Made by a program: the position numbers and the translations under genes. A DNA stretch of 64,000 nt from Candidatus Micrarchaeia archaeon (GTDB lineage: Archaea; Micrarchaeota; Micrarchaeia; Micrarchaeales; CABMGC01), in NCBI GenBank assembly GCA_049976845.1, contig JBMFHL010000001.1, positions 43,435 through 107,434 of the forward strand. The letters run 5' to 3'. Shown here in pieces: positions 1-64,000 of the stretch. Every line of letters starts with the position of its first letter. Positions within the stretch are counted from its first letter, which is position 1. The notes below the pieces were generated by a model that worked only from the letters and a program-made list of their open reading frames with translations, searched no databases and was not told where the DNA came from.

Positions 1-187
1 GTATATTTAAAAGTTTCCTGAAGTTGTTTATATACTGCGTTTTTTGTGGATCTTTTTGCTGATTTTCTATGTTTTTTATGTATGTTTCTGCATCTTCAAA
101 GAAGTTTTTAGGCAATGGCAATATTTCTCCTGTTTTCTTTTCCGCTTGCACTTTTTCGAATAAGAGTTCAGGAGAAATTTCTTCCAT
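1..187 (-). CDS. GINS complex subunit (Gins15/Gins51-like), N-terminal part; runs off the window edge
   Basis: Not in ORF track. Manual translation from ATG at 187 gives MEEISPELLFEKVQAEKKTGEILPLPKNFFEDAETYIKNIE..., matching the EK...L..LP..FY pattern of archaeal GINS A-domains. Confidence 0.65.
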   Translation of the reverse strand, partial: MEEISPELLFEKVQAEKKTGEILPLPKNFFEDAETYIKNIENQQKDPQKTQYINNFRKLLNI

Positions 188-234
188 GGCAATACCTGTA
201 TATATTTCAACCGCAAAGCAAATAAACTAAATGC

Positions 235-347
235 ACCACCCTATACTTCCACTATTCGCTCTCTTTTATATATATAATAAAAAATAAATTATAAAACTTT
301 GTTATAATTGCTTTTTTACAGAATAAAAAAATAGTGGAACTGTGGTG
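235..347. repeat. Inverted repeat (TTCCACTATT 247-256 / AATAGTGGAA 330-339) flanking a very AT-rich spacer; candidate ORB/DUE-like site
   Basis: Perfect 10-bp inverted repeat, each arm followed outward by a GGTG-containing tract; the spacer is almost all A/T. Confidence 0.4.
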
Positions 348-348
348 T

Positions 349-423
349 TAGCGAGGGATGGATTTGAACCACCGATCTCCGGGTTATGAGCCCGGCGGGC
401 ACTCCATGCTACCCTACCTCGCT
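349..423 (-). tRNA. tRNA-Met(CAT), initiator
   Basis: Cloverleaf AGCGAGG...CCTCGCT-A with an A1-U72 pair; anticodon arm CCGGG-CTCATAA-CCCGG with consecutive G-C pairs; T-loop TTCAAAT; CCA not encoded. Confidence 0.95.
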
Positions 424-1179
424 TTAAGCATAAGTAACAGCTTCTTTTTCAACTATTCTCTCAGCATCTTCCCTGCTTATCCTGACAAGTTTTCCTCCGC
501 AATCGCACTTAAAATTCATCTCCATCGCAGTTTCAAAAGGGAATAGGGTCCTCTGCTTCTCAAAACAAGCTTCACAAATGAAAAAATCATTGCAGTTATC
601 TGGCAATATATATGCAGAATTTTTAACTTCGGTTAGTAAGTTTTCTTTAACCTTTTTAATATTTTCAAAATTTATATACCATTTAAATGTAAGCCAACCC
701 TTACTATCTTTATTTGTATCATATTTGGCAATACCATAAGTATTAAGCGTATTTAAAATCCTCCTAACCTCATTTATCTTTATATTCAGTGAAGTAGAGA
801 GGTCATCATCAGTTTGTGGTTCCCTTAATGCAGACAATATATCCAAAGCCCTCTTGCCAACAGCCTTTACAATATAATTAGAAAAACTATTGTCTTTTAT
901 CATCTCATCAATAAGTGATGCATTATAAGAAGCCTTTGCTTCAGCTTCTATCAACCTATTTTTTTCCAAAGAAAGCTTCTTTTTATCTATAGCAACCTTT
1001 TTACTTATCTTATTTGATCTATTGGAAAGTTTGTGGTTAATGGACCTGTAACCTTTTCTAATATTCATAGACTTAGGTGCAATATGCCTCTTATTCATTT
1101 TTTTAGAGCCAGAGCTCTGCTTTTTATGTGAAAAATGACGAGTTACCTTCTTTTTTATTTTTGATTTAGACAAGAGCAT
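424..1179 (-). CDS. tfe: Transcription factor E (TFE/TFIIE-alpha) with a long basic N-terminal extension
   Basis: Winged helix TDDDLSTSLNIKINEVRRILNTL...GWLTFKWYIN, then Zn ribbon FFICEAC...FETAMEMNFKCDCG; purine-rich AGGTAGGTG immediately upstream of the start. Confidence 0.85.
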   Translation of the reverse strand: MLLSKSKIKKKVTRHFSHKKQSSGSKKMNKRHIAPKSMNIRKGYRSINHKLSNRSNKISKKVAIDKKKLSLEKNRLIEAEAKASYNASLIDEMIKDNSFSNYIVKAVGKRALDILSALREPQTDDDLSTSLNIKINEVRRILNTLNTYGIAKYDTNKDSKGWLTFKWYINFENIKKVKENLLTEVKNSAYILPDNCNDFFICEACFEKQRTLFPFETAMEMNFKCDCGGKLVRISREDAERIVEKEAVTYA

Positions 1180-1311
1180 CACCTACCTTAAAGCAACACT
1201 ATATTATATGTGGGTTTTAATATAAATATATTCCGTTTTTTAGAAAATTAAAATAAATAAAATAACAAAATAAACACGTTTTTTGTATTTTAACTTTTTC
1301 TCAGAATATCT

Positions 1312-1386
1312 CGGGCCCGAGGGGATTTGAACCCCTGACTTACTGGTTAAGAGCCAGTCACTCTGACCAAACTGAGTTACGGGCCC
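1312..1386 (-). tRNA. tRNA-Lys(CTT)
   Basis: GGGCCCG...CGGGCCC-G acceptor stem, anticodon arm ACTGG-CTCTTAA-CCAGT, T-arm with GGTTCAAATCC. Confidence 0.95.
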
Positions 1387-1431
1387 AGTATAAGGACATT
1401 TGCGAATAAAGGCTTATATTAGTTTTGAGTA

Positions 1432-2577
1432 TTACAGATCTAAAATCCTATTAACTGCATTTCTGACTTTTTTAATATTCCTTTTCTCACAAGCAATCAA
1501 AAGCTTTTTGTTCTGTGAATTTGCCTCTTCTAATCCTTTTATAATAAGCGAAGTATTCTCTAAAGTGCCTATCTTTTTACCAAATCTATTGAGTATTGGT
1601 GTGTTCTCTACTGTGTCTTTTGGGAAGATCTTAGTGACAATTAGTTCTGTTTTATCCAAATCAACATACTTAAGTATTTCCTCCTCAATCTCCTTTTCGC
1701 TTAGGCTAAAATCTTTAGGCACTCTATCATAAAATACCCTCTTAAAAAGCTTCCTCTCAATTATTCTGTTTAAGAGAGGTGCAGATGGCTTATAAGACAA
1801 CAATGTATTCATCATTTCAAAATCATTTAACGTTTTTAAAAGCGTCTTATCAAGATATCCATTATCTATTGCAGCTTCTACTGCACGCTCAAACATACCT
1901 TCTGCAATAAGTGTAGTATGGTGTAAATAAACAGATGTAAACATGAAATATCTTGCTAAAAGTATAGATTCAGCAGAAGGAATCCCCTGTGCATAAATAG
2001 ACAGCTTGCCATTATACAGTGCAATCTTGCTTTTTAGCTGTTGATAGTCTATCACTCCATATGTGGCTCCTGTGTAATACGCATCCCGAAGCAGGTAATC
2101 TAATCTATCCGAGCCAAGCGAAGCGGTAATAACCTCTCCTCTCTCCTTGCCCTCTAGCATCTTCAATATTCTATTCAGCGAAAGTCCGCTATCGCTTATG
2201 ACGTTTTTTATATCTGATTCTTTAATTATCTCCTTGCCTAGCTCTTCATGCGAAGTATGCAGATATCTTTTCAACAAGCGATCTAAACTATGCGAAAAGG
2301 ACGCATGGCCAATATCATGCACAAGGCCCGCTACGCAAAGATCCTCCGCAGCATCTTCCTCTACCCCAATACTTTTCGTAAGCTCTTTGGTTATATAAAG
2401 TGTCCCAAGCGAGTGTTCAAAGCGCGAGTGGGTAGCCCCAGGGTATATAAGGTAAACAAATCCTGTCTGTCTTATATAGCGGAGTCGCTGCATGTGTTTG
2501 TCCTCTATAATCTTTTCCTCTGTTTCTGTCAAGTTTATATTTCCAAATATTGGGTCTTTTATGAACATGTTCACCAT
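1432..2577 (-). CDS. HD-domain phosphohydrolase (SAMHD1/dNTP triphosphohydrolase-like)
   Basis: IKDPIFG, QRLRYIRQ, HSRFEHSLG, HDIGH, DRLDYLLRD and VYLH motifs. Confidence 0.9.
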   Translation of the reverse strand: MVNMFIKDPIFGNINLTETEEKIIEDKHMQRLRYIRQTGFVYLIYPGATHSRFEHSLGTLYITKELTKSIGVEEDAAEDLCVAGLVHDIGHASFSHSLDRLLKRYLHTSHEELGKEIIKESDIKNVISDSGLSLNRILKMLEGKERGEVITASLGSDRLDYLLRDAYYTGATYGVIDYQQLKSKIALYNGKLSIYAQGIPSAESILLARYFMFTSVYLHHTTLIAEGMFERAVEAAIDNGYLDKTLLKTLNDFEMMNTLLSYKPSAPLLNRIIERKLFKRVFYDRVPKDFSLSEKEIEEEILKYVDLDKTELIVTKIFPKDTVENTPILNRFGKKIGTLENTSLIIKGLEEANSQNKKLLIACEKRNIKKVRNAVNRILDL

Positions 2578-3884
2578 TTTTTAACAAAGTCCCTTATTAT
2601 ACCATCAAATTCCTTCCCAATAGGGGCAAGTTCATATGTTACCTGCACTATTGGCTTGTTTACTTTTACTATCTTCCTTAGGTCTGTAGGGGTTCCAGAA
2701 ATAACAATGTCGCATTTCGCATTATTTATTACTTCGGTGAGCTCCTTTACCTGCATTTTGCTGTAACCTATCGCAGGAAGTATCCTCTCTATATTATACT
2801 TCTCATAGGTTTTCTTTATTGTTCCAATCGCATACCTTCTTGCATCAATTATCTCCCTGGCTCCATAATTCTTGGCTGCGACTACTGCCGCTCCAAACTT
2901 CATATTTCCATGGGTGACTGTGGGCCCATCTTCTATAACAAGTGCCGTTTTCCCTTTTATCAATTCTTCAGGATCTGCATTTATCTTAGATTCTGCATAT
3001 ACTATTTTGGCTTTTGCATTTATACTTTTTAGGTTGCGTTTAATCTCGCTTAACTCCATCTTACTTGCAGAATTTACTTTATTCACAACGAGTACATCTG
3101 CCATTCTTGCGACCGTCTCTCCAGGATAATACCCAAGCTCATTTCCTACTCTGAGTGGATCTGCTACAGTTATCATAAGATCCGGTTTTATGAAAGGTGC
3201 GTCGTTGTTGCCACCATCCCATATAATAACATCTGCCTCTTTTTCAGCAGCTTTTAGTATTTTTCCATAGTCCACTCCAGAATAAACAACAGTGCCTTCC
3301 CTAATGTGCGGTTCATAATCTTCCCTCTCTTCGATGGTGCATTTCTGTTTGTCCAAATCTTCAAGCGCACCAAAACGCTGTACCTCCTGCTCTTTAAGAT
3401 CTCCATATGGCATTGGATGCCTAATAACTACAGGCGTTTTTCCTAGTTTTTTTATTAACCTGGATATGTATCTGGATGTTGGGCTTTTTCCGCTTCCGGT
3501 CCTTACAGCGCATACTGCTATTACGGGTTTTACCGATTTTAGCATCGTGTGCTCTGGAGAAATAAGCCAGAAATCTGCTCCGTGTGAATTTGCAATGCTT
3601 GCTTTGTGCATTACCTCCGCATAAGGCAAGTCGCTGTATGCTAGCAAGCAAGCGTCAATTTTATATCTGTCTATCAAGTCTCCAAGTTTAGACTCATCAA
3701 AAATTTTTATACCATTTGGGTAAAGTTTGCCTGCAAGTTCTTTGGGATATCTTCTGTCTACTATAAAAGGAATCTGGTTTGCAGTAAATGCAATAATTTC
3801 ATAATCTGCATTGTCGCGGAAAAGCATATTGAAATCATGAAAATCCCTTCCTGCAGCGCCAAGAATCAAGATTCTCTTCCTCAT
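2571..3884 (-). CDS. arcE: Probable arginine synthetase (ArcE; cyclic 2,3-diphosphoglycerate synthetase-like P-loop family)
   Basis: GAAGRDFH, AVRTGSGKS, RHPMPYGDL, CTIEEREDYEPH, WDGGNND and EDGPTVTHG motifs, recalled as typical of the family containing Thermococcus ArcE. Confidence 0.75.
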   Translation of the reverse strand: MRKRILILGAAGRDFHDFNMLFRDNADYEIIAFTANQIPFIVDRRYPKELAGKLYPNGIKIFDESKLGDLIDRYKIDACLLAYSDLPYAEVMHKASIANSHGADFWLISPEHTMLKSVKPVIAVCAVRTGSGKSPTSRYISRLIKKLGKTPVVIRHPMPYGDLKEQEVQRFGALEDLDKQKCTIEEREDYEPHIREGTVVYSGVDYGKILKAAEKEADVIIWDGGNNDAPFIKPDLMITVADPLRVGNELGYYPGETVARMADVLVVNKVNSASKMELSEIKRNLKSINAKAKIVYAESKINADPEELIKGKTALVIEDGPTVTHGNMKFGAAVVAAKNYGAREIIDARRYAIGTIKKTYEKYNIERILPAIGYSKMQVKELTEVINNAKCDIVISGTPTDLRKIVKVNKPIVQVTYELAPIGKEFDGIIRDFVKKW

Positions 3885-4035
3885 GTAATCACAATTAAAA
3901 CTTGCTTGAAAAGGATATTAAATTTAGATGGTTAAAAACAAGACTTAATGTACTAATTACTCTCGTCATGCCATCCTCAAAAGGTTTATAAGGATTGAAT
4001 TCAATATAATATAAAAACGGCCAGTGCTGATACCT

Positions 4036-5952
4036 ATGTCAAATGAATCAGAGGAGTATAACGCTTCTAAAATAATAGTGCTAGAAGGTGTGCAAGGAGT
4101 AAGGAAAAGGCCGGCAATGTATATAGGGTCAACAGGTTCAAGCGGAGTGTTGCACTTGCTATTTGAAGTAATTGATAATGCCGTAGATGAAGCTATCGCC
4201 GGCTACTGTAAAAATATTATAGTGCATCTAACCGAGGCAGAAAATGGTGACATTGCAGAAGTGATAGATGACGGCAGAGGGATACCTATAGACATAATGC
4301 CAAAGTATAACAAGAGTGCCTTAGAGGTAATAATGACCTCCTTGCATTCAGGCGCCAAATTTAGCAACGATGTATATAAAACTGCCGGGGGTCTTCATGG
4401 TGTTGGCCTTACCGTTGTAAATGCACTATCTTCAGTGCTTGAGGTCAGGGTCAAAAAAGGAGGAAAGGAGTACATGCAAACCTATAGTAGGGGACTTCCA
4501 ACTTCTGAGCTAAAAGAAGTGGGAGTTGCCACGGATACAGGAACTTCAATAAAATTTCAGCCGGATCCTGAGATATTCCCTTCTACAAAATTTGATTCTG
4601 ATCTATTAAAAGAGAGGTTGAGATATACAAGTTTCTTGAATCCTGGGCTTAAACTATTCTTTATAGATGATAGGTTTAATTCCCACGAAGAAAGCCAGTA
4701 CTATTCGCAAAATGGGCTTGCAGATTTTCTTTCAGAACTAAATAAAAATACAACCACCATAACCAGTCCGATACATTACAAAAAGCAGGTTGATAATGTG
4801 ATGGTTGAAATAGCATTGCAATACAACAACAGCTACGACGAGAAAATAGAATCATTTGTAAATAGTATAAAGACAAACGACGGCGGCACGCACGTTATAG
4901 GTTTTCATGCAGCATTGACAAGGGCAATATCAAACTACCTGTTGCAAAATAAAAATGCGAGCAGCAAGAAAGAGGTAAAAATTACAGGAGAAGATGTAAG
5001 AGAGGGCCTTTCAGCAATAGTAAATGTACTGATGCAGAATCCAGAGTTCGAAGGGCAAACAAAAGAAAGACTTGGAAATACGCAAATAAAAAGCATAGTT
5101 GAAAGCAGCGTTTATTCTTTCCTTTCACAATACTTAGAAGAGCATCCTAGTGATGCAAAGGCAATAGTAGAGAAAGCGACAAATGCAAGTTTAGCTAGAG
5201 AGAGTGCAAGGAAGGCCAGGGAGCTAGTGAGAAAGAAGAGTATATTTGATGGCGCGATACTACCAGGCAAATTGGCAGACTGCATAGAATCTGATCCAGA
5301 AAAATGTGAAATATTTATAGTAGAAGGCGAGAGCGCAGGCGGCTCAAGCAAGCAAGGTAGGGACAAGAGGATACAAGCAATACTTCCATTAAGAGGGAAA
5401 ATTCTTAATGTCGAAAAAGCAAGCGATGAAAGAATATTTGATAATGCGGAAATACATACAATGGTCACAGCATTTGGGACAGGAATAAAAGAAACGTTTA
5501 ATGTGGAAAACATAAGGTACAAAAAAATAATCATTATGACGGATGCTGATGTTGATGGGAGCCATATAAGGACGTTGCTCCTCACGTTTTTCTATAGGTA
5601 CCTCAAAAAAATATTAGACCTGGGGTATGTATACATAGCGCAGCCTCCACTATATAAAATCTCTAAAGGGAAAGAAGAGTATTACTGCTACAGCGATGCA
5701 GAATTAGAAGCTAAAATGAAAGAACTGGGAGACAAAGTAAATCTACAAAGGTACAAAGGATTAGGAGAAATGAACCCTGAGCAATTGTGGGAAACTACAA
5801 TGAATCCAGAAAAACGCATCCTCAAAAAAGTTCTTGTAAACAATGCCGAAAGGGCAGAAAGATTGTTCACAATACTCATGGGTATTGATGTTCAGCAACG
5901 TAGAAAATTCTTGGAGGAGCATTCAGGCGAAGCCGCCTTCCTAGATATATAG
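4036..5952 (+). CDS. gyrB: DNA gyrase subunit B
   Basis: VRKRPAMYIG, EVIDNAVDE, DDGRGIP, GGLHGVG, VEGESAGG, PLRGKILN, MTDADVDG, QRYKGLGEM. Confidence 0.97.
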   Translation: MSNESEEYNASKIIVLEGVQGVRKRPAMYIGSTGSSGVLHLLFEVIDNAVDEAIAGYCKNIIVHLTEAENGDIAEVIDDGRGIPIDIMPKYNKSALEVIMTSLHSGAKFSNDVYKTAGGLHGVGLTVVNALSSVLEVRVKKGGKEYMQTYSRGLPTSELKEVGVATDTGTSIKFQPDPEIFPSTKFDSDLLKERLRYTSFLNPGLKLFFIDDRFNSHEESQYYSQNGLADFLSELNKNTTTITSPIHYKKQVDNVMVEIALQYNNSYDEKIESFVNSIKTNDGGTHVIGFHAALTRAISNYLLQNKNASSKKEVKITGEDVREGLSAIVNVLMQNPEFEGQTKERLGNTQIKSIVESSVYSFLSQYLEEHPSDAKAIVEKATNASLARESARKARELVRKKSIFDGAILPGKLADCIESDPEKCEIFIVEGESAGGSSKQGRDKRIQAILPLRGKILNVEKASDERIFDNAEIHTMVTAFGTGIKETFNVENIRYKKIIIMTDADVDGSHIRTLLLTFFYRYLKKILDLGYVYIAQPPLYKISKGKEEYYCYSDAELEAKMKELGDKVNLQRYKGLGEMNPEQLWETTMNPEKRILKKVLVNNAERAERLFTILMGIDVQQRRKFLEEHSGEAAFLDI

Positions 5953-5960
5953 GTATAGAT

Positions 5961-8354
5961 ATGGAAAAAACAGAGCCAGTCCAATTGGATGAAGAATTGC
6001 AATCAAGCTATATTGACTATGCCATGAGTGTTATAATAGGCAGAGCCATACCTGATGCCCGAGACGGTCTCAAGCCTGCGCAAAGAAGAATACTTTATGC
6101 AATGTATAGCATAAACAATTTGCATGACCAGCCTACTAAAAAGAGTGCAAGAATAGTTGGAGAAGTAATAGGTAAATATCATCCACATGGGGACGTCGCA
6201 GTTTATGATACTTTAGTAAGGATGGCTCAAGACTTTTCAATGAACCACGTGATGGTTGAAGGGCAGGGAAATTTTGGTTCAATAGACGGAGATCCACCTG
6301 CAGCAATGAGATATACCGAGGTGCGTCTCACTAGCATTGCAGAAGAATCATTAAACGATTTGGATAAGAACACTGTGGAATTTGTATCAAACTTCGACAA
6401 CACCGAAAAAGAGCCCATAGTATTGCCATCAAAAATACCAAATCTTTTGATAAATGGTGCATCCGGGATTGCCGTGGGTGTAGCAACAAGCATACCCCCG
6501 CATAACCTGAGCGAAGTATGTGATGCAATAATACAGGTATTAGATAAGGATACAACAATAGAAGATATACTAGAAATAATAAAAGGCCCTGATTTTCCTA
6601 CAGGCGGCATAGCAATAATGTCTGGAAATGCCTATAATGGGTATAAGTACGGCAAAGGGCAGATTACTGTAAAAGCAAAGGCAGAGATAAAAGAAAAAGA
6701 GAGAAAAATAATAGTAACAGAAATACCTTATAATGTCAACAAAGCCATGCTCATACAAAATATAGCAGAGCTCGTAAGAGACAAAAAAATAAATGGCATA
6801 ACTGACATAAAAGATGAGAGTGACAAAGAAGGAATAAGGATAGTAATAGAGTTTAGAAACGGAGAAAACGGCGAGAGTCTTTTGAACTCGTTATATAAGC
6901 ACACGCAACTTGAAATAACATTCCCTATAATAAATCTCGCAATAGTTGGAAAGGAATTAAAGAATTTTAACATATTGCAGTTGATAAATACTTTCATCGA
7001 GCACAGAAGGGAAATAATAAAGAAAAGAAGCGAGTTTGAACTTAATAAGTCAAAAGACCGTGTTCACATATTAGAAGGCCTTCTAACAGCAATCAATAGC
7101 ATAAATGAAATAGTAAAGCTAATAAAGGAAAGCGCTTCAGTAAGCGATGCAAAAGAGAGGTTGGTGAAAGCATACAATTTAAGTGAAAAGCAGGCATCTG
7201 CCATTTTAGAGATGAAGCTTAGCAGATTAACCCATCTTGAGTCAGACTCTATAAACAAGGAGAGAGCAGAGCTTGCAGGCAAAATAGATTATTACAATTC
7301 ACTATTGTCAGATCCAAAGAAAATAGATTCAGTAATTAAGAACGAAATCAAAGAAATAAAAGAAAAATATGGCAGGAAGAGAAGAACGGAAATAATTAAA
7401 ATGGAAGAGGAAATAACGCTGAAGGAAGAAGATCTAATAAGCAATGAAAAAGTGACGGTCATATACACAAATTCCGGATATATAAAAAGACTTGGCATAG
7501 AAAGCTACAAAGAACAAGCAAGAGGGGGCAAGGGAGTAATAGCAATAAACCTTAAGGAGGGAGACTATGCAAAGCAAATAATCACCTGCTACACTAAAGA
7601 TTACCTGCTATGTATATCAGATAAGGGAAGAGCGTACTGGCTTAAGGTATACAGAATACCAGAAGGGAAGCGGTATTCAGAAGGCAAGAGTATAGTAAAT
7701 TTGCTTAACTTAAAAGACGAGAAAATAGTTATAATAATGGTACTGAATGACATAGAACGATCAAGCATATCTTTGCTAACAAAAAGCGGATTAGTAAAGA
7801 AAATGAATGCACGTCTATTCTCCAAGCCTAGGTCAAGCGGCGTTACCGCAATCGCCTTAAGGGAAGGCGACGCAATAATCGATGCAATAACTTATACAAA
7901 TGAAAAGTATATCTTCATAACAACAAAGAAAGGCAAAGCAATCAAATTCGAAGATTCGAAAATAAGGTTTACTGGAAGATCTTCAATGGGTGTGCGTGGC
8001 ATAAGGCTATCAAACAATGACGAAGCAAAAAACATAATAGCAGCAGGAGATGTTGGCTATATACTTACTGTTACTGAAAATGGCTATGGCAAATTGACAG
8101 AAGTGCTTAATTACAGGCTGCAAAATAGGGGCGGCGGCGGCGTCCTAAATATCAGAATATCGGAAAAAACAGGTTATGTAGCAAAATCCTTATTCTTGAG
8201 TGGCGAAGCAAATATAATATTAATAAATTCCTCTGGCATAACGATTTCATTCAATGCAAGTAGTATAAGGATTACAGGGAGAAATGCAAGTGGGGTAAGA
8301 TTAATGAGAGTCGAAGAAGGGATGAAAGTAGTAGATGCAAAGATAATGCAATAA
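5961..8354 (+). CDS. gyrA: DNA gyrase subunit A
   Basis: DGLKPAQRR, YHPHGD, catalytic AAMRYTE, GyrA-box QARGGKG and C-terminal pinwheel repeats. Confidence 0.97.
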   Translation: MEKTEPVQLDEELQSSYIDYAMSVIIGRAIPDARDGLKPAQRRILYAMYSINNLHDQPTKKSARIVGEVIGKYHPHGDVAVYDTLVRMAQDFSMNHVMVEGQGNFGSIDGDPPAAMRYTEVRLTSIAEESLNDLDKNTVEFVSNFDNTEKEPIVLPSKIPNLLINGASGIAVGVATSIPPHNLSEVCDAIIQVLDKDTTIEDILEIIKGPDFPTGGIAIMSGNAYNGYKYGKGQITVKAKAEIKEKERKIIVTEIPYNVNKAMLIQNIAELVRDKKINGITDIKDESDKEGIRIVIEFRNGENGESLLNSLYKHTQLEITFPIINLAIVGKELKNFNILQLINTFIEHRREIIKKRSEFELNKSKDRVHILEGLLTAINSINEIVKLIKESASVSDAKERLVKAYNLSEKQASAILEMKLSRLTHLESDSINKERAELAGKIDYYNSLLSDPKKIDSVIKNEIKEIKEKYGRKRRTEIIKMEEEITLKEEDLISNEKVTVIYTNSGYIKRLGIESYKEQARGGKGVIAINLKEGDYAKQIITCYTKDYLLCISDKGRAYWLKVYRIPEGKRYSEGKSIVNLLNLKDEKIVIIMVLNDIERSSISLLTKSGLVKKMNARLFSKPRSSGVTAIALREGDAIIDAITYTNEKYIFITTKKGKAIKFEDSKIRFTGRSSMGVRGIRLSNNDEAKNIIAAGDVGYILTVTENGYGKLTEVLNYRLQNRGGGGVLNIRISEKTGYVAKSLFLSGEANIILINSSGITISFNASSIRITGRNASGVRLMRVEEGMKVVDAKIMQ

Positions 8355-8355
8355 A

Positions 8356-11145
8356 CTATGTTTCCTTCCAAAACCTGCGATTTTTTATATAATTTTTTTG
8401 AGCCTCTATTAGATCTATGACAAAAAAATTATACTCTGTTCTGAGCATTTTCAGAACCCTTGCAGCAGTCCTGACCCCTATCCCATAGGTTGAAAGCGCA
8501 ACCAGGGCTTTATCACCATACTCCTGTATAAGACCCGCAGAGCTTAATGCTTCAGAGTAAATCTCCTTCTCGTGCTTTTTCAGTTTTACACCTTTAGTAA
8601 CTTTATCTATGACTTCCCTGTACTCTGGTTTGAATATAGAAATCATTGTACTCCTACAATTTGGGCATGTGATGCCAGAACCCTCATTTAGTCCAGAAAT
8701 CTTTCTTGAAAAGTTGAAACCACAAAACGTGCAGAGTAGATCAACACTCTTACTCTTCATTCCTTCAACAAACTGTCTTACTTCCTCGCTTCCAGGCAAT
8801 AAAGGAAGCATCAGCTCTCTGTAATGGTATGATGATTTCAAGACCTCATTAGACATTGGGCTTAATTCTGGGAAAGAAAATAGCGCAAAATCTATAGTGC
8901 CCTCTTTTAGCCGTTTTGAAAAATCAAGGACATGTTCAAGATCATAATAATTTTTATATAGGTCTCTCAAAGTCTCATCGAAAACAGGCGTGCCTTTATA
9001 GAAGTCGATTAACCTATTTGCAATATTCTTAGTAACAGTTGCTTTCTTTTCAATAATCCCGAAAAGTTTTGCTATTTGTATGAATTTGTACCTGAATAAC
9101 TCGGAAGAGTATATAAGTGAATTACTCTTCAAAATCCCTTCAAAATTCTGTTCCTTAAGTAAGGATAGGATCCTCTTTGTATTGGGCTTATGCCGTGCAG
9201 CACTCACATCAACAACAACAGCATATGCCATTGCCCGTGTGCTTACTCCAAAGCCTACTTCTGAAGTAAATATGGCTCCGATGATCCTAGAAAGCAGTTC
9301 ATTCGCCAACTTTCCTAAAGGAAGATAAATTATAACATAATCTCCAAATTCTTCAACAGCAATTTCGTTTTCCTTAGGAATAAAGTACTTCTTTTGTTCA
9401 GCCATAAAATTATTTATCTTGTTTAAAGTTGCAGAATCTACAAAACTTTCTATTTCACTAACATCATGTCCTGAAAGTAGTTTATATGTTGAATTAGCAA
9501 CCTCATAAGAAACAGGGATGTCCTCCCCTTCCCAATCAGGTATTGCAGCTTCCAGATTGGTCGAAGGCTCTACAAATATTGTATCTTTTTCTATGCTAAT
9601 TACATGCCATGGTAAACCTTTAGTTATAAAAATGGAGCCATCATCAATATAATTAGCGACAAAGTTTTCGTTTAATGAGGATATGATATTATTTCCTGTA
9701 GCGCTTCTTACAATGAATCTTGCAACATCAGGTATTACACTTATATTTTCTATAAAATATGAAATGCTCCTTCCACTTCTAAAAACAACTCCTTTATAAA
9801 ATTTTATTAGGTGCAATTGATTTAGGAGATTAATTACCGATTTTAGAGTCTCTATTTTTAAATTTGCAAAAGGCTGAGACCGACTTATAATTTCAAATAG
9901 CTTCTCTTCTCTTATAGATTTGTACTCTAGTGCTATTGCAACGATCTGGTTTGCAAGCACGTCTAGCGGATTTTTTTCTATTCTCCTTTTTTCAAGCACC
10001 TTTTCGTAAGCAAGCTTAATTATTGCTGCAGATTCAATCGATTCGATGACGCTAGCCACAACAATATCCCCAGAAGCCTTTCCATGTACGGCATGACCAC
10101 TTCTGCCTACCCTCTGCAGCAATCTTGTAACTTGTTTTGGTGATCCATACTGTATAACTAAATCGATTCCCCCTATGTCTATCCCCAGCTCAAGGGAGCT
10201 CGTTGCGATTATGCTCCTTACCCTTCCGTTTTTAAAATCCTCTTCAACTCTTATCCTCTCCATTTTGTCTAGAGAACTGTGATGCACTGCAATTGGTCCA
10301 AAATGTTCAGTTTTGTCCAAATACAAAAGTTTACTTCCTAAACTTTCAGCAACCTGCCTGGTATTTACAAATACAATGCTCTCGTTTGCACCCTCTATTA
10401 ATTCTTTTAACCTTTCCACCCTAGCCGCAGTCTCAACATCCAGTGCAAATACCTCCCTAAATTTTGCATAATCCTTTTTCATCACACTGGGCATCTCTAA
10501 CCTCAGCTCAACTTTCTTCTCATTCTCATCAGAAATAATTTTACACAGCCTGTTCCCACATAAAAAAAGCGCAGCAGTGTTCATATCACCTATTGTAGCA
10601 CTTATCCCTACTCTTTGGAAGTTGCCTGCAAGCTCTGCGATCCTCTCTAAAGCAACAGCAAGTTGGGCTCCACGCTTGTTATAATATAATTCATGCAATT
10701 CATCAACTATTACCACCTCCAAGTTTTTCAAAGAGTCCCTTAAATTTTTGGTGAATAACAAATTTTGAATGCTTTCAGGAGTGGTTATAAGCAGTTGTGG
10801 TGGCTTCTTAGATTGGTTAACCCTGTCTTTTTTTGGGGTATCTCCATGCCTCACTCCTATGCTAATACCAAGCGTTTTGCAAAACAATTCCAACCTTTTC
10901 AGCAAATCCCTGTTTAGCGCTCTAAGTGGCGTAACATAAATAGCATTTATGCCTTTTTTATTTTCAACACTTATCCTCTTAAGTATGGGTAATATTGCAG
11001 CCTCTGTTTTTCCTGTTCCTGTAGACGCAGTTATTATGCAGTTCTCTCCCTTCTCCACTACTGGTATTGCTTTCTTTTGTATGCTTGTAAACTCTCCGAA
11101 TCTATCTAGAAAAATCCTATAAATATCTTCCGGCAAAGATACCAC
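8356..11145 (-). CDS. lhr: Lhr-family SF2 helicase with C-terminal Zn finger
   Basis: TGTGKT, DELH, SAT, HHSSL, TSSLELGIDIG, QRVGRSGH, IPD and WEGE motifs; CTFC...CPNC. Confidence 0.92.
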   Translation of the reverse strand: MVSLPEDIYRIFLDRFGEFTSIQKKAIPVVEKGENCIITASTGTGKTEAAILPILKRISVENKKGINAIYVTPLRALNRDLLKRLELFCKTLGISIGVRHGDTPKKDRVNQSKKPPQLLITTPESIQNLLFTKNLRDSLKNLEVVIVDELHELYYNKRGAQLAVALERIAELAGNFQRVGISATIGDMNTAALFLCGNRLCKIISDENEKKVELRLEMPSVMKKDYAKFREVFALDVETAARVERLKELIEGANESIVFVNTRQVAESLGSKLLYLDKTEHFGPIAVHHSSLDKMERIRVEEDFKNGRVRSIIATSSLELGIDIGGIDLVIQYGSPKQVTRLLQRVGRSGHAVHGKASGDIVVASVIESIESAAIIKLAYEKVLEKRRIEKNPLDVLANQIVAIALEYKSIREEKLFEIISRSQPFANLKIETLKSVINLLNQLHLIKFYKGVVFRSGRSISYFIENISVIPDVARFIVRSATGNNIISSLNENFVANYIDDGSIFITKGLPWHVISIEKDTIFVEPSTNLEAAIPDWEGEDIPVSYEVANSTYKLLSGHDVSEIESFVDSATLNKINNFMAEQKKYFIPKENEIAVEEFGDYVIIYLPLGKLANELLSRIIGAIFTSEVGFGVSTRAMAYAVVVDVSAARHKPNTKRILSLLKEQNFEGILKSNSLIYSSELFRYKFIQIAKLFGIIEKKATVTKNIANRLIDFYKGTPVFDETLRDLYKNYYDLEHVLDFSKRLKEGTIDFALFSFPELSPMSNEVLKSSYHYRELMLPLLPGSEEVRQFVEGMKSKSVDLLCTFCGFNFSRKISGLNEGSGITCPNCRSTMISIFKPEYREVIDKVTKGVKLKKHEKEIYSEALSSAGLIQEYGDKALVALSTYGIGVRTAARVLKMLRTEYNFFVIDLIEAQKNYIKNRRFWKET

Positions 11146-12789
11146 TCAGCTAAAGAAATTAACAGTAGCATTGCCTTTCGACAATGCCGTAACATTATTT
11201 GAGGTATAGTTTAGGATGATCTTCAAATTCAAATTGAATGGTAAACCAGAAATTATCTGGTTCATGCTGTAGCATTTGGCAGTAAGCAATGTATTGCTGC
11301 CCAAATTTACAAGGCTATCAATTTTTGTTGGCATGCCCGTACCATCTTCAGAGCACAAAACATTGTTTATTTTTACTGGGTAAAGTTTCTCATTCCCTAA
11401 TCGGAATGTGATACTTCCACTAGCAAATGTTACGTTTGCGCATCCAAATCCTGCTATACTGCATTTGCTTGCAAATCCAGATTCAAAAGCAACAGACTTT
11501 CCAGAGAAATTGAGGAGCTTCAGCAGGTTTACATTTAATGGAACAGCTTCCAATACTAGCGATTCATTGGTAAGGGCAAAGACGCTTAAATTATAAGGTG
11601 GTAAATACTCACTTGTCCTAACAAGGCCTACTGGCATAATCTTTCCATAGGTCTGGAACAGGTATGTGCTGCAATAGCTCTGGTTGTTTACACTGCTTAT
11701 TATGCCATAGCACTTATTATCTCCAATATTCTCATTTATGCTTGGTGCAACAAATTCATTCCCATATTCAAATATCTTTTCTGCCGAAAAACTTGCCGTT
11801 GGGAAGTAGTACGAGTCATAGCTCGCAAGAAGAGTAGAATTAGCCAAATCAAAATCTTCGAATTTAGAGGATTCTGTTGTAATTGGCATATAATTGCTGT
11901 TATTTGCTCCAATTAAGCCAATGCAGGAAGAAGGGCCCTTGTAGGCAACGCTCTTTATCCATCCATCTGAGTACCAGCTGCAAAGGCTCACATTTTTTGC
12001 CAATTCTGCTACAGTCACATTAGTACCATTTGCTTCATATGTGCTAATGCTTGCATTTGTGCCGTTCAGTGCTATCTTTACAAGGTCTGGATTTAGGTAC
12101 CCTCTTATCCACACTGAATATATCGAGCTGCCATTAGTATAATTAGCATAAGCAACATTAATTTGCCTTATGTATGGGCTTATCATTGTTATAAGCGAAG
12201 AGAAGAAAGTATATGGCAAGTTAATGTCTGTATAATCGAAAATCGGCAAAGAGTAATTCATGTTCAGGTAAAGCGCAACCAAACTTCCTTGCTGGCTCAT
12301 GTTAATCTCAGTGAGGTATGTCAAGTTTCTTCCAGTTATTGGAGAATATGCCTCAGCAGGCTGCGGCGCATTCACATAAACATATTTGGTTGCCTGTGCA
12401 TTGCTTCTATCTACAATGTTGTAGAATTTTGCTGGGTCTGCTATTGCCATAACAGAATAGTTTCCAGGCTCAGTAGGGGTGAAATTAAAATATATAATTG
12501 CTTCTTTGCCTGCAGGCACAGTAATCCGGTAGTTTGTACTTGAATTGTAAGTTAAATTTTCGCTGTTCTTTACCAAAACTTCAAATCCTATTTCATCTAC
12601 ATTGCTGCTGCCAGTATTGTTTATTATTATCGGCAAATCTACCTGCCTTAGCGGGAAGAGGTTCTGCAGATTCGAAGTGCCAAAGCTAACATGCAAGTCT
12701 ATGCCTGGCTGGTAATAATACCTAAAATAAAGTGCTATTAAAACAATGAAAATGAAAAATACTACCAAAGCATAATCTATCTTTTCCAT
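11146..12789 (-). CDS. Membrane-anchored cell-surface glycoprotein with a CARDB/Ig-like N-terminal domain
   Basis: N-terminal TM helix; IINNTGS...FNFTPTEPGNYSVMAIADP pattern; about 25 N-X-S/T sequons; paired cysteines. Confidence 0.7.
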   Translation of the reverse strand: MEKIDYALVVFFIFIVLIALYFRYYYQPGIDLHVSFGTSNLQNLFPLRQVDLPIIINNTGSSNVDEIGFEVLVKNSENLTYNSSTNYRITVPAGKEAIIYFNFTPTEPGNYSVMAIADPAKFYNIVDRSNAQATKYVYVNAPQPAEAYSPITGRNLTYLTEINMSQQGSLVALYLNMNYSLPIFDYTDINLPYTFFSSLITMISPYIRQINVAYANYTNGSSIYSVWIRGYLNPDLVKIALNGTNASISTYEANGTNVTVAELAKNVSLCSWYSDGWIKSVAYKGPSSCIGLIGANNSNYMPITTESSKFEDFDLANSTLLASYDSYYFPTASFSAEKIFEYGNEFVAPSINENIGDNKCYGIISSVNNQSYCSTYLFQTYGKIMPVGLVRTSEYLPPYNLSVFALTNESLVLEAVPLNVNLLKLLNFSGKSVAFESGFASKCSIAGFGCANVTFASGSITFRLGNEKLYPVKINNVLCSEDGTGMPTKIDSLVNLGSNTLLTAKCYSMNQIISGLPFNLNLKIILNYTSNNVTALSKGNATVNFFS

Positions 12790-12793
12790 CAAA

Positions 12794-13255
12794 TCACGCA
12801 GACCTATTCTTTAATTCGTTTATGATCTCCTTTATTTTATTTCTTACCTCTTTATATTCATCTTCGAATAAATTGTCAGCCCAAGAGGCTATGTCATATT
12901 TATCTCCTATGCTTGGTGCCTTGAAATAAAATTTCCCCTGGCTATTATCCAAAAAGCCCATGTTCTTCATCCTTAACAAATGGTACCTTAAGGTTTTTTC
13001 ATTCATCTGCTGCCAGTTTGAATTTATATACGAAATAATTTCACCCACATTCGGATCTGTTTTTTTTACGAATTGATAGTAAACCAATGCATCTAACACT
13101 GCCACAGCACTCAATCTGGATTCCCCAGGGTTTATTATTCCAAGCGACAGCGCAAGCCACCTTACCATAGAGCGTCTTGTTTCAACTACCTCTTTAGTGA
13201 GCCTAAGATTTCGTATAGTTATCTCCCGTTCTATTAGCTCCGCTTCGTTCAGCAT
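12794..13255 (-). CDS. Winged helix-turn-helix protein
   Basis: NEKTLRYHLLRMKNMGFLDNSQGKFYF resembles a wHTH recognition helix and wing. Confidence 0.65.
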   Translation of the reverse strand: MLNEAELIEREITIRNLRLTKEVVETRRSMVRWLALSLGIINPGESRLSAVAVLDALVYYQFVKKTDPNVGEIISYINSNWQQMNEKTLRYHLLRMKNMGFLDNSQGKFYFKAPSIGDKYDIASWADNLFEDEYKEVRNKIKEIINELKNRSA

Positions 13256-13611
13256 TAAAAACCCTCATTATAAATTAGAGTGTAATTATTAATATATATG
13301 TAAAGCAAGCAAACAAATAATAATCTATCAAAAATGCCCTTAGTAATGCATGCATATATAGGCATTCCTGGGCACGTACTTTGAAAAACCTTCAAGTAGC
13401 ATATATCATAGAGCGCAGGGCAGATTAAATTGGAACGACTATAAATACTCCAGCAGCGAACTCAAAGATGTGCTGCTTAATATATAGCAGAAAAAACCCA
13501 AAGAATTCCACGTTTCCTTTAATAATAATTACAATACGCTCGAAAATGATCGCAGTATGCTTAAGTATGCAAAGAATAAAGATTATTAAAGTATAGTTCA
13601 AAAGTAATTTT

Positions 13612-13980
13612 ATGCCAGATTTTAAAGTATCAATAACCAGCACACCAGAAACTATGAAATCTTTTAGAAGAAATGAGTTAGAGCTAATGCTTTCAGTGAC
13701 TTCAGAAGAAAACCAGCCCCCTTTTAATTATTGGGTCGAAGCAATAGTGACAGTTCCCCATCTTACTTCGTTAGCTCCAGATAGACCACTGGAGAACGGC
13801 AAGCTCCTGTTGGGAATAATATCAAACGGATCTGCAAAAGAGAAAAGATTCAAGCTATTTGCAAACAACAACATATATCCAGATACCTATAAGATTATGC
13901 TTACAATTTTATTCTACGACTCAGAAGGTGCAGTAGCAGAAAGGCAGGATGTAACAAAAGAGATAGTGTGCAGTGACTAA
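13612..13980 (+). CDS. Hypothetical protein (beta-sandwich-like)
   Basis: 122-aa ATG ORF that abuts the next gene; alternating hydrophobic pattern. Confidence 0.65.
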   Translation: MPDFKVSITSTPETMKSFRRNELELMLSVTSEENQPPFNYWVEAIVTVPHLTSLAPDRPLENGKLLLGIISNGSAKEKRFKLFANNNIYPDTYKIMLTILFYDSEGAVAERQDVTKEIVCSD

Positions 13981-14214
13981 ATGCCCAAATACTTCAAAGT
14001 CTACGATTCAAATGAAGTCCTCTTCATAACTATAGATGACAGTGGTGCAGTAATAATAAAAGACAAGGCTGGAAAGAAAATATTCCTCTCTAGATACCAG
14101 GCAAAACTAATGAGATTTAGCATAGATAACCTCTTCGGAGACAAATTCAAGAAATCTTCAGATTCTAACATACACATTGAGGAAATAAGCGAAGAAGATA
14201 GCAATAAAAAGTGA
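13981..14214 (+). CDS. Small hypothetical protein
   Basis: 77-aa ORF starting directly after the upstream stop; acidic tail. Confidence 0.6.
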   Translation: MPKYFKVYDSNEVLFITIDDSGAVIIKDKAGKKIFLSRYQAKLMRFSIDNLFGDKFKKSSDSNIHIEEISEEDSNKK

Positions 14215-14239
14215 AATTGCTATATTAATACTGATTTAT

Positions 14240-14608
14240 ATGGAAAATACTCCAAATCAACAGCAAAATGGTGAAATGCAAGGGCAAGAAATAGAGAAGA
14301 TCATCAAAGAATATCAGCTCCTCCAAGAACAGCTGAGGGCATTCTCCCTGCAACTAGAGCAGCTGCAGCTACAAAAGAGCGAGTCTACAACAGCCCAAGC
14401 AGAGATAGAGAAAGCAACAGGCAAAATATACATAACAATTGGCGGAGTCATAGTAGAAACAGACAAATCAACAGCATTGAAGAATCTAAAAGAGAAAATG
14501 GAAACTACAGACCTAAGGTTGCAGACTACAAGCAAACAGTTTAATGAGCTCAAAGCAAGGGAAAAATCACTAAGAGAAAAGCTGTCAAAAATGCAGCTAC
14601 AGCAATGA
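14240..14608 (+). CDS. pfdB: Prefoldin beta subunit
   Basis: Two coiled-coil arms around a KIYITIGGVIVETDK beta-hairpin; adjacent to a DHH gene, as in other archaea. Confidence 0.9.
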   Translation: MENTPNQQQNGEMQGQEIEKIIKEYQLLQEQLRAFSLQLEQLQLQKSESTTAQAEIEKATGKIYITIGGVIVETDKSTALKNLKEKMETTDLRLQTTSKQFNELKAREKSLREKLSKMQLQQ

Positions 14609-15603
14609 GTGATTCATTGACTGGGTTGAATTTTAATGATCTGCAAGAATTCATAAAGGCAAACAGCCAGAGGAAATTTTTGCTAACATTTCATTCAATA
14701 GGGGATAGAGACGGAGTAGGCTCAGCAATCTCACTTTCAATGTATCTTAAAAATTCAATAGTGGGCACTCCAGATTTCATAACAAACAATGCAAGAAGGA
14801 TGCTCGATCAAGTTGGCTATCAAAATAAGATAAATCCTGCATCTACAAAAGGTATAGATATAGTAATAGTGCTCGATGCAAATAACTTGGAGGCGCTTGG
14901 CAATTTTAAGGAAGAGGTGCAGTCATTCAAAGGCAAAGTAGTGTTTGTTGATCACCATTTGCTTCCTCCAGTGCAAAATAAAAAGCATCTTATGTTCTCC
15001 GATGAGTCCTATAATTCAACAGCGAGCATAATATATGATCTGCTTAAATCCCTAGGTGCAGGTGTAAATAAAAAAGCAGCAATCCTTCTACTAAATGGAA
15101 TAATATCAGATTCTGCAGATTTTAGGAATGCAACAGCGTATACCTTCAAACAGGTCAGTGAACTGCTTGATATAGCAAACATGTCATATTCAGACATATT
15201 AGAATATTTTCATGAGAGCATACCTCTTAACAGCAGATACAGCTTAATAAATGATTTATACTCTTCAAAAGTGGAAATAGTTGGGAAATATCTCTTAATC
15301 TATGGAAAAGCGTCAATGCATGCAAACGTTGCGGCAGACATAGCAATGAAGCTTGGCGCAGATGCCTCATTGTTTTGGTCCGAATCAGAAAAAGAGGTAT
15401 CAATATCATCTAGGCTAAGGCCCCCTCTCGACAAGAAGCTGCCAATGCATTTAGGTAGGGTTATGCAAGGGGTGTCTAAAATTCTTGGAGGAAATGGCGG
15501 AGGGCATCCTTGTGCAGCAGGTGCATATGGGCCGAAAAAAGAAATGATAGGAAAGGCGGTTGAAGAAGCTCTGATTTCAATAAAAAAGCAGCTTTCTGCC
15601 TAA
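14605..15603 (+). CDS. DHH/DHHA1 phosphoesterase (nanoRNase-like)
   Basis: HSIGDRDG, VLD, VDHH, GIISDS, GGGHPCAAG. Confidence 0.9.
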   Translation: MSDSLTGLNFNDLQEFIKANSQRKFLLTFHSIGDRDGVGSAISLSMYLKNSIVGTPDFITNNARRMLDQVGYQNKINPASTKGIDIVIVLDANNLEALGNFKEEVQSFKGKVVFVDHHLLPPVQNKKHLMFSDESYNSTASIIYDLLKSLGAGVNKKAAILLLNGIISDSADFRNATAYTFKQVSELLDIANMSYSDILEYFHESIPLNSRYSLINDLYSSKVEIVGKYLLIYGKASMHANVAADIAMKLGADASLFWSESEKEVSISSRLRPPLDKKLPMHLGRVMQGVSKILGGNGGGHPCAAGAYGPKKEMIGKAVEEALISIKKQLSA

Positions 15604-15635
15604 AATTTTTATATTATGGTATGCAATAAATAATC

Positions 15636-16841
15636 ATGAAGATTGCAATAGTCTCCGACTTCCATCTTGGATACGAAAAATTTTTTGAAGATGCATACAA
15701 CCAAGCATATGAAGCCCTTAAAGAAGCGCGCCAAGAAGCAGACATGATAATAGTACCAGGAGACATATTCGATAACAGATCACCCAAGCCCGAAGTTCTT
15801 GCACAAGGCATAAACATATTCAGAAGTATAGGCAATTGGAAATGGGAAGCAAAGATAACCTCTTACATTGGAGAAAGGAAAATATACACTACAATACCAA
15901 TAATAGCCATACCTGGGACACATGAGCGAAGGTCCGAAAAATCTGAGAATGCGGTGGAACTCCTAAGCCTTGCAGGCCTGCTTGCAAATGTTAGTGAGGC
16001 ATGCGCCATAGTTGAAAAAAACGGAGAGAAAGTGGCAGTCTATGGAATAGGCGGCATTTCAGAAGAGAGATTTGGAGAAACTCTGAAGAAGCTTGATCCA
16101 AAGCCTGTAGAAGGAGCATTCAATATATTTGTATTTCACCAGTCCGTATACGAGCTTATGCCTTTTAGCAAGGATTTTATCAAATTCGAAGAATTACCAA
16201 AAGGCTTCGACCTGTATATAGACGGGCATATACATAACAAGGTAGAGGGTAAGGTGCACGGCAAGCCTTTTCTAATCCCTGGTAGCACTGTGCTCACCCA
16301 GCTAAAAGAGAGCGAGCTTGAAAAAAAAGGTTTTTTTGTCTTTGACACAGAAAAACTAAGCTATTCCTTCCATGAAATAAATTCGCGTGGCTTCCACTTG
16401 ATAAAAGTAGACGTAACGGGCAGAACTCCAAACGAAATAATAGAAGAAGCAGACAAAAAAATAAACAATACGTTAGAGCAGTACAAAGAAAGCGTGCCTA
16501 TAATAAGGGTCGTACTTTCTGGAAATGCACCTGAGAGTTTCAGGCAGAACGACTTTGATATACGCGCCTTAATAAAAAAATATGAGAATAAAGTGCTATT
16601 GGACATAAGCAAGGACATAGATGATAGTGGCGTTAAATTGGAGATCGATGGGCTCAGGAGCGGATCTATAGAAAATCTCTCTATAAAGGACTATGGCTTA
16701 AGCATATTCTTGGAGAAACTTGCCTCGAAAGGATATAATCTAAGAGTAAAATCTTCTGAGCTCTTCGACATTCTGAGTTCTGAAAAAAATAAAGAAAAAG
16801 TTATTGACAAGGCGATGGAAGAGCTGTTTAGCAAAAAATAG
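15636..16841 (+). CDS. mre11: DNA double-strand break repair nuclease Mre11
   Basis: SDFHLG, GDIFD, GTHE, FHQ, GHIH and PGS metallophosphoesterase motifs plus a capping domain. Confidence 0.85.
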   Translation: MKIAIVSDFHLGYEKFFEDAYNQAYEALKEARQEADMIIVPGDIFDNRSPKPEVLAQGINIFRSIGNWKWEAKITSYIGERKIYTTIPIIAIPGTHERRSEKSENAVELLSLAGLLANVSEACAIVEKNGEKVAVYGIGGISEERFGETLKKLDPKPVEGAFNIFVFHQSVYELMPFSKDFIKFEELPKGFDLYIDGHIHNKVEGKVHGKPFLIPGSTVLTQLKESELEKKGFFVFDTEKLSYSFHEINSRGFHLIKVDVTGRTPNEIIEEADKKINNTLEQYKESVPIIRVVLSGNAPESFRQNDFDIRALIKKYENKVLLDISKDIDDSGVKLEIDGLRSGSIENLSIKDYGLSIFLEKLASKGYNLRVKSSELFDILSSEKNKEKVIDKAMEELFSKK

Positions 16842-16843
16842 GG

Positions 16844-18229
16844 CTATAAGTCTCTGTCTATATACTCCTTATACTTCAAAAGCTTGGTTAGAGAGGATGT
16901 TGCTGCCATAGGCGAATCATATACAGGTAGTCCAGAGCTTTCCATCATAGTCTTGTGCGTTTGCGTATAATCAGAACCCGCAGTAATGACTACCATTGGT
17001 TTTGAAATCTTCTTCTTGTAGTATATGAGCTTTGAAGCAACAGTCGAATCAGCGCCTGGCGTCTGGAATAATGCAATTACAATAAGCATATCTACATTAG
17101 GGTCATTTGTAACCAAGGACAACGCATTATCATATCTAACCTCATCAGCATCTCCAGCCAGGTCTAGCGGATTTCTTATGTTTACAAGGCTCGGCAAAAC
17201 CTTCCTCAAGGCCACTTTAGTGTTCTCGCTGAAATCTGCAAGTTCAAGTCCTTCTAAGTAAACAGAGTCTGCAGTAAGCACACCAGTACCACCGCCGTTT
17301 GTTATTATTGCAACTCTCTTTCCTAGCGGTAGGGGCTCTGTAGAGAAAGCCTTTGCAAAATAAAGGAGTTCGCTCAGATCCTTAGCAATTATAAACCCAA
17401 ATTGTCTGAACACTGCTTCATATGCCTGGCTGTTTCCAGCAAGCGAAGCTGTATGCGAATGTGCCGCAGCAGCACCAGCATCAGTCATCCCTCCTTTTAT
17501 TATAATGACTGGTTTTACCTTAGTGATTTTTTTTGCAATCTCTATAAACTCCTTTCCCCTCTTCACGCCTTCTATGTACATGACTATTACACGGGTCTCC
17601 TTATCGTGCAACAAGTATTCTAATATGTCTACTTCATCTACATAAGCCGCATTCCCATATGAAATGAATTTTGCCAGACCAAAGCCCTCCTTTGCAATCA
17701 AATCAAGTACTGTGCTACCGACAGCGCCGCTCTGTGATACGAAGCTAACATTACCGCTTTTAGGTCTGCTTAGCTTATAAGTAGGCAAGAACAGCGTATC
17801 TACCCTAGATGAAGGGTCCATGATACCTAAGCAGTTTGGCCCAAGCATAGCAATATTGTACTTTTTTGCTATTTCGACAATCTTATCTTGAAGTGCAACC
17901 TCTCCTATCTCTGCAAATCCCCCACTTACCACGACAGCAGTTTTGACGCCAGCTTTCCCACACTCCTCGAGTGCATCTGGTACTGCTGGCGCCGGAATTG
18001 AAATAACTGCAAGGTCTATGCTCTTTTTCACTTCTAAAACGCTTTTATAAACCTTCAAGCCAACAATAGTCTCTGAACCGGCGTTTCTATTTATTGGATA
18101 TAGTGCACCAGAATAGCCCGCATCTATATAATTCTGAAGTATTATGTGTCCCACCTTATCAGGGTCTCTCGATGCTCCTATAATTGCAACACTCTTTGGG
18201 TTCATCATAGGCTTAAGGTCCATTCTCAT
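16844..18229 (-). CDS. acdA: Acetate-CoA ligase (ADP-forming) alpha subunit
   Basis: PKSVAIIGAS, GPNCLG, SQSGA, SHTASLAG (phospho-His), NPLDL. Confidence 0.93.
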   Translation of the reverse strand: MRMDLKPMMNPKSVAIIGASRDPDKVGHIILQNYIDAGYSGALYPINRNAGSETIVGLKVYKSVLEVKKSIDLAVISIPAPAVPDALEECGKAGVKTAVVVSGGFAEIGEVALQDKIVEIAKKYNIAMLGPNCLGIMDPSSRVDTLFLPTYKLSRPKSGNVSFVSQSGAVGSTVLDLIAKEGFGLAKFISYGNAAYVDEVDILEYLLHDKETRVIVMYIEGVKRGKEFIEIAKKITKVKPVIIIKGGMTDAGAAAAHSHTASLAGNSQAYEAVFRQFGFIIAKDLSELLYFAKAFSTEPLPLGKRVAIITNGGGTGVLTADSVYLEGLELADFSENTKVALRKVLPSLVNIRNPLDLAGDADEVRYDNALSLVTNDPNVDMLIVIALFQTPGADSTVASKLIYYKKKISKPMVVITAGSDYTQTHKTMMESSGLPVYDSPMAATSSLTKLLKYKEYIDRDL

Positions 18230-18237
18230 GCAAACAC

Positions 18238-18855
18238 TTATTTTATTATTCTAATGTCGACAACATCATATCCGTCTTCTCTAACAATCACCGGATTCAA
18301 ATCCAGTTCGCTAATACTATTCTCTTCAATCATCCTTGAAACCTTCATGAGCATGCTTGTAAGCTCATTTTCGGCTTTGCCATTATAAGTAACTATATCC
18401 TTAGATTTAAGTTGCCTTATCATCTCAACAGCATCATACCTCGTGATTGGACAAACTCTAACAGCAAAATCCCTGAAAGATTCTACAAATATACCTCCAA
18501 GCCCTATAAGAAGCAGTTTTCCAAACTGCTGGTCCTCCCTTCCTCCTATTATTACCTCTATGCCAGATCCTGCCATCTTCTGTGCAAGAATCTTATACGG
18601 CGCATATGCATGCGCCCTCTTTGACAGCTCGCCAAAAGCCTTGCGTATACTCTCGCTGCCAGAAATATTCAACATAACAAGTCCTGCCTTCGACTTGTGC
18701 AATGCCTTTTCAGATATTGCCTTCAGGGCTATTGCACCTCCAACTTTGCTTGAAAATTCAATAGCCGATTCAGTATCTTTCACATATGCGCTCTCAATGC
18801 TACTAATCCCATATCTGTCTAGTAGCTTTTTTGCATTCATATACTCCAAGAGCAT
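18238..18855 (-). CDS. acdB: Acetate-CoA ligase (ADP-forming) beta subunit (ATP-grasp)
   Basis: LHKSKAG, EVIIGG...FG...GLGGIFVE, ELDLNPV. Confidence 0.9.
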   Translation of the reverse strand: MLLEYMNAKKLLDRYGISSIESAYVKDTESAIEFSSKVGGAIALKAISEKALHKSKAGLVMLNISGSESIRKAFGELSKRAHAYAPYKILAQKMAGSGIEVIIGGREDQQFGKLLLIGLGGIFVESFRDFAVRVCPITRYDAVEMIRQLKSKDIVTYNGKAENELTSMLMKVSRMIEENSISELDLNPVIVREDGYDVVDIRIIK

Positions 18856-18863
18856 GAAAATCC

Positions 18864-19535
18864 CTATATTATCCCATATTTGTAGAGGAACAAGGCAATT
18901 AATACTATTACTAGAACCAAAATAACAGCCACATTCTTCATCTTGCGCTTCGGCCTAGCTTTTGCGAGTGCTTCTTTTATTGCCGCCTCTTCGTCTACCT
19001 GCAATTTGTTATGATCCTTTGGCTCCTGTTTCTGCTGTGAATTTAAACCTCCAGCAACAACCTGTGCCTGTGGGGTCGCAGTTGTCTGGATTTTCAAAAA
19101 TCCTTTCTCAGTAAGCATCATGTCGACGCTGCCATTTTTGAGTTCGTAAGTCATGTACTCCTGCTTGTACAGTTTGTATAATCTCAATGCCAGATCCTTA
19201 GGCCTTAGGTTTAAGGTAGTGCTTAGTTCATTTGGCAGCCTCTTGCCTGCAGAAAGCTGTGTGAGTATTGTGCCATCAAGATTGTCAAAGGGCTCGGCAC
19301 TTCTCGTATTAGCTTCGTTTATAAGATTTTTCCCTGCATCTGTAAGGACCATGCCATTTGGTCCAGGATAATTTGATGTAAAATCAATTAAGCCTTTTTG
19401 CTTAAGAGTTCCTGCTATGTTTGACGCATCGAAGAAACTTGCATTTATGAGACTCCCAAATTTTTCAAGCACAGTATCAGGCGTAATCTTCAAAATGCAA
19501 GCTAAATCCATAAAATTTATTTCGTCGCTTGCCAT
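18864..19535 (-). CDS. Tandem winged-helix protein with a C-terminal transmembrane anchor
   Basis: Two wHTH-like units ending LKQKGLID...LTDAG and LYKQEYM...LTEKG; hydrophobic C-terminus VAVILVLVIVLIALFLY. Confidence 0.7.
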   Translation of the reverse strand: MASDEINFMDLACILKITPDTVLEKFGSLINASFFDASNIAGTLKQKGLIDFTSNYPGPNGMVLTDAGKNLINEANTRSAEPFDNLDGTILTQLSAGKRLPNELSTTLNLRPKDLALRLYKLYKQEYMTYELKNGSVDMMLTEKGFLKIQTTATPQAQVVAGGLNSQQKQEPKDHNKLQVDEEAAIKEALAKARPKRKMKNVAVILVLVIVLIALFLYKYGII

Positions 19536-19730
19536 GCAATCAACATTACAATATATGGATAGGAAAAGTCTATGAATTTATCACACAACCTATGTGGGTT
19601 ATGAGAATTCTAACTTCCTAAAAAATCAATGTAAGTGTTTACATATGAAAAAGGCATAAAAAGAAAGATTTTTAATAGAAAAGCGCAGAATAACATTATT
19701 GCATTAGTAGTGCATTGTCAAAGTGTTTTT

Positions 19731-20981
19731 TTGGAAATACAACTTCTTGGAGGAGCCAGCGAAGTAGGCAGGTCAGCGATACTGCTCAAAGACGAAAAGA
19801 AAATATTGCTGGATTATGGCATAAAAATTAACAATAAAACAGAATATCCTATGCAGGCTGGAGATGTAGATTTATTCATACTTAGCCATGCACATCTGGA
19901 TCACAGTGGCTTTGCCCCAGCACTATACTACTCTTCACTCCCTACTACTATAACCACAGAGCCAACAATAAAACTAAGCGAATTGCTGATAAAGGACTCA
20001 ATGAAGATAAGCAAGAGGCAGCATTCTAAGCAGAAATTTGTTAGGAGGCAGCTTCTCTCGTTCCTTGAGAAAAGTCTGCCATACGAATATGGAACGCAGA
20101 TGCAGAATGACGATTATTATATAACATTATATGATGCGGGCCACATAACAGGCAGTGCAATATCATTAGTGGAAAAAATAAAGAACGGAAGGAGGCTTGT
20201 ATATACTGGAGATTTTAAGATAGAACCGCAGATGCTGCAGGGCAGTGCTGACATAGTCGAAAGCGACATACTAATCACAGAATCAACATATGCAGATAAA
20301 GAGCACCCTGACAGGTCAGAGATAATCAAAAAGCTTGTAAATAATATAAGGGAAGTTCTTGATAATGGTGGCACAGCACTTGTACCTAGCTTTGCGGTTG
20401 GAAGGGCGCAAGAGATACTTGCAATTCTATATAGTCATGGCCTTATAGACTATACTTATATAGACGGAATGGCAAAAGCTGCCACTGAAATAGTTATTAA
20501 CTACCCTGAACAGACAAGAAACAAAGATCTCTTAATGAGTTCGGTAAAGAACGCCACGTGGATAGGCATGCATAGTGACAGGGCCGAAGCGCTAACAAGG
20601 CCAAGCATAATAGTTACAACTGCAGGCATGTTAACAGGGGGTCCTGTACTAAATTACATAACAAAACTAAATAACAAGTCAAAAATCTTTCTTACTGGGT
20701 ATCAAGTTGAAGGTACAAACGGCAACAAGCTCCTCAACGGCAAGCCGATAAATATAGATGGGAGGAACTATAAGATAAAAACTCCTGTGGAATTCTATGA
20801 CCTTTCGGCACATGCCGGTAAATCTGACCTTTATGAATATGTAAGAAAAAGCAATCCAGAAACTGTCATATGCGTGCACGGAGACAAAGAAAAAACAGAA
20901 TCATTTGCGGAAACCCTGAAGCTTGAAGGCTTCGATGCGCATTCGCCAAAAGTAGGAGATAAGATAGAAGTGGAATTCTAA
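19731..20981 (+). CDS. MBL/beta-CASP ribonuclease (aCPSF2-like)
   Basis: LGGASEVGRS, SHAHLDHSG, AGHITGS, YTGDF, ESTY, SAHA, VHG; probable TTG start at 19731. Confidence 0.9.
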   Translation: MEIQLLGGASEVGRSAILLKDEKKILLDYGIKINNKTEYPMQAGDVDLFILSHAHLDHSGFAPALYYSSLPTTITTEPTIKLSELLIKDSMKISKRQHSKQKFVRRQLLSFLEKSLPYEYGTQMQNDDYYITLYDAGHITGSAISLVEKIKNGRRLVYTGDFKIEPQMLQGSADIVESDILITESTYADKEHPDRSEIIKKLVNNIREVLDNGGTALVPSFAVGRAQEILAILYSHGLIDYTYIDGMAKAATEIVINYPEQTRNKDLLMSSVKNATWIGMHSDRAEALTRPSIIVTTAGMLTGGPVLNYITKLNNKSKIFLTGYQVEGTNGNKLLNGKPINIDGRNYKIKTPVEFYDLSAHAGKSDLYEYVRKSNPETVICVHGDKEKTESFAETLKLEGFDAHSPKVGDKIEVEF

Positions 20982-21353
20982 TTATTCCTCTCCAGGCTCA
21001 ATACTGTCATCTTCTCCATCAATCTCCTCTGTTGAGCCAAGCTCCTCTTCGTTGCCCGTGCCTTTTTCAATTACTTCTATCTTGCCCCATTTGCCAGCTG
21101 AAAGCTGCGGGGTGCCTCTGAATTCACTCACATAACCATTAGTAACCCTCACCTTGTCGCCAACAGCCACAGTTTCAATATCCTTGCCCCATACCGAGAG
21201 CACAATGCTTCCTGTGTCATCCTTCAAAGTAACATTAGCAACATTCAATCTTTTTCCATATTTTGTTACCACTTCTCTAGGCTCTTGTTTTTCTGCTACA
21301 GTAGCCTCAATAGTAACATTAGTTGCACCTGCCTTTAACTCATTTATTTTCAT
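20982..21353 (-). CDS. ssb: Single-stranded DNA-binding protein (single OB fold, acidic tail)
   Basis: KINELK...NVTIEATV...DDTGSIVLSVW...GDKVRVTNGYV; GGTGA upstream of ATG 21353. Confidence 0.9.
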   Translation of the reverse strand: MKINELKAGATNVTIEATVAEKQEPREVVTKYGKRLNVANVTLKDDTGSIVLSVWGKDIETVAVGDKVRVTNGYVSEFRGTPQLSAGKWGKIEVIEKGTGNEEELGSTEEIDGEDDSIEPGEE

Positions 21354-21663
21354 TAACTCACCAATAAGAACTAACAAGTTATATAAAAGGGATTAATTAT
21401 AATAATCTTTGTTTCTGAAGAAGAGCCCAAAAAAGGTAAATTTGGTACGAACAGCAATATTTTACATCTGCATTCGAAATAAATCCCTCCATGTTATAAA
21501 ACAATTCAAAATACCTATACCTATCAAAAACAATAATCAAAGCCCTTACAGGATTTCAATGCGATACATAAAGCAGCCATTTGAACCTTATTTGTATAAT
21601 AAGCATACCTTCAAACAAATAGATAATTTATAATTGTTGCTTACAATTATTTAGTGGGGTTTT

Positions 21664-22911
21664 ATGGCTGAAGCATTCTCTGATTTATTAAAGGAATCAA
21701 GTATATTCGCAAACAGGGACGCACTGTCTCCGCACTATATGCCAAATAACCTCCTGTTTAGAGAAAAGCAGATAAGCAACATAGTCAAATATCTCACCCC
21801 TTCACTCAGGGGCGAAAGGGGCAGAAATCTCTTTATATATGGGAAGACAGGAACAGGGAAGACATCCTGCATGAAATACGTGATAGAGAAAGTCAAAGAG
21901 ATTTCAACGGTAAAAGCAAAGATCTCCTATGTCAATTGTAGGATATACAACTCTAGATATAGGGTATTGAGTAAGCTGATGAGCGATCATTTACCTTCAT
22001 ATGCCAAGAGAGGCTACGGCATTGTAGACATCTATGAGAAACTCATAAACTGGATAGAAGAAGATGGCAAGGTGCTTATAGTTGTGCTAGATGAGGTAGA
22101 TGTAGTAAAAGACTTAGATGACTTAATATATACGCTGACAAGGGCAAACAGCGATATAAAAAGTGGAGGAGTAACAATTGTAGGTATATCAAACAAAATA
22201 TCCTTCAAAGAAGAATTGGACCCAAGGAGCATATCAACACTTTATGAAAATGAACTAGTTTTCCCTCCATACAATTCTACCGAACTTGCAGCAATATTGA
22301 AGCAGAGGGCAGAAATAGGATTCAAACAGGGGGTCATAGATTCTGCTTCATTGAACCTAGCAGCCGCAATAGCAGCAAAGGAAAGCGGGGATGCAAGGCT
22401 TGCCCTAAAGATACTTTCAAAAGCAGGAGAGCTCGCCGAGGAGCACGGCATAAAGTTCATATCAACTGAAGAAGTGAACGAGGCATCAAAATCGGCAGAT
22501 GAAGAAGTAGCATACGAGCTTATAAGCACATTGCCAGAACACCAGAAACTTGTGGTCTATGCAATAGCAATCCTTACACTTCAGGGCAGCAAATACAAAA
22601 AGCTCATAGATGGAGCCGAAGCATATCTTTTCAGCGGAGAGGTATATGACAAGTATGTGGCAATAAGCAATTCAATGAACAAGGAGCCAAAGAGCTCCAG
22701 GTGGTACAGAAAATACATATCTGATCTGGAGATGCAAGGACTAATAAACACCTATGAGTCTGGTAAGGGCATAAGGGGCCACACCAAGCTGATAAAGCTA
22801 GCATATCCACCAGAAAAGATAAAATCAACAATAGAGAAAGGCCTTTTTAGGGAAAGCGAAGCGGATTCAACAGGGGGTTCTTCAGAAAGTCCAGATGACG
22901 CTTTGCATTAG
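21664..22911 (+). CDS. cdc6: Orc1/Cdc6 replication initiator
   Basis: LSPHYMP, GKTGTGKT, YVNC, LDEVD, FPPY, GDAR, C-terminal winged helix. Confidence 0.95.
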   Translation: MAEAFSDLLKESSIFANRDALSPHYMPNNLLFREKQISNIVKYLTPSLRGERGRNLFIYGKTGTGKTSCMKYVIEKVKEISTVKAKISYVNCRIYNSRYRVLSKLMSDHLPSYAKRGYGIVDIYEKLINWIEEDGKVLIVVLDEVDVVKDLDDLIYTLTRANSDIKSGGVTIVGISNKISFKEELDPRSISTLYENELVFPPYNSTELAAILKQRAEIGFKQGVIDSASLNLAAAIAAKESGDARLALKILSKAGELAEEHGIKFISTEEVNEASKSADEEVAYELISTLPEHQKLVVYAIAILTLQGSKYKKLIDGAEAYLFSGEVYDKYVAISNSMNKEPKSSRWYRKYISDLEMQGLINTYESGKGIRGHTKLIKLAYPPEKIKSTIEKGLFRESEADSTGGSSESPDDALH

Positions 22912-22925
22912 CGCAAGGAATTCAA

Positions 22926-23420
22926 ATGGAGTATTTTGATATCTCTTATGCGAATGACAATTTGCCTAGCCTAGCGTTAAGGCTAGGATACAAGAAAATT
23001 TTTACCATAGGCAAAGAAGTTTTTTTAGTAGAGAAGGAATCTGAAATTAAACAAAAATCGATAATCTACAGTAAAGATGCTCCAAAGCTTCTAAAGCAGA
23101 GCAAGGTTTTTGCAGTGGTAGCGGACAAGATAAATGAAGACCTAATCCAGAAGATAAAGGGCCAGGAGAAAATACTGATAATCGATGCCTCTGCAATAAT
23201 ACGAGCTTCTAGCGAGCCGCAAGCTGTGCAAAATATTAAGAAAGCTAGGAAGATAGTCTCCTATGCGCTGCGATCTAGGGTAAAACTGGCAATAGCATCA
23301 TTCGCAAAGGACGCTCACGGGCTTATTTCAGCTGAGCAAATGATAGAGCTGGCAAAATTTTTGGGTGCAAACGAAGGGCATGCAAAAGCAATGCTCAAAC
23401 AACTGGGTGCAGATCAATGA
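22926..23420 (+). CDS. rnp3: Ribonuclease P protein Rpp30 (divergent)
   Basis: C-terminal IASFAKDAHGLIS...LAKFLG pattern; position before Pop5-psmA. Confidence 0.65.
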   Translation: MEYFDISYANDNLPSLALRLGYKKIFTIGKEVFLVEKESEIKQKSIIYSKDAPKLLKQSKVFAVVADKINEDLIQKIKGQEKILIIDASAIIRASSEPQAVQNIKKARKIVSYALRSRVKLAIASFAKDAHGLISAEQMIELAKFLGANEGHAKAMLKQLGADQ

Positions 23421-23761
23421 TAGCAAGGAAAAAAAGCAGATACATACTAATCGAGCTTTCAAGGCCGTTAGAAATTACATCGGCTCCAGCATATGATGAA
23501 TTCATCGAAAGCATAAAAAGGAATATAGGCATGCTCGACTTCTCAAGCATGGGCATTTACCCAATTAAAAGGTTAAGCGACAGTATATTCATATTCAAAG
23601 TGAACAGGGGATATGAGAAGAAATTCATACTTGCCTCTGCTTTTATAAGCTCACTCTCTGGATACAGCATAAGCATATATTCAATATGTACTTCAGGCAC
23701 CATAAAAGCATTGCTGAAAAAATATGAAAGAAAGTATGTTGCATTAAAGCAAGCGCACTAG
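23417..23761 (+). CDS. rnp2: Ribonuclease P protein Pop5/Rpp14
   Basis: RKKSRYILIE and TSGTIKAL motifs. Confidence 0.85.
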   Translation: MIARKKSRYILIELSRPLEITSAPAYDEFIESIKRNIGMLDFSSMGIYPIKRLSDSIFIFKVNRGYEKKFILASAFISSLSGYSISIYSICTSGTIKALLKKYERKYVALKQAH

Positions 23762-23890
23762 CGCAGTGCCATTTGAGGCAAGCAAATTTTATTATTTTTT
23801 CATAAGCCTAATAAAATCCTCAAAACAAAAAGTTTATAATATTGCATAAACATAATTACTAAAGATTCTCATGCTTCTTAGGTGAATTTG

Positions 23891-24586
23891 ATGTATCCAA
23901 ACATACAAGCATATGATAGAGGAGTGATGTTTAACCCAGACGGCAGATTATTCCAAGTGGAATATGCTAAGGAAGCTGTAAGGAAGGGAGCAACCTCAAT
24001 AGGCCTTATAGCAAAAGACAGCGTTGTTTTTGTAGCGCACAAAAACATAACAGAGCCTTTGGCAGTTCCAGATACAATACAGAAAGTTTTTAGGATAGAC
24101 TCTCATATCGGCGCAACCTATAGCGGCATGGTGGCCGACGGCCTGCACATAGTGGGCATTGCAAGAAACTCAGCACAGAATCACAGGCTTGTATACAATG
24201 AAGTTAAATCAGTAGAAGCAATAGCAAAGGATCTAGCATCATACATGATGCAGGCGACGCAATATGGCGGAATGAGGCCTTATGCCGTTTCTGTGCTTGT
24301 TGGCGGTATAGATACTTCTCCGAGACTCTTCGAGATAGAACCAGGCGCATCATTCCTTGGCTACAAGGCAGATGCAATAGGTATAGGAAAGAAAGTTGCC
24401 TCAGATATGCTATTAAAAGAGTACAAGGATGATATGAAGCTTGACGATGCCATCTCTCTAGGGGTTAGAGTTATAAAAAAGGCAAGCGAAGCTAAGGTCA
24501 ACCCTGAGAATATAGATATTGGCTATATTGAAGATGGGATCGAATTTACAATGCTGAAACATGACGAAATAGCAAAATACCTTTAA
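23891..24586 (+). CDS. psmA: Proteasome alpha subunit
   Basis: YDRGVMFNPDGRLFQVEYA. Confidence 0.97.
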   Translation: MYPNIQAYDRGVMFNPDGRLFQVEYAKEAVRKGATSIGLIAKDSVVFVAHKNITEPLAVPDTIQKVFRIDSHIGATYSGMVADGLHIVGIARNSAQNHRLVYNEVKSVEAIAKDLASYMMQATQYGGMRPYAVSVLVGGIDTSPRLFEIEPGASFLGYKADAIGIGKKVASDMLLKEYKDDMKLDDAISLGVRVIKKASEAKVNPENIDIGYIEDGIEFTMLKHDEIAKYL

Positions 24587-24610
24587 TTTTTATTATCCGC
24601 TGTGACATCT

Positions 24611-25300
24611 ATGTCTTCTAAGAAAGTTATCGCAAAATACTCTATCGGTGGCGAAGAATTTGAAATATTCGTAGATGCCGATATTGCATATGAATACATA
24701 ACAGGCAAAAGAAGTGACCCTCTTGCCGCATTAGAGACAGACGAAGTATTCAAAGACGCAAACAAAGGCGAGAGGCAAAGCAATGAAAAACTTGCAAAAG
24801 CTTTTGGCACTACAGATATCGCGAAAATAGCGTCGACAATACTCAAGAATGGAAATGTGCCCATAACAACAGAGCAGAGAGGCAAGCTACTCGAAGAAAA
24901 AAGGAAACAAATAATTTCAATAATATCCAGAAATTCAATAGATCCAAGGACAAACGCTCCACATCCAATGCAAAGAATAGAAAACGCCATGGAGCAGGCA
25001 AAGGTCTCTATAGATCCATTCAAAAATGCAAGTGAACAAGTCGATCAGATAGTAAAGAAAATTAACATGATAATACCAATAAAATTTGCAGTTGCAAAAA
25101 TAGAGGTTATAATACCTCCAAGCTATTCAAACAGATGTTATAATATACTTAAGCAGTATGGCCTCAAATCAGAGAAATGGCTTGCTGACGGTTCGCTTTC
25201 GGCAATAGTGGAATTCCCCGCAGGGTTGCAGAGCGAATTTTTCGACAAACTTAACAGTGCAACCCAAGGAAACGCAGAAACAAAAATTTTAGAGGTGTGA
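24611..25300 (+). CDS. Ribosome maturation protein SBDS/Sdo1
   Basis: [28 protein letters not shown]. Confidence 0.95.
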
Positions 25301-25304
25301 TTAA

Positions 25305-25913
25305 ATGGGAAAAATAGTTGTTCCAGGAGATTTACTATCAGATAAACCTATACGCATTGAAAATGCAATAATAGACGAAGGAAAGACCTATTCGACTGTG
25401 CTCGGCATGTTTGACAGCGAAAAAAACACATTAATCCCTTTGGAGGGGTTATGGTATCCTAGGCATGGGGATGTAGTAATAGGTATAATAACCGAGGAGA
25501 GGATGAGCAGTTATTCTGTCGATCTCAATGCACCTTATAAAGGAATACTGATAGCAAAGTATACGAGAGAAGAGTTCTCACTAGGTGACATAATTGAAGC
25601 CACGGTGAAAGAGCTTGACGAAACTCAGACTGTTGTGCTAATGCATGAAAGAAAGCTCTTTGGTGGAAAGATAATAGAAATCAAACCATCAAAGATACCA
25701 AGGATAATAGGAAAGGAAAATACAATGCTCACCCAGCTTACAGAAGGTACAAAATCCACTATAGTGGTGGGCATGAATGGCAGAGTATGGATAAAAGGCG
25801 GCGACGTTGCACTTACAACAGAGGCTATACTTAAAATAGAAGAAGAGGCTCACACGGCAGGTCTGACAGACAGGATAAAGGAGATGCTTGAAAAATCAAA
25901 ATCAGGGAAGTGA
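25305..25913 (+). CDS. rrp4: Exosome RNA-binding subunit Rrp4
   Basis: VVPGD, S1 domain, KH-like PRIIGKEN, GMNGRVWI, EAHTAGLT. Confidence 0.93.
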   Translation: MGKIVVPGDLLSDKPIRIENAIIDEGKTYSTVLGMFDSEKNTLIPLEGLWYPRHGDVVIGIITEERMSSYSVDLNAPYKGILIAKYTREEFSLGDIIEATVKELDETQTVVLMHERKLFGGKIIEIKPSKIPRIIGKENTMLTQLTEGTKSTIVVGMNGRVWIKGGDVALTTEAILKIEEEAHTAGLTDRIKEMLEKSKSGK

Positions 25914-25917
25914 TATT

Positions 25918-26658
25918 ATGAGTTCAGCAAACAAACCAGAACTTCTAATAAATGGAAGAAGATTGGACAACAGGGATTTCGATGAGCTTAGGCCCATGAA
26001 AATAATCGCAGGTGTTTTGAAGAATGCAGATGGTTCTGCTTATATGGAATGGGGCAACAATAAGATATTTGCAGCAATCTATGGGCCACGGGAAGCTTTA
26101 CCAAAGCACACCTCGGATCCAGAGAAAGCAGTTATAAAGTGCAGATATTCAATGGCGCCTTTTTCATCATTGGAAGAGCACGGGCGCTCTGGGCCTAACA
26201 GGCGTGCAATAGAGATCTCAAAAGTAACCAAGGAGGTGTTCGAAAACGTTATAATAGCAGAAAACTTTCCTGGAAGTGAAATAAACATATTCATAGAGGT
26301 CTTGCAAAGCGACGGTGGCACAAGAGCAGCAGGAATAACTACCGCTGCCGTAGCATTGGCAACCTCTGGAATACCAATGCGCGATTTGCCATTTGCAGTT
26401 TCTGCAGGTAAAATAGGCGAGCAAGTAGTATTGGACTTGAATAAGATAGAAGATAACTATTCTGATGCAGATATGCCTGTGGCAATGCTTCCAAGAACAG
26501 GCGAAGTGCTTCTTTTGCAGATGGATGGCTCATTGACAAGAGAGCAATTCTCCGAAGCATTCAGAATGATAAAAAAGGCAGGGCAGACAATATCGAAGGT
26601 ACAGAAAGACGCTTTAAAGGCGCCATATGAAAAAATTACAAACAAATACAAGGTGTAA
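25918..26658 (+). CDS. rrp41: Exosome catalytic subunit Rrp41
   Basis: ADGSAY, YGPRE, MAPFS, RRAIEISKV, SDGGTR, ED...DADMP. Confidence 0.95.
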   Translation: MSSANKPELLINGRRLDNRDFDELRPMKIIAGVLKNADGSAYMEWGNNKIFAAIYGPREALPKHTSDPEKAVIKCRYSMAPFSSLEEHGRSGPNRRAIEISKVTKEVFENVIIAENFPGSEINIFIEVLQSDGGTRAAGITTAAVALATSGIPMRDLPFAVSAGKIGEQVVLDLNKIEDNYSDADMPVAMLPRTGEVLLLQMDGSLTREQFSEAFRMIKKAGQTISKVQKDALKAPYEKITNKYKV

Positions 26659-26660
26659 GA

Positions 26661-27446
26661 ATGCAAACAATAAATTCAGTTAAGGGTGCATATATAAAAG
26701 AGCTGCTAAACAAAGGCACAAGAGTGGGCAGAGGGATGTATGATTACAGAAGCATAAACATTGAGCAGGGTATGATACCACATGCCGAAGGCTCTGCTCA
26801 GGTTGATTTGGGCTATACGAAAGTGCTTGCCGGAGTAAAGATAGATATTGATGAGCCGATGCCCGACAAGCCAGATGAAGGGAATCTGGTAATGTCTGCC
26901 GAGCTGTTGCCTCTCGCTTCTGCTGACTACGATGTTGGCCCTCCAAGTCCAGAAGCTATTGAGCTGGCAAGGGTAGTAGACAGGGGCATAAGGGCAGCCA
27001 ACGTAATAGATACAAAATCTTTATTCATAAGTGAAGGCAAGGTATGGTCTGTGTTTATAGATATATACATACTAAATTATGATGGCAATCTTTTTGACGC
27101 AAGCACGCTTGCAGCCGTTGCGGCATTGTCAAATACAAGGATGCCAAAGTACGAAGACGAAAAGGTAATAAGGGAAGGCAATCTTGGCAAACTCAAGATT
27201 AGCAGTCTAGTGACATCATGCACATATGCAAAAATAGGCAATAATCTAATACTAGACCCTAACGGAGAAGAAGAATCAATAATGGACGCGCGCTTGACTA
27301 TAGCAAATGATGAAGGCTATATAAGAGCAATGCAAAAGGGGCTAAGCGGTGCCTTCACGCAGCAAGAAATAGAAAAGCTTATAGATGAGACATTCGAAAA
27401 GTCTAAAGATTTAAGGGCTGCAATAAATAAGCTAAAAACTGATTGA
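26661..27446 (+). CDS. rrp42: Exosome subunit Rrp42
   Basis: AEGSA, ELARVVDRGIR, DGNLFDA, DP..EEE. Confidence 0.95.
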   Translation: MQTINSVKGAYIKELLNKGTRVGRGMYDYRSINIEQGMIPHAEGSAQVDLGYTKVLAGVKIDIDEPMPDKPDEGNLVMSAELLPLASADYDVGPPSPEAIELARVVDRGIRAANVIDTKSLFISEGKVWSVFIDIYILNYDGNLFDASTLAAVAALSNTRMPKYEDEKVIREGNLGKLKISSLVTSCTYAKIGNNLILDPNGEEESIMDARLTIANDEGYIRAMQKGLSGAFTQQEIEKLIDETFEKSKDLRAAINKLKTD

Positions 27447-27447
27447 T

Positions 27448-27690
27448 ATGGTAAATGCAAGCATAAGATACGGAGTAAGTCTCAGGAAGAGATACATGGC
27501 AGTGCAGAAAGAGAAGAAGGCAAGATATAAGTGCGATGTGTGCGGAAGATTGGCAGTCAAAAGAATAAGCACAGGCATCTGGAAGTGCAAGCACTGTGGC
27601 GCCACATACGCCGGCGGTGCATATACCCTAAAGACATCAGCAGGAGAAACTGCGAACAGGATAATAATGCAATATTTGCAAAGTGAGTAA
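27448..27690 (+). CDS. rpl37ae: 50S ribosomal protein L37Ae (eL43)
   Basis: RYGVSLRK, CDVC, GIWKCKHC, GGAY. Confidence 0.95.
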   Translation: MVNASIRYGVSLRKRYMAVQKEKKARYKCDVCGRLAVKRISTGIWKCKHCGATYAGGAYTLKTSAGETANRIIMQYLQSE

Positions 27691-28056
27691 ATGGTAAAAA
27701 TAGAGTATTCGCCTGCTACCGAACTGGTGGTGCACGAAGTAATTAAAGTAGATAAGGAAGATTTGCTTAGGGAGAGGGTGACGCCATCAGGCACAATGCC
27801 GCTATACTGGTGCGATGGCATACTATTTAGCTTCTCGTCCCTGCCCATGACAGATGACGTGATAAAAGATTATCTTAAAGGAAAAATACACTGGCTCGAG
27901 GTGCATTTTGCCAAAATGGACGAGTACACACCAATACTCACATTGAATGAGGAGGAGTATAAAGCCACTATGAATGTAAGAATAATAGACACGAGTAGCT
28001 CGCAGCTCCATAAGGAGTTTTCAAAGTGGCTAAAATCAAACATAAAAGGAAAATAG
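27691..28056 (+). CDS. Conserved hypothetical protein inside the exosome operon
   Basis: 121-aa ORF abutting rpl37ae; PLYWCDGILF segment. Confidence 0.75.
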   Translation: MVKIEYSPATELVVHEVIKVDKEDLLRERVTPSGTMPLYWCDGILFSFSSLPMTDDVIKDYLKGKIHWLEVHFAKMDEYTPILTLNEEEYKATMNVRIIDTSSSQLHKEFSKWLKSNIKGK

Positions 28057-28077
28057 AAAAATAGACGAGGCGATAGA

Positions 28078-28209
28078 ATGGCGTATGTGTGTTTGCAATG
28101 CGGAAAGCAGATAAAAGACATCTCAAATTTCATAAGGTGTCCGTACTGTGGCTACAGGGTAATTGCAAAAGAAAGGTCTTCCCTAGCCAGAGAAGTATCT
28201 ACAGACTAG
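28078..28209 (+). CDS. rpoP: RNA polymerase subunit P (Rpo12)
   Basis: Below ORF-track cutoff. Manual translation MAYVCLQCGKQIKDISNFIRCPYCGYRVIAKERSSLAREVSTD; GAGG upstream. Confidence 0.93.
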   Translation: MAYVCLQCGKQIKDISNFIRCPYCGYRVIAKERSSLAREVSTD

Positions 28210-28216
28210 AAACAGG

Positions 28217-28456
28217 CTATTCTTCTCCTACTATAATAGTTTCTGCAATACTTTTAACCCTCTTGTACAATATGCTGTTTTTTGAAAGATCCCTTTTCAC
28301 ATCCTCGCTCTTTGCGAGGCTCTCCAACTTTGTGGTAAGCAAGTGAGATACTGATCCGTTTTCAACATCTAAAACAACAGCCTTTACATCGCCAAGCATC
28401 TTTCCAGCAGAAGTTATAATTTTCTTCCCATACAATTCAGACAAGTTAATTCCCAT
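28217..28456 (-). CDS. PRC-barrel domain protein (CdpB-like)
   Basis: LSELYGKKIITSAGKMLGDVKAVVLDVENGSV...ILYKRVKSIAETIIV. Confidence 0.85.
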   Translation of the reverse strand: MGINLSELYGKKIITSAGKMLGDVKAVVLDVENGSVSHLLTTKLESLAKSEDVKRDLSKNSILYKRVKSIAETIIVGEE

Positions 28457-28461
28457 AATAT

Positions 28462-29022
28462 TCACTTCTTTATACTAATTCTCATAATTTTCTTAGAAGC
28501 AAAAATTCTTATTATATACTCTTTCAGCTCGTTTACAAATGCACCCTCATCCTTCTCTCTTTCTGCAAGCTCCTCTTTAGTAAATAGCTCCATATTCAAG
28601 CGTATAAGCGTCTTCAAATACGTGTCTGTCAGCGAATAAAATTTCTGGCCGCATGAGGTGCATACAAATATAGGCATGGTCTGCACTTTCGAAAGTAGCC
28701 TTGTGTCTATAAGGTCAAGTTCTCTTCTTATACTCCTTTTCCCACACTTGCTGCATTCTGCATTGATATGTACTCCTTCATAAAAGGGCTTGTCAATTAT
28801 ATTGTATGTATATGCCCCATTTGGAGTGTGCCTTCTCAAAGCTTCTATCCCATCATCAGCATTCTCCAGGCTTTGCCCAAGCACTTCTCCATCTTCATTA
28901 AACTCTGTAACCAAGAAACCCCTCATTATACGTTCAGAAAGCACAGTCCTCTTTTCGTTACCATAGTAAAAATCGGCCTTAAGCCTGCCATCCGGACTCC
29001 TAAACACATCAACACTATTCAT
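28462..29022 (-). CDS. Zn-ribbon protein
   Basis: CSKCG...MPIFVCTSCGQKFY (YgiT/MqsA-like ribbon pattern). Confidence 0.7.
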   Translation of the reverse strand: MNSVDVFRSPDGRLKADFYYGNEKRTVLSERIMRGFLVTEFNEDGEVLGQSLENADDGIEALRRHTPNGAYTYNIIDKPFYEGVHINAECSKCGKRSIRRELDLIDTRLLSKVQTMPIFVCTSCGQKFYSLTDTYLKTLIRLNMELFTKEELAEREKDEGAFVNELKEYIIRIFASKKIMRISIKK

Positions 29023-29228
29023 CCATGCCTCACTACATACTCCATTATGTCTTCTTTAGTAATCTTCTCCCTTTTTTTCTGTTTTGCATTCTTTACTGCA
29101 AATTTCGATATTTCCATCGCCTTGCTTTCAAGCAATTTTGCTACTGCATCTATCCCATCGTCAGTTATATTGGCTTTGGTATATTTTTTAATCAACTTCT
29201 TTATGTTACCTCTAGATAGGCTTGCCAT
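29019..29228 (-). CDS. Archaeal histone-fold protein
   Basis: MASLSRGNIKKLIK...ITDDGIDAVAKLLE...AVKNAKQKKREKITKEDI; GGAAGGTGG upstream of ATG 29228. Confidence 0.85.
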   Translation of the reverse strand: MASLSRGNIKKLIKKYTKANITDDGIDAVAKLLESKAMEISKFAVKNAKQKKREKITKEDIMEYVVRHG

Positions 29229-29437
29229 ATTGCCACCTTCCACAGTTTTGCCTAATTCAGCACTCAAGATCCTCATCACGACATCAGAAAAGATCTCATC
29301 ACAATAGTATTTGCGCAATGCTCTTATTTAATACTTTTCTCAATAAGAATTTATCATGCAGCAAATTCCTTATCAAATCAAAACAACATTTAAATATTTT
29401 CTGTGACAATATATACACTTACGATTTTTGTGATATA

Positions 29438-29764
29438 ATGGCGATAGCAGATATAGATAAAAATTCGTTCGAAAGCGAGGTATTGAAATCAAAGCTACCT
29501 GTAGTAATAGACTTCTGGGCAGAATGGTGCGGTCCGTGCAGGATATTCTCACCCGTATTAGAAAGTATATCTAAGAATTATGAAAATAAGGTAAAATTTT
29601 ACAAGTTGAACACTGATGAGAATCCTGAAATTGCTGTTGCATATAATGTGATGAGCATACCTACGGCAATGCTCTTCGAAAATGGAGAAGTGAAGGCAAT
29701 ATCTATAGGTGCAATTCCTCCAGAGTCCCTAAAAAAATGGCTCGACGACAATTTGAAAAAATAA
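29438..29764 (+). CDS. trxA: Thioredoxin
   Basis: DFWAEWCGPC and SIPT; true start is ATG 29438. Confidence 0.95.
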   Translation: MAIADIDKNSFESEVLKSKLPVVIDFWAEWCGPCRIFSPVLESISKNYENKVKFYKLNTDENPEIAVAYNVMSIPTAMLFENGEVKAISIGAIPPESLKKWLDDNLKK

Positions 29765-29851
29765 TCTCCCAAAATATAGTGACACGCGTCTAATCTGCCA
29801 AAGAATAAAAAGCTATAAAGAGTACCATAGCAAATAATATCAGGTAAGTAG

Positions 29852-31129
29852 ATGGTAGATATATCTTTGCCTAGAGGGACACGAGATTTTAACCCTAGCG
29901 AAAGCATGCTACGCAAGGAAATTATAGCAATTATAGAGGAAGTATTCAAGAGATTTGGCTTTTATCCAATAGAAACCCCGAGTATTGAGACCCTTGATGT
30001 GCTGAATGCAAAAACATACGGAGAAGAGTCGACAAAGGAAATATACAAGATAGAAGGAGAGAATAACGGCCTTATATACGATTTTACAGTCCCTATGTCT
30101 AGATACATAGCAATGAATAGGAACATGCCCTTGCCTTTCAAGCGCTATCAAATAGGGAACATATGGAGGAAGGATGAACCCCAACACATGCGCTACAGGC
30201 AGTTTACACAGGCCGATATGGATATAGTGGGAAGCGACGAAGTAATAAGCGATGCAGAAGTAGTTGCAGCTGCAGCAATGGCGCTAGACAGCCTAGGCAT
30301 AAAAGGATACAAAATCCTCATAAACGACAGGATGATACTGGATGCAGTACTTTCATTATTTAATATAGAATCCCAGAAGCACATGCAGATAATAAGGCTC
30401 ATAGACAAAATCCCAAAGCTCGGTGCAACTACAGTAATAGAGCAAATAGCAGGTCTTGGTATAGAGCGTAAGGTAGCTGAAGAATTAATTTCATTCCTGA
30501 CAAAAGAGGGAGACAATGAAAGCAAATTAGAGAGCATAAGATCAAACATTAGCGGCATTGAAAAAGAAGTGGACAAGTTTGTCCAACTCTTGGAATTGAT
30601 AAGCAAATATCCACTGCTTGGTGAAGTAACAATAGACCTCTCGCTTGCAAGAGGTTTAGATTATTATACAAGCTTCGTATGGGAATTTGTAATGTACAAT
30701 GATGGAAAGCGTCTTCCAACCATAGTTGGAGGGGGCAGGTTTGACAATCTTATCGGAATCTTCTCAAAAAGCAGGCTCCCTGCAACAGGCATTTCTTTGG
30801 GCATAGACAGACTTATGGATCTGTACAAAGTGGATAATGAAAAGAGAACATATGCGAAGGTCTTTGTAGCATATATTGGCGATAATCTGAATTATGCGGT
30901 AAGCATTACAAACGCGATAAGAGCAAAAGGCATATATACGGACCTCAACATCATAAAGCGCAGCATCTCCAAGCAGCTTGAATATGCAAACAGCATGAAG
31001 TTCAAATACACTATTATCATTGGAGATAACGAGGTTAAGGCCGCACAGGTGAGGGTGCGCGACATGGTCTCTGGCAAGGAAGAGCTTTTAAGCCTAAATG
31101 AGGCAATAGGTCTAATCAGTGGTGAGTGA
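29852..31129 (+). CDS. hisS: Histidine-tRNA ligase
   Basis: PRGTRDF, YDFTVP, RQFTQAD, ARGLDYY, GGGRFD. Confidence 0.96.
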   Translation: MVDISLPRGTRDFNPSESMLRKEIIAIIEEVFKRFGFYPIETPSIETLDVLNAKTYGEESTKEIYKIEGENNGLIYDFTVPMSRYIAMNRNMPLPFKRYQIGNIWRKDEPQHMRYRQFTQADMDIVGSDEVISDAEVVAAAAMALDSLGIKGYKILINDRMILDAVLSLFNIESQKHMQIIRLIDKIPKLGATTVIEQIAGLGIERKVAEELISFLTKEGDNESKLESIRSNISGIEKEVDKFVQLLELISKYPLLGEVTIDLSLARGLDYYTSFVWEFVMYNDGKRLPTIVGGGRFDNLIGIFSKSRLPATGISLGIDRLMDLYKVDNEKRTYAKVFVAYIGDNLNYAVSITNAIRAKGIYTDLNIIKRSISKQLEYANSMKFKYTIIIGDNEVKAAQVRVRDMVSGKEELLSLNEAIGLISGE

Positions 31130-31643
31130 ATTGAAGAAGGAAGGAGTAGAGGAGGTAACAAAAGCAGCAATAGAAAGTGGTGGTATACTTGCGAAAGCGT
31201 ATTTCGACATGCAAAGCGAGAAGGCCGAAGACCTACAGCCGTTGATGACGGAACTGGTAAACAATAGCATATTGAAAGCAAAAGGCGTAATCTACTGCTT
31301 CGGGAGCATAGACGAACCCATCAAAATAGGGGAAAACCTATATTCCACAAATGCGGTTCTTACTATACTGTTCAAGGATTTGGGAGCATTGATAAACGTA
31401 GCATTCAATTACTCCCCTGCAGGCGTAGAGATATTGAAACCTGAAAATGAGTATATATTAAAGACAAGTGAACTTCAATCAATAATCCTAGACATTTCAC
31501 AGATAGCGTTGAGCTATTCACAATACATATTAAACAAAGTATTGACAAAGGAAGACTTGGAAAAGCTGAAAATTAATTTAGATCAAAGGGAGAAGTTAGG
31601 CAGAAAGCTCCTAGAAGACTCAAAGAAGAAAGGTAGCGCATAA
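31119..31643 (+). CDS. Conserved hypothetical protein
   Basis: 174-aa ORF overlapping the hisS end; YSPAGVEILKP motif. Confidence 0.7.
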   Translation: MVSELKKEGVEEVTKAAIESGGILAKAYFDMQSEKAEDLQPLMTELVNNSILKAKGVIYCFGSIDEPIKIGENLYSTNAVLTILFKDLGALINVAFNYSPAGVEILKPENEYILKTSELQSIILDISQIALSYSQYILNKVLTKEDLEKLKINLDQREKLGRKLLEDSKKKGSA

Positions 31644-31648
31644 GCATT

Positions 31649-32749
31649 CTATTTTGCAAATCCCCTTAGGAAGAACCTCTTGAGCATAATGCTTGGTCTG
31701 TCCATGTCTCCATATCTGCTCATAAAATCTTCGAATTTAAGCGCCTTCATGCTCTTTCCAAGCAAGTCCAACTCCCTATTGTTCATAGAGGAATAAAGAT
31801 TATTTATGAGCTTATGCAGCCTTATGTCTAATTCGAATCTGCGCCTCCATTCTTTTTCATAAGTAACAAGACTAGCTGCCTTGTCAAAATGATTTGCTAT
31901 TGCATCTGCTGCAAGCAGTGCGGCATTCCCCCCGAATATTATGCCACCGCCAGTCGAAGCTTTAACTTGTCCAGCAGCGTCTCCAATAAGCAACACTCCA
32001 TTCTTTTCGTCTACAAACTTCTTTCTCAACTCTATTGGTATAATGCTTGCCCCCTTAGTCACAACCCTAATCTCTGAAAACTTTTCTCTTAACTTAGGCA
32101 TATGTATAAATTGTTTGAATGCATTCATGCTGTTCCCTCGCTTTGAATCAATTCCTACTCCAACCTCTGTGTTATCTCCATGTGGAGCTATCCATCCAAA
32201 CATGCCTGGCGTTAACATGTTATTAAAGAACAATTCAACTAATCTATCATTCTCACTCTTTATTCTGTATTCAGCCTTGTAGGTAAGTAAATATCTCCCT
32301 ATGCCAGGGAATCTAAAATGCCTCGCAACAGAAGAGACTGCACCATCCGCGCCCACAACTATATTTGATCTCCTGAGCTCCGCCAAAGACCTCTCTGTAA
32401 CACCTTCGTCGTAATTAATGGTAGCTCCAGAGCCCGCAGCATCTTCCCTGCACAACTCGTTGAGTTTGCTCCTATCAATTACATAAGCCTGGGTTTTCTT
32501 ACTCTCGACCCTTAAAGAAACGCTTGGGAAGTGTATCAAAGCCCCGTCCAGCTTGTTAAGAATGCCCTCCCTGTAATTTATGTCGAGTCCCTGCAGCCCA
32601 GAAACTGACAATATACCAGAAGCGTTGTTTATCTGAGCAGTGCTTTTTTTCCTCTCATACACATTCACTTTCTTATCAAGTCTAGCAAGCCTGGCTGCCG
32701 ATATAAGCCCTGCGGTACCAGCACCTATAATAACCACTCTTTTCTCCAT
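31649..32749 (-). CDS. Geranylgeranyl reductase-family FAD oxidoreductase
   Basis: IIGAGTAG, GADG, PGMFGWIAP, GDAAGQVKASTGGGI. Confidence 0.85.
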   Translation of the reverse strand: MEKRVVIIGAGTAGLISAARLARLDKKVNVYERKKSTAQINNASGILSVSGLQGLDINYREGILNKLDGALIHFPSVSLRVESKKTQAYVIDRSKLNELCREDAAGSGATINYDEGVTERSLAELRRSNIVVGADGAVSSVARHFRFPGIGRYLLTYKAEYRIKSENDRLVELFFNNMLTPGMFGWIAPHGDNTEVGVGIDSKRGNSMNAFKQFIHMPKLREKFSEIRVVTKGASIIPIELRKKFVDEKNGVLLIGDAAGQVKASTGGGIIFGGNAALLAADAIANHFDKAASLVTYEKEWRRRFELDIRLHKLINNLYSSMNNRELDLLGKSMKALKFEDFMSRYGDMDRPSIMLKRFFLRGFAK

Positions 32750-32961
32750 TCTGTCACAGCAAACTACTATACTATTTTACAATCCTGCTTATAAATTTAA
32801 ACAATGACATATTTTAACGACAAATCCTAAAAATAAAGATACCAATATATAACTTACGCATTAATTATCTTTAAACATCTCTGCATAATCTTATAGATGC
32901 TTAGATAGACAATAAATATACCAAATGCATAAATATACAAGAATGAATTAGGTAGGTGAAG

Positions 32962-35900
32962 ATGTCTTTGCTGCTTGTAATAATAGAGGCTTTTTTCTCA
33001 ATAGTAGTGCCAGGAGTATTGTTATCACTTGCACTGCTTAAGAAGACAAAACTCCCTATGTTTGAGATAGTTGTGATAGGCTTCATACTCGGGCTCATCT
33101 TCCCTCCAGTGATGGTATGGCTTGAATCCTACTTAATCCCTTACATACATGTTTTTTCATTTTCGGGTTCGCTTTACAACATAAATGTTGTACTGCTTAC
33201 TATATTAGGTATAATACTGTGCTTTCAGCAGAAAGTATTTACCAAGAATCAGATTAAAAAACTCCTTGGCCCAGAAAGCTCAGAATCAGAAGCAAGGCAG
33301 AAATATATCGCATCTTCGAAGGAGAGCATAGCATTGCTGAGAAATGAGCTTTCAGAGATAGGTATAGGTTTAGAGTTGACCAAAAAGCACGAAGCAGAGG
33401 AAAAGGAGCTTGAAAAGAAGCATGAAACAGAAGAAACCCTTCTTTCAAGCATGAGTGAAGAAGAGAGAAACAAAATCTTAAACCTTCACAAGGAGGAAGA
33501 GAGGAAGCTTATAGAGGAGCACGAAGCAGAGGAAAAGGAGCTGCTAAAAGTACACAAGGAAAAGAAAGAAGCAGGAATGCCGATAGTGTGGACTATACTA
33601 CTGCTTCTAATGGCGCTTTCATTTGTGACAAGAATAGTAAACATAGGCGTAGCTCCAAACTATTTTGAATTCGACCCTTACTATGACATGATAAGTGCGC
33701 AATATATATTGACCTACGGGTACCAGTTGTTGTATGACCATTCTGCGTGGCCCACGCTTGCAAATGGAACAATACACAGAATACAGCCGATAGTGCCATA
33801 CCTAGAAGCATACTGGTACGATTTAGCGAATACACACGCAGCGTCAGCGACTAGCGTAGACACAACACTATTAAGCTTGGTAAGCAGCTATTACCCTCCA
33901 ATCATGGCAGCACTGCTAGTTTTTGTGGTATTCATGCTGCTCTATCACGAATACGGCCGCTTCCCAGCATTGGTAGGTGCTTCGATTGCGGCAAGCATGC
34001 CGGCGCTGATAACTACATTTATTGCAGGAGAGCAGCTGCTTGAGCCTTGGGGTATCTTTGCGATGTTCTTCTTCTATGCTGCATATCTGCTTGCCGTGAA
34101 TAACACGAAAGAGAAAAGGTTTGCAGTACTTGCAGGCATAGCCTATGCATCAACATTCCTCGGTGCCCACTACTATACAGTTACTGCTGGGGTACTGGCA
34201 ATATATATAGTGCTCCAAGGCATAATACACGTTCTCAAGAATGAAGACATGCGCGAGTTTTACAAGGTAAACGCAATTGTAATAGCAGTGTTCACAATAT
34301 TCTATCTTTTATACATGCCCTACTCAGCAACGCTAACCGAAAGAATTCCAAATGTGATAGGCATACCCGTAATAATCGCATTTCCTCTCTTTGCGCTGAT
34401 ATTTGCCTTTGTATTAGAATATCTGTCCAGAAGGTATTCAAAGCTTATAGAAGGAAACAAAGTAGCTATAGCAATAGCATCTATAATCTCAATCATAGGC
34501 ATATTTGTAATAGCAGTCGAAGTGCTTCTGGGCAGGTTCAATAAAGATATAAAAGCGCTATCTAGGTTCAGCGTTGCATCGGTTCTAGGCTTTATAATAC
34601 TCCTTCTAATACTCCTGACTCCGCTAGGCAAGCCTGTAGACAAATACGTTGCATTGAGCACACATTTCATAACGCCTTCAATACCTTTGTTCATGACGGT
34701 GCAAGAATATGAACCGACAGGCATAAACTTCAATTTTGGCTCTGCAGGCTTCGGTATAATAGGTTTGAGTATAGGTGGCGTTAATATATTGTTGTGGCTT
34801 ATACTTGCGTTATTCACTGCATTTGAGCTTGCCGCAATATACTACAGGAATTCAAGGATAAGCATACTGATGCTTGCTGCTGTTTGGCCTCTTGCAATAG
34901 CTGGTATGGTAGAAGTGAAATACCTGCCACACTTCGGTGTAGGTTACATACTTGCAATTGGCGTCATAATAGGAGAACTTATAATGTTCGTAAAGAACGG
35001 CTATAGCTTTAATCCTAAGAAATCTGAGCCTTACAATAAACAGGCACTTAACGGACTCTATGCGATAAGCATATTTGTAATCTTATTAGAAGCCACTTCG
35101 CTAATCTCTGTATTCTCAGCAGCAATGAATCAAAATTGCAATGCAATAATTTCAAGCAACAATGCAATAGGATATGATTTGTTCTGCAATCAAGTGCCTA
35201 ACTACTGGCTTTCAGCAACCAACTGGATGCGTGCAAATGTCGGTCCTTTCGGGCCAAGAATACTATCCTGGTGGGACTACGGCGACTGGATTAACTGGTT
35301 CGGAAACAGCAACGCAGTGCTCAGAGGGGACAATGCAGTTGCGACACTAGACTATGCAACCGCAGCTCAATATGTTCTAGGTCCAGCTGATGGTTTCGGT
35401 GCCGGAGAAATTGCCAATTTCATGAATAATGTTGTGCAAGCTAAATATCTACTATTGGATGATCAAATAATGCCTAAATGGGGTGCCCTCGACTTCCTTG
35501 CATGCATAGATGTAAACGAGACAAGTATGCAGTATGCCGAAGCACAGGGCGCAGCTGAGAATCCGCCACAGCCTTATGCGCTTGGCACTTCTTCGTGCGA
35601 ACTGAATCACGATCCCATATTTGCATTGGTTCCATTTAATGCAACCAGCATAAGCAGCTACTGCCAGTTTTCAAATTCTACAGTAACAGCAGTGAAGTTG
35701 TTGCTTCTGACGGGCAATCAGCAATATGTAAATGGCACCTACTGCCTGCCGACAAGCTTTTACAATTCTACAAAACCTGTTAACTTATACAATTCAAAAG
35801 GCGTAAAAATAGCCAACGCGTTTATAATACCCAACGGGGAGTTCTACTATGGTCCCGTAAAAATTTACGGGCAGGAATTCCTTGACTTTATGGTTGTATA

Positions 35901-36153
35901 TACCCCGAATGGGCCAAATGAAACGATAACGAATGCGCCATCAGAGTTCTATTCATCAAACTATTATAGGGGCTTCTTCTTCGGAAAGCTACCCGGGTTC
36001 TCCCTAGTGTATCCAAAGAATTTTACAGGCATAAACTATATCAACTCTACAAACCCTATAATGATACTTCAGCTTAACAACTATTCAGGTAAATTACCAT
36101 ACGTAACCCCAAAGCCAAGCTGGGTAAAAAATAATTACACAATGCCTGGTTGA
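32962..36153 (+). CDS. aglB: Oligosaccharyltransferase AglB (STT3) with N-terminal extension
   Basis: EFDPYY, TVQE and WWDYG motifs; multiple TM helices. Confidence 0.92.
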   Translation: MSLLLVIIEAFFSIVVPGVLLSLALLKKTKLPMFEIVVIGFILGLIFPPVMVWLESYLIPYIHVFSFSGSLYNINVVLLTILGIILCFQQKVFTKNQIKKLLGPESSESEARQKYIASSKESIALLRNELSEIGIGLELTKKHEAEEKELEKKHETEETLLSSMSEEERNKILNLHKEEERKLIEEHEAEEKELLKVHKEKKEAGMPIVWTILLLLMALSFVTRIVNIGVAPNYFEFDPYYDMISAQYILTYGYQLLYDHSAWPTLANGTIHRIQPIVPYLEAYWYDLANTHAASATSVDTTLLSLVSSYYPPIMAALLVFVVFMLLYHEYGRFPALVGASIAASMPALITTFIAGEQLLEPWGIFAMFFFYAAYLLAVNNTKEKRFAVLAGIAYASTFLGAHYYTVTAGVLAIYIVLQGIIHVLKNEDMREFYKVNAIVIAVFTIFYLLYMPYSATLTERIPNVIGIPVIIAFPLFALIFAFVLEYLSRRYSKLIEGNKVAIAIASIISIIGIFVIAVEVLLGRFNKDIKALSRFSVASVLGFIILLLILLTPLGKPVDKYVALSTHFITPSIPLFMTVQEYEPTGINFNFGSAGFGIIGLSIGGVNILLWLILALFTAFELAAIYYRNSRISILMLAAVWPLAIAGMVEVKYLPHFGVGYILAIGVIIGELIMFVKNGYSFNPKKSEPYNKQALNGLYAISIFVILLEATSLISVFSAAMNQNCNAIISSNNAIGYDLFCNQVPNYWLSATNWMRANVGPFGPRILSWWDYGDWINWFGNSNAVLRGDNAVATLDYATAAQYVLGPADGFGAGEIANFMNNVVQAKYLLLDDQIMPKWGALDFLACIDVNETSMQYAEAQGAAENPPQPYALGTSSCELNHDPIFALVPFNATSISSYCQFSNSTVTAVKLLLLTGNQQYVNGTYCLPTSFYNSTKPVNLYNSKGVKIANAFIIPNGEFYYGPVKIYGQEFLDFMVVYTPNGPNETITNAPSEFYSSNYYRGFFFGKLPGFSLVYPKNFTGINYINSTNPIMILQLNNYSGKLPYVTPKPSWVKNNYTMPG
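33386..33542 (+). repeat. Exact 25-bp direct repeat inside aglB
   Basis: AGCACGAAGCAGAGGAAAAGGAGCT at 33386-33410 and 33518-33542 (encodes HEAEEKEL). Confidence 0.9.
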
Positions 36154-36154
36154 T

Positions 36155-37300
36155 ATGATGAAACTTGTGCTAGCGCAGCCCTACCTGACATTGAAGGGTG
36201 GCGCAGAGAGGGTAATACTCAAGATAGCGCAGCATTACGATGCCAAAATATATACAACAGAGTATAACAAGGAAACAACCTTCCCAGAATTTGCAGATGT
36301 TGACATAGAATTAATAAAAAAGAAGGTCCCACTTTCAGGCATGCTCCCATACAGGGCATCGCAAGGCCTTAGATACGGCTACACTTTTTATAATACAAAA
36401 ATAAAAGACGACTACGACTTGATAAATTCACACATATCTCCAAGTGAGTGGATAAGGCACAAAAATAGCAGCGTGTTATGGTACTGCCACACACCTCCTA
36501 GAGAGGTGTATGATCTCTATTCTGTAAGAATGAAAAATAGGAGCTACACCGAGAAGTTCATATATGCGACGCTAACCAATTCATACAAGTTCATAGCTAA
36601 TAAGGTAGTAAAGGAGCTTGAGGGCATAGCAACAAATAGCAACAACACCGCATCGCGCATCAGAAAATACTTCGGCAGAGAAGCAACTGTAATAAATCCT
36701 GCTGTAGACTACAAGAAATTCAAGGACGAAGGAGACAGCAAATACTTCCTATATCCCTCTAGGATAATATCAAACAAAAGGCAGGATTACGCCATAGAAG
36801 CGTTCAAAAAATTCGAGAAGAAAGTAAAAGGCTACAAGCTCATAATTGCAGGTGTAGTTTCAAAGGATAAGGAGCACATCGAATATTTCGAGAAAATAAA
36901 GCGCATTGCAGATGATAATGTAGAGTTCAAAATAGGCATAAGCGAGCAAGCAATGCTAAACCTATATTCAAAGTCTACTGCAGTGTTGTTTGCAGGCATC
37001 AACGAAGATTTCGGTTATGTGCCCCTGGAAGCGATGGCAAGCTACAAGCCTATAATATCAATAAACGAGGGCGGCCCTAAAGAAACAATAGTAGATGGAG
37101 AAACAGGCTATCTAGTAAATTCAACCGACGAAATGGCTTCTAAAATGCAGTTCATAGCAGAACATCCTTTAATTGCAGCTGAGATGGGAAAGAAAGGCAG
37201 GAAGCGCGTGGAGGAAAAGTACAATTGGGAAGTATTCTTCAAAAAATTTGATAAGCTTGCATTGAGCGTAATCAAAGAGAAAAGAGAAGAGAAAGAGTGA
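36155..37300 (+). CDS. Glycosyltransferase family 4 (Alg2-like)
   Basis: GGAERV, YCHTP, EDFGYVPLEAMA, GGPKETI. Confidence 0.92.
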   Translation: MMKLVLAQPYLTLKGGAERVILKIAQHYDAKIYTTEYNKETTFPEFADVDIELIKKKVPLSGMLPYRASQGLRYGYTFYNTKIKDDYDLINSHISPSEWIRHKNSSVLWYCHTPPREVYDLYSVRMKNRSYTEKFIYATLTNSYKFIANKVVKELEGIATNSNNTASRIRKYFGREATVINPAVDYKKFKDEGDSKYFLYPSRIISNKRQDYAIEAFKKFEKKVKGYKLIIAGVVSKDKEHIEYFEKIKRIADDNVEFKIGISEQAMLNLYSKSTAVLFAGINEDFGYVPLEAMASYKPIISINEGGPKETIVDGETGYLVNSTDEMASKMQFIAEHPLIAAEMGKKGRKRVEEKYNWEVFFKKFDKLALSVIKEKREEKE

Positions 37301-37309
37301 AGGATCTAA

Positions 37310-37606
37310 TCAAGAAGTAATAACATATTTTGATATAACCTTAGTTGCATACCCTAAGACTCTCTTTATATCTGCTTCAGTGCTAGAACCTGTGCAGATT
37401 AGTTTGCCATTCTTGAACAGTATTATAACAGCCTTTGGCTCCTTTATCCTAAATATCGCTCCAGGGAACTGCTCAGGCTCATAATCTACCTCCTTCACGT
37501 TCTTAGACAAAGCATATAAATCTATAGTAGCGTGAAGATCCGAGCTAACCACAATATTTTGTATCTTTATTGCAGGTTTCATGTTTAATACGCGTTTCTG
37601 TTCCAT
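37310..37606 (-). CDS. Single-repeat (monopartite) TATA-binding-protein-like protein
   Basis: IQNIVVS...YEPEQFPGAIFRIKEPKAVIILFKNGKLICTG; only one TBP repeat in 98 aa. Confidence 0.9.
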   Translation of the reverse strand: MEQKRVLNMKPAIKIQNIVVSSDLHATIDLYALSKNVKEVDYEPEQFPGAIFRIKEPKAVIILFKNGKLICTGSSTEADIKRVLGYATKVISKYVITS

Positions 37607-37633
37607 GGAATCAAATATTTTATTGCTGTAACA

Positions 37634-37650
37634 GTTTATTAATCTTTCTA
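37634..37650 (-). promoter_or_regulatory. BRE/TATA-like promoter of the half-TBP gene
   Basis: Minus-strand AGAAAGATTAATAAA about 30-40 nt upstream of ATG 37606. Confidence 0.5.
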
Positions 37651-37887
37651 AAGGTAGTGCTTTGTTGATTTAATCTGCTTTATCAGCGAACTTTGCCTTT
37701 TTCAACTAAGCTTAAAGGTGAGAGTATTCCTCATCCAAAAGCAAAATCAATCAGAATCCTTAATTTATCTCTCAAAAATTAGAAAGATATAAAAACATTG
37801 CCTGCATAATAATATCAAGTATATGAATCTATACCCATCAAAAATTCAAAAGCAAATTTTTCTTTCTACTTATAAATTGGTGATATA

Positions 37888-39543
37888 ATGGCTGAAAATC
37901 AAATTGGCGCAGGACAACAGTATCTAATACTCCCAGAAGGAGCAACAAGACTTTTGGGAAGGGAAGCACAGAGGACTAACATAGCAGTAGGCTATGCAGT
38001 AGCTAGTGCAGTAAAAACAACATTGGGACCTAAAGGCATGGACAAAATGCTGGTAAGCGAGCTTGGAGACATAGTTATAACAAATGACGGAGCAACCATA
38101 CTTGAAGAGATGAATGTAGAGCATCCTGTTGCAAAAATAATGGTAGACATAGCCAAAACGCAGGACAAAGAAGTCGGCGATGGCACAACGACTGCAGTTA
38201 TCATAGCAGGGGAGCTTCTGAAGGCTGCGGGAAATTTGATAGAGCAAGGCATACACCCAACTACGATAATAAAAGGATATAAAATGGCAGCATACAAGGC
38301 TCAAGATATTTTGCGTGAAAAAAGCTTTGACATATCTATGGACAATGAAGACAAGCTTGAGAAAATAGCAATGATAGCGATGGGCTCAAAGAACATAGGC
38401 AGCGACAGCACAAAGAAATATCTTGGCAAGCTCGCAATACAAGCAATAAAGCAAGTCTCTGTACAGAATGATGGCAAAATCTCAATAGACCACGACTTCA
38501 TAAAACTAGAGAAGAAGGAAGGTGGCAGCATAGAAGACACCGAATTTATAAATGGCGTTCTTATAGACAAGGAAATAGCGCATCCTGGCATGCCAAAGCA
38601 AGTGAAGAATGCAAAGATAGCATTGCTTGATGTGGCATTGGAGATAGAGAAGACAGAAACAGATGCAAGAATTGAGATAACAAGTCCAGAGCAGATGCAG
38701 TCGTTCCTTGCGCAAGAGGAAAAGATGCTAAAGGAGATGGTAGATAAGATAGCAAAGAGCAAGGCCAACGTGATCTTCATACAGAAGGGCATAGATGACG
38801 TTGCACAGCATTACCTTGCAAAAGCAGGAATACTTGCCGTGAGAAGGGTTAAGAAGAGTGACATGGAGAAGCTCTCAAAGGCAACGGGGGCAAACCTTGT
38901 GACAAGCCTTGACGATCTCAACCCAGAAGATTTGGGCTATGCAGGAATAGTAGAAGAGCGCAAGATTGGCGGAGAGCAAATGGTCTTCGTAGAAAAGTGC
39001 AAGGATCCAAAGAGCGTCACAATATTCATAAGAGGCAGCACCCAACAAGTAGTTAATGAAGTAGAAAGGTCTTTGAACGATGTAATAGGTGCATTGTCAA
39101 GTGCTGTGGAAGAAGGCAAGTATGTGATAGGTGGCGGCAGCATTGAAGTTGATATAGCAAATGGCCTCAGATCTTACTCTAGTGATGTAGGTGGCAGAGA
39201 ACAGCTAGCAATACAGGCGTTTGCGGATGCAATAGAAATAGTGCCGAAAACTCTTGCCGAAAGCGCGGGCATGGATGCAATAGACACCTTGGTACAGCTC
39301 AGGAGCAAGCACAAGGGCTCAGAAGGCCGTGTATACGGCGTAGACGTATTCAAAAATGCTATAAATGACATGGAGAAGCAGGGTGTCATAGAGCCGCTAA
39401 AGGTAAAGGAGCAAGCAATAGCAAGTGCAAGCGAAGCATCAGAAATAATATTGCGCATAGACGACATGATAAGTTCTAGGAGCAAAGCCCCTTCGGGCCC
39501 AGCTCCAGGAGGCGAAGGCGGCATGGGTGGCATGGAAGACTAA
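37888..39543 (+). CDS. ths: Thermosome (group II chaperonin) subunit
   Basis: [27 protein letters not shown]-type tail. Confidence 0.97.
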
Positions 39544-39580
39544 TCTTCCATCTTTTTTCTTATTCTTTTTTATTACTTTA
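39544..39580 (+). terminator. Putative oligo-T terminator
   Basis: T6 and T7 runs directly after the thermosome stop. Confidence 0.45.
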
Positions 39581-39602
39581 TTTCATATTCTTTCTTGATT
39601 CA

Positions 39603-40166
39603 ATGGCAATTACATTGGTTGTAGTAGGTACTCCTGGTGCAGGGAAAACAACTGTACTTTCGAAGCTAAAGTTGGCAAAGGACATAGAAGTTATTGGCAT
39701 GGGCACAGAAATGCTCAAGTTTGCAAAAGGCATATTAAACAGAGACAAGCTCCGCTACTTGAGCATAGAAGAGCAGAAAAACCTCAGAAAAAAAGTGATA
39801 AATAGCATTTCAAGGAAAAGGGGGATAGTAATATTAGATACCCACTTGTCAATTAAGAATGGAAATCAATACTTGCCCGGTTTTTCAATATCCGAACTTA
39901 AAACGCTAAATGTGAAAGGCATACTTTATATAGATGCAAGCCCTTCCGAAATACTCAAAAGAAGGGCCAATGACAAAACAAGGGAAAGGGAACAAGATTC
40001 CCAAGAAGAGATAATTGAGCAGAAAGATGTAAACTTGGGCATAATATCAGCAAGTGCAATCGCGCTTAACATACCATTTTATATATTTCAAAACAGTAAA
40101 GGTAAATCAAGCGAGGTAGCTGATGAAATAGCTAAAGTAATAGCAAATACGCAAGATAGTGATTAA
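39603..40166 (+). CDS. adkA: Archaeal adenylate kinase
   Basis: GTPGAGKTT, RDKLR, DTH, YLPG. Confidence 0.92.
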   Translation: MAITLVVVGTPGAGKTTVLSKLKLAKDIEVIGMGTEMLKFAKGILNRDKLRYLSIEEQKNLRKKVINSISRKRGIVILDTHLSIKNGNQYLPGFSISELKTLNVKGILYIDASPSEILKRRANDKTREREQDSQEEIIEQKDVNLGIISASAIALNIPFYIFQNSKGKSSEVADEIAKVIANTQDSD

Positions 40167-40659
40167 AATGATCCTAGTAGCATTGTGGGTAGGAATAATA
40201 GCAGTTGCATATACCCTGCTTTCTTTTGTGCTCCAGCGCAAGCTTGCAAATATGAAAAAAGTATATGAGATGCAGGAAATAATAAAGGCAAAAACAAAGG
40301 AGCTTACTGAACTAACAAAAAAAGGCGTGCCCCCTGCAGAGCTTGCAAAAAAGCAGAAAGAAGTAATGTCACTGGCATCCGAAAGCATGATACATCAAAT
40401 GAAACCAATGATAATAATACTGCCATTATTCTTCATAGTTTTTTATCTCTTATTGCCATCATTGTTCCCTTCAAAGCCCATTATTGATGTTGGCACGTAT
40501 AAGCTTGCTTATACAACCTTTTTCATAATAATCGTATTTGTTTTGGGTATGATTCTTTCAATCAGTGTGCTGATAAGGGATAAAGCAAGAGCCAGGAAAG
40601 AAAAAATGACATTGCAGCAGCAAAGTGGCATTCAATCGCAAAGCAATGAGAATAAATAG
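40159..40659 (+). CDS. DUF106/EMC3-TMCO1 (Oxa1 superfamily) membrane insertase
   Basis: TM, coiled coil, QMKPM, two more TMs; conserved position between adk and L34e. Confidence 0.85.
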   Translation: MIKMILVALWVGIIAVAYTLLSFVLQRKLANMKKVYEMQEIIKAKTKELTELTKKGVPPAELAKKQKEVMSLASESMIHQMKPMIIILPLFFIVFYLLLPSLFPSKPIIDVGTYKLAYTTFFIIIVFVLGMILSISVLIRDKARARKEKMTLQQQSGIQSQSNENK

Positions 40660-40706
40660 TATTTTATATATATCCTTATTAAGAAATGGTTAAGCAGGTG
40701 CTTAAA

Positions 40707-41033
40707 TTGCCAAGACCAATGTATAGATCAAGAAACATGAGAAGATTAGCTAGAGTAACCCCCAGCAAAAAGAATGTGGTGCATTACAAGAAGAAGCAAA
40801 GCCAGTTGCCACACTGTGGCATATGCGGAAAAGAGCTTCATGGAATTTCGATAAAGAAAGGCTCCAAAGGCAAAACCCTTAGATCAAATTCAAGGATGTT
40901 CGGAGGTGTTTTGTGCGCAAACTGCACTGCAGACATAGTAAAGCTTGCAAGCAGGATAGAGCATGGGGAGTTGAGGCTTAATGACATAGGCATAAAGCAG
41001 AAAGAATTTGTCCTCCAGCTTATCTCGCATTAG
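40707..41033 (+). CDS. rpl34e: 50S ribosomal protein L34e
   Basis: PRPMYRSR, RVTP, CGICG, RMFGGVLCANC; TTG start after GGTG. Confidence 0.93.
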   Translation: MPRPMYRSRNMRRLARVTPSKKNVVHYKKKQSQLPHCGICGKELHGISIKKGSKGKTLRSNSRMFGGVLCANCTADIVKLASRIEHGELRLNDIGIKQKEFVLQLISH

Positions 41034-41041
41034 TTTTGCTT

Positions 41042-41599
41042 ATGCAAACAATAATAATTTCTGGGCTTCCAGCTGTAGGCAAAACTGTAGTTGCTGCCGA
41101 AGTCGCAAAGTCACTTAAAGTAAAAATGCTTAATGCTGGCGATCTTCTAGAAAAAGCATCCCCAGATGCATTGCATCATGGCACAGAATGGTGGGATACA
41201 AAAGCAGGCATAAAATTTCTTAAGTATAGGAGTGCAAATCAGGAATTTGACAGAACGCTCGACAGGAAGCTAGTAAATATAATAAAGAAGGGTAATTTGG
41301 TAGTAACAAGCTACACAGCGCCATGGCTCTCCTCCCAGGGCTACAAAGTCTGGCTGTCTGCAAGCTTGCAAACACGCGCAAGACGCATGTCTAAAAGGGA
41401 TAAAATAAGCATTTCAGAAAGCGAAAAGGTAATAAGGGAAAGGGACAAATATAATTACAAACTCTATATGAAGTTGTACGGAATAGAGTTCGGTAAAGAC
41501 AAGAGCCCTTTTAATCTTGTGATCAATACCAGCAGACTTTCAGTAAAGAAAGTTGCGGCAATAATACTAAAGCACTTCAGCGCTAATCAACGCCAATGA
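41042..41599 (+). CDS. cmk: Cytidylate kinase
   Basis: ISGLPAVGKT, KVWLSASLQTRARR, YMKLYGI. Confidence 0.88.
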   Translation: MQTIIISGLPAVGKTVVAAEVAKSLKVKMLNAGDLLEKASPDALHHGTEWWDTKAGIKFLKYRSANQEFDRTLDRKLVNIIKKGNLVVTSYTAPWLSSQGYKVWLSASLQTRARRMSKRDKISISESEKVIRERDKYNYKLYMKLYGIEFGKDKSPFNLVINTSRLSVKKVAAIILKHFSANQRQ

Positions 41600-41669
41600 T
41601 TGATTAATGTTTAATAATCTTGCAGATAAATTACTATAACCAAGCAATACATCGACAAAAGGTGTTATA

Positions 41670-41954
41670 ATGGCTTTAATAGAAATAGGAAGAGTATGCA
41701 TAAAGAAATATGGAAGGGACGCAGGCAGCAGGGCAGTCGTCACAAAGGTGATAGACAAGAATTTTGTAAACATAATCACAGCCCAAAGGCAAAAGGAACG
41801 CAGATGCAATATTAGGCACTTAGAATTCATAAGTGAAAAGGCTGATATAAGCAACAACGAGCAAATCGCAAAGGCGCTTGAGATACCTTCTTTAAAAACA
41901 GCCAAGAAGCAAGAAGAAAAGGACGAAAAGAAGACCAAAGAGAAGAAAAAATAA
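41670..41954 (+). CDS. rpl14e: 50S ribosomal protein L14e
   Basis: IEIGRVCIKKYGRDAG, RRCNIRHLE. Confidence 0.95.
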   Translation: MALIEIGRVCIKKYGRDAGSRAVVTKVIDKNFVNIITAQRQKERRCNIRHLEFISEKADISNNEQIAKALEIPSLKTAKKQEEKDEKKTKEKKK

Positions 41955-41990
41955 TAAAATCTAGTATACGAAAAACTAGCGAGGTGTAAT

Positions 41991-42473
41991 CTACCTTTTA
42001 ATACCTTTATATCTTTCTATGTCTACTTCTAGATCCAAAGGTCCGAAAGCAAGCGGCAGCAACTCACTTATCTTCTTTATAATTATTACGTCTCTTTTGG
42101 TGTTCGACATTATAACTTCAATATCAAAATCAGATAGCTGCGAGGCTTCAAATATTGATTGTCTGCATGCACCACAAGGGGCTGTAGGCTTATCTACATC
42201 GAAATTTTCACCTTTAGCTATGATTGCTATAGCTTTGAATCTTCTGTAACCCTCTGCATTTGCCTTAAGGAGTGCGGCCCTTTCAGCGCATATCGTATTG
42301 CCATAAGACGCATTCTCATAATTAGCACCGGTTATTATTTTACCATCTGCAGTAAGCAAGGCCGCGCCGACATAGAAATGCGAATACGGATTATATGCCT
42401 TCTCCATAGCCTCTTCAGCTGCATCCAAAAGCTTCACCTGATAGTCTTCAGGCTTTGTCTTAACATTTTTCAT
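41991..42473 (-). CDS. cdd: Cytidine deaminase (homotetrameric type)
   Basis: AYNPYSHFYVGAAL, ENASY, CAERAAL, PCGACRQ, LLPLAF. Confidence 0.95.
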   Translation of the reverse strand: MKNVKTKPEDYQVKLLDAAEEAMEKAYNPYSHFYVGAALLTADGKIITGANYENASYGNTICAERAALLKANAEGYRRFKAIAIIAKGENFDVDKPTAPCGACRQSIFEASQLSDFDIEVIMSNTKRDVIIIKKISELLPLAFGPLDLEVDIERYKGIKR

Positions 42474-42520
42474 AATATCCCCATATTCTCTAATTTTTCT
42501 ATTTTAATATCTGAGAGAAT

Positions 42521-42883
42521 TCCCCCAATATCGTTGGGGATCTGATTTCGCAACAAGTATACTTTTTCTTATCGTAATCCCTCTGACGACGAGTGATCGC
42601 GGCTTTACGCGACCGGATTTTCATCGCCGAAGTGAAGATATAAATAGTATAACTCGGGCAAAAAATAAGAATGTATCGGACTTCCAATACAATTTCGAGC
42701 ATGTTGTGCTTGTATCGAAGTACCTATTCAAAGTCTTCAAGAATCCAACGACGCAGAAAGTAGTCACAGATGCATTCAAAAATGCCGATGCAATACGGAA
42801 TACAAATACGAGAACTATCTTTTGGCGATGATTTTGCTCATATACACATGGTCGTGAAAGGTTTATAAGGGCGAAGCCCTTAT
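42521..42883 (+). mobile_element. Degenerate, internally deleted IS200/IS605 element
   Basis: Hairpins at 42521-42540 (CCCCAA/TTGGGG), about 42597-42612 (TCGCG/CGCGA) and 42865-42883 (ATAAGGGC-GAA-GCCCTTAT) flank a tnpA fragment. Confidence 0.7.
42670..42868 (+). pseudogene. tnpA: IS200-type Y1 transposase fragment, frameshifted and truncated
   Basis: Frame 1 ...HVVLVSKYLFKVFK...; after a shift near 42787, MQYGIQIRELSFGDDFAHIHMVV with HUH at 42839-42847; no catalytic Tyr helix. Confidence 0.75.
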
Positions 42884-43109
42884 GCCATACGTTTTTTGGT
42901 CTACACCTTTGCAACAACTCCAATATTCTCAACAACATAGGTAGCAGATCAACTATTTATCTTGTAATAAAACTAACCATAGAAATTAGTGTGATCCGTT
43001 CCTTCTTTCAGCAACCTCTTCTCCTGCCACTTTTTCCATTCAGAACAAATGGCATTATACTATTGTTCGCTTGGTATCGCCTTTTGCTGTGGTGTCTATA
43101 CCCAATAAA

Positions 43110-43140
43110 ATAGAAAGTATTTAATAATTCAACTTTCTAT
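43110..43140 (+). promoter_or_regulatory. BRE/TATA promoter enclosed by a 9-bp inverted repeat
   Basis: ATAGAAAGT-N13-ACTTTCTAT spanning GAAAG-TATTTAAT, about 30 nt before ATG 43149. Confidence 0.5.
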
Positions 43141-43148
43141 AAGCATTT

Positions 43149-44465
43149 ATGGATACTAAAATAACCTCTAAAATTAAAAGCATAATAGAGAGGGACAAGA
43201 AGGTAATAATGACCTCCACGAGAGAGAGCTATCCCTTTGTATCTGACCATGGCGATGGGGATTATATCTATGATATTGCAGGGAACAGATTCATTGATTT
43301 TTCGAGCTTCATATCCGTTTATAATCTAGGCGTAAATGCAAATAGGATGGTTAGGGATGCAGTCAAAAAGCAAGCAGACAAGCTTATGCACTCAGCATTT
43401 ACAGATTATTACTCAGAATTGCCTGTTGCCTTTGCAGAAAATCTAGTATCCATGTTTCCCAAAGGCTTTGGTAAGGTATTCTTCTCGAATTCGGGCACAG
43501 AGGCAAACGAAGCGGCAATAAAATTTTCTAGGATATTTACAAAAAGGCAGTATACAATATCATTTTACAACTCTTTCCATGGCAGGACCTTGGGTTCGCT
43601 CTCGCTAACAGCTTCAAAAAGCATACAGAGGCAAGGATTTGGCCCTTTCCCTAGCACCATACATGTACCTTTTGCATATTGCTATAGGTGCCCTTTCAAG
43701 CAGGAATATCCGTCTTGCGGGTTGGCTTGCTTGGACTATATAAAAGAATATCCGCTAGCCAAAGAAGTAAGCCCTGGCGAAGTGGCAGCAATATTCATAG
43801 AACCTGTGCAGGGAGAAGGCGGGTACATAGTACCTCCAAAAGACTTTATCAGAGGGGTCAGAAAGCTTGCAACTGAAAATGGCATCCTTCTAGTAGACGA
43901 CGAGGTGCAAGCAGGCTATATGAGAACCGGGAAATTCCTTGCCTTGGATAATTTCAGCGTAAATGCAGATATCTACACAATGGCAAAATCGTTAGGCGGG
44001 GGATTGCCTATAGGTGCAACCATAACAAGAAACTCCCTGGGCACTGTGCCCCCGGGATCGCATGCCAATACTTTTGGTGGCAACCTCATTTCTGTTGCAG
44101 CCGCGCAGGCATCGCTAAAGTATGTAAAAGAAAATCTTCGCATCATTGAACAAGGTGTTAAAAAGAAAGGAGCATATATAATGAAGAGGCTCAACGAGAT
44201 GAAATCACAATATGAGGTAATTGGAGACGTAAGGGGCATTGGCCTCATGATTGGCGTTGAGATAGTAAAGGATAAGAAATCGAAAGCGTATGGCATAGAA
44301 GAGCGCGAAGCTATAATAAACGAATGCTTCAAAAAAGGCTTGCTGCTGCTTCCAGCAGGCAAATCAACAATAAGGCTGATACCGCCATTAACAATGAGCG
44401 ATAAGAACATAGAGAGAGGTATGGACCTATTTGAGCATTCTGTGAAGAAAATTTCATCTAAATAA
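43149..44465 (+). CDS. Class-III PLP aminotransferase (ornithine/4-aminobutyrate type)
   Basis: NSGTEANEAA, FHGRT, EPVQGEGG, DEVQAG, AKSLGGGLP, HANTFGGN. Confidence 0.92.
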   Translation: MDTKITSKIKSIIERDKKVIMTSTRESYPFVSDHGDGDYIYDIAGNRFIDFSSFISVYNLGVNANRMVRDAVKKQADKLMHSAFTDYYSELPVAFAENLVSMFPKGFGKVFFSNSGTEANEAAIKFSRIFTKRQYTISFYNSFHGRTLGSLSLTASKSIQRQGFGPFPSTIHVPFAYCYRCPFKQEYPSCGLACLDYIKEYPLAKEVSPGEVAAIFIEPVQGEGGYIVPPKDFIRGVRKLATENGILLVDDEVQAGYMRTGKFLALDNFSVNADIYTMAKSLGGGLPIGATITRNSLGTVPPGSHANTFGGNLISVAAAQASLKYVKENLRIIEQGVKKKGAYIMKRLNEMKSQYEVIGDVRGIGLMIGVEIVKDKKSKAYGIEEREAIINECFKKGLLLLPAGKSTIRLIPPLTMSDKNIERGMDLFEHSVKKISSK

Positions 44466-47400
44466 ATTTGCTCAGGTTGAACTGCTTTGTCTCTGCCTCT
44501 GGCGCCTCTCCAAAAAGGCTGTTTATCTCTTCTTTAACCAGATCAAGCCTCTGCGTTATATATGGCTCCAGCTCATATTTTTTGCCCAATGAGATTGCTA
44601 GTTCAAGATACTTTTCTATACCGCCTTTTGATATTGTCAGTAAGAGCTTGCCTCCATCCTTCGGGCACTTGCCAGCAAGCGGCACCCTCCTATATTTTGC
44701 ATTGCACACGCTGCATCTGAAAGCTTGCCTTGAAAATGAATGCAAATTGCCTATGAGGTCAGGTATGAAATGACTTATTATAAGCCTTTTTGCAGCATCC
44801 CTCTTGTCAACGGAGTCAAGCATATCCATGAGCCTAAATTCCGCATCTACTTTCTCATGCATCGTCTTTAAAGTGGTATAAGTGCTTTTCTTCGGTGCAT
44901 CTGCGATTGCATGTTCTGAAGTGCCATGTGTGAAATTTAAATTGTAGAACCTGCTTCCATCGCTTAGCCTGTCTTTTACGAGTTCTACTTCGGCATCTCC
45001 AGGAGGAGAATAATTCATTGTCCTATTGTAAAAATCGATAGAGAACGAAGGTGCAACCTCCATAGAATGCACCTCGTCGTCAACCTCTTCTGGAAGGACA
45101 TGTAATGTAAGTATTAAAGGCGCATCCATAGTGCCTCCTATTGTAGTAGGAAGATATTCTTTTGAGAAATTCACAAGACCATCAAGTAGTAGCATTGAAG
45201 TGTCTTCATCGCCATCGCAGTTCCTCCTTCTTGCAGATATCATATATGGATGTGCAAAGCCAACGTTAGCATCACTGAAACCTATTATCCTTCCAAGCAC
45301 TCCGCACGAGGTATGAGGGGATAGTGTTATGACAAGCTGGCCTATCAAATCAGAAATGCTTGTTGCATTGTAAAATCTTTCAAGCCCATAGAAGCGTTCA
45401 AGCAGGTCATCTATGAAGTTCGCGACACGCAGCAGGTATTCCCCACCCCTCCTGTTTATTATAACATCCTGGTGCCTCATCTCAACTAACTGGCTTCCTT
45501 CAACAAGCTCCTTCCCATATATATCCTTATCATAGCCCAGCTCCCTGAGTTTTTCAACGCTAGTACCTATCTCGCTCGGATAAAAATGCGTTATAGGGGA
45601 GTCTGTCGCATCGAATCTCGATGTGCCATCTTTAAATATATAAACATTGTGAAGGCTCCTGAGTATGCCTTTCTCAAGAGGCTCAGCTATCCTGTCCCTG
45701 CTGAAAAGCCCTTTAACCCCTTTTAGAACATCAGGCAGCTTGCTTATGCGTAGGTTCTTCATCGAATTTGAAACAAGGTTCCTCAGGTCCACATTCCTCT
45801 CGCTGTGGCCAATCGTTTCGGATCCGCAAACCTCACACTTATAGCTCTCTGTATGTACTCCACATTTTGGGCATATTCTTTCTATAGATGCCTTGGCACC
45901 GCAGTCATAACAGTAAGATAAGTCGAGCGTCCTTTTGCACTTGTCGCACTTGTAGTTTGCGATGTCAACGTAAATGCCCTTGTTGCTGAATTTTTTCTCA
46001 TCCATCATGTACGCTTTTGTTATATTCCTCTCTTTGCCCCCATATTCGCCTATTGGGAAAAGTACATGCGGTGCAGGTTTCATTAACCTCTCCTTTGCCT
46101 TTTCCGGCCTGCCTATCCTGGCCCCTATATAGCTAGACCTTCTGGGTATCTTGAAAGGCGCCACTCCATTCACAAGCTCAAGAACCTTGCTGTAGTTTGC
46201 ATATCTGTCAGTAGAAATCTCGCTTACCTCAAGTTTTCCTTCTTCTCCGCTTGCAAATCCCAGCGAAGCAAGAAGGGATTTTGCAAAATCTCCATAAATA
46301 GCAATTTTATCATCTTGCATCTTGTGTGGCACTTGCAAAAGCTCAAGGTAGCGTTTTATGCCGTTTTGATACTCCAATATTATACTCTCAACTTCAAACA
46401 GCGAGCTGCCCGAAGCGAAGTTTATTTTTGAATTTCTTATTATTGCCCGAGCAACTTCTTCAAGTGCCTTAACATCAACTGCCTGAAACTCAAACAAGTA
46501 CTTAGGATAAATCGCTACGCCATATTTTAAAGAAATTCTATAAGCATCGTCAAAGCTAATCCCGTTTCCTATAACATTTTCATACCCTTTGCTTCTCAGT
46601 TCTTGAAGCCATAGTTCCTCAACATAACTGCTTGGTTGTAGAAGCGTGTTCGATTTCTTGAAGTCACCGTAAGTTATAAGTATGTCACCAAGCGAAATTA
46701 TCTCTTCAACTTCATTCTTCAGCAATTTAGCCGTATTGGCGTCATTTATGCGCAAAGCCTCTCCAGATTTAAGCTTTACGAAAGGCCCTTCTATAGAATC
46801 CACAGGGGCAGCGATACATCCCTTACCAGGCAGTTCCACCTTCAACTGAGTCCCTGTTGCAACGAAACTATCCAGCAATATCATTGTAGCGGGGCTGAAT
46901 CCCTTTGCCGCGATGCCTGTCAATCTGCTCCTGCCATACCTTAGTCGCAAACCTCCAATAAAGCCAGGATACGCTATTACCGGTCTGCCCGCAACAAGCT
47001 CTTCTAAAAAGACAGCCACCTTTTCTTCCCCTGCCTCGCTTTTTTCTATTTTTGTTACTTTTATGACGCTGTTGAGCCAGTCCCAGTCAAGCCCTGCGGA
47101 TTTTACCTCTTTCACAAGCTTCTTCGCCTTCTGCGCCACACCTTCGCAAAGGACTAGGGCAACGCCTCCCCTGACCCTGTTTGTGACAATAACTTCTTTT
47201 CCAGTAAATTCTCTTCTTTTTATGTCCCTGTGCACATTTAGTTCTATATCCTCTGTGGATACGCCATCCACACAGACGGGGCAGTTGCTTACAATCGACC
47301 TAAGGTCATCATCGCTAGGTCTATACTGGAGGTGCGCCTTCATGTGATAAAGTTCTACCTCTTCAACATATCTCTCCACCTCCTCCTGTGTTGGCTTATA

Positions 47401-47901
47401 AGCTCCTATATTGAAAAGTTTCCTTGCATAGTCTCCGAATGCAACCGATAGTGCAGCAGCAGTGCCACCCGCACCCCTTATGGGTCCAGCGTAAACTATT
47501 GATATATAATCCGAATTGTCTTGGTTCTTGTAATGTGAAACTCCTTGTATGCCTTCTGTTGGGGCAACAACAACGCCATCTGTTATTATAGACAGACCTA
47601 TTCTTACTGCAAGCTCTATCCTCTTTATATTGTCATACCTGTCAAACATCTTGTTCTCACAAACCTCTTTTACTATCTTGAATGCAAGAGCAGTCTTCTC
47701 CTTCCCATCATAATTCTTTCTTATTATCTCAGCAAGACCATCTATACCCATTATGCCTTCTACCCTGCTTGCAAGATCTGGGGCAGGCTTAATCTCTATT
47801 TCTTTTTTAGGGTCAAAGCCCTTCGCTTTAGCCGCTTTTGCAACTTCGAAAGCATCGTCGAACCTTTTTGTAAGATCTTTAAAATAATCATCATTATCCA
47901 T
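44458..47901 (-). CDS. polC: DNA polymerase D large subunit (DP2)
   Basis: AGPIRGAGGT, LRYGRSR, GRPEKAKER, FKDGT, RRNCDGDED, Zn fingers, C-terminal PIP-like QFNLSKF; no intein. Confidence 0.97.
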   Translation of the reverse strand: MDNDDYFKDLTKRFDDAFEVAKAAKAKGFDPKKEIEIKPAPDLASRVEGIMGIDGLAEIIRKNYDGKEKTALAFKIVKEVCENKMFDRYDNIKRIELAVRIGLSIITDGVVVAPTEGIQGVSHYKNQDNSDYISIVYAGPIRGAGGTAAALSVAFGDYARKLFNIGAYKPTQEEVERYVEEVELYHMKAHLQYRPSDDDLRSIVSNCPVCVDGVSTEDIELNVHRDIKRREFTGKEVIVTNRVRGGVALVLCEGVAQKAKKLVKEVKSAGLDWDWLNSVIKVTKIEKSEAGEEKVAVFLEELVAGRPVIAYPGFIGGLRLRYGRSRLTGIAAKGFSPATMILLDSFVATGTQLKVELPGKGCIAAPVDSIEGPFVKLKSGEALRINDANTAKLLKNEVEEIISLGDILITYGDFKKSNTLLQPSSYVEELWLQELRSKGYENVIGNGISFDDAYRISLKYGVAIYPKYLFEFQAVDVKALEEVARAIIRNSKINFASGSSLFEVESIILEYQNGIKRYLELLQVPHKMQDDKIAIYGDFAKSLLASLGFASGEEGKLEVSEISTDRYANYSKVLELVNGVAPFKIPRRSSYIGARIGRPEKAKERLMKPAPHVLFPIGEYGGKERNITKAYMMDEKKFSNKGIYVDIANYKCDKCKRTLDLSYCYDCGAKASIERICPKCGVHTESYKCEVCGSETIGHSERNVDLRNLVSNSMKNLRISKLPDVLKGVKGLFSRDRIAEPLEKGILRSLHNVYIFKDGTSRFDATDSPITHFYPSEIGTSVEKLRELGYDKDIYGKELVEGSQLVEMRHQDVIINRRGGEYLLRVANFIDDLLERFYGLERFYNATSISDLIGQLVITLSPHTSCGVLGRIIGFSDANVGFAHPYMISARRRNCDGDEDTSMLLLDGLVNFSKEYLPTTIGGTMDAPLILTLHVLPEEVDDEVHSMEVAPSFSIDFYNRTMNYSPPGDAEVELVKDRLSDGSRFYNLNFTHGTSEHAIADAPKKSTYTTLKTMHEKVDAEFRLMDMLDSVDKRDAAKRLIISHFIPDLIGNLHSFSRQAFRCSVCNAKYRRVPLAGKCPKDGGKLLLTISKGGIEKYLELAISLGKKYELEPYITQRLDLVKEEINSLFGEAPEAETKQFNLSKFI

Positions 47902-47911
47902 AATACCACTG

Positions 47912-49414
47912 TTATTCTATGTTTTTGAAATCTACAGTAGTGAGCCTCGAGCTTTTCATCTCGTATACAGGCATGAGTGCTGGAGAAGGCAGATGTCCCT
48001 GTTTTATCTGAAATGATGTCCTGCTTTGCCAGGTCCCACTGTTTACTACAAGCGTACCATGATAATCCATGGCGCCATTCTTATGTATATGGCCCATGTT
48101 AAGAATGTCTGGTACTTCATCTATAACAAGGGCGTCACTTTTAGTTGGGAGTATCTTGTTTCCGCCATATATTGGGGAAAGATGCCTCCTCTTGAGCAGC
48201 TCGGTCATAGCCACCTCCGGTTTTGCATAGCTGCATCCAGGTATCGATTGTATAACAGAATCTAAGGAGGTGCCATGATATGCAAGAATGTTTACCCCAT
48301 GCAATTTTATGTAGCTTGGATTAGTTACCAAATGCACATTATCCATTTTAAAATCATTTATGAGATCTTTGCCCAGTGCAGGCTGTGGTTCGGTGCTTTG
48401 CACCGCGTCATGGTTCCCAGCTAGGATAAAGGTGTGTATATAATCAGGCACCGAAGCAATAAAATCAAAGAATATTGAGTATTGCTTGTATATGTCAGAG
48501 ACTATAAGCTCCTTGTCCTGGTTTGGATATACTCCTATGCCATCAACAAGATCTCCGGAGATGACTAGATACTTTATCTTAGCAGCAAGTTCTTTCATAT
48601 AGTCAAGGTTGCCATTTAGCCATCTGAGCATCTGGCTGAAATTCTTCTCCATGAAAAGCTTGCTGCCAATATGAACATCAGATACAAAACCCACAGCGAC
48701 ATCCTCTTTGCTTGTCTTCCTGGGTCTTATGGGAATATCCGGCCAAAGGATTGCATTTGCGATAACAAATGGCCCAGAAACTTTACCCCGCACTGCGATT
48801 ATATCATCCTTTATTATCTTTTTTGCATTCTCGAAGAGGTCCTGTGTATGCTTAAAGCCCTCTTTCATGAAAATTACTTTTGCAGTGCCTGTTTCATCCT
48901 CTATTGTAACAAAGATGTTGTCATTCTTAGTAATTCTTTTATCATAAACCATGCCTATTATTGATACTTCCCTTCCATTTGCATACTCCTTAAGCTTGTC
49001 TATGCTGTTTATCCTACCATTGATTATATTGCCCCTTCCACTTTCTATTATCTCCCTAATTTTCCTAAACCTGTCATTTAAATAAGAAACGAAATCGTCA
49101 AGCCTGCCAGAGGTCCTCTCAATTGTGCTTTGCCTTATGCTAAAATTGCTCTCAAATTCCTTTGCCACGGGTTCAAAATCGCTTACTCTGTTAATCTCTA
49201 TCCTTATTGGGCTCTTCTCCTCTTTCATCTTCTCCAGAATCTCTGCGAGTGCCTGCTTTGTCAGTATGCCAGCAGTCTCGCTACCACCAAAATAATCAGT
49301 TATGTGCGCAATCAACGATTCGAAATCAGCATCAGCTATATCGCTCTCACTTATGTCTGAGCTTACTATGACACGACCACTGAGCCTATTTGCTAACTGT
49401 GTAAGAGTATCCAT
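47912..49414 (-). CDS. polB: DNA polymerase D small (proofreading) subunit DP1
   Basis: OB fold EDETG, SDVHIGS, GDLVDGIGVYPNQ, GNHD, YHG, RRHLSP, GHIH. Confidence 0.96.
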   Translation of the reverse strand: MDTLTQLANRLSGRVIVSSDISESDIADADFESLIAHITDYFGGSETAGILTKQALAEILEKMKEEKSPIRIEINRVSDFEPVAKEFESNFSIRQSTIERTSGRLDDFVSYLNDRFRKIREIIESGRGNIINGRINSIDKLKEYANGREVSIIGMVYDKRITKNDNIFVTIEDETGTAKVIFMKEGFKHTQDLFENAKKIIKDDIIAVRGKVSGPFVIANAILWPDIPIRPRKTSKEDVAVGFVSDVHIGSKLFMEKNFSQMLRWLNGNLDYMKELAAKIKYLVISGDLVDGIGVYPNQDKELIVSDIYKQYSIFFDFIASVPDYIHTFILAGNHDAVQSTEPQPALGKDLINDFKMDNVHLVTNPSYIKLHGVNILAYHGTSLDSVIQSIPGCSYAKPEVAMTELLKRRHLSPIYGGNKILPTKSDALVIDEVPDILNMGHIHKNGAMDYHGTLVVNSGTWQSRTSFQIKQGHLPSPALMPVYEMKSSRLTTVDFKNIE

Positions 49415-49489
49415 TATTCCCCCAAAGCTTATAATCCTGATAACTATAAATATGCAATGTAAGCTTTTTGGCTAATTAATTACAAAAAA

Positions 49490-50818
49490 TTACCAATTCG
49501 GTTTTTTTGCAATATGCTTATACTGTGTCAGCGGCAAGCCAAGGCGCGTGCGCTCCGCCTTTGCAAGTATATAATAAATTGTTATAAAAACGAGCATTGC
49601 AAATGTAAGTATTATGCTCAGTCTTGTGAGAAATATCAGCAGCATCGAGGTAAGTATAAGCCCAAGTGCTGGTATCGCAATGAAATATTTTGAGCCAAAG
49701 AGCATCCTATTGCGGTCTTTTCTATACATAAATGCAAGCTTTATTGCGCCTAGGTTTGCTATCGCATAAGAAACCAAGGCAGCAGAGTTGCTTAGCGCGA
49801 CAATCTCCTTGAAGCTTATTGCAAACATTGCAAGTACCATTATAAGCGAAGGTATTGCTATAGCTGCATCAGGCACTCCATATTTATTTATCCTATTAAA
49901 TACCTTTGGCAGATCGTGGTCTCTTGACATCGCAAAAACCACTCTTGACAAGCCAAGTATCATTGCAAGGTCAACATTAACTGTGGCAACTATTGCGCCA
50001 AGCGATATTGCATAATCTATAATTTTGTTGTGCGTTGCATAATACATTGCATTTGCCAAAGGCGCAGTAGAGCTGCTGATGTTCTGGTAAGGAATAATAC
50101 CTATAAGCACAAACATTACAAGCGTATAAACTAACGCAGAAATAGCTATCGAAACTATTATTGCCTTTGGTATAGTCTTTTTCGGCTTCTCTATCTCCTC
50201 TCCAAGCATCGTCACCCTTGCAAACCCTGTGTATGCAAAGAAGATGAATGCAGAAGATACTGCCACGCCTCCGAGCCCTTTAGGTAAGAGCGGCACAAAA
50301 TTAGAGGTTTTTACGAAGAAAATCCCTATAATTACAAAAAGCACAAGTATTGAAATATTCACTATTATAAGCAGCACAGAGATCCTTGCAGAATGCTTTA
50401 CCCCAAAGTAGTTTATCACTGCAAGCACTATTATAAGAAGTGCAGCCATAACCTCAGAGCTTAATGGTATATTGAATATACTAAGGAAATAGCCACCAAA
50501 GCTAAGTGCAACTGCGGCTCCAGATATTATAGTGGCTGCTATCCAGACAAAACCTGCAATAAAGCCGGCGTAGCTGCCAAGCACTTCCCTGGAATATTCA
50601 TAGTTACCTCCTTCTCTAGCATATACATGTGCAAGCTCGGCAAAGCTCATGCCAGTGAAAATAGCAATTATTGCCCCTATTGCTATAGAAAATATGACGC
50701 CAGGCCCAGCAAGCCCGGCCGCAAGTCCACTTATAGTAAATATACCGGCGCCTATTATGGCGCTTATATTTATTGCTAAGGCTTCTAAGAATGTTACATT
50801 CCTTCTAAGCTTTGGCAT
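49490..50818 (-). CDS. APC-family amino acid permease
   Basis: IIGAGIF, SFAEL, EGGNY, FAYTGF, EEIEKPKKTIP; about 12 TMs. Confidence 0.92.
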   Translation of the reverse strand: MPKLRRNVTFLEALAINISAIIGAGIFTISGLAAGLAGPGVIFSIAIGAIIAIFTGMSFAELAHVYAREGGNYEYSREVLGSYAGFIAGFVWIAATIISGAAVALSFGGYFLSIFNIPLSSEVMAALLIIVLAVINYFGVKHSARISVLLIIVNISILVLFVIIGIFFVKTSNFVPLLPKGLGGVAVSSAFIFFAYTGFARVTMLGEEIEKPKKTIPKAIIVSIAISALVYTLVMFVLIGIIPYQNISSSTAPLANAMYYATHNKIIDYAISLGAIVATVNVDLAMILGLSRVVFAMSRDHDLPKVFNRINKYGVPDAAIAIPSLIMVLAMFAISFKEIVALSNSAALVSYAIANLGAIKLAFMYRKDRNRMLFGSKYFIAIPALGLILTSMLLIFLTRLSIILTFAMLVFITIYYILAKAERTRLGLPLTQYKHIAKKPNW

Positions 50819-50825
50819 TAAATCA

Positions 50826-51092
50826 TTATTCCTTTATTGATTCAAGCAAGCTTAATATATTCCATACAATTGTTCTCGCATATGGGGGCAAGTTAATATC
50901 GTTGCTAACCTCGTCTATTTTGTATGTTGCTGCAGAAGCCTTCACCGCGTAGCTATCCTCTTTATTAAGCTCATTTTTTGCCTCTTCAAGCGCACTCTTC
51001 ACATTCCTAGGAACGCTGTTGTCATTTAGCAATAAATCTACTTGCTGCTTTATCTGCATCAGAACTTCATCAAATTTTTTTGCGTCTTTCAT
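50826..51092 (-). CDS. UPF0147 family protein
   Basis: DNSVPRNVK, EVSNDINLPPYARTIVWNILSLLES. Confidence 0.9.
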   Translation of the reverse strand: MKDAKKFDEVLMQIKQQVDLLLNDNSVPRNVKSALEEAKNELNKEDSYAVKASAATYKIDEVSNDINLPPYARTIVWNILSLLESIKE

Positions 51093-51113
51093 AGTACTCA
51101 CCTATATTCGCTG

Positions 51114-51204
51114 CGGGCCCGGCGGGATTTCCATGTATTATATTTTGAACCCACGACCGTCAGCTTAGAAGGCTGCTGCTCTATCCAAGCTGAGCTACGG
51201 GCCC
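51114..51204 (-). tRNA. tRNA-Arg(TCT) with a 16-nt non-canonical intron at 59/60 (intron 51128-51143)
   Basis: GGGCCCG/CGGGCCC acceptor; anticodon loop CTTCTAA; T-loop TTCAAA[ATATAATACATGGAAA]T; BHB-like TTCA/TGGA helix with 3-nt bulges. Confidence 0.9.
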
Positions 51205-51241
51205 AATACATTAATATTAAACTACCATATATAAAAACCTC

Positions 51242-52003
51242 TCATATATAAAAAAATTCCCTTAAATTGTCGAGGGTCTTTTCAGCTACGTAATCTACTC
51301 CCAAACCTTTTGCATTTGCAACAATGAGTGCAGATTTTTTAACATCTGCAGGGGTTTTCCCTACTACTGGCGAGTCTGTTTCAAGCAAAATGCTTTTGAG
51401 GCTTAGCGCCTTAATCATCCTATACCTTTTGCTTGACTCTATAGGTGGCACAGAAGCAAAGTAGCCTAGTCCTTCTATACGCTTTGCATCTACCTCATCA
51501 CCTTCAAAGAAGTGGAAAAGCACGCGCTTTATACTCATTTCTTCAAGTATGCTAATAGTCTCGTTAAGTGCACCTCTAGAGTGGACAACCACTGGCACTT
51601 CTAGCCTTTCAGCAACTTCAAGCTGCATCTTGAATATTTCTATCTGCTTTTCAATGAGTTTTTCATCCTGTGTAATCTTTCTGTCTATACCTATCTCCCC
51701 GATTCCTACAATATTTCTGCTGCTTTTTACAAGCCCCTCAAGTTGTGTTTCATCTCCGTATTCGTTGACAAAATCGGGGCTTATTCCAATGACTCCATAG
51801 ACATTTGTTCCATTTGCAAGCATTGCTGTCTCTGCATTATCTTTGTTGCTACCTCCTGCCGTTACAATAGTGCTAATACCCTCTAATATTGCTGATTCAA
51901 TCGCTTTTCTAGGGTCTTCGAAAAGGTTTAAATGGCAGTGTGCATCGCCAAACTCTGCTTTTGTTAATTGGTTTTGCTCCATGCTGCTGGAGGTTTGGTA
52001 CAT
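51242..52003 (-). CDS. tatD: TatD-family nuclease
   Basis: DAHCHL, GEIGID, VHSR, FHFF, LETDSP. Confidence 0.92.
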   Translation of the reverse strand: MYQTSSSMEQNQLTKAEFGDAHCHLNLFEDPRKAIESAILEGISTIVTAGGSNKDNAETAMLANGTNVYGVIGISPDFVNEYGDETQLEGLVKSSRNIVGIGEIGIDRKITQDEKLIEKQIEIFKMQLEVAERLEVPVVVHSRGALNETISILEEMSIKRVLFHFFEGDEVDAKRIEGLGYFASVPPIESSKRYRMIKALSLKSILLETDSPVVGKTPADVKKSALIVANAKGLGVDYVAEKTLDNLREFFYI

Positions 52004-52140
52004 AAAAATACCTAATTAAACAAAACATTTTAAATATTAATACCTACCTAATGAATTTACAGTTAGGTATCAAGTCTTTCAAATTTATTAGATTAATTTC
52101 AAGAGCTAATACTCAAATCAAGCATTTTTGGTTGGTTTTA

Positions 52141-53283
52141 ATGGAAGAAGAGATAAAAAAGATTGAAAAAAATGAAAAAAAGGAAGAATCAGAAACCAAG
52201 AAACTTGCTAAAACTGTAAAATCTTTGCAGATAGTTTCATGGGCAGCGTTGCTTATGGGCATAATTGCAATAATCATCGCAGCACTTTCTATAATGAGCA
52301 TTTCAAGCACAACGCAGCTAGCCCCTACAACTGTAGCTCCTACAACCATACCAATTGGAGCAACAAATACAAGTATATCGCTGCACTCAATAAATGTAAG
52401 TGGACCTTTGGTAGTTCCGCCGATGAGCTTACCCAATGCACCCATAATAACACAAAATCAGACCTTCGGTTTTAGATTAACAAACGTAAACGAGCCCCTA
52501 AATCAATCAGAGCTTGCAGTTATTAACAATGCCTCTGATTCATATTTTGAAAAGGCAGGAGAAATGTACTTAAACGGAACAATTAACAATGTAGGCATAA
52601 AGCCTACGAGTTCTCCCCTACTCATAGTAAACGGAAAGCCTTCAGTAATATATTTGGGCGCAACTTCGTGCCTCTTCTGCAGCGAGAACAGGTGGGCGAT
52701 GGCCTTAGCGCTTGGCCGTTTTGGAGGATTTACAAATCTATTTAAAGGCTATAGCTCATTTGGAGACTACGACCTCCCAACACTCTTTTGGGCACCAACG
52801 GACTATTACTCTAATGGCTCTGTTGACATGGGTAATTTCTATTCTAGCAAGTACATAAACTTTATCTCGATAGACTATGCGTCAAACCTTACAAAAGGTT
52901 TTGAACTTCCTTCATCATTTGCATACTTCTTGCAGCAGGCTTCTGCAGCCAACAGCACAGTATACTCTTCAGCACTAACAATGATAGAGAGACTCAACAA
53001 CTTCCAGGGAACCCCATACAGCATTTGGGGCAACTTTGTGGTTGCAGGTGCCGATGCTGTCGATCTCGGAAACACAACGCCACAGTCACCTCCTATACCT
53101 CTTACTTATATGACCCATGAAGATGTGCTCCACCTTCTTGCAAATCCTAACAGCCAGTTTGCGTGGAGGGAATACGCAGGGGCAGACCTTTATATAGCAA
53201 TGACCTGTGCAACATTGAAAAACGCAGCACCTATTTGTGCTCTTCCAGCCATACAAAAGATAGAGAATGTAAGCGGGTATTAG
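52141..53283 (+). CDS. DUF929-like membrane-anchored thioredoxin-fold protein
   Basis: N-terminal TM; NGKPSVIYLGATSCLFCSENRWAMALALGRFG. Confidence 0.75.
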   Translation: MEEEIKKIEKNEKKEESETKKLAKTVKSLQIVSWAALLMGIIAIIIAALSIMSISSTTQLAPTTVAPTTIPIGATNTSISLHSINVSGPLVVPPMSLPNAPIITQNQTFGFRLTNVNEPLNQSELAVINNASDSYFEKAGEMYLNGTINNVGIKPTSSPLLIVNGKPSVIYLGATSCLFCSENRWAMALALGRFGGFTNLFKGYSSFGDYDLPTLFWAPTDYYSNGSVDMGNFYSSKYINFISIDYASNLTKGFELPSSFAYFLQQASAANSTVYSSALTMIERLNNFQGTPYSIWGNFVVAGADAVDLGNTTPQSPPIPLTYMTHEDVLHLLANPNSQFAWREYAGADLYIAMTCATLKNAAPICALPAIQKIENVSGY

Positions 53284-53287
53284 AAAA

Positions 53288-53815
53288 ATGAGGAAATATG
53301 AAAGGTTCAACGTATTGAAGGATATATACTCCTCATATTCATACATAGCAGAAACAGTAGTAGGTGCAGCGATATATTACCTATTCTACATAACTGTTGT
53401 CGGCTCTCAGGGCATATTTCTTTTCATTACTACCCCTATATATCTTATTTACCTTCTAATCATAACCTCTGCCATCCTGCTCACAATTGCCACATTTGTA
53501 ATCAGGAAATCTGCCAAAGCAATAAGATCTGCATACGCTGGTGGCGCATATTCACTGCTTGCGAGCGTATTCGGCGGCCTTATAGCATCGTGTGGCTGCG
53601 AAATGCCCTTCTTTACCGCATTCCTCTATTTAATAGGCTTGAATGCACTCGAGATAACAGGATTCATCAGTTTTGTCAATTCATACAAGATTTACATAGT
53701 AAGCGCATTCATAATTGCAAATGTGTTCTTGAGTTACTACTATCTAGGCAAAGCAACTCCAAGCTTTGACAAAAAAGTCAGTAAAAAAACAATGTCAAAA
53801 ATATTCGTCAAATAA
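53288..53815 (+). CDS. Multi-pass membrane protein with an SCGC motif
   Basis: Four or more hydrophobic helices; GGLIASCGCEMP. Confidence 0.7.
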   Translation: MRKYERFNVLKDIYSSYSYIAETVVGAAIYYLFYITVVGSQGIFLFITTPIYLIYLLIITSAILLTIATFVIRKSAKAIRSAYAGGAYSLLASVFGGLIASCGCEMPFFTAFLYLIGLNALEITGFISFVNSYKIYIVSAFIIANVFLSYYYLGKATPSFDKKVSKKTMSKIFVK

Positions 53816-53818
53816 CTG

Positions 53819-54721
53819 CTATTTGGTAACGACATCGCAGGAATCTTTCTCTACTATCATCTCGTATTCCGTCTGGGCTACAATCCCTTTGCTTCTTTCT
53901 ACAAGCACAGGAAAAGATTCTAAAATTTCCATTCTGGAAAGCTCATTCAATGCAGCCTTTATTTTGAATTCATCGAAATCCTTTGCGAGCCACCTCATAG
54001 CGAATGGATATGTCTGATAATGTTTATCTATGAATTCAGCAACTTCTCTGGAAGAGGCAAGCCTTGGCATGCCTGCAAATTTCTGGAATATCTGCACATA
54101 ATCCCCATCTTTGACAAAGCCCTCGCCAGGAGTAACGAACACCTCTATTGCTATAACCTCTCCTTCCTCCAACTTGGTAGGGTCGCCATTGTCAAAACTA
54201 GGTATAAAGATATTTGCATGCAGCTCATTCCTTGTTATGCCATGCCCTCCAAGGTTCTTGACAGGATTGAATTTATATTTCCTTATAATGGCTTCAACAG
54301 CCTTTCCAATCTCGCTCATGCTTCTTCCTGCTCTTACTATGCTTATTGCTTCTTCAACAGCCTCCCTACTGCACTCCACCAATGCACCATGCTCATTAGA
54401 AAGATCAACTGTTATGGCCGAGTCTCCGAGATATTCGTCCTTTCTTGCCCCTAAATCAAGTTTTACTATATCCTTGTCTCCAAAAACTCTCAAGTCATTT
54501 TGCATTGGCGTGTAGTGTGCCGCTTCTTCATTTATTGAAATGTTTACTGGAAAAGCAAGCGCGAAGCCTTTTTCCTTCATATACTCCTCTATCTCCTCAG
54601 CGACTTCATATAATCTCGCTCCTGGCTTTATCTTGTTCCTGCCATACTCCAATGCGTCATGAGTAACCCTGCCAACATCCTTAAGTTTTTCATAATCATA
54701 GTCTTTGTAGTCTTCCATCAT
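53819..54721 (-). CDS. map: Methionine aminopeptidase type II
   Basis: AFPVNIS, AAHYTP, KLDLGA, NLGGHG, AIEVF, AQTE. Confidence 0.95.
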   Translation of the reverse strand: MMEDYKDYDYEKLKDVGRVTHDALEYGRNKIKPGARLYEVAEEIEEYMKEKGFALAFPVNISINEEAAHYTPMQNDLRVFGDKDIVKLDLGARKDEYLGDSAITVDLSNEHGALVECSREAVEEAISIVRAGRSMSEIGKAVEAIIRKYKFNPVKNLGGHGITRNELHANIFIPSFDNGDPTKLEEGEVIAIEVFVTPGEGFVKDGDYVQIFQKFAGMPRLASSREVAEFIDKHYQTYPFAMRWLAKDFDEFKIKAALNELSRMEILESFPVLVERSKGIVAQTEYEMIVEKDSCDVVTK

Positions 54722-54725
54722 GTAA

Positions 54726-57128
54726 TCACAATTTTTTCTGCGCCCCGCCACTTTTCAGTTCTTCGGCATTATACCCTAGCTCTTTAAGTATCTTCAACGT
54801 AGCAGGTATTATCTGGTGGTCTATATAGTAGTTTGGGTCATAGTCAGTGGCAAGATCTTCAAGTTCTGCCTTATCTGATATACTATTGCCATGCTTTGTT
54901 ATTACATAGCCTATTGTCACACCTTCCACTTCGTCCACTCTCTTTTTGCCTGACTCTACTGCTTTCCTGGCAGCCGATACCTCTGGGGAAGTTATATCAT
55001 AGTTCCTTATACTTTTTCTTAGCTGCGTGTGTATTGCAAGGTCTTTTATCTCTATTTTGCCTTCCATCAGCCTTTTTATAACATCCCTTACAATTTCAAC
55101 TGCTTTCTCCTTGCTCCCCTCCTTTAGTATCGCCTCTAGAACCTTCCTTTGGGTCTCCCTAGCTATATTCGCCCAGTCCCTCCTAACAAGTTCGAACCCT
55201 TTTATCTTCACCCTTCCGCTTTCAGAAAGCAAAGCATACTTCTTCTTTGCACCCTGCAATCCACTTCTTTTGCCTACAAAAACACCACTCGTATAGAAAT
55301 CTTCAAGCTCAAGTTCCATACTACTCGGTAATCCTGAATTAACCTTCTTAAGGAATGCAAATACATCCTCTTTGCTTTTATTCTCCATAAGTATAAAGAC
55401 GCTGTCTGTGTCAGTGTACAATGATTTGAACCCAAAACTTTCAGCATCCTGAATCACTCTCATTATGAACTGCCTCCCATATGCCGTTACACTTCCTGCA
55501 CAATCCCTGGAATACCACCTTGACCTAGCATAGCCCAAATAACCATAGAAAGAATTGGCAAGTATCTTCAATGCCATTGATCGTGCGCCAAGTGCGATAT
55601 TATCAGGGTCTTTCTTGTAAGCTTTCTTCACTTCTGTACGCTCATCGATGAGCATCTTAAGTATCTTTGGCACTATGCCTATAGGCTCCTTCCTAAATTT
55701 TACTCCATTTGGAGATTCATAAAATTCTGCACAGTCGCTGCACATAGTGGAAGGGTCTATATTGTGTGCTATTATTATAGATGGATACAATCCCCTGAAG
55801 TCAAGAACAACAATATTTTTGTAAATGCCGGCTTCTGGGGTCTTCACATATGCGCCTTCTATTGGATTCGAAAGCCTTTTCCCTATCTCATTTTCATCAG
55901 GTCTGTTCGGTATAAGCTGGTTGTTAAGGTGCGAATTCCTCATCAAAAGATACTCTACAAGTTGCCCTGTAGTAGATACCGCAGCTTCCCCAAGGGTTGT
56001 GCCACTGACCTTTGAAACTTCTATCTCCAAAGGCAAGAAGAAATTGTAAAGTTCATCAAGAACAAGTGAGTCCCCAAGAGAGTATTCGGCAAGCTCGTCA
56101 AGCTCTGTTTCTTCATCCCACTGCCTCCAAATATCTCTTCTTTCAACCATCTTTTTTCTCTTTCCTGTCACTGCAAAGTAAACTTCGTCAAGCTTGAAGT
56201 TATTTACGTGGATAAGTTTCTCTGCGGCCCCTACAACGGAAACGAATTTGGCAACGTTGTAAATATCTAAGTTTATTCTGCCTGGTATGTGGACGAAATC
56301 TATAAGCCCGTGGTGTTCTTTCTTTACCTCCCCGCTAAATCTACCTATCGAAAAATCAGCGCGCGTCACCCTGCTTCTCTCAAGGAGATAAGGTATATCA
56401 AAATTTGAAGAGTTGTATCCTACTATAATATCTGGGTCAAGCCTTCTTATTATATTGGTAAATCCCTGTATCATGCTCTTCTCATTGTCAAGCACAGAAA
56501 CAAAGTCCTTAGCTATCCTCTTTGTTGTAAGAACACCCCTGTCCTTGCCATTGGTATAACTTATCATCAATGAAGGGTCCTTCTCAGGCCTGGGAATGCC
56601 CTTCTGGTTATACGTTTCAATGTCAAATGAAATATGGCTAAATCCTATGTCTGCATTACCTCCATTCCTTATCTCGTCTACAATCAACCTGTCATTCTCT
56701 TCATGCACTTCAACTATAGTACTCAAGAGTGGGAGTACATTTTTATCTATTATATACCTCTTCCAGAATACAATATCATGCTCATATCTTACACCAAAAT
56801 CGCTAAGCGCTTCGCTCAGTATAGGGACCTCTCTAGGGCTGTTAACCTCTATCTTGAATACCTTTACCTCTTTGCCAAGCAGGTACATTTTACTTTCCGT
56901 TACTTTTTTTACTTCTGCACCTCCACCCTCTTCGGTCTTGAAATTTGAAATATCTTCAATAGTTATCCTGTCATTGCTCGGCACAATATAAAAATAAGGA
57001 TAGAAATTCAGATCGAAGAGCTCATACACATTATGTTTATCCTTAAATGCAATTCTTATAATACCCCTCTTGCCCTCTGTGACATAATCTACATTTAATA
57101 TTATTCCTTCTAAAGTCAGGCGTGCCAT
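54726..57128 (-). CDS. pol: Family B DNA polymerase (PolB3-like)
   Basis: FDIETY, YNSSNFD, DFRGLYPSII, KILANSFYGY, YTDTDS, KKKYA, VRRDW. Confidence 0.96.
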   Translation of the reverse strand: MARLTLEGIILNVDYVTEGKRGIIRIAFKDKHNVYELFDLNFYPYFYIVPSNDRITIEDISNFKTEEGGGAEVKKVTESKMYLLGKEVKVFKIEVNSPREVPILSEALSDFGVRYEHDIVFWKRYIIDKNVLPLLSTIVEVHEENDRLIVDEIRNGGNADIGFSHISFDIETYNQKGIPRPEKDPSLMISYTNGKDRGVLTTKRIAKDFVSVLDNEKSMIQGFTNIIRRLDPDIIVGYNSSNFDIPYLLERSRVTRADFSIGRFSGEVKKEHHGLIDFVHIPGRINLDIYNVAKFVSVVGAAEKLIHVNNFKLDEVYFAVTGKRKKMVERRDIWRQWDEETELDELAEYSLGDSLVLDELYNFFLPLEIEVSKVSGTTLGEAAVSTTGQLVEYLLMRNSHLNNQLIPNRPDENEIGKRLSNPIEGAYVKTPEAGIYKNIVVLDFRGLYPSIIIAHNIDPSTMCSDCAEFYESPNGVKFRKEPIGIVPKILKMLIDERTEVKKAYKKDPDNIALGARSMALKILANSFYGYLGYARSRWYSRDCAGSVTAYGRQFIMRVIQDAESFGFKSLYTDTDSVFILMENKSKEDVFAFLKKVNSGLPSSMELELEDFYTSGVFVGKRSGLQGAKKKYALLSESGRVKIKGFELVRRDWANIARETQRKVLEAILKEGSKEKAVEIVRDVIKRLMEGKIEIKDLAIHTQLRKSIRNYDITSPEVSAARKAVESGKKRVDEVEGVTIGYVITKHGNSISDKAELEDLATDYDPNYYIDHQIIPATLKILKELGYNAEELKSGGAQKKL

Positions 57129-57229
57129 GCTCTAAACTTGCAGTTTAAGAAATAAAAAGAGTAGAGTTGTAAGTTCTACCTACAACTATCAATAAAAATG
57201 ATACTGGAGTCGCTTTTTGTGACATGAAA

Positions 57230-57637
57230 TTATTTGGTCTCCTGCAGCTTTGCCCTTGAGAGCGGCAAAGGCGCAACAAAGCCTATTGAATAAGCAACCA
57301 GCGTGCCCCTAGCGCCGCATTCAAAGTTTAGCAGGTTTATGATATTCTCAGCGAACTGAAGCGGGAGTGTCTTTTTGCTCTTCCATGTATCTGAAATTTC
57401 GTCAATATCCTTTTTGGCCTCTTTTGAAACAACGCTTCCAACAACTTTTATTTCGCCAATAGATTTTGGTGCGCTTTGTGAGCCTCCCTCATAGCTTGCA
57501 ACAAACGTGAAAGCAACTTCTACATTGTCTTGGTTTATCTTCACATCATCGAAGTTTATATTGAACTTCATGTTGGTTATAGTTTCCTTTGACCCTTTTG
57601 TGGCTTCTACCTTGTTTATATCTATACCAGTTATCAT
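57230..57637 (-). CDS. Conserved hypothetical protein (possible SecB-like fold)
   Basis: Four beta-strand-like segments, two helices and a C-terminal APLPL. Confidence 0.65.
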   Translation of the reverse strand: MITGIDINKVEATKGSKETITNMKFNINFDDVKINQDNVEVAFTFVASYEGGSQSAPKSIGEIKVVGSVVSKEAKKDIDEISDTWKSKKTLPLQFAENIINLLNFECGARGTLVAYSIGFVAPLPLSRAKLQETK

Positions 57638-57772
57638 AAAATCAACTCTCTATTAATATGCCAAATACTATTTATATATCTTTTGATAAATCTCTTAGCA
57701 ATCCTAAATCGCAGAACATAATTAAACAATAAGGTTAAAATTGTTTATTTCGAAGTTATATATGTGGTATTG

Positions 57773-58546
57773 ATGAGACTATTGGCTTATGTTGCTTTTG
57801 CTGCACTCTTGCTTATCATTTCCAGCTCGCATGCATATTTCAATGTCACTTACTTAAATACTACAGTAATACTACAAAAGAATACAAGTGCGCATGTAAT
57901 AGAAGTAATTACATTATACATAAGCAATTCCTCCCTAACCCAATATGAACAGGATAGGCAGGCCATAAATCTAACATTAAGCGATTGGCAAAATGCGTTA
58001 GGCACAAATCTTCTTTTCGAGCACATATTGAATCCGCAAGCAAGCATATCAAAATTCACTTTCCTGCCTGGTCCTGCAGTCAGGTATGGCAACAGTGGCA
58101 CAGCCCTGCTAACAATGAATTATTATGTAAACAATGTAACTACAGTAAGCAACATAGCACCAAGGAAATTTGAATATGTGTTCAATAGCAAGGTATTAAA
58201 TTTCATGCATACAGCTAGCGGCGTGGCACTATATCCAAACAGCAGGCTCAATATAATAATTCCCTCTGGATCACAGGTAGTGTCAATATATCCTGCACCC
58301 GATTATCCCCCACCCAGCTTCTTTGGCAATTATACTGGCATAACAACATTCTCTTGGTTCTCTGAAGAGCCATTAACAAAGTTTTCATTCTCTTATATAG
58401 TCACTGAATCCCTGGAAGATGAAGTATCAAACTACTTCGCAGGCATATTCAAAAACTACAGCTTAGAGCTATACGTCCTAGTTTTTGCAGCAGTGGCTCT
58501 GATAGTAATCTATCTGTATATGAAAGTGATCAGGGTAATAGAATAA
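57773..58546 (+). CDS. Secreted, C-terminally anchored surface protein
   Basis: Signal peptide ending SSHA, several sequons, C-terminal TM. Confidence 0.75.
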   Translation: MRLLAYVAFAALLLIISSSHAYFNVTYLNTTVILQKNTSAHVIEVITLYISNSSLTQYEQDRQAINLTLSDWQNALGTNLLFEHILNPQASISKFTFLPGPAVRYGNSGTALLTMNYYVNNVTTVSNIAPRKFEYVFNSKVLNFMHTASGVALYPNSRLNIIIPSGSQVVSIYPAPDYPPPSFFGNYTGITTFSWFSEEPLTKFSFSYIVTESLEDEVSNYFAGIFKNYSLELYVLVFAAVALIVIYLYMKVIRVIE

Positions 58547-58556
58547 GGGTGTAGTA

Positions 58557-60029
58557 GTGCACAGGTACGAAGCCGATATACTAAACTTGTTAAAAAGCAT
58601 CAAGCATGCCAAAGTTGAAGAATTGGTGAAGGAGCTTGGCATAAGCAAGGACGCAGCAATATGGGCCCTTGAGAGCCTGCAGGAAAAAGGCTATGTAAAA
58701 GTATACAAAGATAACGAGGAGAGAGCAGAGCTCTCAGATGAGGCAAAGGGATATGCAAAAAGCTTGCTTCCGGAAGAACAGCTGCTGAAGAAGGTTATTT
58801 CAAACAATAACATAGAGGCAAGCTCCTTAACTTCAAAAGAGGACAGAATAGGCCTGCAGTGGCTCAAGACTAAAGGTTTTGTTGAGATAAAAGGCGGTAA
58901 GCTCCAGCCAACAGAAAGTGGAAAGCGTGCCGTATCCTCAGGAATAGACGAAGCCACAGTTCTTAAGCGCCTGCTTGAAGATCCTTTATCATACAGATTG
59001 CTCAGGGAGGAAAAAAGAGTAGCGCTTGAAAATCTCATCAAAAGAAAACTGATAAGCATAAAAAATAATTCTTATATCAAAGAAGTTGAAATAACTGAAT
59101 CAGGGGCCAATGCCACAGTAAATAAAGAAGAAAGCATAAACGAGCTTACAAGGAAGATGATAATAAACAAAGAATTTGTTGGCAAAAGCTTCAAAGAGTA
59201 CAATGTCAATATTGAAGTTGAGAGGGCAGAAGTGGCAAAAAGGCACCCTCTGAGAAGTTTTATAGAAGAGGTCAAAGATGCATATACAAGCATGGGTTTC
59301 ACAGAGATATCCGGCCCTATAATTGAACCTTCTTTCTGGGTGTTCGACTCTCTATTTGTGCCGCAAGACCATCCTGCAAGAGAAGTGCAAGACACCTTCT
59401 ATCTTTCAAATCCTGGCAAACTCAAAGTGGGAGACGAAAAACTGGTCAATGAGGTAAAGAAGGTGCACGAGAAGGCTTGGCACATAAATTGGTATAAGGA
59501 GATAGCGGAGCAGGCGGTCCTCAGATCCCACACTACAAATGTTTCTGCAAGATTCATATATAACCTAAGGCAGAATGCAAAGAATATAGGAGATTTAGAA
59601 ATGCCCCTAAAGCTTTTCTCGGTAGGCAGGGTATTTAGGAATGAAAGCATAGACTATAAGCATCTGGCAGAGTTTTACCAGACAGATGGGATAGTAATAG
59701 GGGAAAAACTCACGCTCTCCAAGCTTTTCGATACATTGTTAAAGATATATAAGAGTCTAGGCACGGAGATAAAATTCAAGCCGTCGTACTTTCCTTTTGT
59801 AGAGCCTGGAGTTGAGGTTGACATTCTATACAATGGGGAGTGGCTTGAGCTTGGGGGTGCCGGCATAATAAGGAAGGAGATTTCTGACATATCAAAGAAG
59901 AACATTGTGGTACTTGCTTGGGGCTTGGGTGTGGAAAGGGCCCTTATGGTAAGGGATAACTCTATAAAATCTATATCTGAGCTCTATGGCAACAACATAG
60001 GCTGGCTGAGGAACAAGGTGATTGTATAG
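58557..60029 (+). CDS. pheS: Phenylalanine-tRNA ligase alpha subunit
   Basis: PQDHPAREVQDTF, RSHTT, FRNE, YFPFVEP, AWGLGVER. Confidence 0.96.
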   Translation: MHRYEADILNLLKSIKHAKVEELVKELGISKDAAIWALESLQEKGYVKVYKDNEERAELSDEAKGYAKSLLPEEQLLKKVISNNNIEASSLTSKEDRIGLQWLKTKGFVEIKGGKLQPTESGKRAVSSGIDEATVLKRLLEDPLSYRLLREEKRVALENLIKRKLISIKNNSYIKEVEITESGANATVNKEESINELTRKMIINKEFVGKSFKEYNVNIEVERAEVAKRHPLRSFIEEVKDAYTSMGFTEISGPIIEPSFWVFDSLFVPQDHPAREVQDTFYLSNPGKLKVGDEKLVNEVKKVHEKAWHINWYKEIAEQAVLRSHTTNVSARFIYNLRQNAKNIGDLEMPLKLFSVGRVFRNESIDYKHLAEFYQTDGIVIGEKLTLSKLFDTLLKIYKSLGTEIKFKPSYFPFVEPGVEVDILYNGEWLELGGAGIIRKEISDISKKNIVVLAWGLGVERALMVRDNSIKSISELYGNNIGWLRNKVIV

Positions 60030-61648
60030 CGATTGTAACTTTCTCAAAGAAATATCTATTCAAGCTTCTTGGCTACAGTTTGAATGATGAGCAAGTTGCA
60101 GAATATGTGCAAAAGCTCGGCTTCAGCCTTGAGGGGGTAAGTAGTGAGGATTTCAGCATAGACATTACTCCAAACAGACCTGATCTACTTGATATTGTGG
60201 GTTTTGCCAGAACGCTGAAGAATTTTATGCACAGAAGCAGCAAATACACGTACAAAATAAAAGACGATGGGCCTGTGCTTACAATAAACGTAGGCAAAAC
60301 CATTGAAAAGGTAAGGCCATTCATCTCTGCCCTGGTTGTAAAGAATTTAAGCTTAGATGAGCCTACGCTCAGATATATAATAGACTTTTCAGAGAAGTTT
60401 AGTGAAACATTCGGAAGAAAGAGGGCGAAACTTGCAATGGGCATACATGATTTATCTGCAATATCTGGTGACCTAAGCTACGACGCAAAAATGGAGGGGA
60501 GGTTCACTCCTTTAAACATGGACAAGGAGATGGATTTTAAAGAAATAATGAAATACAATGACAAAGGAATTGCTTATGCCCATACTATACGTGGCGTCTT
60601 ATACCCTGTGCTGAGCGATTCCAGGGGAATACTTTCCCTAATACCAATAATAAATTCAAACAGGACAAAAGTCACAACAAAGACAAAAGATATTTTTGTT
60701 GACATAACTGGCACATCGCAGTATATAACAGAGAAAACTGCGGATATATTTGCCGCAATGTTCATGGACCTTGGTGGCGAGGTCAAAAAAGTGAAGATAA
60801 AGTATGGAAAAAAGGCTGTGCTATCTCCAGCAATGGAAAGTGCAACAATCGAAATCCCATTGAGCCAGATACAAGAATCAATCGGAATCACTTCAATAGG
60901 GTTTAACAACATACTCTCCCTTGCAAATAAGATGGGCTACGCAGCATCATTTGTAAACAAAAAAATTAGGTTCAACGTACCTGTATACAGAATTGACGTT
61001 ATAAATGAGCAAGACATAATAGAAGATATAGCGATAGCATATGGTTACGACTACATACAGCAGACCCCTATACTGTCATCAGCGATAGGCAGGTTAGAAG
61101 ACACTACAAAAAGGAACAAAAAACTGTCGCAAGCGATGATAGGTTTGGGCTTTAGCGAAGCATTGAACAACTACTTCACTACCGAAAATACAAATTTTAA
61201 ACTTATGAATGTAGAAGAAATCCCTCACATACAAGTGAAAGAAGCAAAGACGCAAAACATAACAATGATGCGTACGTGGCTTTTGCCATCACTGCTTTCA
61301 AATCTTGGCTCCTCTGTTCATGAAAAAATGCCCCAAAAATTATTTGAATTGGACATGGTATTTAATCTAAAAAAAGATATACCTGTTGAGTCATACAACC
61401 TCGCAGGTGTTTTTGCTTCTTCCAGGGTAAACTTCAACGATTCAAAATCAATAGTAGAGGCAGTTGCTCAATCACTCGGCAGCAATTACAAACTGCAGCC
61501 TTTAACGCATAATAGTTTCATAAAAGGAAGATGTGCCCAGATAACATTCAGTAACGGTATCTCTGGGGTTTTTGGAGAGATAAGCCCTCAGGTTCTTAGC
61601 AATTTTGGAATAGAAGAACCTACAATTGCGTTCGAATTTGAACTATAG
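60026..61648 (+). CDS. pheT: Phenylalanine-tRNA ligase beta subunit (probable ATA start; next canonical start is TTG 60080)
   Basis: ITPNRPDL, VRPFI, GRKRAKLAMGIHD, PIINS, EDIAIAYGY, MRTWLLPSLL. Confidence 0.93.
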   Translation: MAIVTFSKKYLFKLLGYSLNDEQVAEYVQKLGFSLEGVSSEDFSIDITPNRPDLLDIVGFARTLKNFMHRSSKYTYKIKDDGPVLTINVGKTIEKVRPFISALVVKNLSLDEPTLRYIIDFSEKFSETFGRKRAKLAMGIHDLSAISGDLSYDAKMEGRFTPLNMDKEMDFKEIMKYNDKGIAYAHTIRGVLYPVLSDSRGILSLIPIINSNRTKVTTKTKDIFVDITGTSQYITEKTADIFAAMFMDLGGEVKKVKIKYGKKAVLSPAMESATIEIPLSQIQESIGITSIGFNNILSLANKMGYAASFVNKKIRFNVPVYRIDVINEQDIIEDIAIAYGYDYIQQTPILSSAIGRLEDTTKRNKKLSQAMIGLGFSEALNNYFTTENTNFKLMNVEEIPHIQVKEAKTQNITMMRTWLLPSLLSNLGSSVHEKMPQKLFELDMVFNLKKDIPVESYNLAGVFASSRVNFNDSKSIVEAVAQSLGSNYKLQPLTHNSFIKGRCAQITFSNGISGVFGEISPQVLSNFGIEEPTIAFEFEL

Positions 61649-61656
61649 CTGATATC

Positions 61657-62175
61657 GTGATAGTTAAAAAACTAGGGGTAGCAGAAGTAAATGTTTTAGA
61701 TACAATCTATATATTTTTGAAATATGGGAAGCCAGAATCAGTAACTATAAGAAAAAAAGCAGACATCTTTTATCCTGTATTTAATGGTTTTGGATTTGGA
61801 GAGGTAATAAATGTCGGCTATTCTGCAGATGAGAAAATGATAAACAATATATACAAAGTGCAAGAACTTAAGCACGTCTCAAGGAAGCAAGATGAAATGA
61901 GTGCAGAAAAAGAAATCGCACCTGTGGGAAAATTCATGATAAGACATATAAGCTCTTTAGCTAATTCGATAAAGGAAAAAGAAGTAATAATAAATTTCAA
62001 TGGGGGTGCAGTTCTTTACAACAAAAAATATATAGCTGACAGTGGTGCATCTGATCAGCTTTTGAAGAATGTAATTATAGATAAAAATACAGCAGAATCA
62101 GTATATTTGTCAGAGTGTGATATAGTGCTGTGGAAAGATCCTCTTGCTCAGGTGCTCAGAACTCCTGTTCTATGA
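61657..62175 (+). CDS. Hypothetical protein
   Basis: 172-aa ORF 8 nt after pheT; no recognised motif. Confidence 0.55.
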   Translation: MIVKKLGVAEVNVLDTIYIFLKYGKPESVTIRKKADIFYPVFNGFGFGEVINVGYSADEKMINNIYKVQELKHVSRKQDEMSAEKEIAPVGKFMIRHISSLANSIKEKEVIINFNGGAVLYNKKYIADSGASDQLLKNVIIDKNTAESVYLSECDIVLWKDPLAQVLRTPVL

Positions 62176-63387
62176 AATACTTCTCAATTCCCTGATCTCA
62201 TCACTGCTTAATCCATATAGGCTTTCAAAATAATTGGCGGTTTTCTCCTCCCCATACTGCTTTGTGCCTTCGTTGATTAATACCGTAAGCAAAGGCAAGT
62301 AGCTGCTTATAATATCCCTTTTATGCGCATGTACCTCATAAACGAGCTTTGAAACTATCGCCGATTTAACATCTCTCGCTTTCTTTGTAGAACTCATGTA
62401 TTTTATCAAAGAAGGAAACATGTAGTTTTTTATTAGGCTCACATTGCCGTCATTTGCAAGCGAAACACCGGCTATGAAGAAATCACTGTACCTTAAATAC
62501 CCATAATATTTTGTCCTTTCTGCCTTCTCTAAGAAAAAGCTAGCGCTTGCAATATACTTGTACGCTTCCCTTATACTTCTCTTTGATCTATACCTAGTAA
62601 TTACATTCTCGTCTACCCAATTCACCAGCATGCCCAATTCGGTATCCGATTCTGAAAGCGCCTTCCTCGCAGAGTCAAAATTCCTTGAGAGAAAGATCCT
62701 ATCTAGCAGGCCGAAGACCTCAAGCGTCCTGTTCCTTGTGCCCAAATCTTCAATAAGTTCCTCACTCCCATCGATGATGAATTCAAGGTCATTGATTGCT
62801 CCTCTAATATCGCCATTGCTTCGCAAAGCCAACTCCCTAAGTGCAGTTTCACTAGCGCTTTTCTTCTCTTTTTTGACTATCTGAGAGAGTACGTCATACA
62901 CCTCATCAGCACTAAGTTTCTTGAATGCTACTGGCTCTACCTTGCCCCTTAGAAATGCTATCTTTCTATCCCAGTAATCATTTGCTATAAATATAATGGG
63001 GTGTTTTGATACCTGCAAGAGCTCATTTATTGCTTTCTCAGCTCCAACATCAAATTTGCTTGACAATTCATCAATCTCGTCAAGCAATATTAGCATTTTC
63101 TTTTTGAAGATGCCTTGCGACATGCTTGCAGGCACCAACAGCTTGTTCAGCTTCTCCTCGCTCCTGTAATCGCTTGAATTTAGCTCGAGGAGTTCAAATC
63201 CATTAGAGTATGCAAGTGCATGCGCTGCAGCAGTTTTGCCAGTGCCCGGAGGTCCATAGATGAGGATAGGTTTTTCAATAATATTGCTCTGTGCGCTTAT
63301 TGCAAATTTTATGAGCCTGTCGACGCTCTGCCTATTGCCCTTTATCTCATTCAAAGTGTTAGGTGCATACTTTTCGCAGAGCAGCAT
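62170..63387 (-). CDS. rfcL: Replication factor C large subunit
   Basis: EKYAP, GPPGTGKT, ELNSSD, DEID, IAND, GDIRGAINDL, WVDEN. Confidence 0.93.
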   Translation of the reverse strand: MLLCEKYAPNTLNEIKGNRQSVDRLIKFAISAQSNIIEKPILIYGPPGTGKTAAAHALAYSNGFELLELNSSDYRSEEKLNKLLVPASMSQGIFKKKMLILLDEIDELSSKFDVGAEKAINELLQVSKHPIIFIANDYWDRKIAFLRGKVEPVAFKKLSADEVYDVLSQIVKKEKKSASETALRELALRSNGDIRGAINDLEFIIDGSEELIEDLGTRNRTLEVFGLLDRIFLSRNFDSARKALSESDTELGMLVNWVDENVITRYRSKRSIREAYKYIASASFFLEKAERTKYYGYLRYSDFFIAGVSLANDGNVSLIKNYMFPSLIKYMSSTKKARDVKSAIVSKLVYEVHAHKRDIISSYLPLLTVLINEGTKQYGEEKTANYFESLYGLSSDEIRELRSIS

Positions 63388-63675
63388 AGAATCATATAAC
63401 TATTAGGACCCTGACAAACTAAAAATCTTTCTTCGTCGTTAAATACAATCCCTACAGCAGCCATTTTTCTCTCTTTCGATGGTAAACCACAGCAGAGAAT
63501 AGGGAAAAGGTAAAAACGTGAAAATGGCGACCTTAAAAATAAAATAGTGGAGATACACGCTGCTGCACAGTACCCCCAGTTAAAGACATACATACAACTA
63601 CGTTACGATTACATATCGCCTTAGACAAAGTGGTGGCAACAAATACAGTAAAACCTTAGACTTAAGGGCCGAAAT

Positions 63676-63818
63676 TATGGTAAAAACGTAATGCCGAACT
63701 TCTTTTTCAGTATTAAGGAAGCGTTCCGTTAGATAAGAACAGATTTATTGGTATAAAGAAGGTCACAATACATGTGTTCTCGTGTTTTGTTTCAAATCTA
63801 TTAGAATACGCGATGTAA
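63676..63818 (+). pseudogene. Degraded IS4/IS5-like DDE transposase C-terminal fragment
   Basis: Across frameshifts reads Y-G-K/KRNAE/FFSIKEAFR/LDKNRFIGIKKVTIHVFSCFVSNLL, resembling Y..R..(I/V)E..F..LK....L...R..G...V..H. Confidence 0.5.
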
Positions 63819-64000
63819 CTATTTTATATTTGGCAAGACGATAAGATGTAAATCTCACCCTCTAGAATCCTTCTCGTGCAAAGTTTTAAATATTTTCTAA
63901 ATTGCAATATATCTAGGCATTAATATGGGAAGAGGGCGTTGGCTCAAAGGAACAAGCAGAATTTCTGAAGGAAAGAAGCTTCAAGCGGCTTCCGAATACT

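Follow-up and report, generated by a model that had tools for sequence, protein, structure and literature searches.

TATA-binding protein (TBP) is a two-repeat protein made by duplicating a single fold, according to the accessible text of PMC4802759. The window analyzed here, a stretch of 64,000 nucleotides of a Micrarchaeota genome (G000), contains an ORF for a TBP of 98 aa with a single repeat (tbpB, paralogue B; 37310..37606, minus strand), which raises the question of whether, and in what form, half a TBP can serve a cell. As argued below, tbpB very probably encodes a functional half-size TBP subunit in a group without two-repeat TBP, and this subunit would dimerise to rebuild the saddle.

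The translation of tbpB gave one PF00352 stretch, residues 13–94, covering model positions 2–85 of 85 (E = 1.3e-24), as proposed in a previous sequence-only reading of the locus. Both intercalating phenylalanines (F47, and F64 in LFKNG), the asparagine N17 of the QNIV motif and the acidic stirrup YEPEQFPG (residues 42–49, including F47), all named in that reading, were present together with an ICTG motif; the S1 strand (residues 13–23) is the predicted dimer interface. The mixture of N- and C-repeat features noted there was also found, but it is not a mosaic peculiar to tbpB, as the pattern FPGA...LFKNGK..C[TS]G is common to nearly all Micrarchaeota repeats, single or fused. The best solved relatives of the product were archaeal TBPs, each aligned at both repeats.

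On the 3′ side there is no room for a second repeat, since the stop of a convergent GT4 glycosyltransferase gene (36155..37300, plus strand) lies 9 nt from that of tbpB. On the 5′ side, the divergent thermosome subunit gene (37888..39543, plus strand) starts 281 nt upstream of tbpB, and a profile of 102 repeats run against the whole genome at E ≤ 10 returned only two matches, so that no remnant repeat lies upstream of tbpB. A GT4 match on the opposite strand was a frequent syntenic neighbour, present in most of 80 tbpB orthologue loci, and a thermosome gene adjoined the orthologues in a minority of loci only; both are a matter of synteny, which lends no support to a functional tie. Directly upstream of the GT4 gene (32956–36153, plus strand) is a gene for a 1065-aa membrane protein with a weak STT3/AglB match (E = 0.065), probably a divergent oligosaccharyltransferase.

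A BRE/TATA-like element, GAAAGA-TTAATAAA, had been suspected upstream of the ORF and was recovered with the genome's own promoter matrix, obtained by an EM fit to about 300 upstream regions of G000. The box GAAAGATTAATAAACT (37633..37648, minus strand; 42 nt before the tbpB ATG) scored 9.3 bits, above 89% of 293 upstream regions, and this score was reached by 16 of 1000 shuffles. The same fit located the BRE-TATA motif of the genome 35–47 nt before start codons.

The G000 assembly (731 kb, 52 contigs, 90% complete) contains exactly two TBP repeats, in separate, unlinked ORFs on different contigs: B and a second half-gene, tbpA (A; 102 aa, contig C2), with 48% identity between the two. These were the only matches of the profile search over the whole 90%-complete assembly (E ≤ 10), with no two-repeat TBP among them; thus, of the two genes that the earlier reading had considered, a full-length TBP was not found and a second half-gene was. 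A full-length TBP could still lie in the sequence missing from a 52-contig assembly at 90% completeness, and the relatives on single contigs argue against one: G023 and G058 carry A only, and G032, G039, G117, G125 and G207 carry A and B only, without a two-repeat TBP in any of the seven, a single contig not being proof of closure.

One gene for TFB was found in G000 (L003:706-1794, G000:C30); in its product of 362 aa, the zinc ribbon is preceded by about 60 additional N-terminal residues, many of them Lys, Ala and Ser. tbpA is divergent from an operon that we take to comprise rpl21e, rpoF and a DUF655 gene. A short intergenic region (L001:1410-1473, G000:C2) separates tbpA from the rpl21e-like gene and contains an AT-rich, near-palindromic box, AATATATATAAATAT, a candidate bidirectional promoter.

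The nearest 80 B orthologue loci showed 73–94% identity, with one TBP match in each (80/80). After three of them were left out of the dN/dS analysis, dS was saturated in 67 of 77 pairs (median pS 0.83, pN 0.11), and the other 10 pairs gave a median dN/dS of 0.042. A behaved like B, with a dN/dS of 0.044 in 13 of 22 pairs; B is under strong purifying selection, and neither gene is decaying. Two deflating explanations offered with the sequence-only reading, namely full-length syntenic orthologues with neutral decay in this genome and an assembly error, found no counterpart in these loci, the second because single-repeat orthologues occur in other genomes. The assembly is a draft, and two public DNA runs cover only a small share of the stretch, as a truncated pseudogene or assembly artefact would allow; such an origin can practically be dismissed against 80 single-repeat orthologues elsewhere, purifying selection, conserved synteny and a promoter-like box.

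In 94 B sequences, the residues V19, F47, P48, F64, K65, T72 and G73 were kept at 99–100% (F47, F64 and V19 at 100%, T72 and G73 at 99%), as was the stirrup YEPEQFPG. N17 was lost from B in 3 of 59 genomes; the N17C changes are in G141, G175 and G195, which belong to one genus, and I18R at the predicted centre of the dyad was seen in two other loci (G124 and L072).

The distribution of these genes was followed in 201 Micrarchaeota genomes, two unpublished ones (G038 and G211) counted; 196 had a TBP match, and kin genomes are not independent. Two tandem repeats in one frame were found in 62 of 66 genomes of nine families (f4, f5, f6, f8, f9, f13, f19, f21 and f23), the other four being partial or broken. 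Single-repeat genes only were found in 40 genomes of 14 families outside the window's order, three of them with 2–3 separate copies, and an HMM check of 29 such loci gave one domain each. In the window's own family, f1, 21 of 34 genomes had one TBP match, and the 11 that were typed were all A, including the single-contig G023 and G058; the remaining 13 had two or more. In the sister family, f3, two or more unlinked halves were present in 53 of 54 tested genomes, five of them single-contig.

Several loci outside this pattern were recorded. One f7 genus carries 2–3 unlinked, very similar single-repeat genes (L117–L119 in G120; also G138 and G163). Canonical two-repeat TBPs lie on short contigs (3.7 and 8.4 kb) of two genomes of the order that also carry A and B (L143, G006:C77; L144, G157:C43), probably by contamination or transfer. 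An in-frame TAG was reported within one repeat of a tandem TBP in f9 (G194:C1:31427-31948). No clear stand-alone half-TBP was found among 12 loci on viral contigs; 11 were two-repeat, and one (L418:1703-2250) has two adjacent repeats in separate stop-to-stop frames of 98 and 82 aa. Three IMG/VR contigs of 150–166 kb each encode a PolD large subunit and a two-repeat TBP (L256/L411, L257/L419 and L258/L414).

The single-contig relatives with A alone imply a homodimeric TBP, since A must act as a homodimer where it is the only TBP. A dimeric single-repeat TBP, one of the possibilities raised by the sequence-only reading, is supported because no full-length TBP was found in G000, some relatives have one half-gene, and a homodimer model of B passes.

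The history of the repeats was examined in an unrooted tree of 129 repeats and 90 columns under LG+G4. Nine near-duplicate f1 A loci, five near-duplicate proteins and six outgroup proteins with long branches or odd composition were omitted, with thinning to 141 rows. The bootstrap had not converged completely; in this tree, the 89 Micrarchaeota-type repeats, whether single, fused-N or fused-C, all lay on one side of a branch with support of 100/99, apart from the canonical N- and C-repeats. The B clade and the f3-A clade each reached 100/99, and A and B together made up one side of a branch with support of 93.

These groupings bear on whether A and B might be the N- and C-halves of a split canonical TBP gene, working as an obligate heterodimer. 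Two halves per genome in most of the order would fit such a split, as would Q16 of B, which is like C-repeats, and E16 of A, which is like N-repeats. In AU tests on a 52-row subset, the single constraints were borderline and not all rejected (B with canonical N, p = 0.063; B with canonical C, p = 0.063; A with canonical C, p = 0.056; A with canonical N, p = 0.048). However, the joint topologies (B within canonical N and A within canonical C, or the reverse), whose constrained trees came from a fast search, were rejected with p-AU of 0.009 and 0.012, the clade of 89 repeats and the A+B branch speak against a split, and A stands alone in single-contig genomes. The single clade for all Micrarchaeota repeats and the rejected split topologies argue for A and B as paralogues, and a split of a canonical gene is very improbable. 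The earlier suggestion that B is one part of a split TBP is therefore right in that a second half-gene exists, and wrong as to descent from the canonical N and C repeats.

For the fused Micrarchaeota TBPs, too, descent of the N repeat from canonical N and of the C repeat from canonical C was rejected (p = 0.0012 and 0.0088). Both repeats carried the FPGA/FKNGK signature in 114 of 115 two-repeat TBPs related to P0006, several of them named Diapherotrites at NCBI. Two-repeat forms have arisen anew. P0002–P0005 are natural tandem copies of f1-type A; in P0004, on a 138-kb contig, the two repeats differ at 9 of 88 residues as counted by eye. Together with L014 (G024:C39:11027-11422), they represent recent events in which half-gene A was duplicated again in tandem to yield a two-repeat TBP, although the tandem of L014 could be an assembly artefact, because the contig stops in the first repeat, whose visible end is identical to the second.

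On the DP2 species tree, the nine fused families formed one clade (99). The repeat tree had at first suggested at least five independent duplications, a count that was dropped given this single clade and the fact that a single fused-N clade was not rejected (p = 0.14). When the tree was rooted with four PolD proteins from viral contigs, single-repeat lineages fell to either side of the root; an alternative root beside the fused clade was not rejected (p = 0.153). Either an early loss of one repeat was followed by several re-duplications, or homogenisation of the repeats came first and more than one loss came later; in either history, a symmetric TBP switches back and forth between the one-repeat and the two-repeat state.

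A more far-reaching history would be that the Micrarchaeota/Diapherotrites clade never went through a canonical two-repeat TBP and descends from a single-repeat homodimer predating the N/C duplication; the fused forms and A/B would then each have repeated, independently, the duplication and the rise of lobe asymmetry. The unrooted tree, with canonical N, canonical C and this clade, is compatible with such descent; we regard it as improbable, secondary reduction or homogenisation being more parsimonious.

B itself required five changes on the DP2 tree, interpreted as a single gain followed by about four losses, some of which are perhaps due to incomplete assemblies. The widespread half-gene A would have been duplicated in the common ancestor of f1 and f3, giving rise to B; some f1 lineages would since have lost B, leaving A to form a homodimer by itself.

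A first AF2 run, with 30 close orthologues, reached a pLDDT of 54 and was superseded by one with a 102-row alignment, in which the B monomer was a TBP lobe at pLDDT 94, with residues 11–17 unpaired. The model agreed with TBP lobes at an rmsd of about 1–2 Å, the canonical archaeal TBPs of S. acidocaldarius (1MP9), P. woesei (1PCZ/1AIS) and M. jannaschii (2Z8U) giving 1.1–2.0 Å. Canonical archaeal TBPs share with B the intercalating Phe pair, the S1 Asn, the TG motif and the acidic stirrup, and G000 has the matching BRE-TATA promoters and TFB. In contrast, canonical TBPs have two repeats per chain, whereas B has one, comes from a genome with two paralogous half-genes and lies outside the canonical N and C clades. 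B thus combines the lobe, DNA face and stirrup of a TBP with the lack of a second repeat, and on these features it would function in a TBP-like manner.

Since the B chain holds one repeat, the S1–S1′ junction must be intermolecular. The homodimer model suggested by the earlier reading passed, with an ipSAE of 0.53 against 0.00 for the best control; 20 of 30 homodimers of known structure attained this mark, as did 1 of 23 single chains. The runs of the model shared at least 75% of contacts, and pLDDT was at least 86. The chains dock via residues 7–26 and helix H2, joining the S1 strands across the dyad (contacts 18-18′ at the dyad, 16-19′, 15-20′, 13-21′ and 84-13′). This geometry is, we assume, that of the lobe–lobe junction of solved TBPs, so the pass may be memory, arising from likeness to those structures. 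The model suggests that B may dimerise as a saddle, and the genetic argument from genomes with one half-gene and no other TBP is the stronger one for a dimeric TBP. Single-repeat chains would pair by their first strands, S1 running antiparallel to S1′ across the two-fold and helix H2 lying on the partner's S1. The rebuilt saddle would bind the TATA minor groove, with an acidic stirrup offered to TFB on each side.

When the two paralogues were compared, B differed from the other groups at I13, Q16, V20, H25, I62, N/S75 and L84. Position 62 was I in 94 of 94 B sequences and L in 113 of 113 other Micrarchaeota repeats; the other DNA-facing changes are V60 and N or S75 in place of K. At the interface, B has I13, V20 and L84, where A has F/Y13, A20 and I84. 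Through a plant TBP in the same alignment, positions 60 and 62 of B align with yeast residues that we take to be V203 and L205, so that I62 would be a change at a base-reading position. The altered-specificity yeast mutant TBPm3 carries I194F, V203T and L205V, as given in the accessible text of PMC1636458. B and A thus differ at the equivalents of 203 and 205; unlike TBPm3, B is an archaeal half-TBP with a natural L-to-I change, which may affect specificity.

These changes could mean that B is an alternative TBP, comparable to the several TBPs of haloarchaea, which acts as its own BB homodimer and whose TATA preference has shifted, with housekeeping left to AA. The passing model (0.53 versus 0.00), the coordinated changes at 13, 20 and 84, the seemingly self-complementary I13/V20 pair, the altered DNA-facing residues at 60, 62 and 75 (60 and 62 being two of the three TBPm3 sites given in that part of PMC1636458) and the dispensability of B in several f1 lineages all agree with it. 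Set against these are the central Asn missing from B in 3 of 59 genomes, a loss that would affect the two lobes of a BB dimer at once, a reciprocal swap between A and B at position 20, the degradation of A where B is always present, and promoter matrices that are similar in G000, which has A+B, and in G058, which has A only. We consider this alternative-TBP role possible and rather unlikely.

The swap, A20V with V20A, was seen in 3 of 59 A/B pairs and is a single event; in G082, B has V20A without a matching change in A. Identity of A to single repeats of other orders was 0.62 in A-only genomes, 0.60 in f1 genomes with A+B and 0.53 in f3, figures that ignore phylogeny. A correlation of A and B rates (rho 0.72, n = 49) was rejected as a sign of co-evolution, being confounded by shared history. 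Co-retention in f3 (53/54), the faster drift of A, the position-20 swap and the loss of N17 in B are weak hints that B pairs with A in G000, re-creating lobe asymmetry, to which we would give roughly an even chance. BB dimers in G000, hinted at in few ways (the model pass and the I13/V20 pair), are a less probable alternative, and a mix of AA, AB and BB is another.

B might instead have a regulatory role, titrating TFB or poisoning A dimers without binding promoters itself. A nearly invariant stirrup, an accessory gene with about four losses on the DP2 tree and the lost lysine at position 75 would suit this role. Yet the DNA-binding face is kept at 99–100% in 94 B sequences at a dN/dS of about 0.04, and a decoy need not retain that whole face; this makes a regulator improbable, and the pure TFB-titrating decoy considered in the sequence-only reading is disfavoured for the same nearly invariant residues.

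A functional half-size subunit, whether in AB or BB form, raises the matter of orientation. Archaeal TBP binds symmetrically and TFB sets the direction (PMC6640164, in its accessible part), so that orientation is no obstacle to a symmetric dimer; TFB on BRE would set the direction of transcription here as well. The promoter matrices of genomes with A+B (G000), A only (G058) and fused TBP (G079) looked alike. More symmetric TATA boxes, predicted for single-repeat genomes, were not seen in these three, with asymmetry values of 0.138, 0.123 and 0.083, respectively. In a further single-repeat genome, G103 (L299–L318, G103:C1:1-400000), no fit was obtained, and no clear AT-rich TATA peak appeared upstream of called genes, unlike in the three other genomes, which may be a start-calling artefact. 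With single-repeat genomes no more symmetric than the fused one and the G103 fit failing, promoters lend no support.

Stand-alone single TBP domains of 82–136 aa are described in the accessible text of PMC3597702 for halobacterial TbpA and Thermococcales monopartite proteins, in species that also have a full TBP. According to that text, the Thermococcales proteins are listed beside full-length TBPs and are highly diverged, and TbpA is not essential and closely resembles the full-length TBPs found in its own species. In contrast, the half-genes described here are the only TBPs found in G000 and its seven single-contig relatives, occur in many families and are strongly conserved. The two-repeat TBPs of other Micrarchaeota families and Diapherotrites share the FPGA/FKNGK signature and the clade with B and differ in being fused, via re-duplication or repeat homogenisation. 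Single-lobe archaeal TBP versions are mentioned in one sentence of the accessible part of PMC7221094, and in that of PMC8407392 TBP is listed as conserved in DPANN, its size uncommented. No description of a single-repeat TBP of Micrarchaeota was found in the open literature, a scope that leaves aside subscription journals and supplements, such as that of PMC7221094, which might list such sequences.

Taken together, transcription in many archaeal lineages appears to rely solely on single-repeat TBP, and short TBP calls in Micrarchaeota genomes should not be taken as fragments. One phylum shows the full series, from one half-gene through two diverged half-genes and old fused forms to very recent re-fusions. 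These natural proteins make it possible to test whether a perfectly symmetric TBP can initiate with BRE alone for direction, what benefit lobe asymmetry brings, and whether AA, AB and BB dimers could differ in the promoters they recognise.
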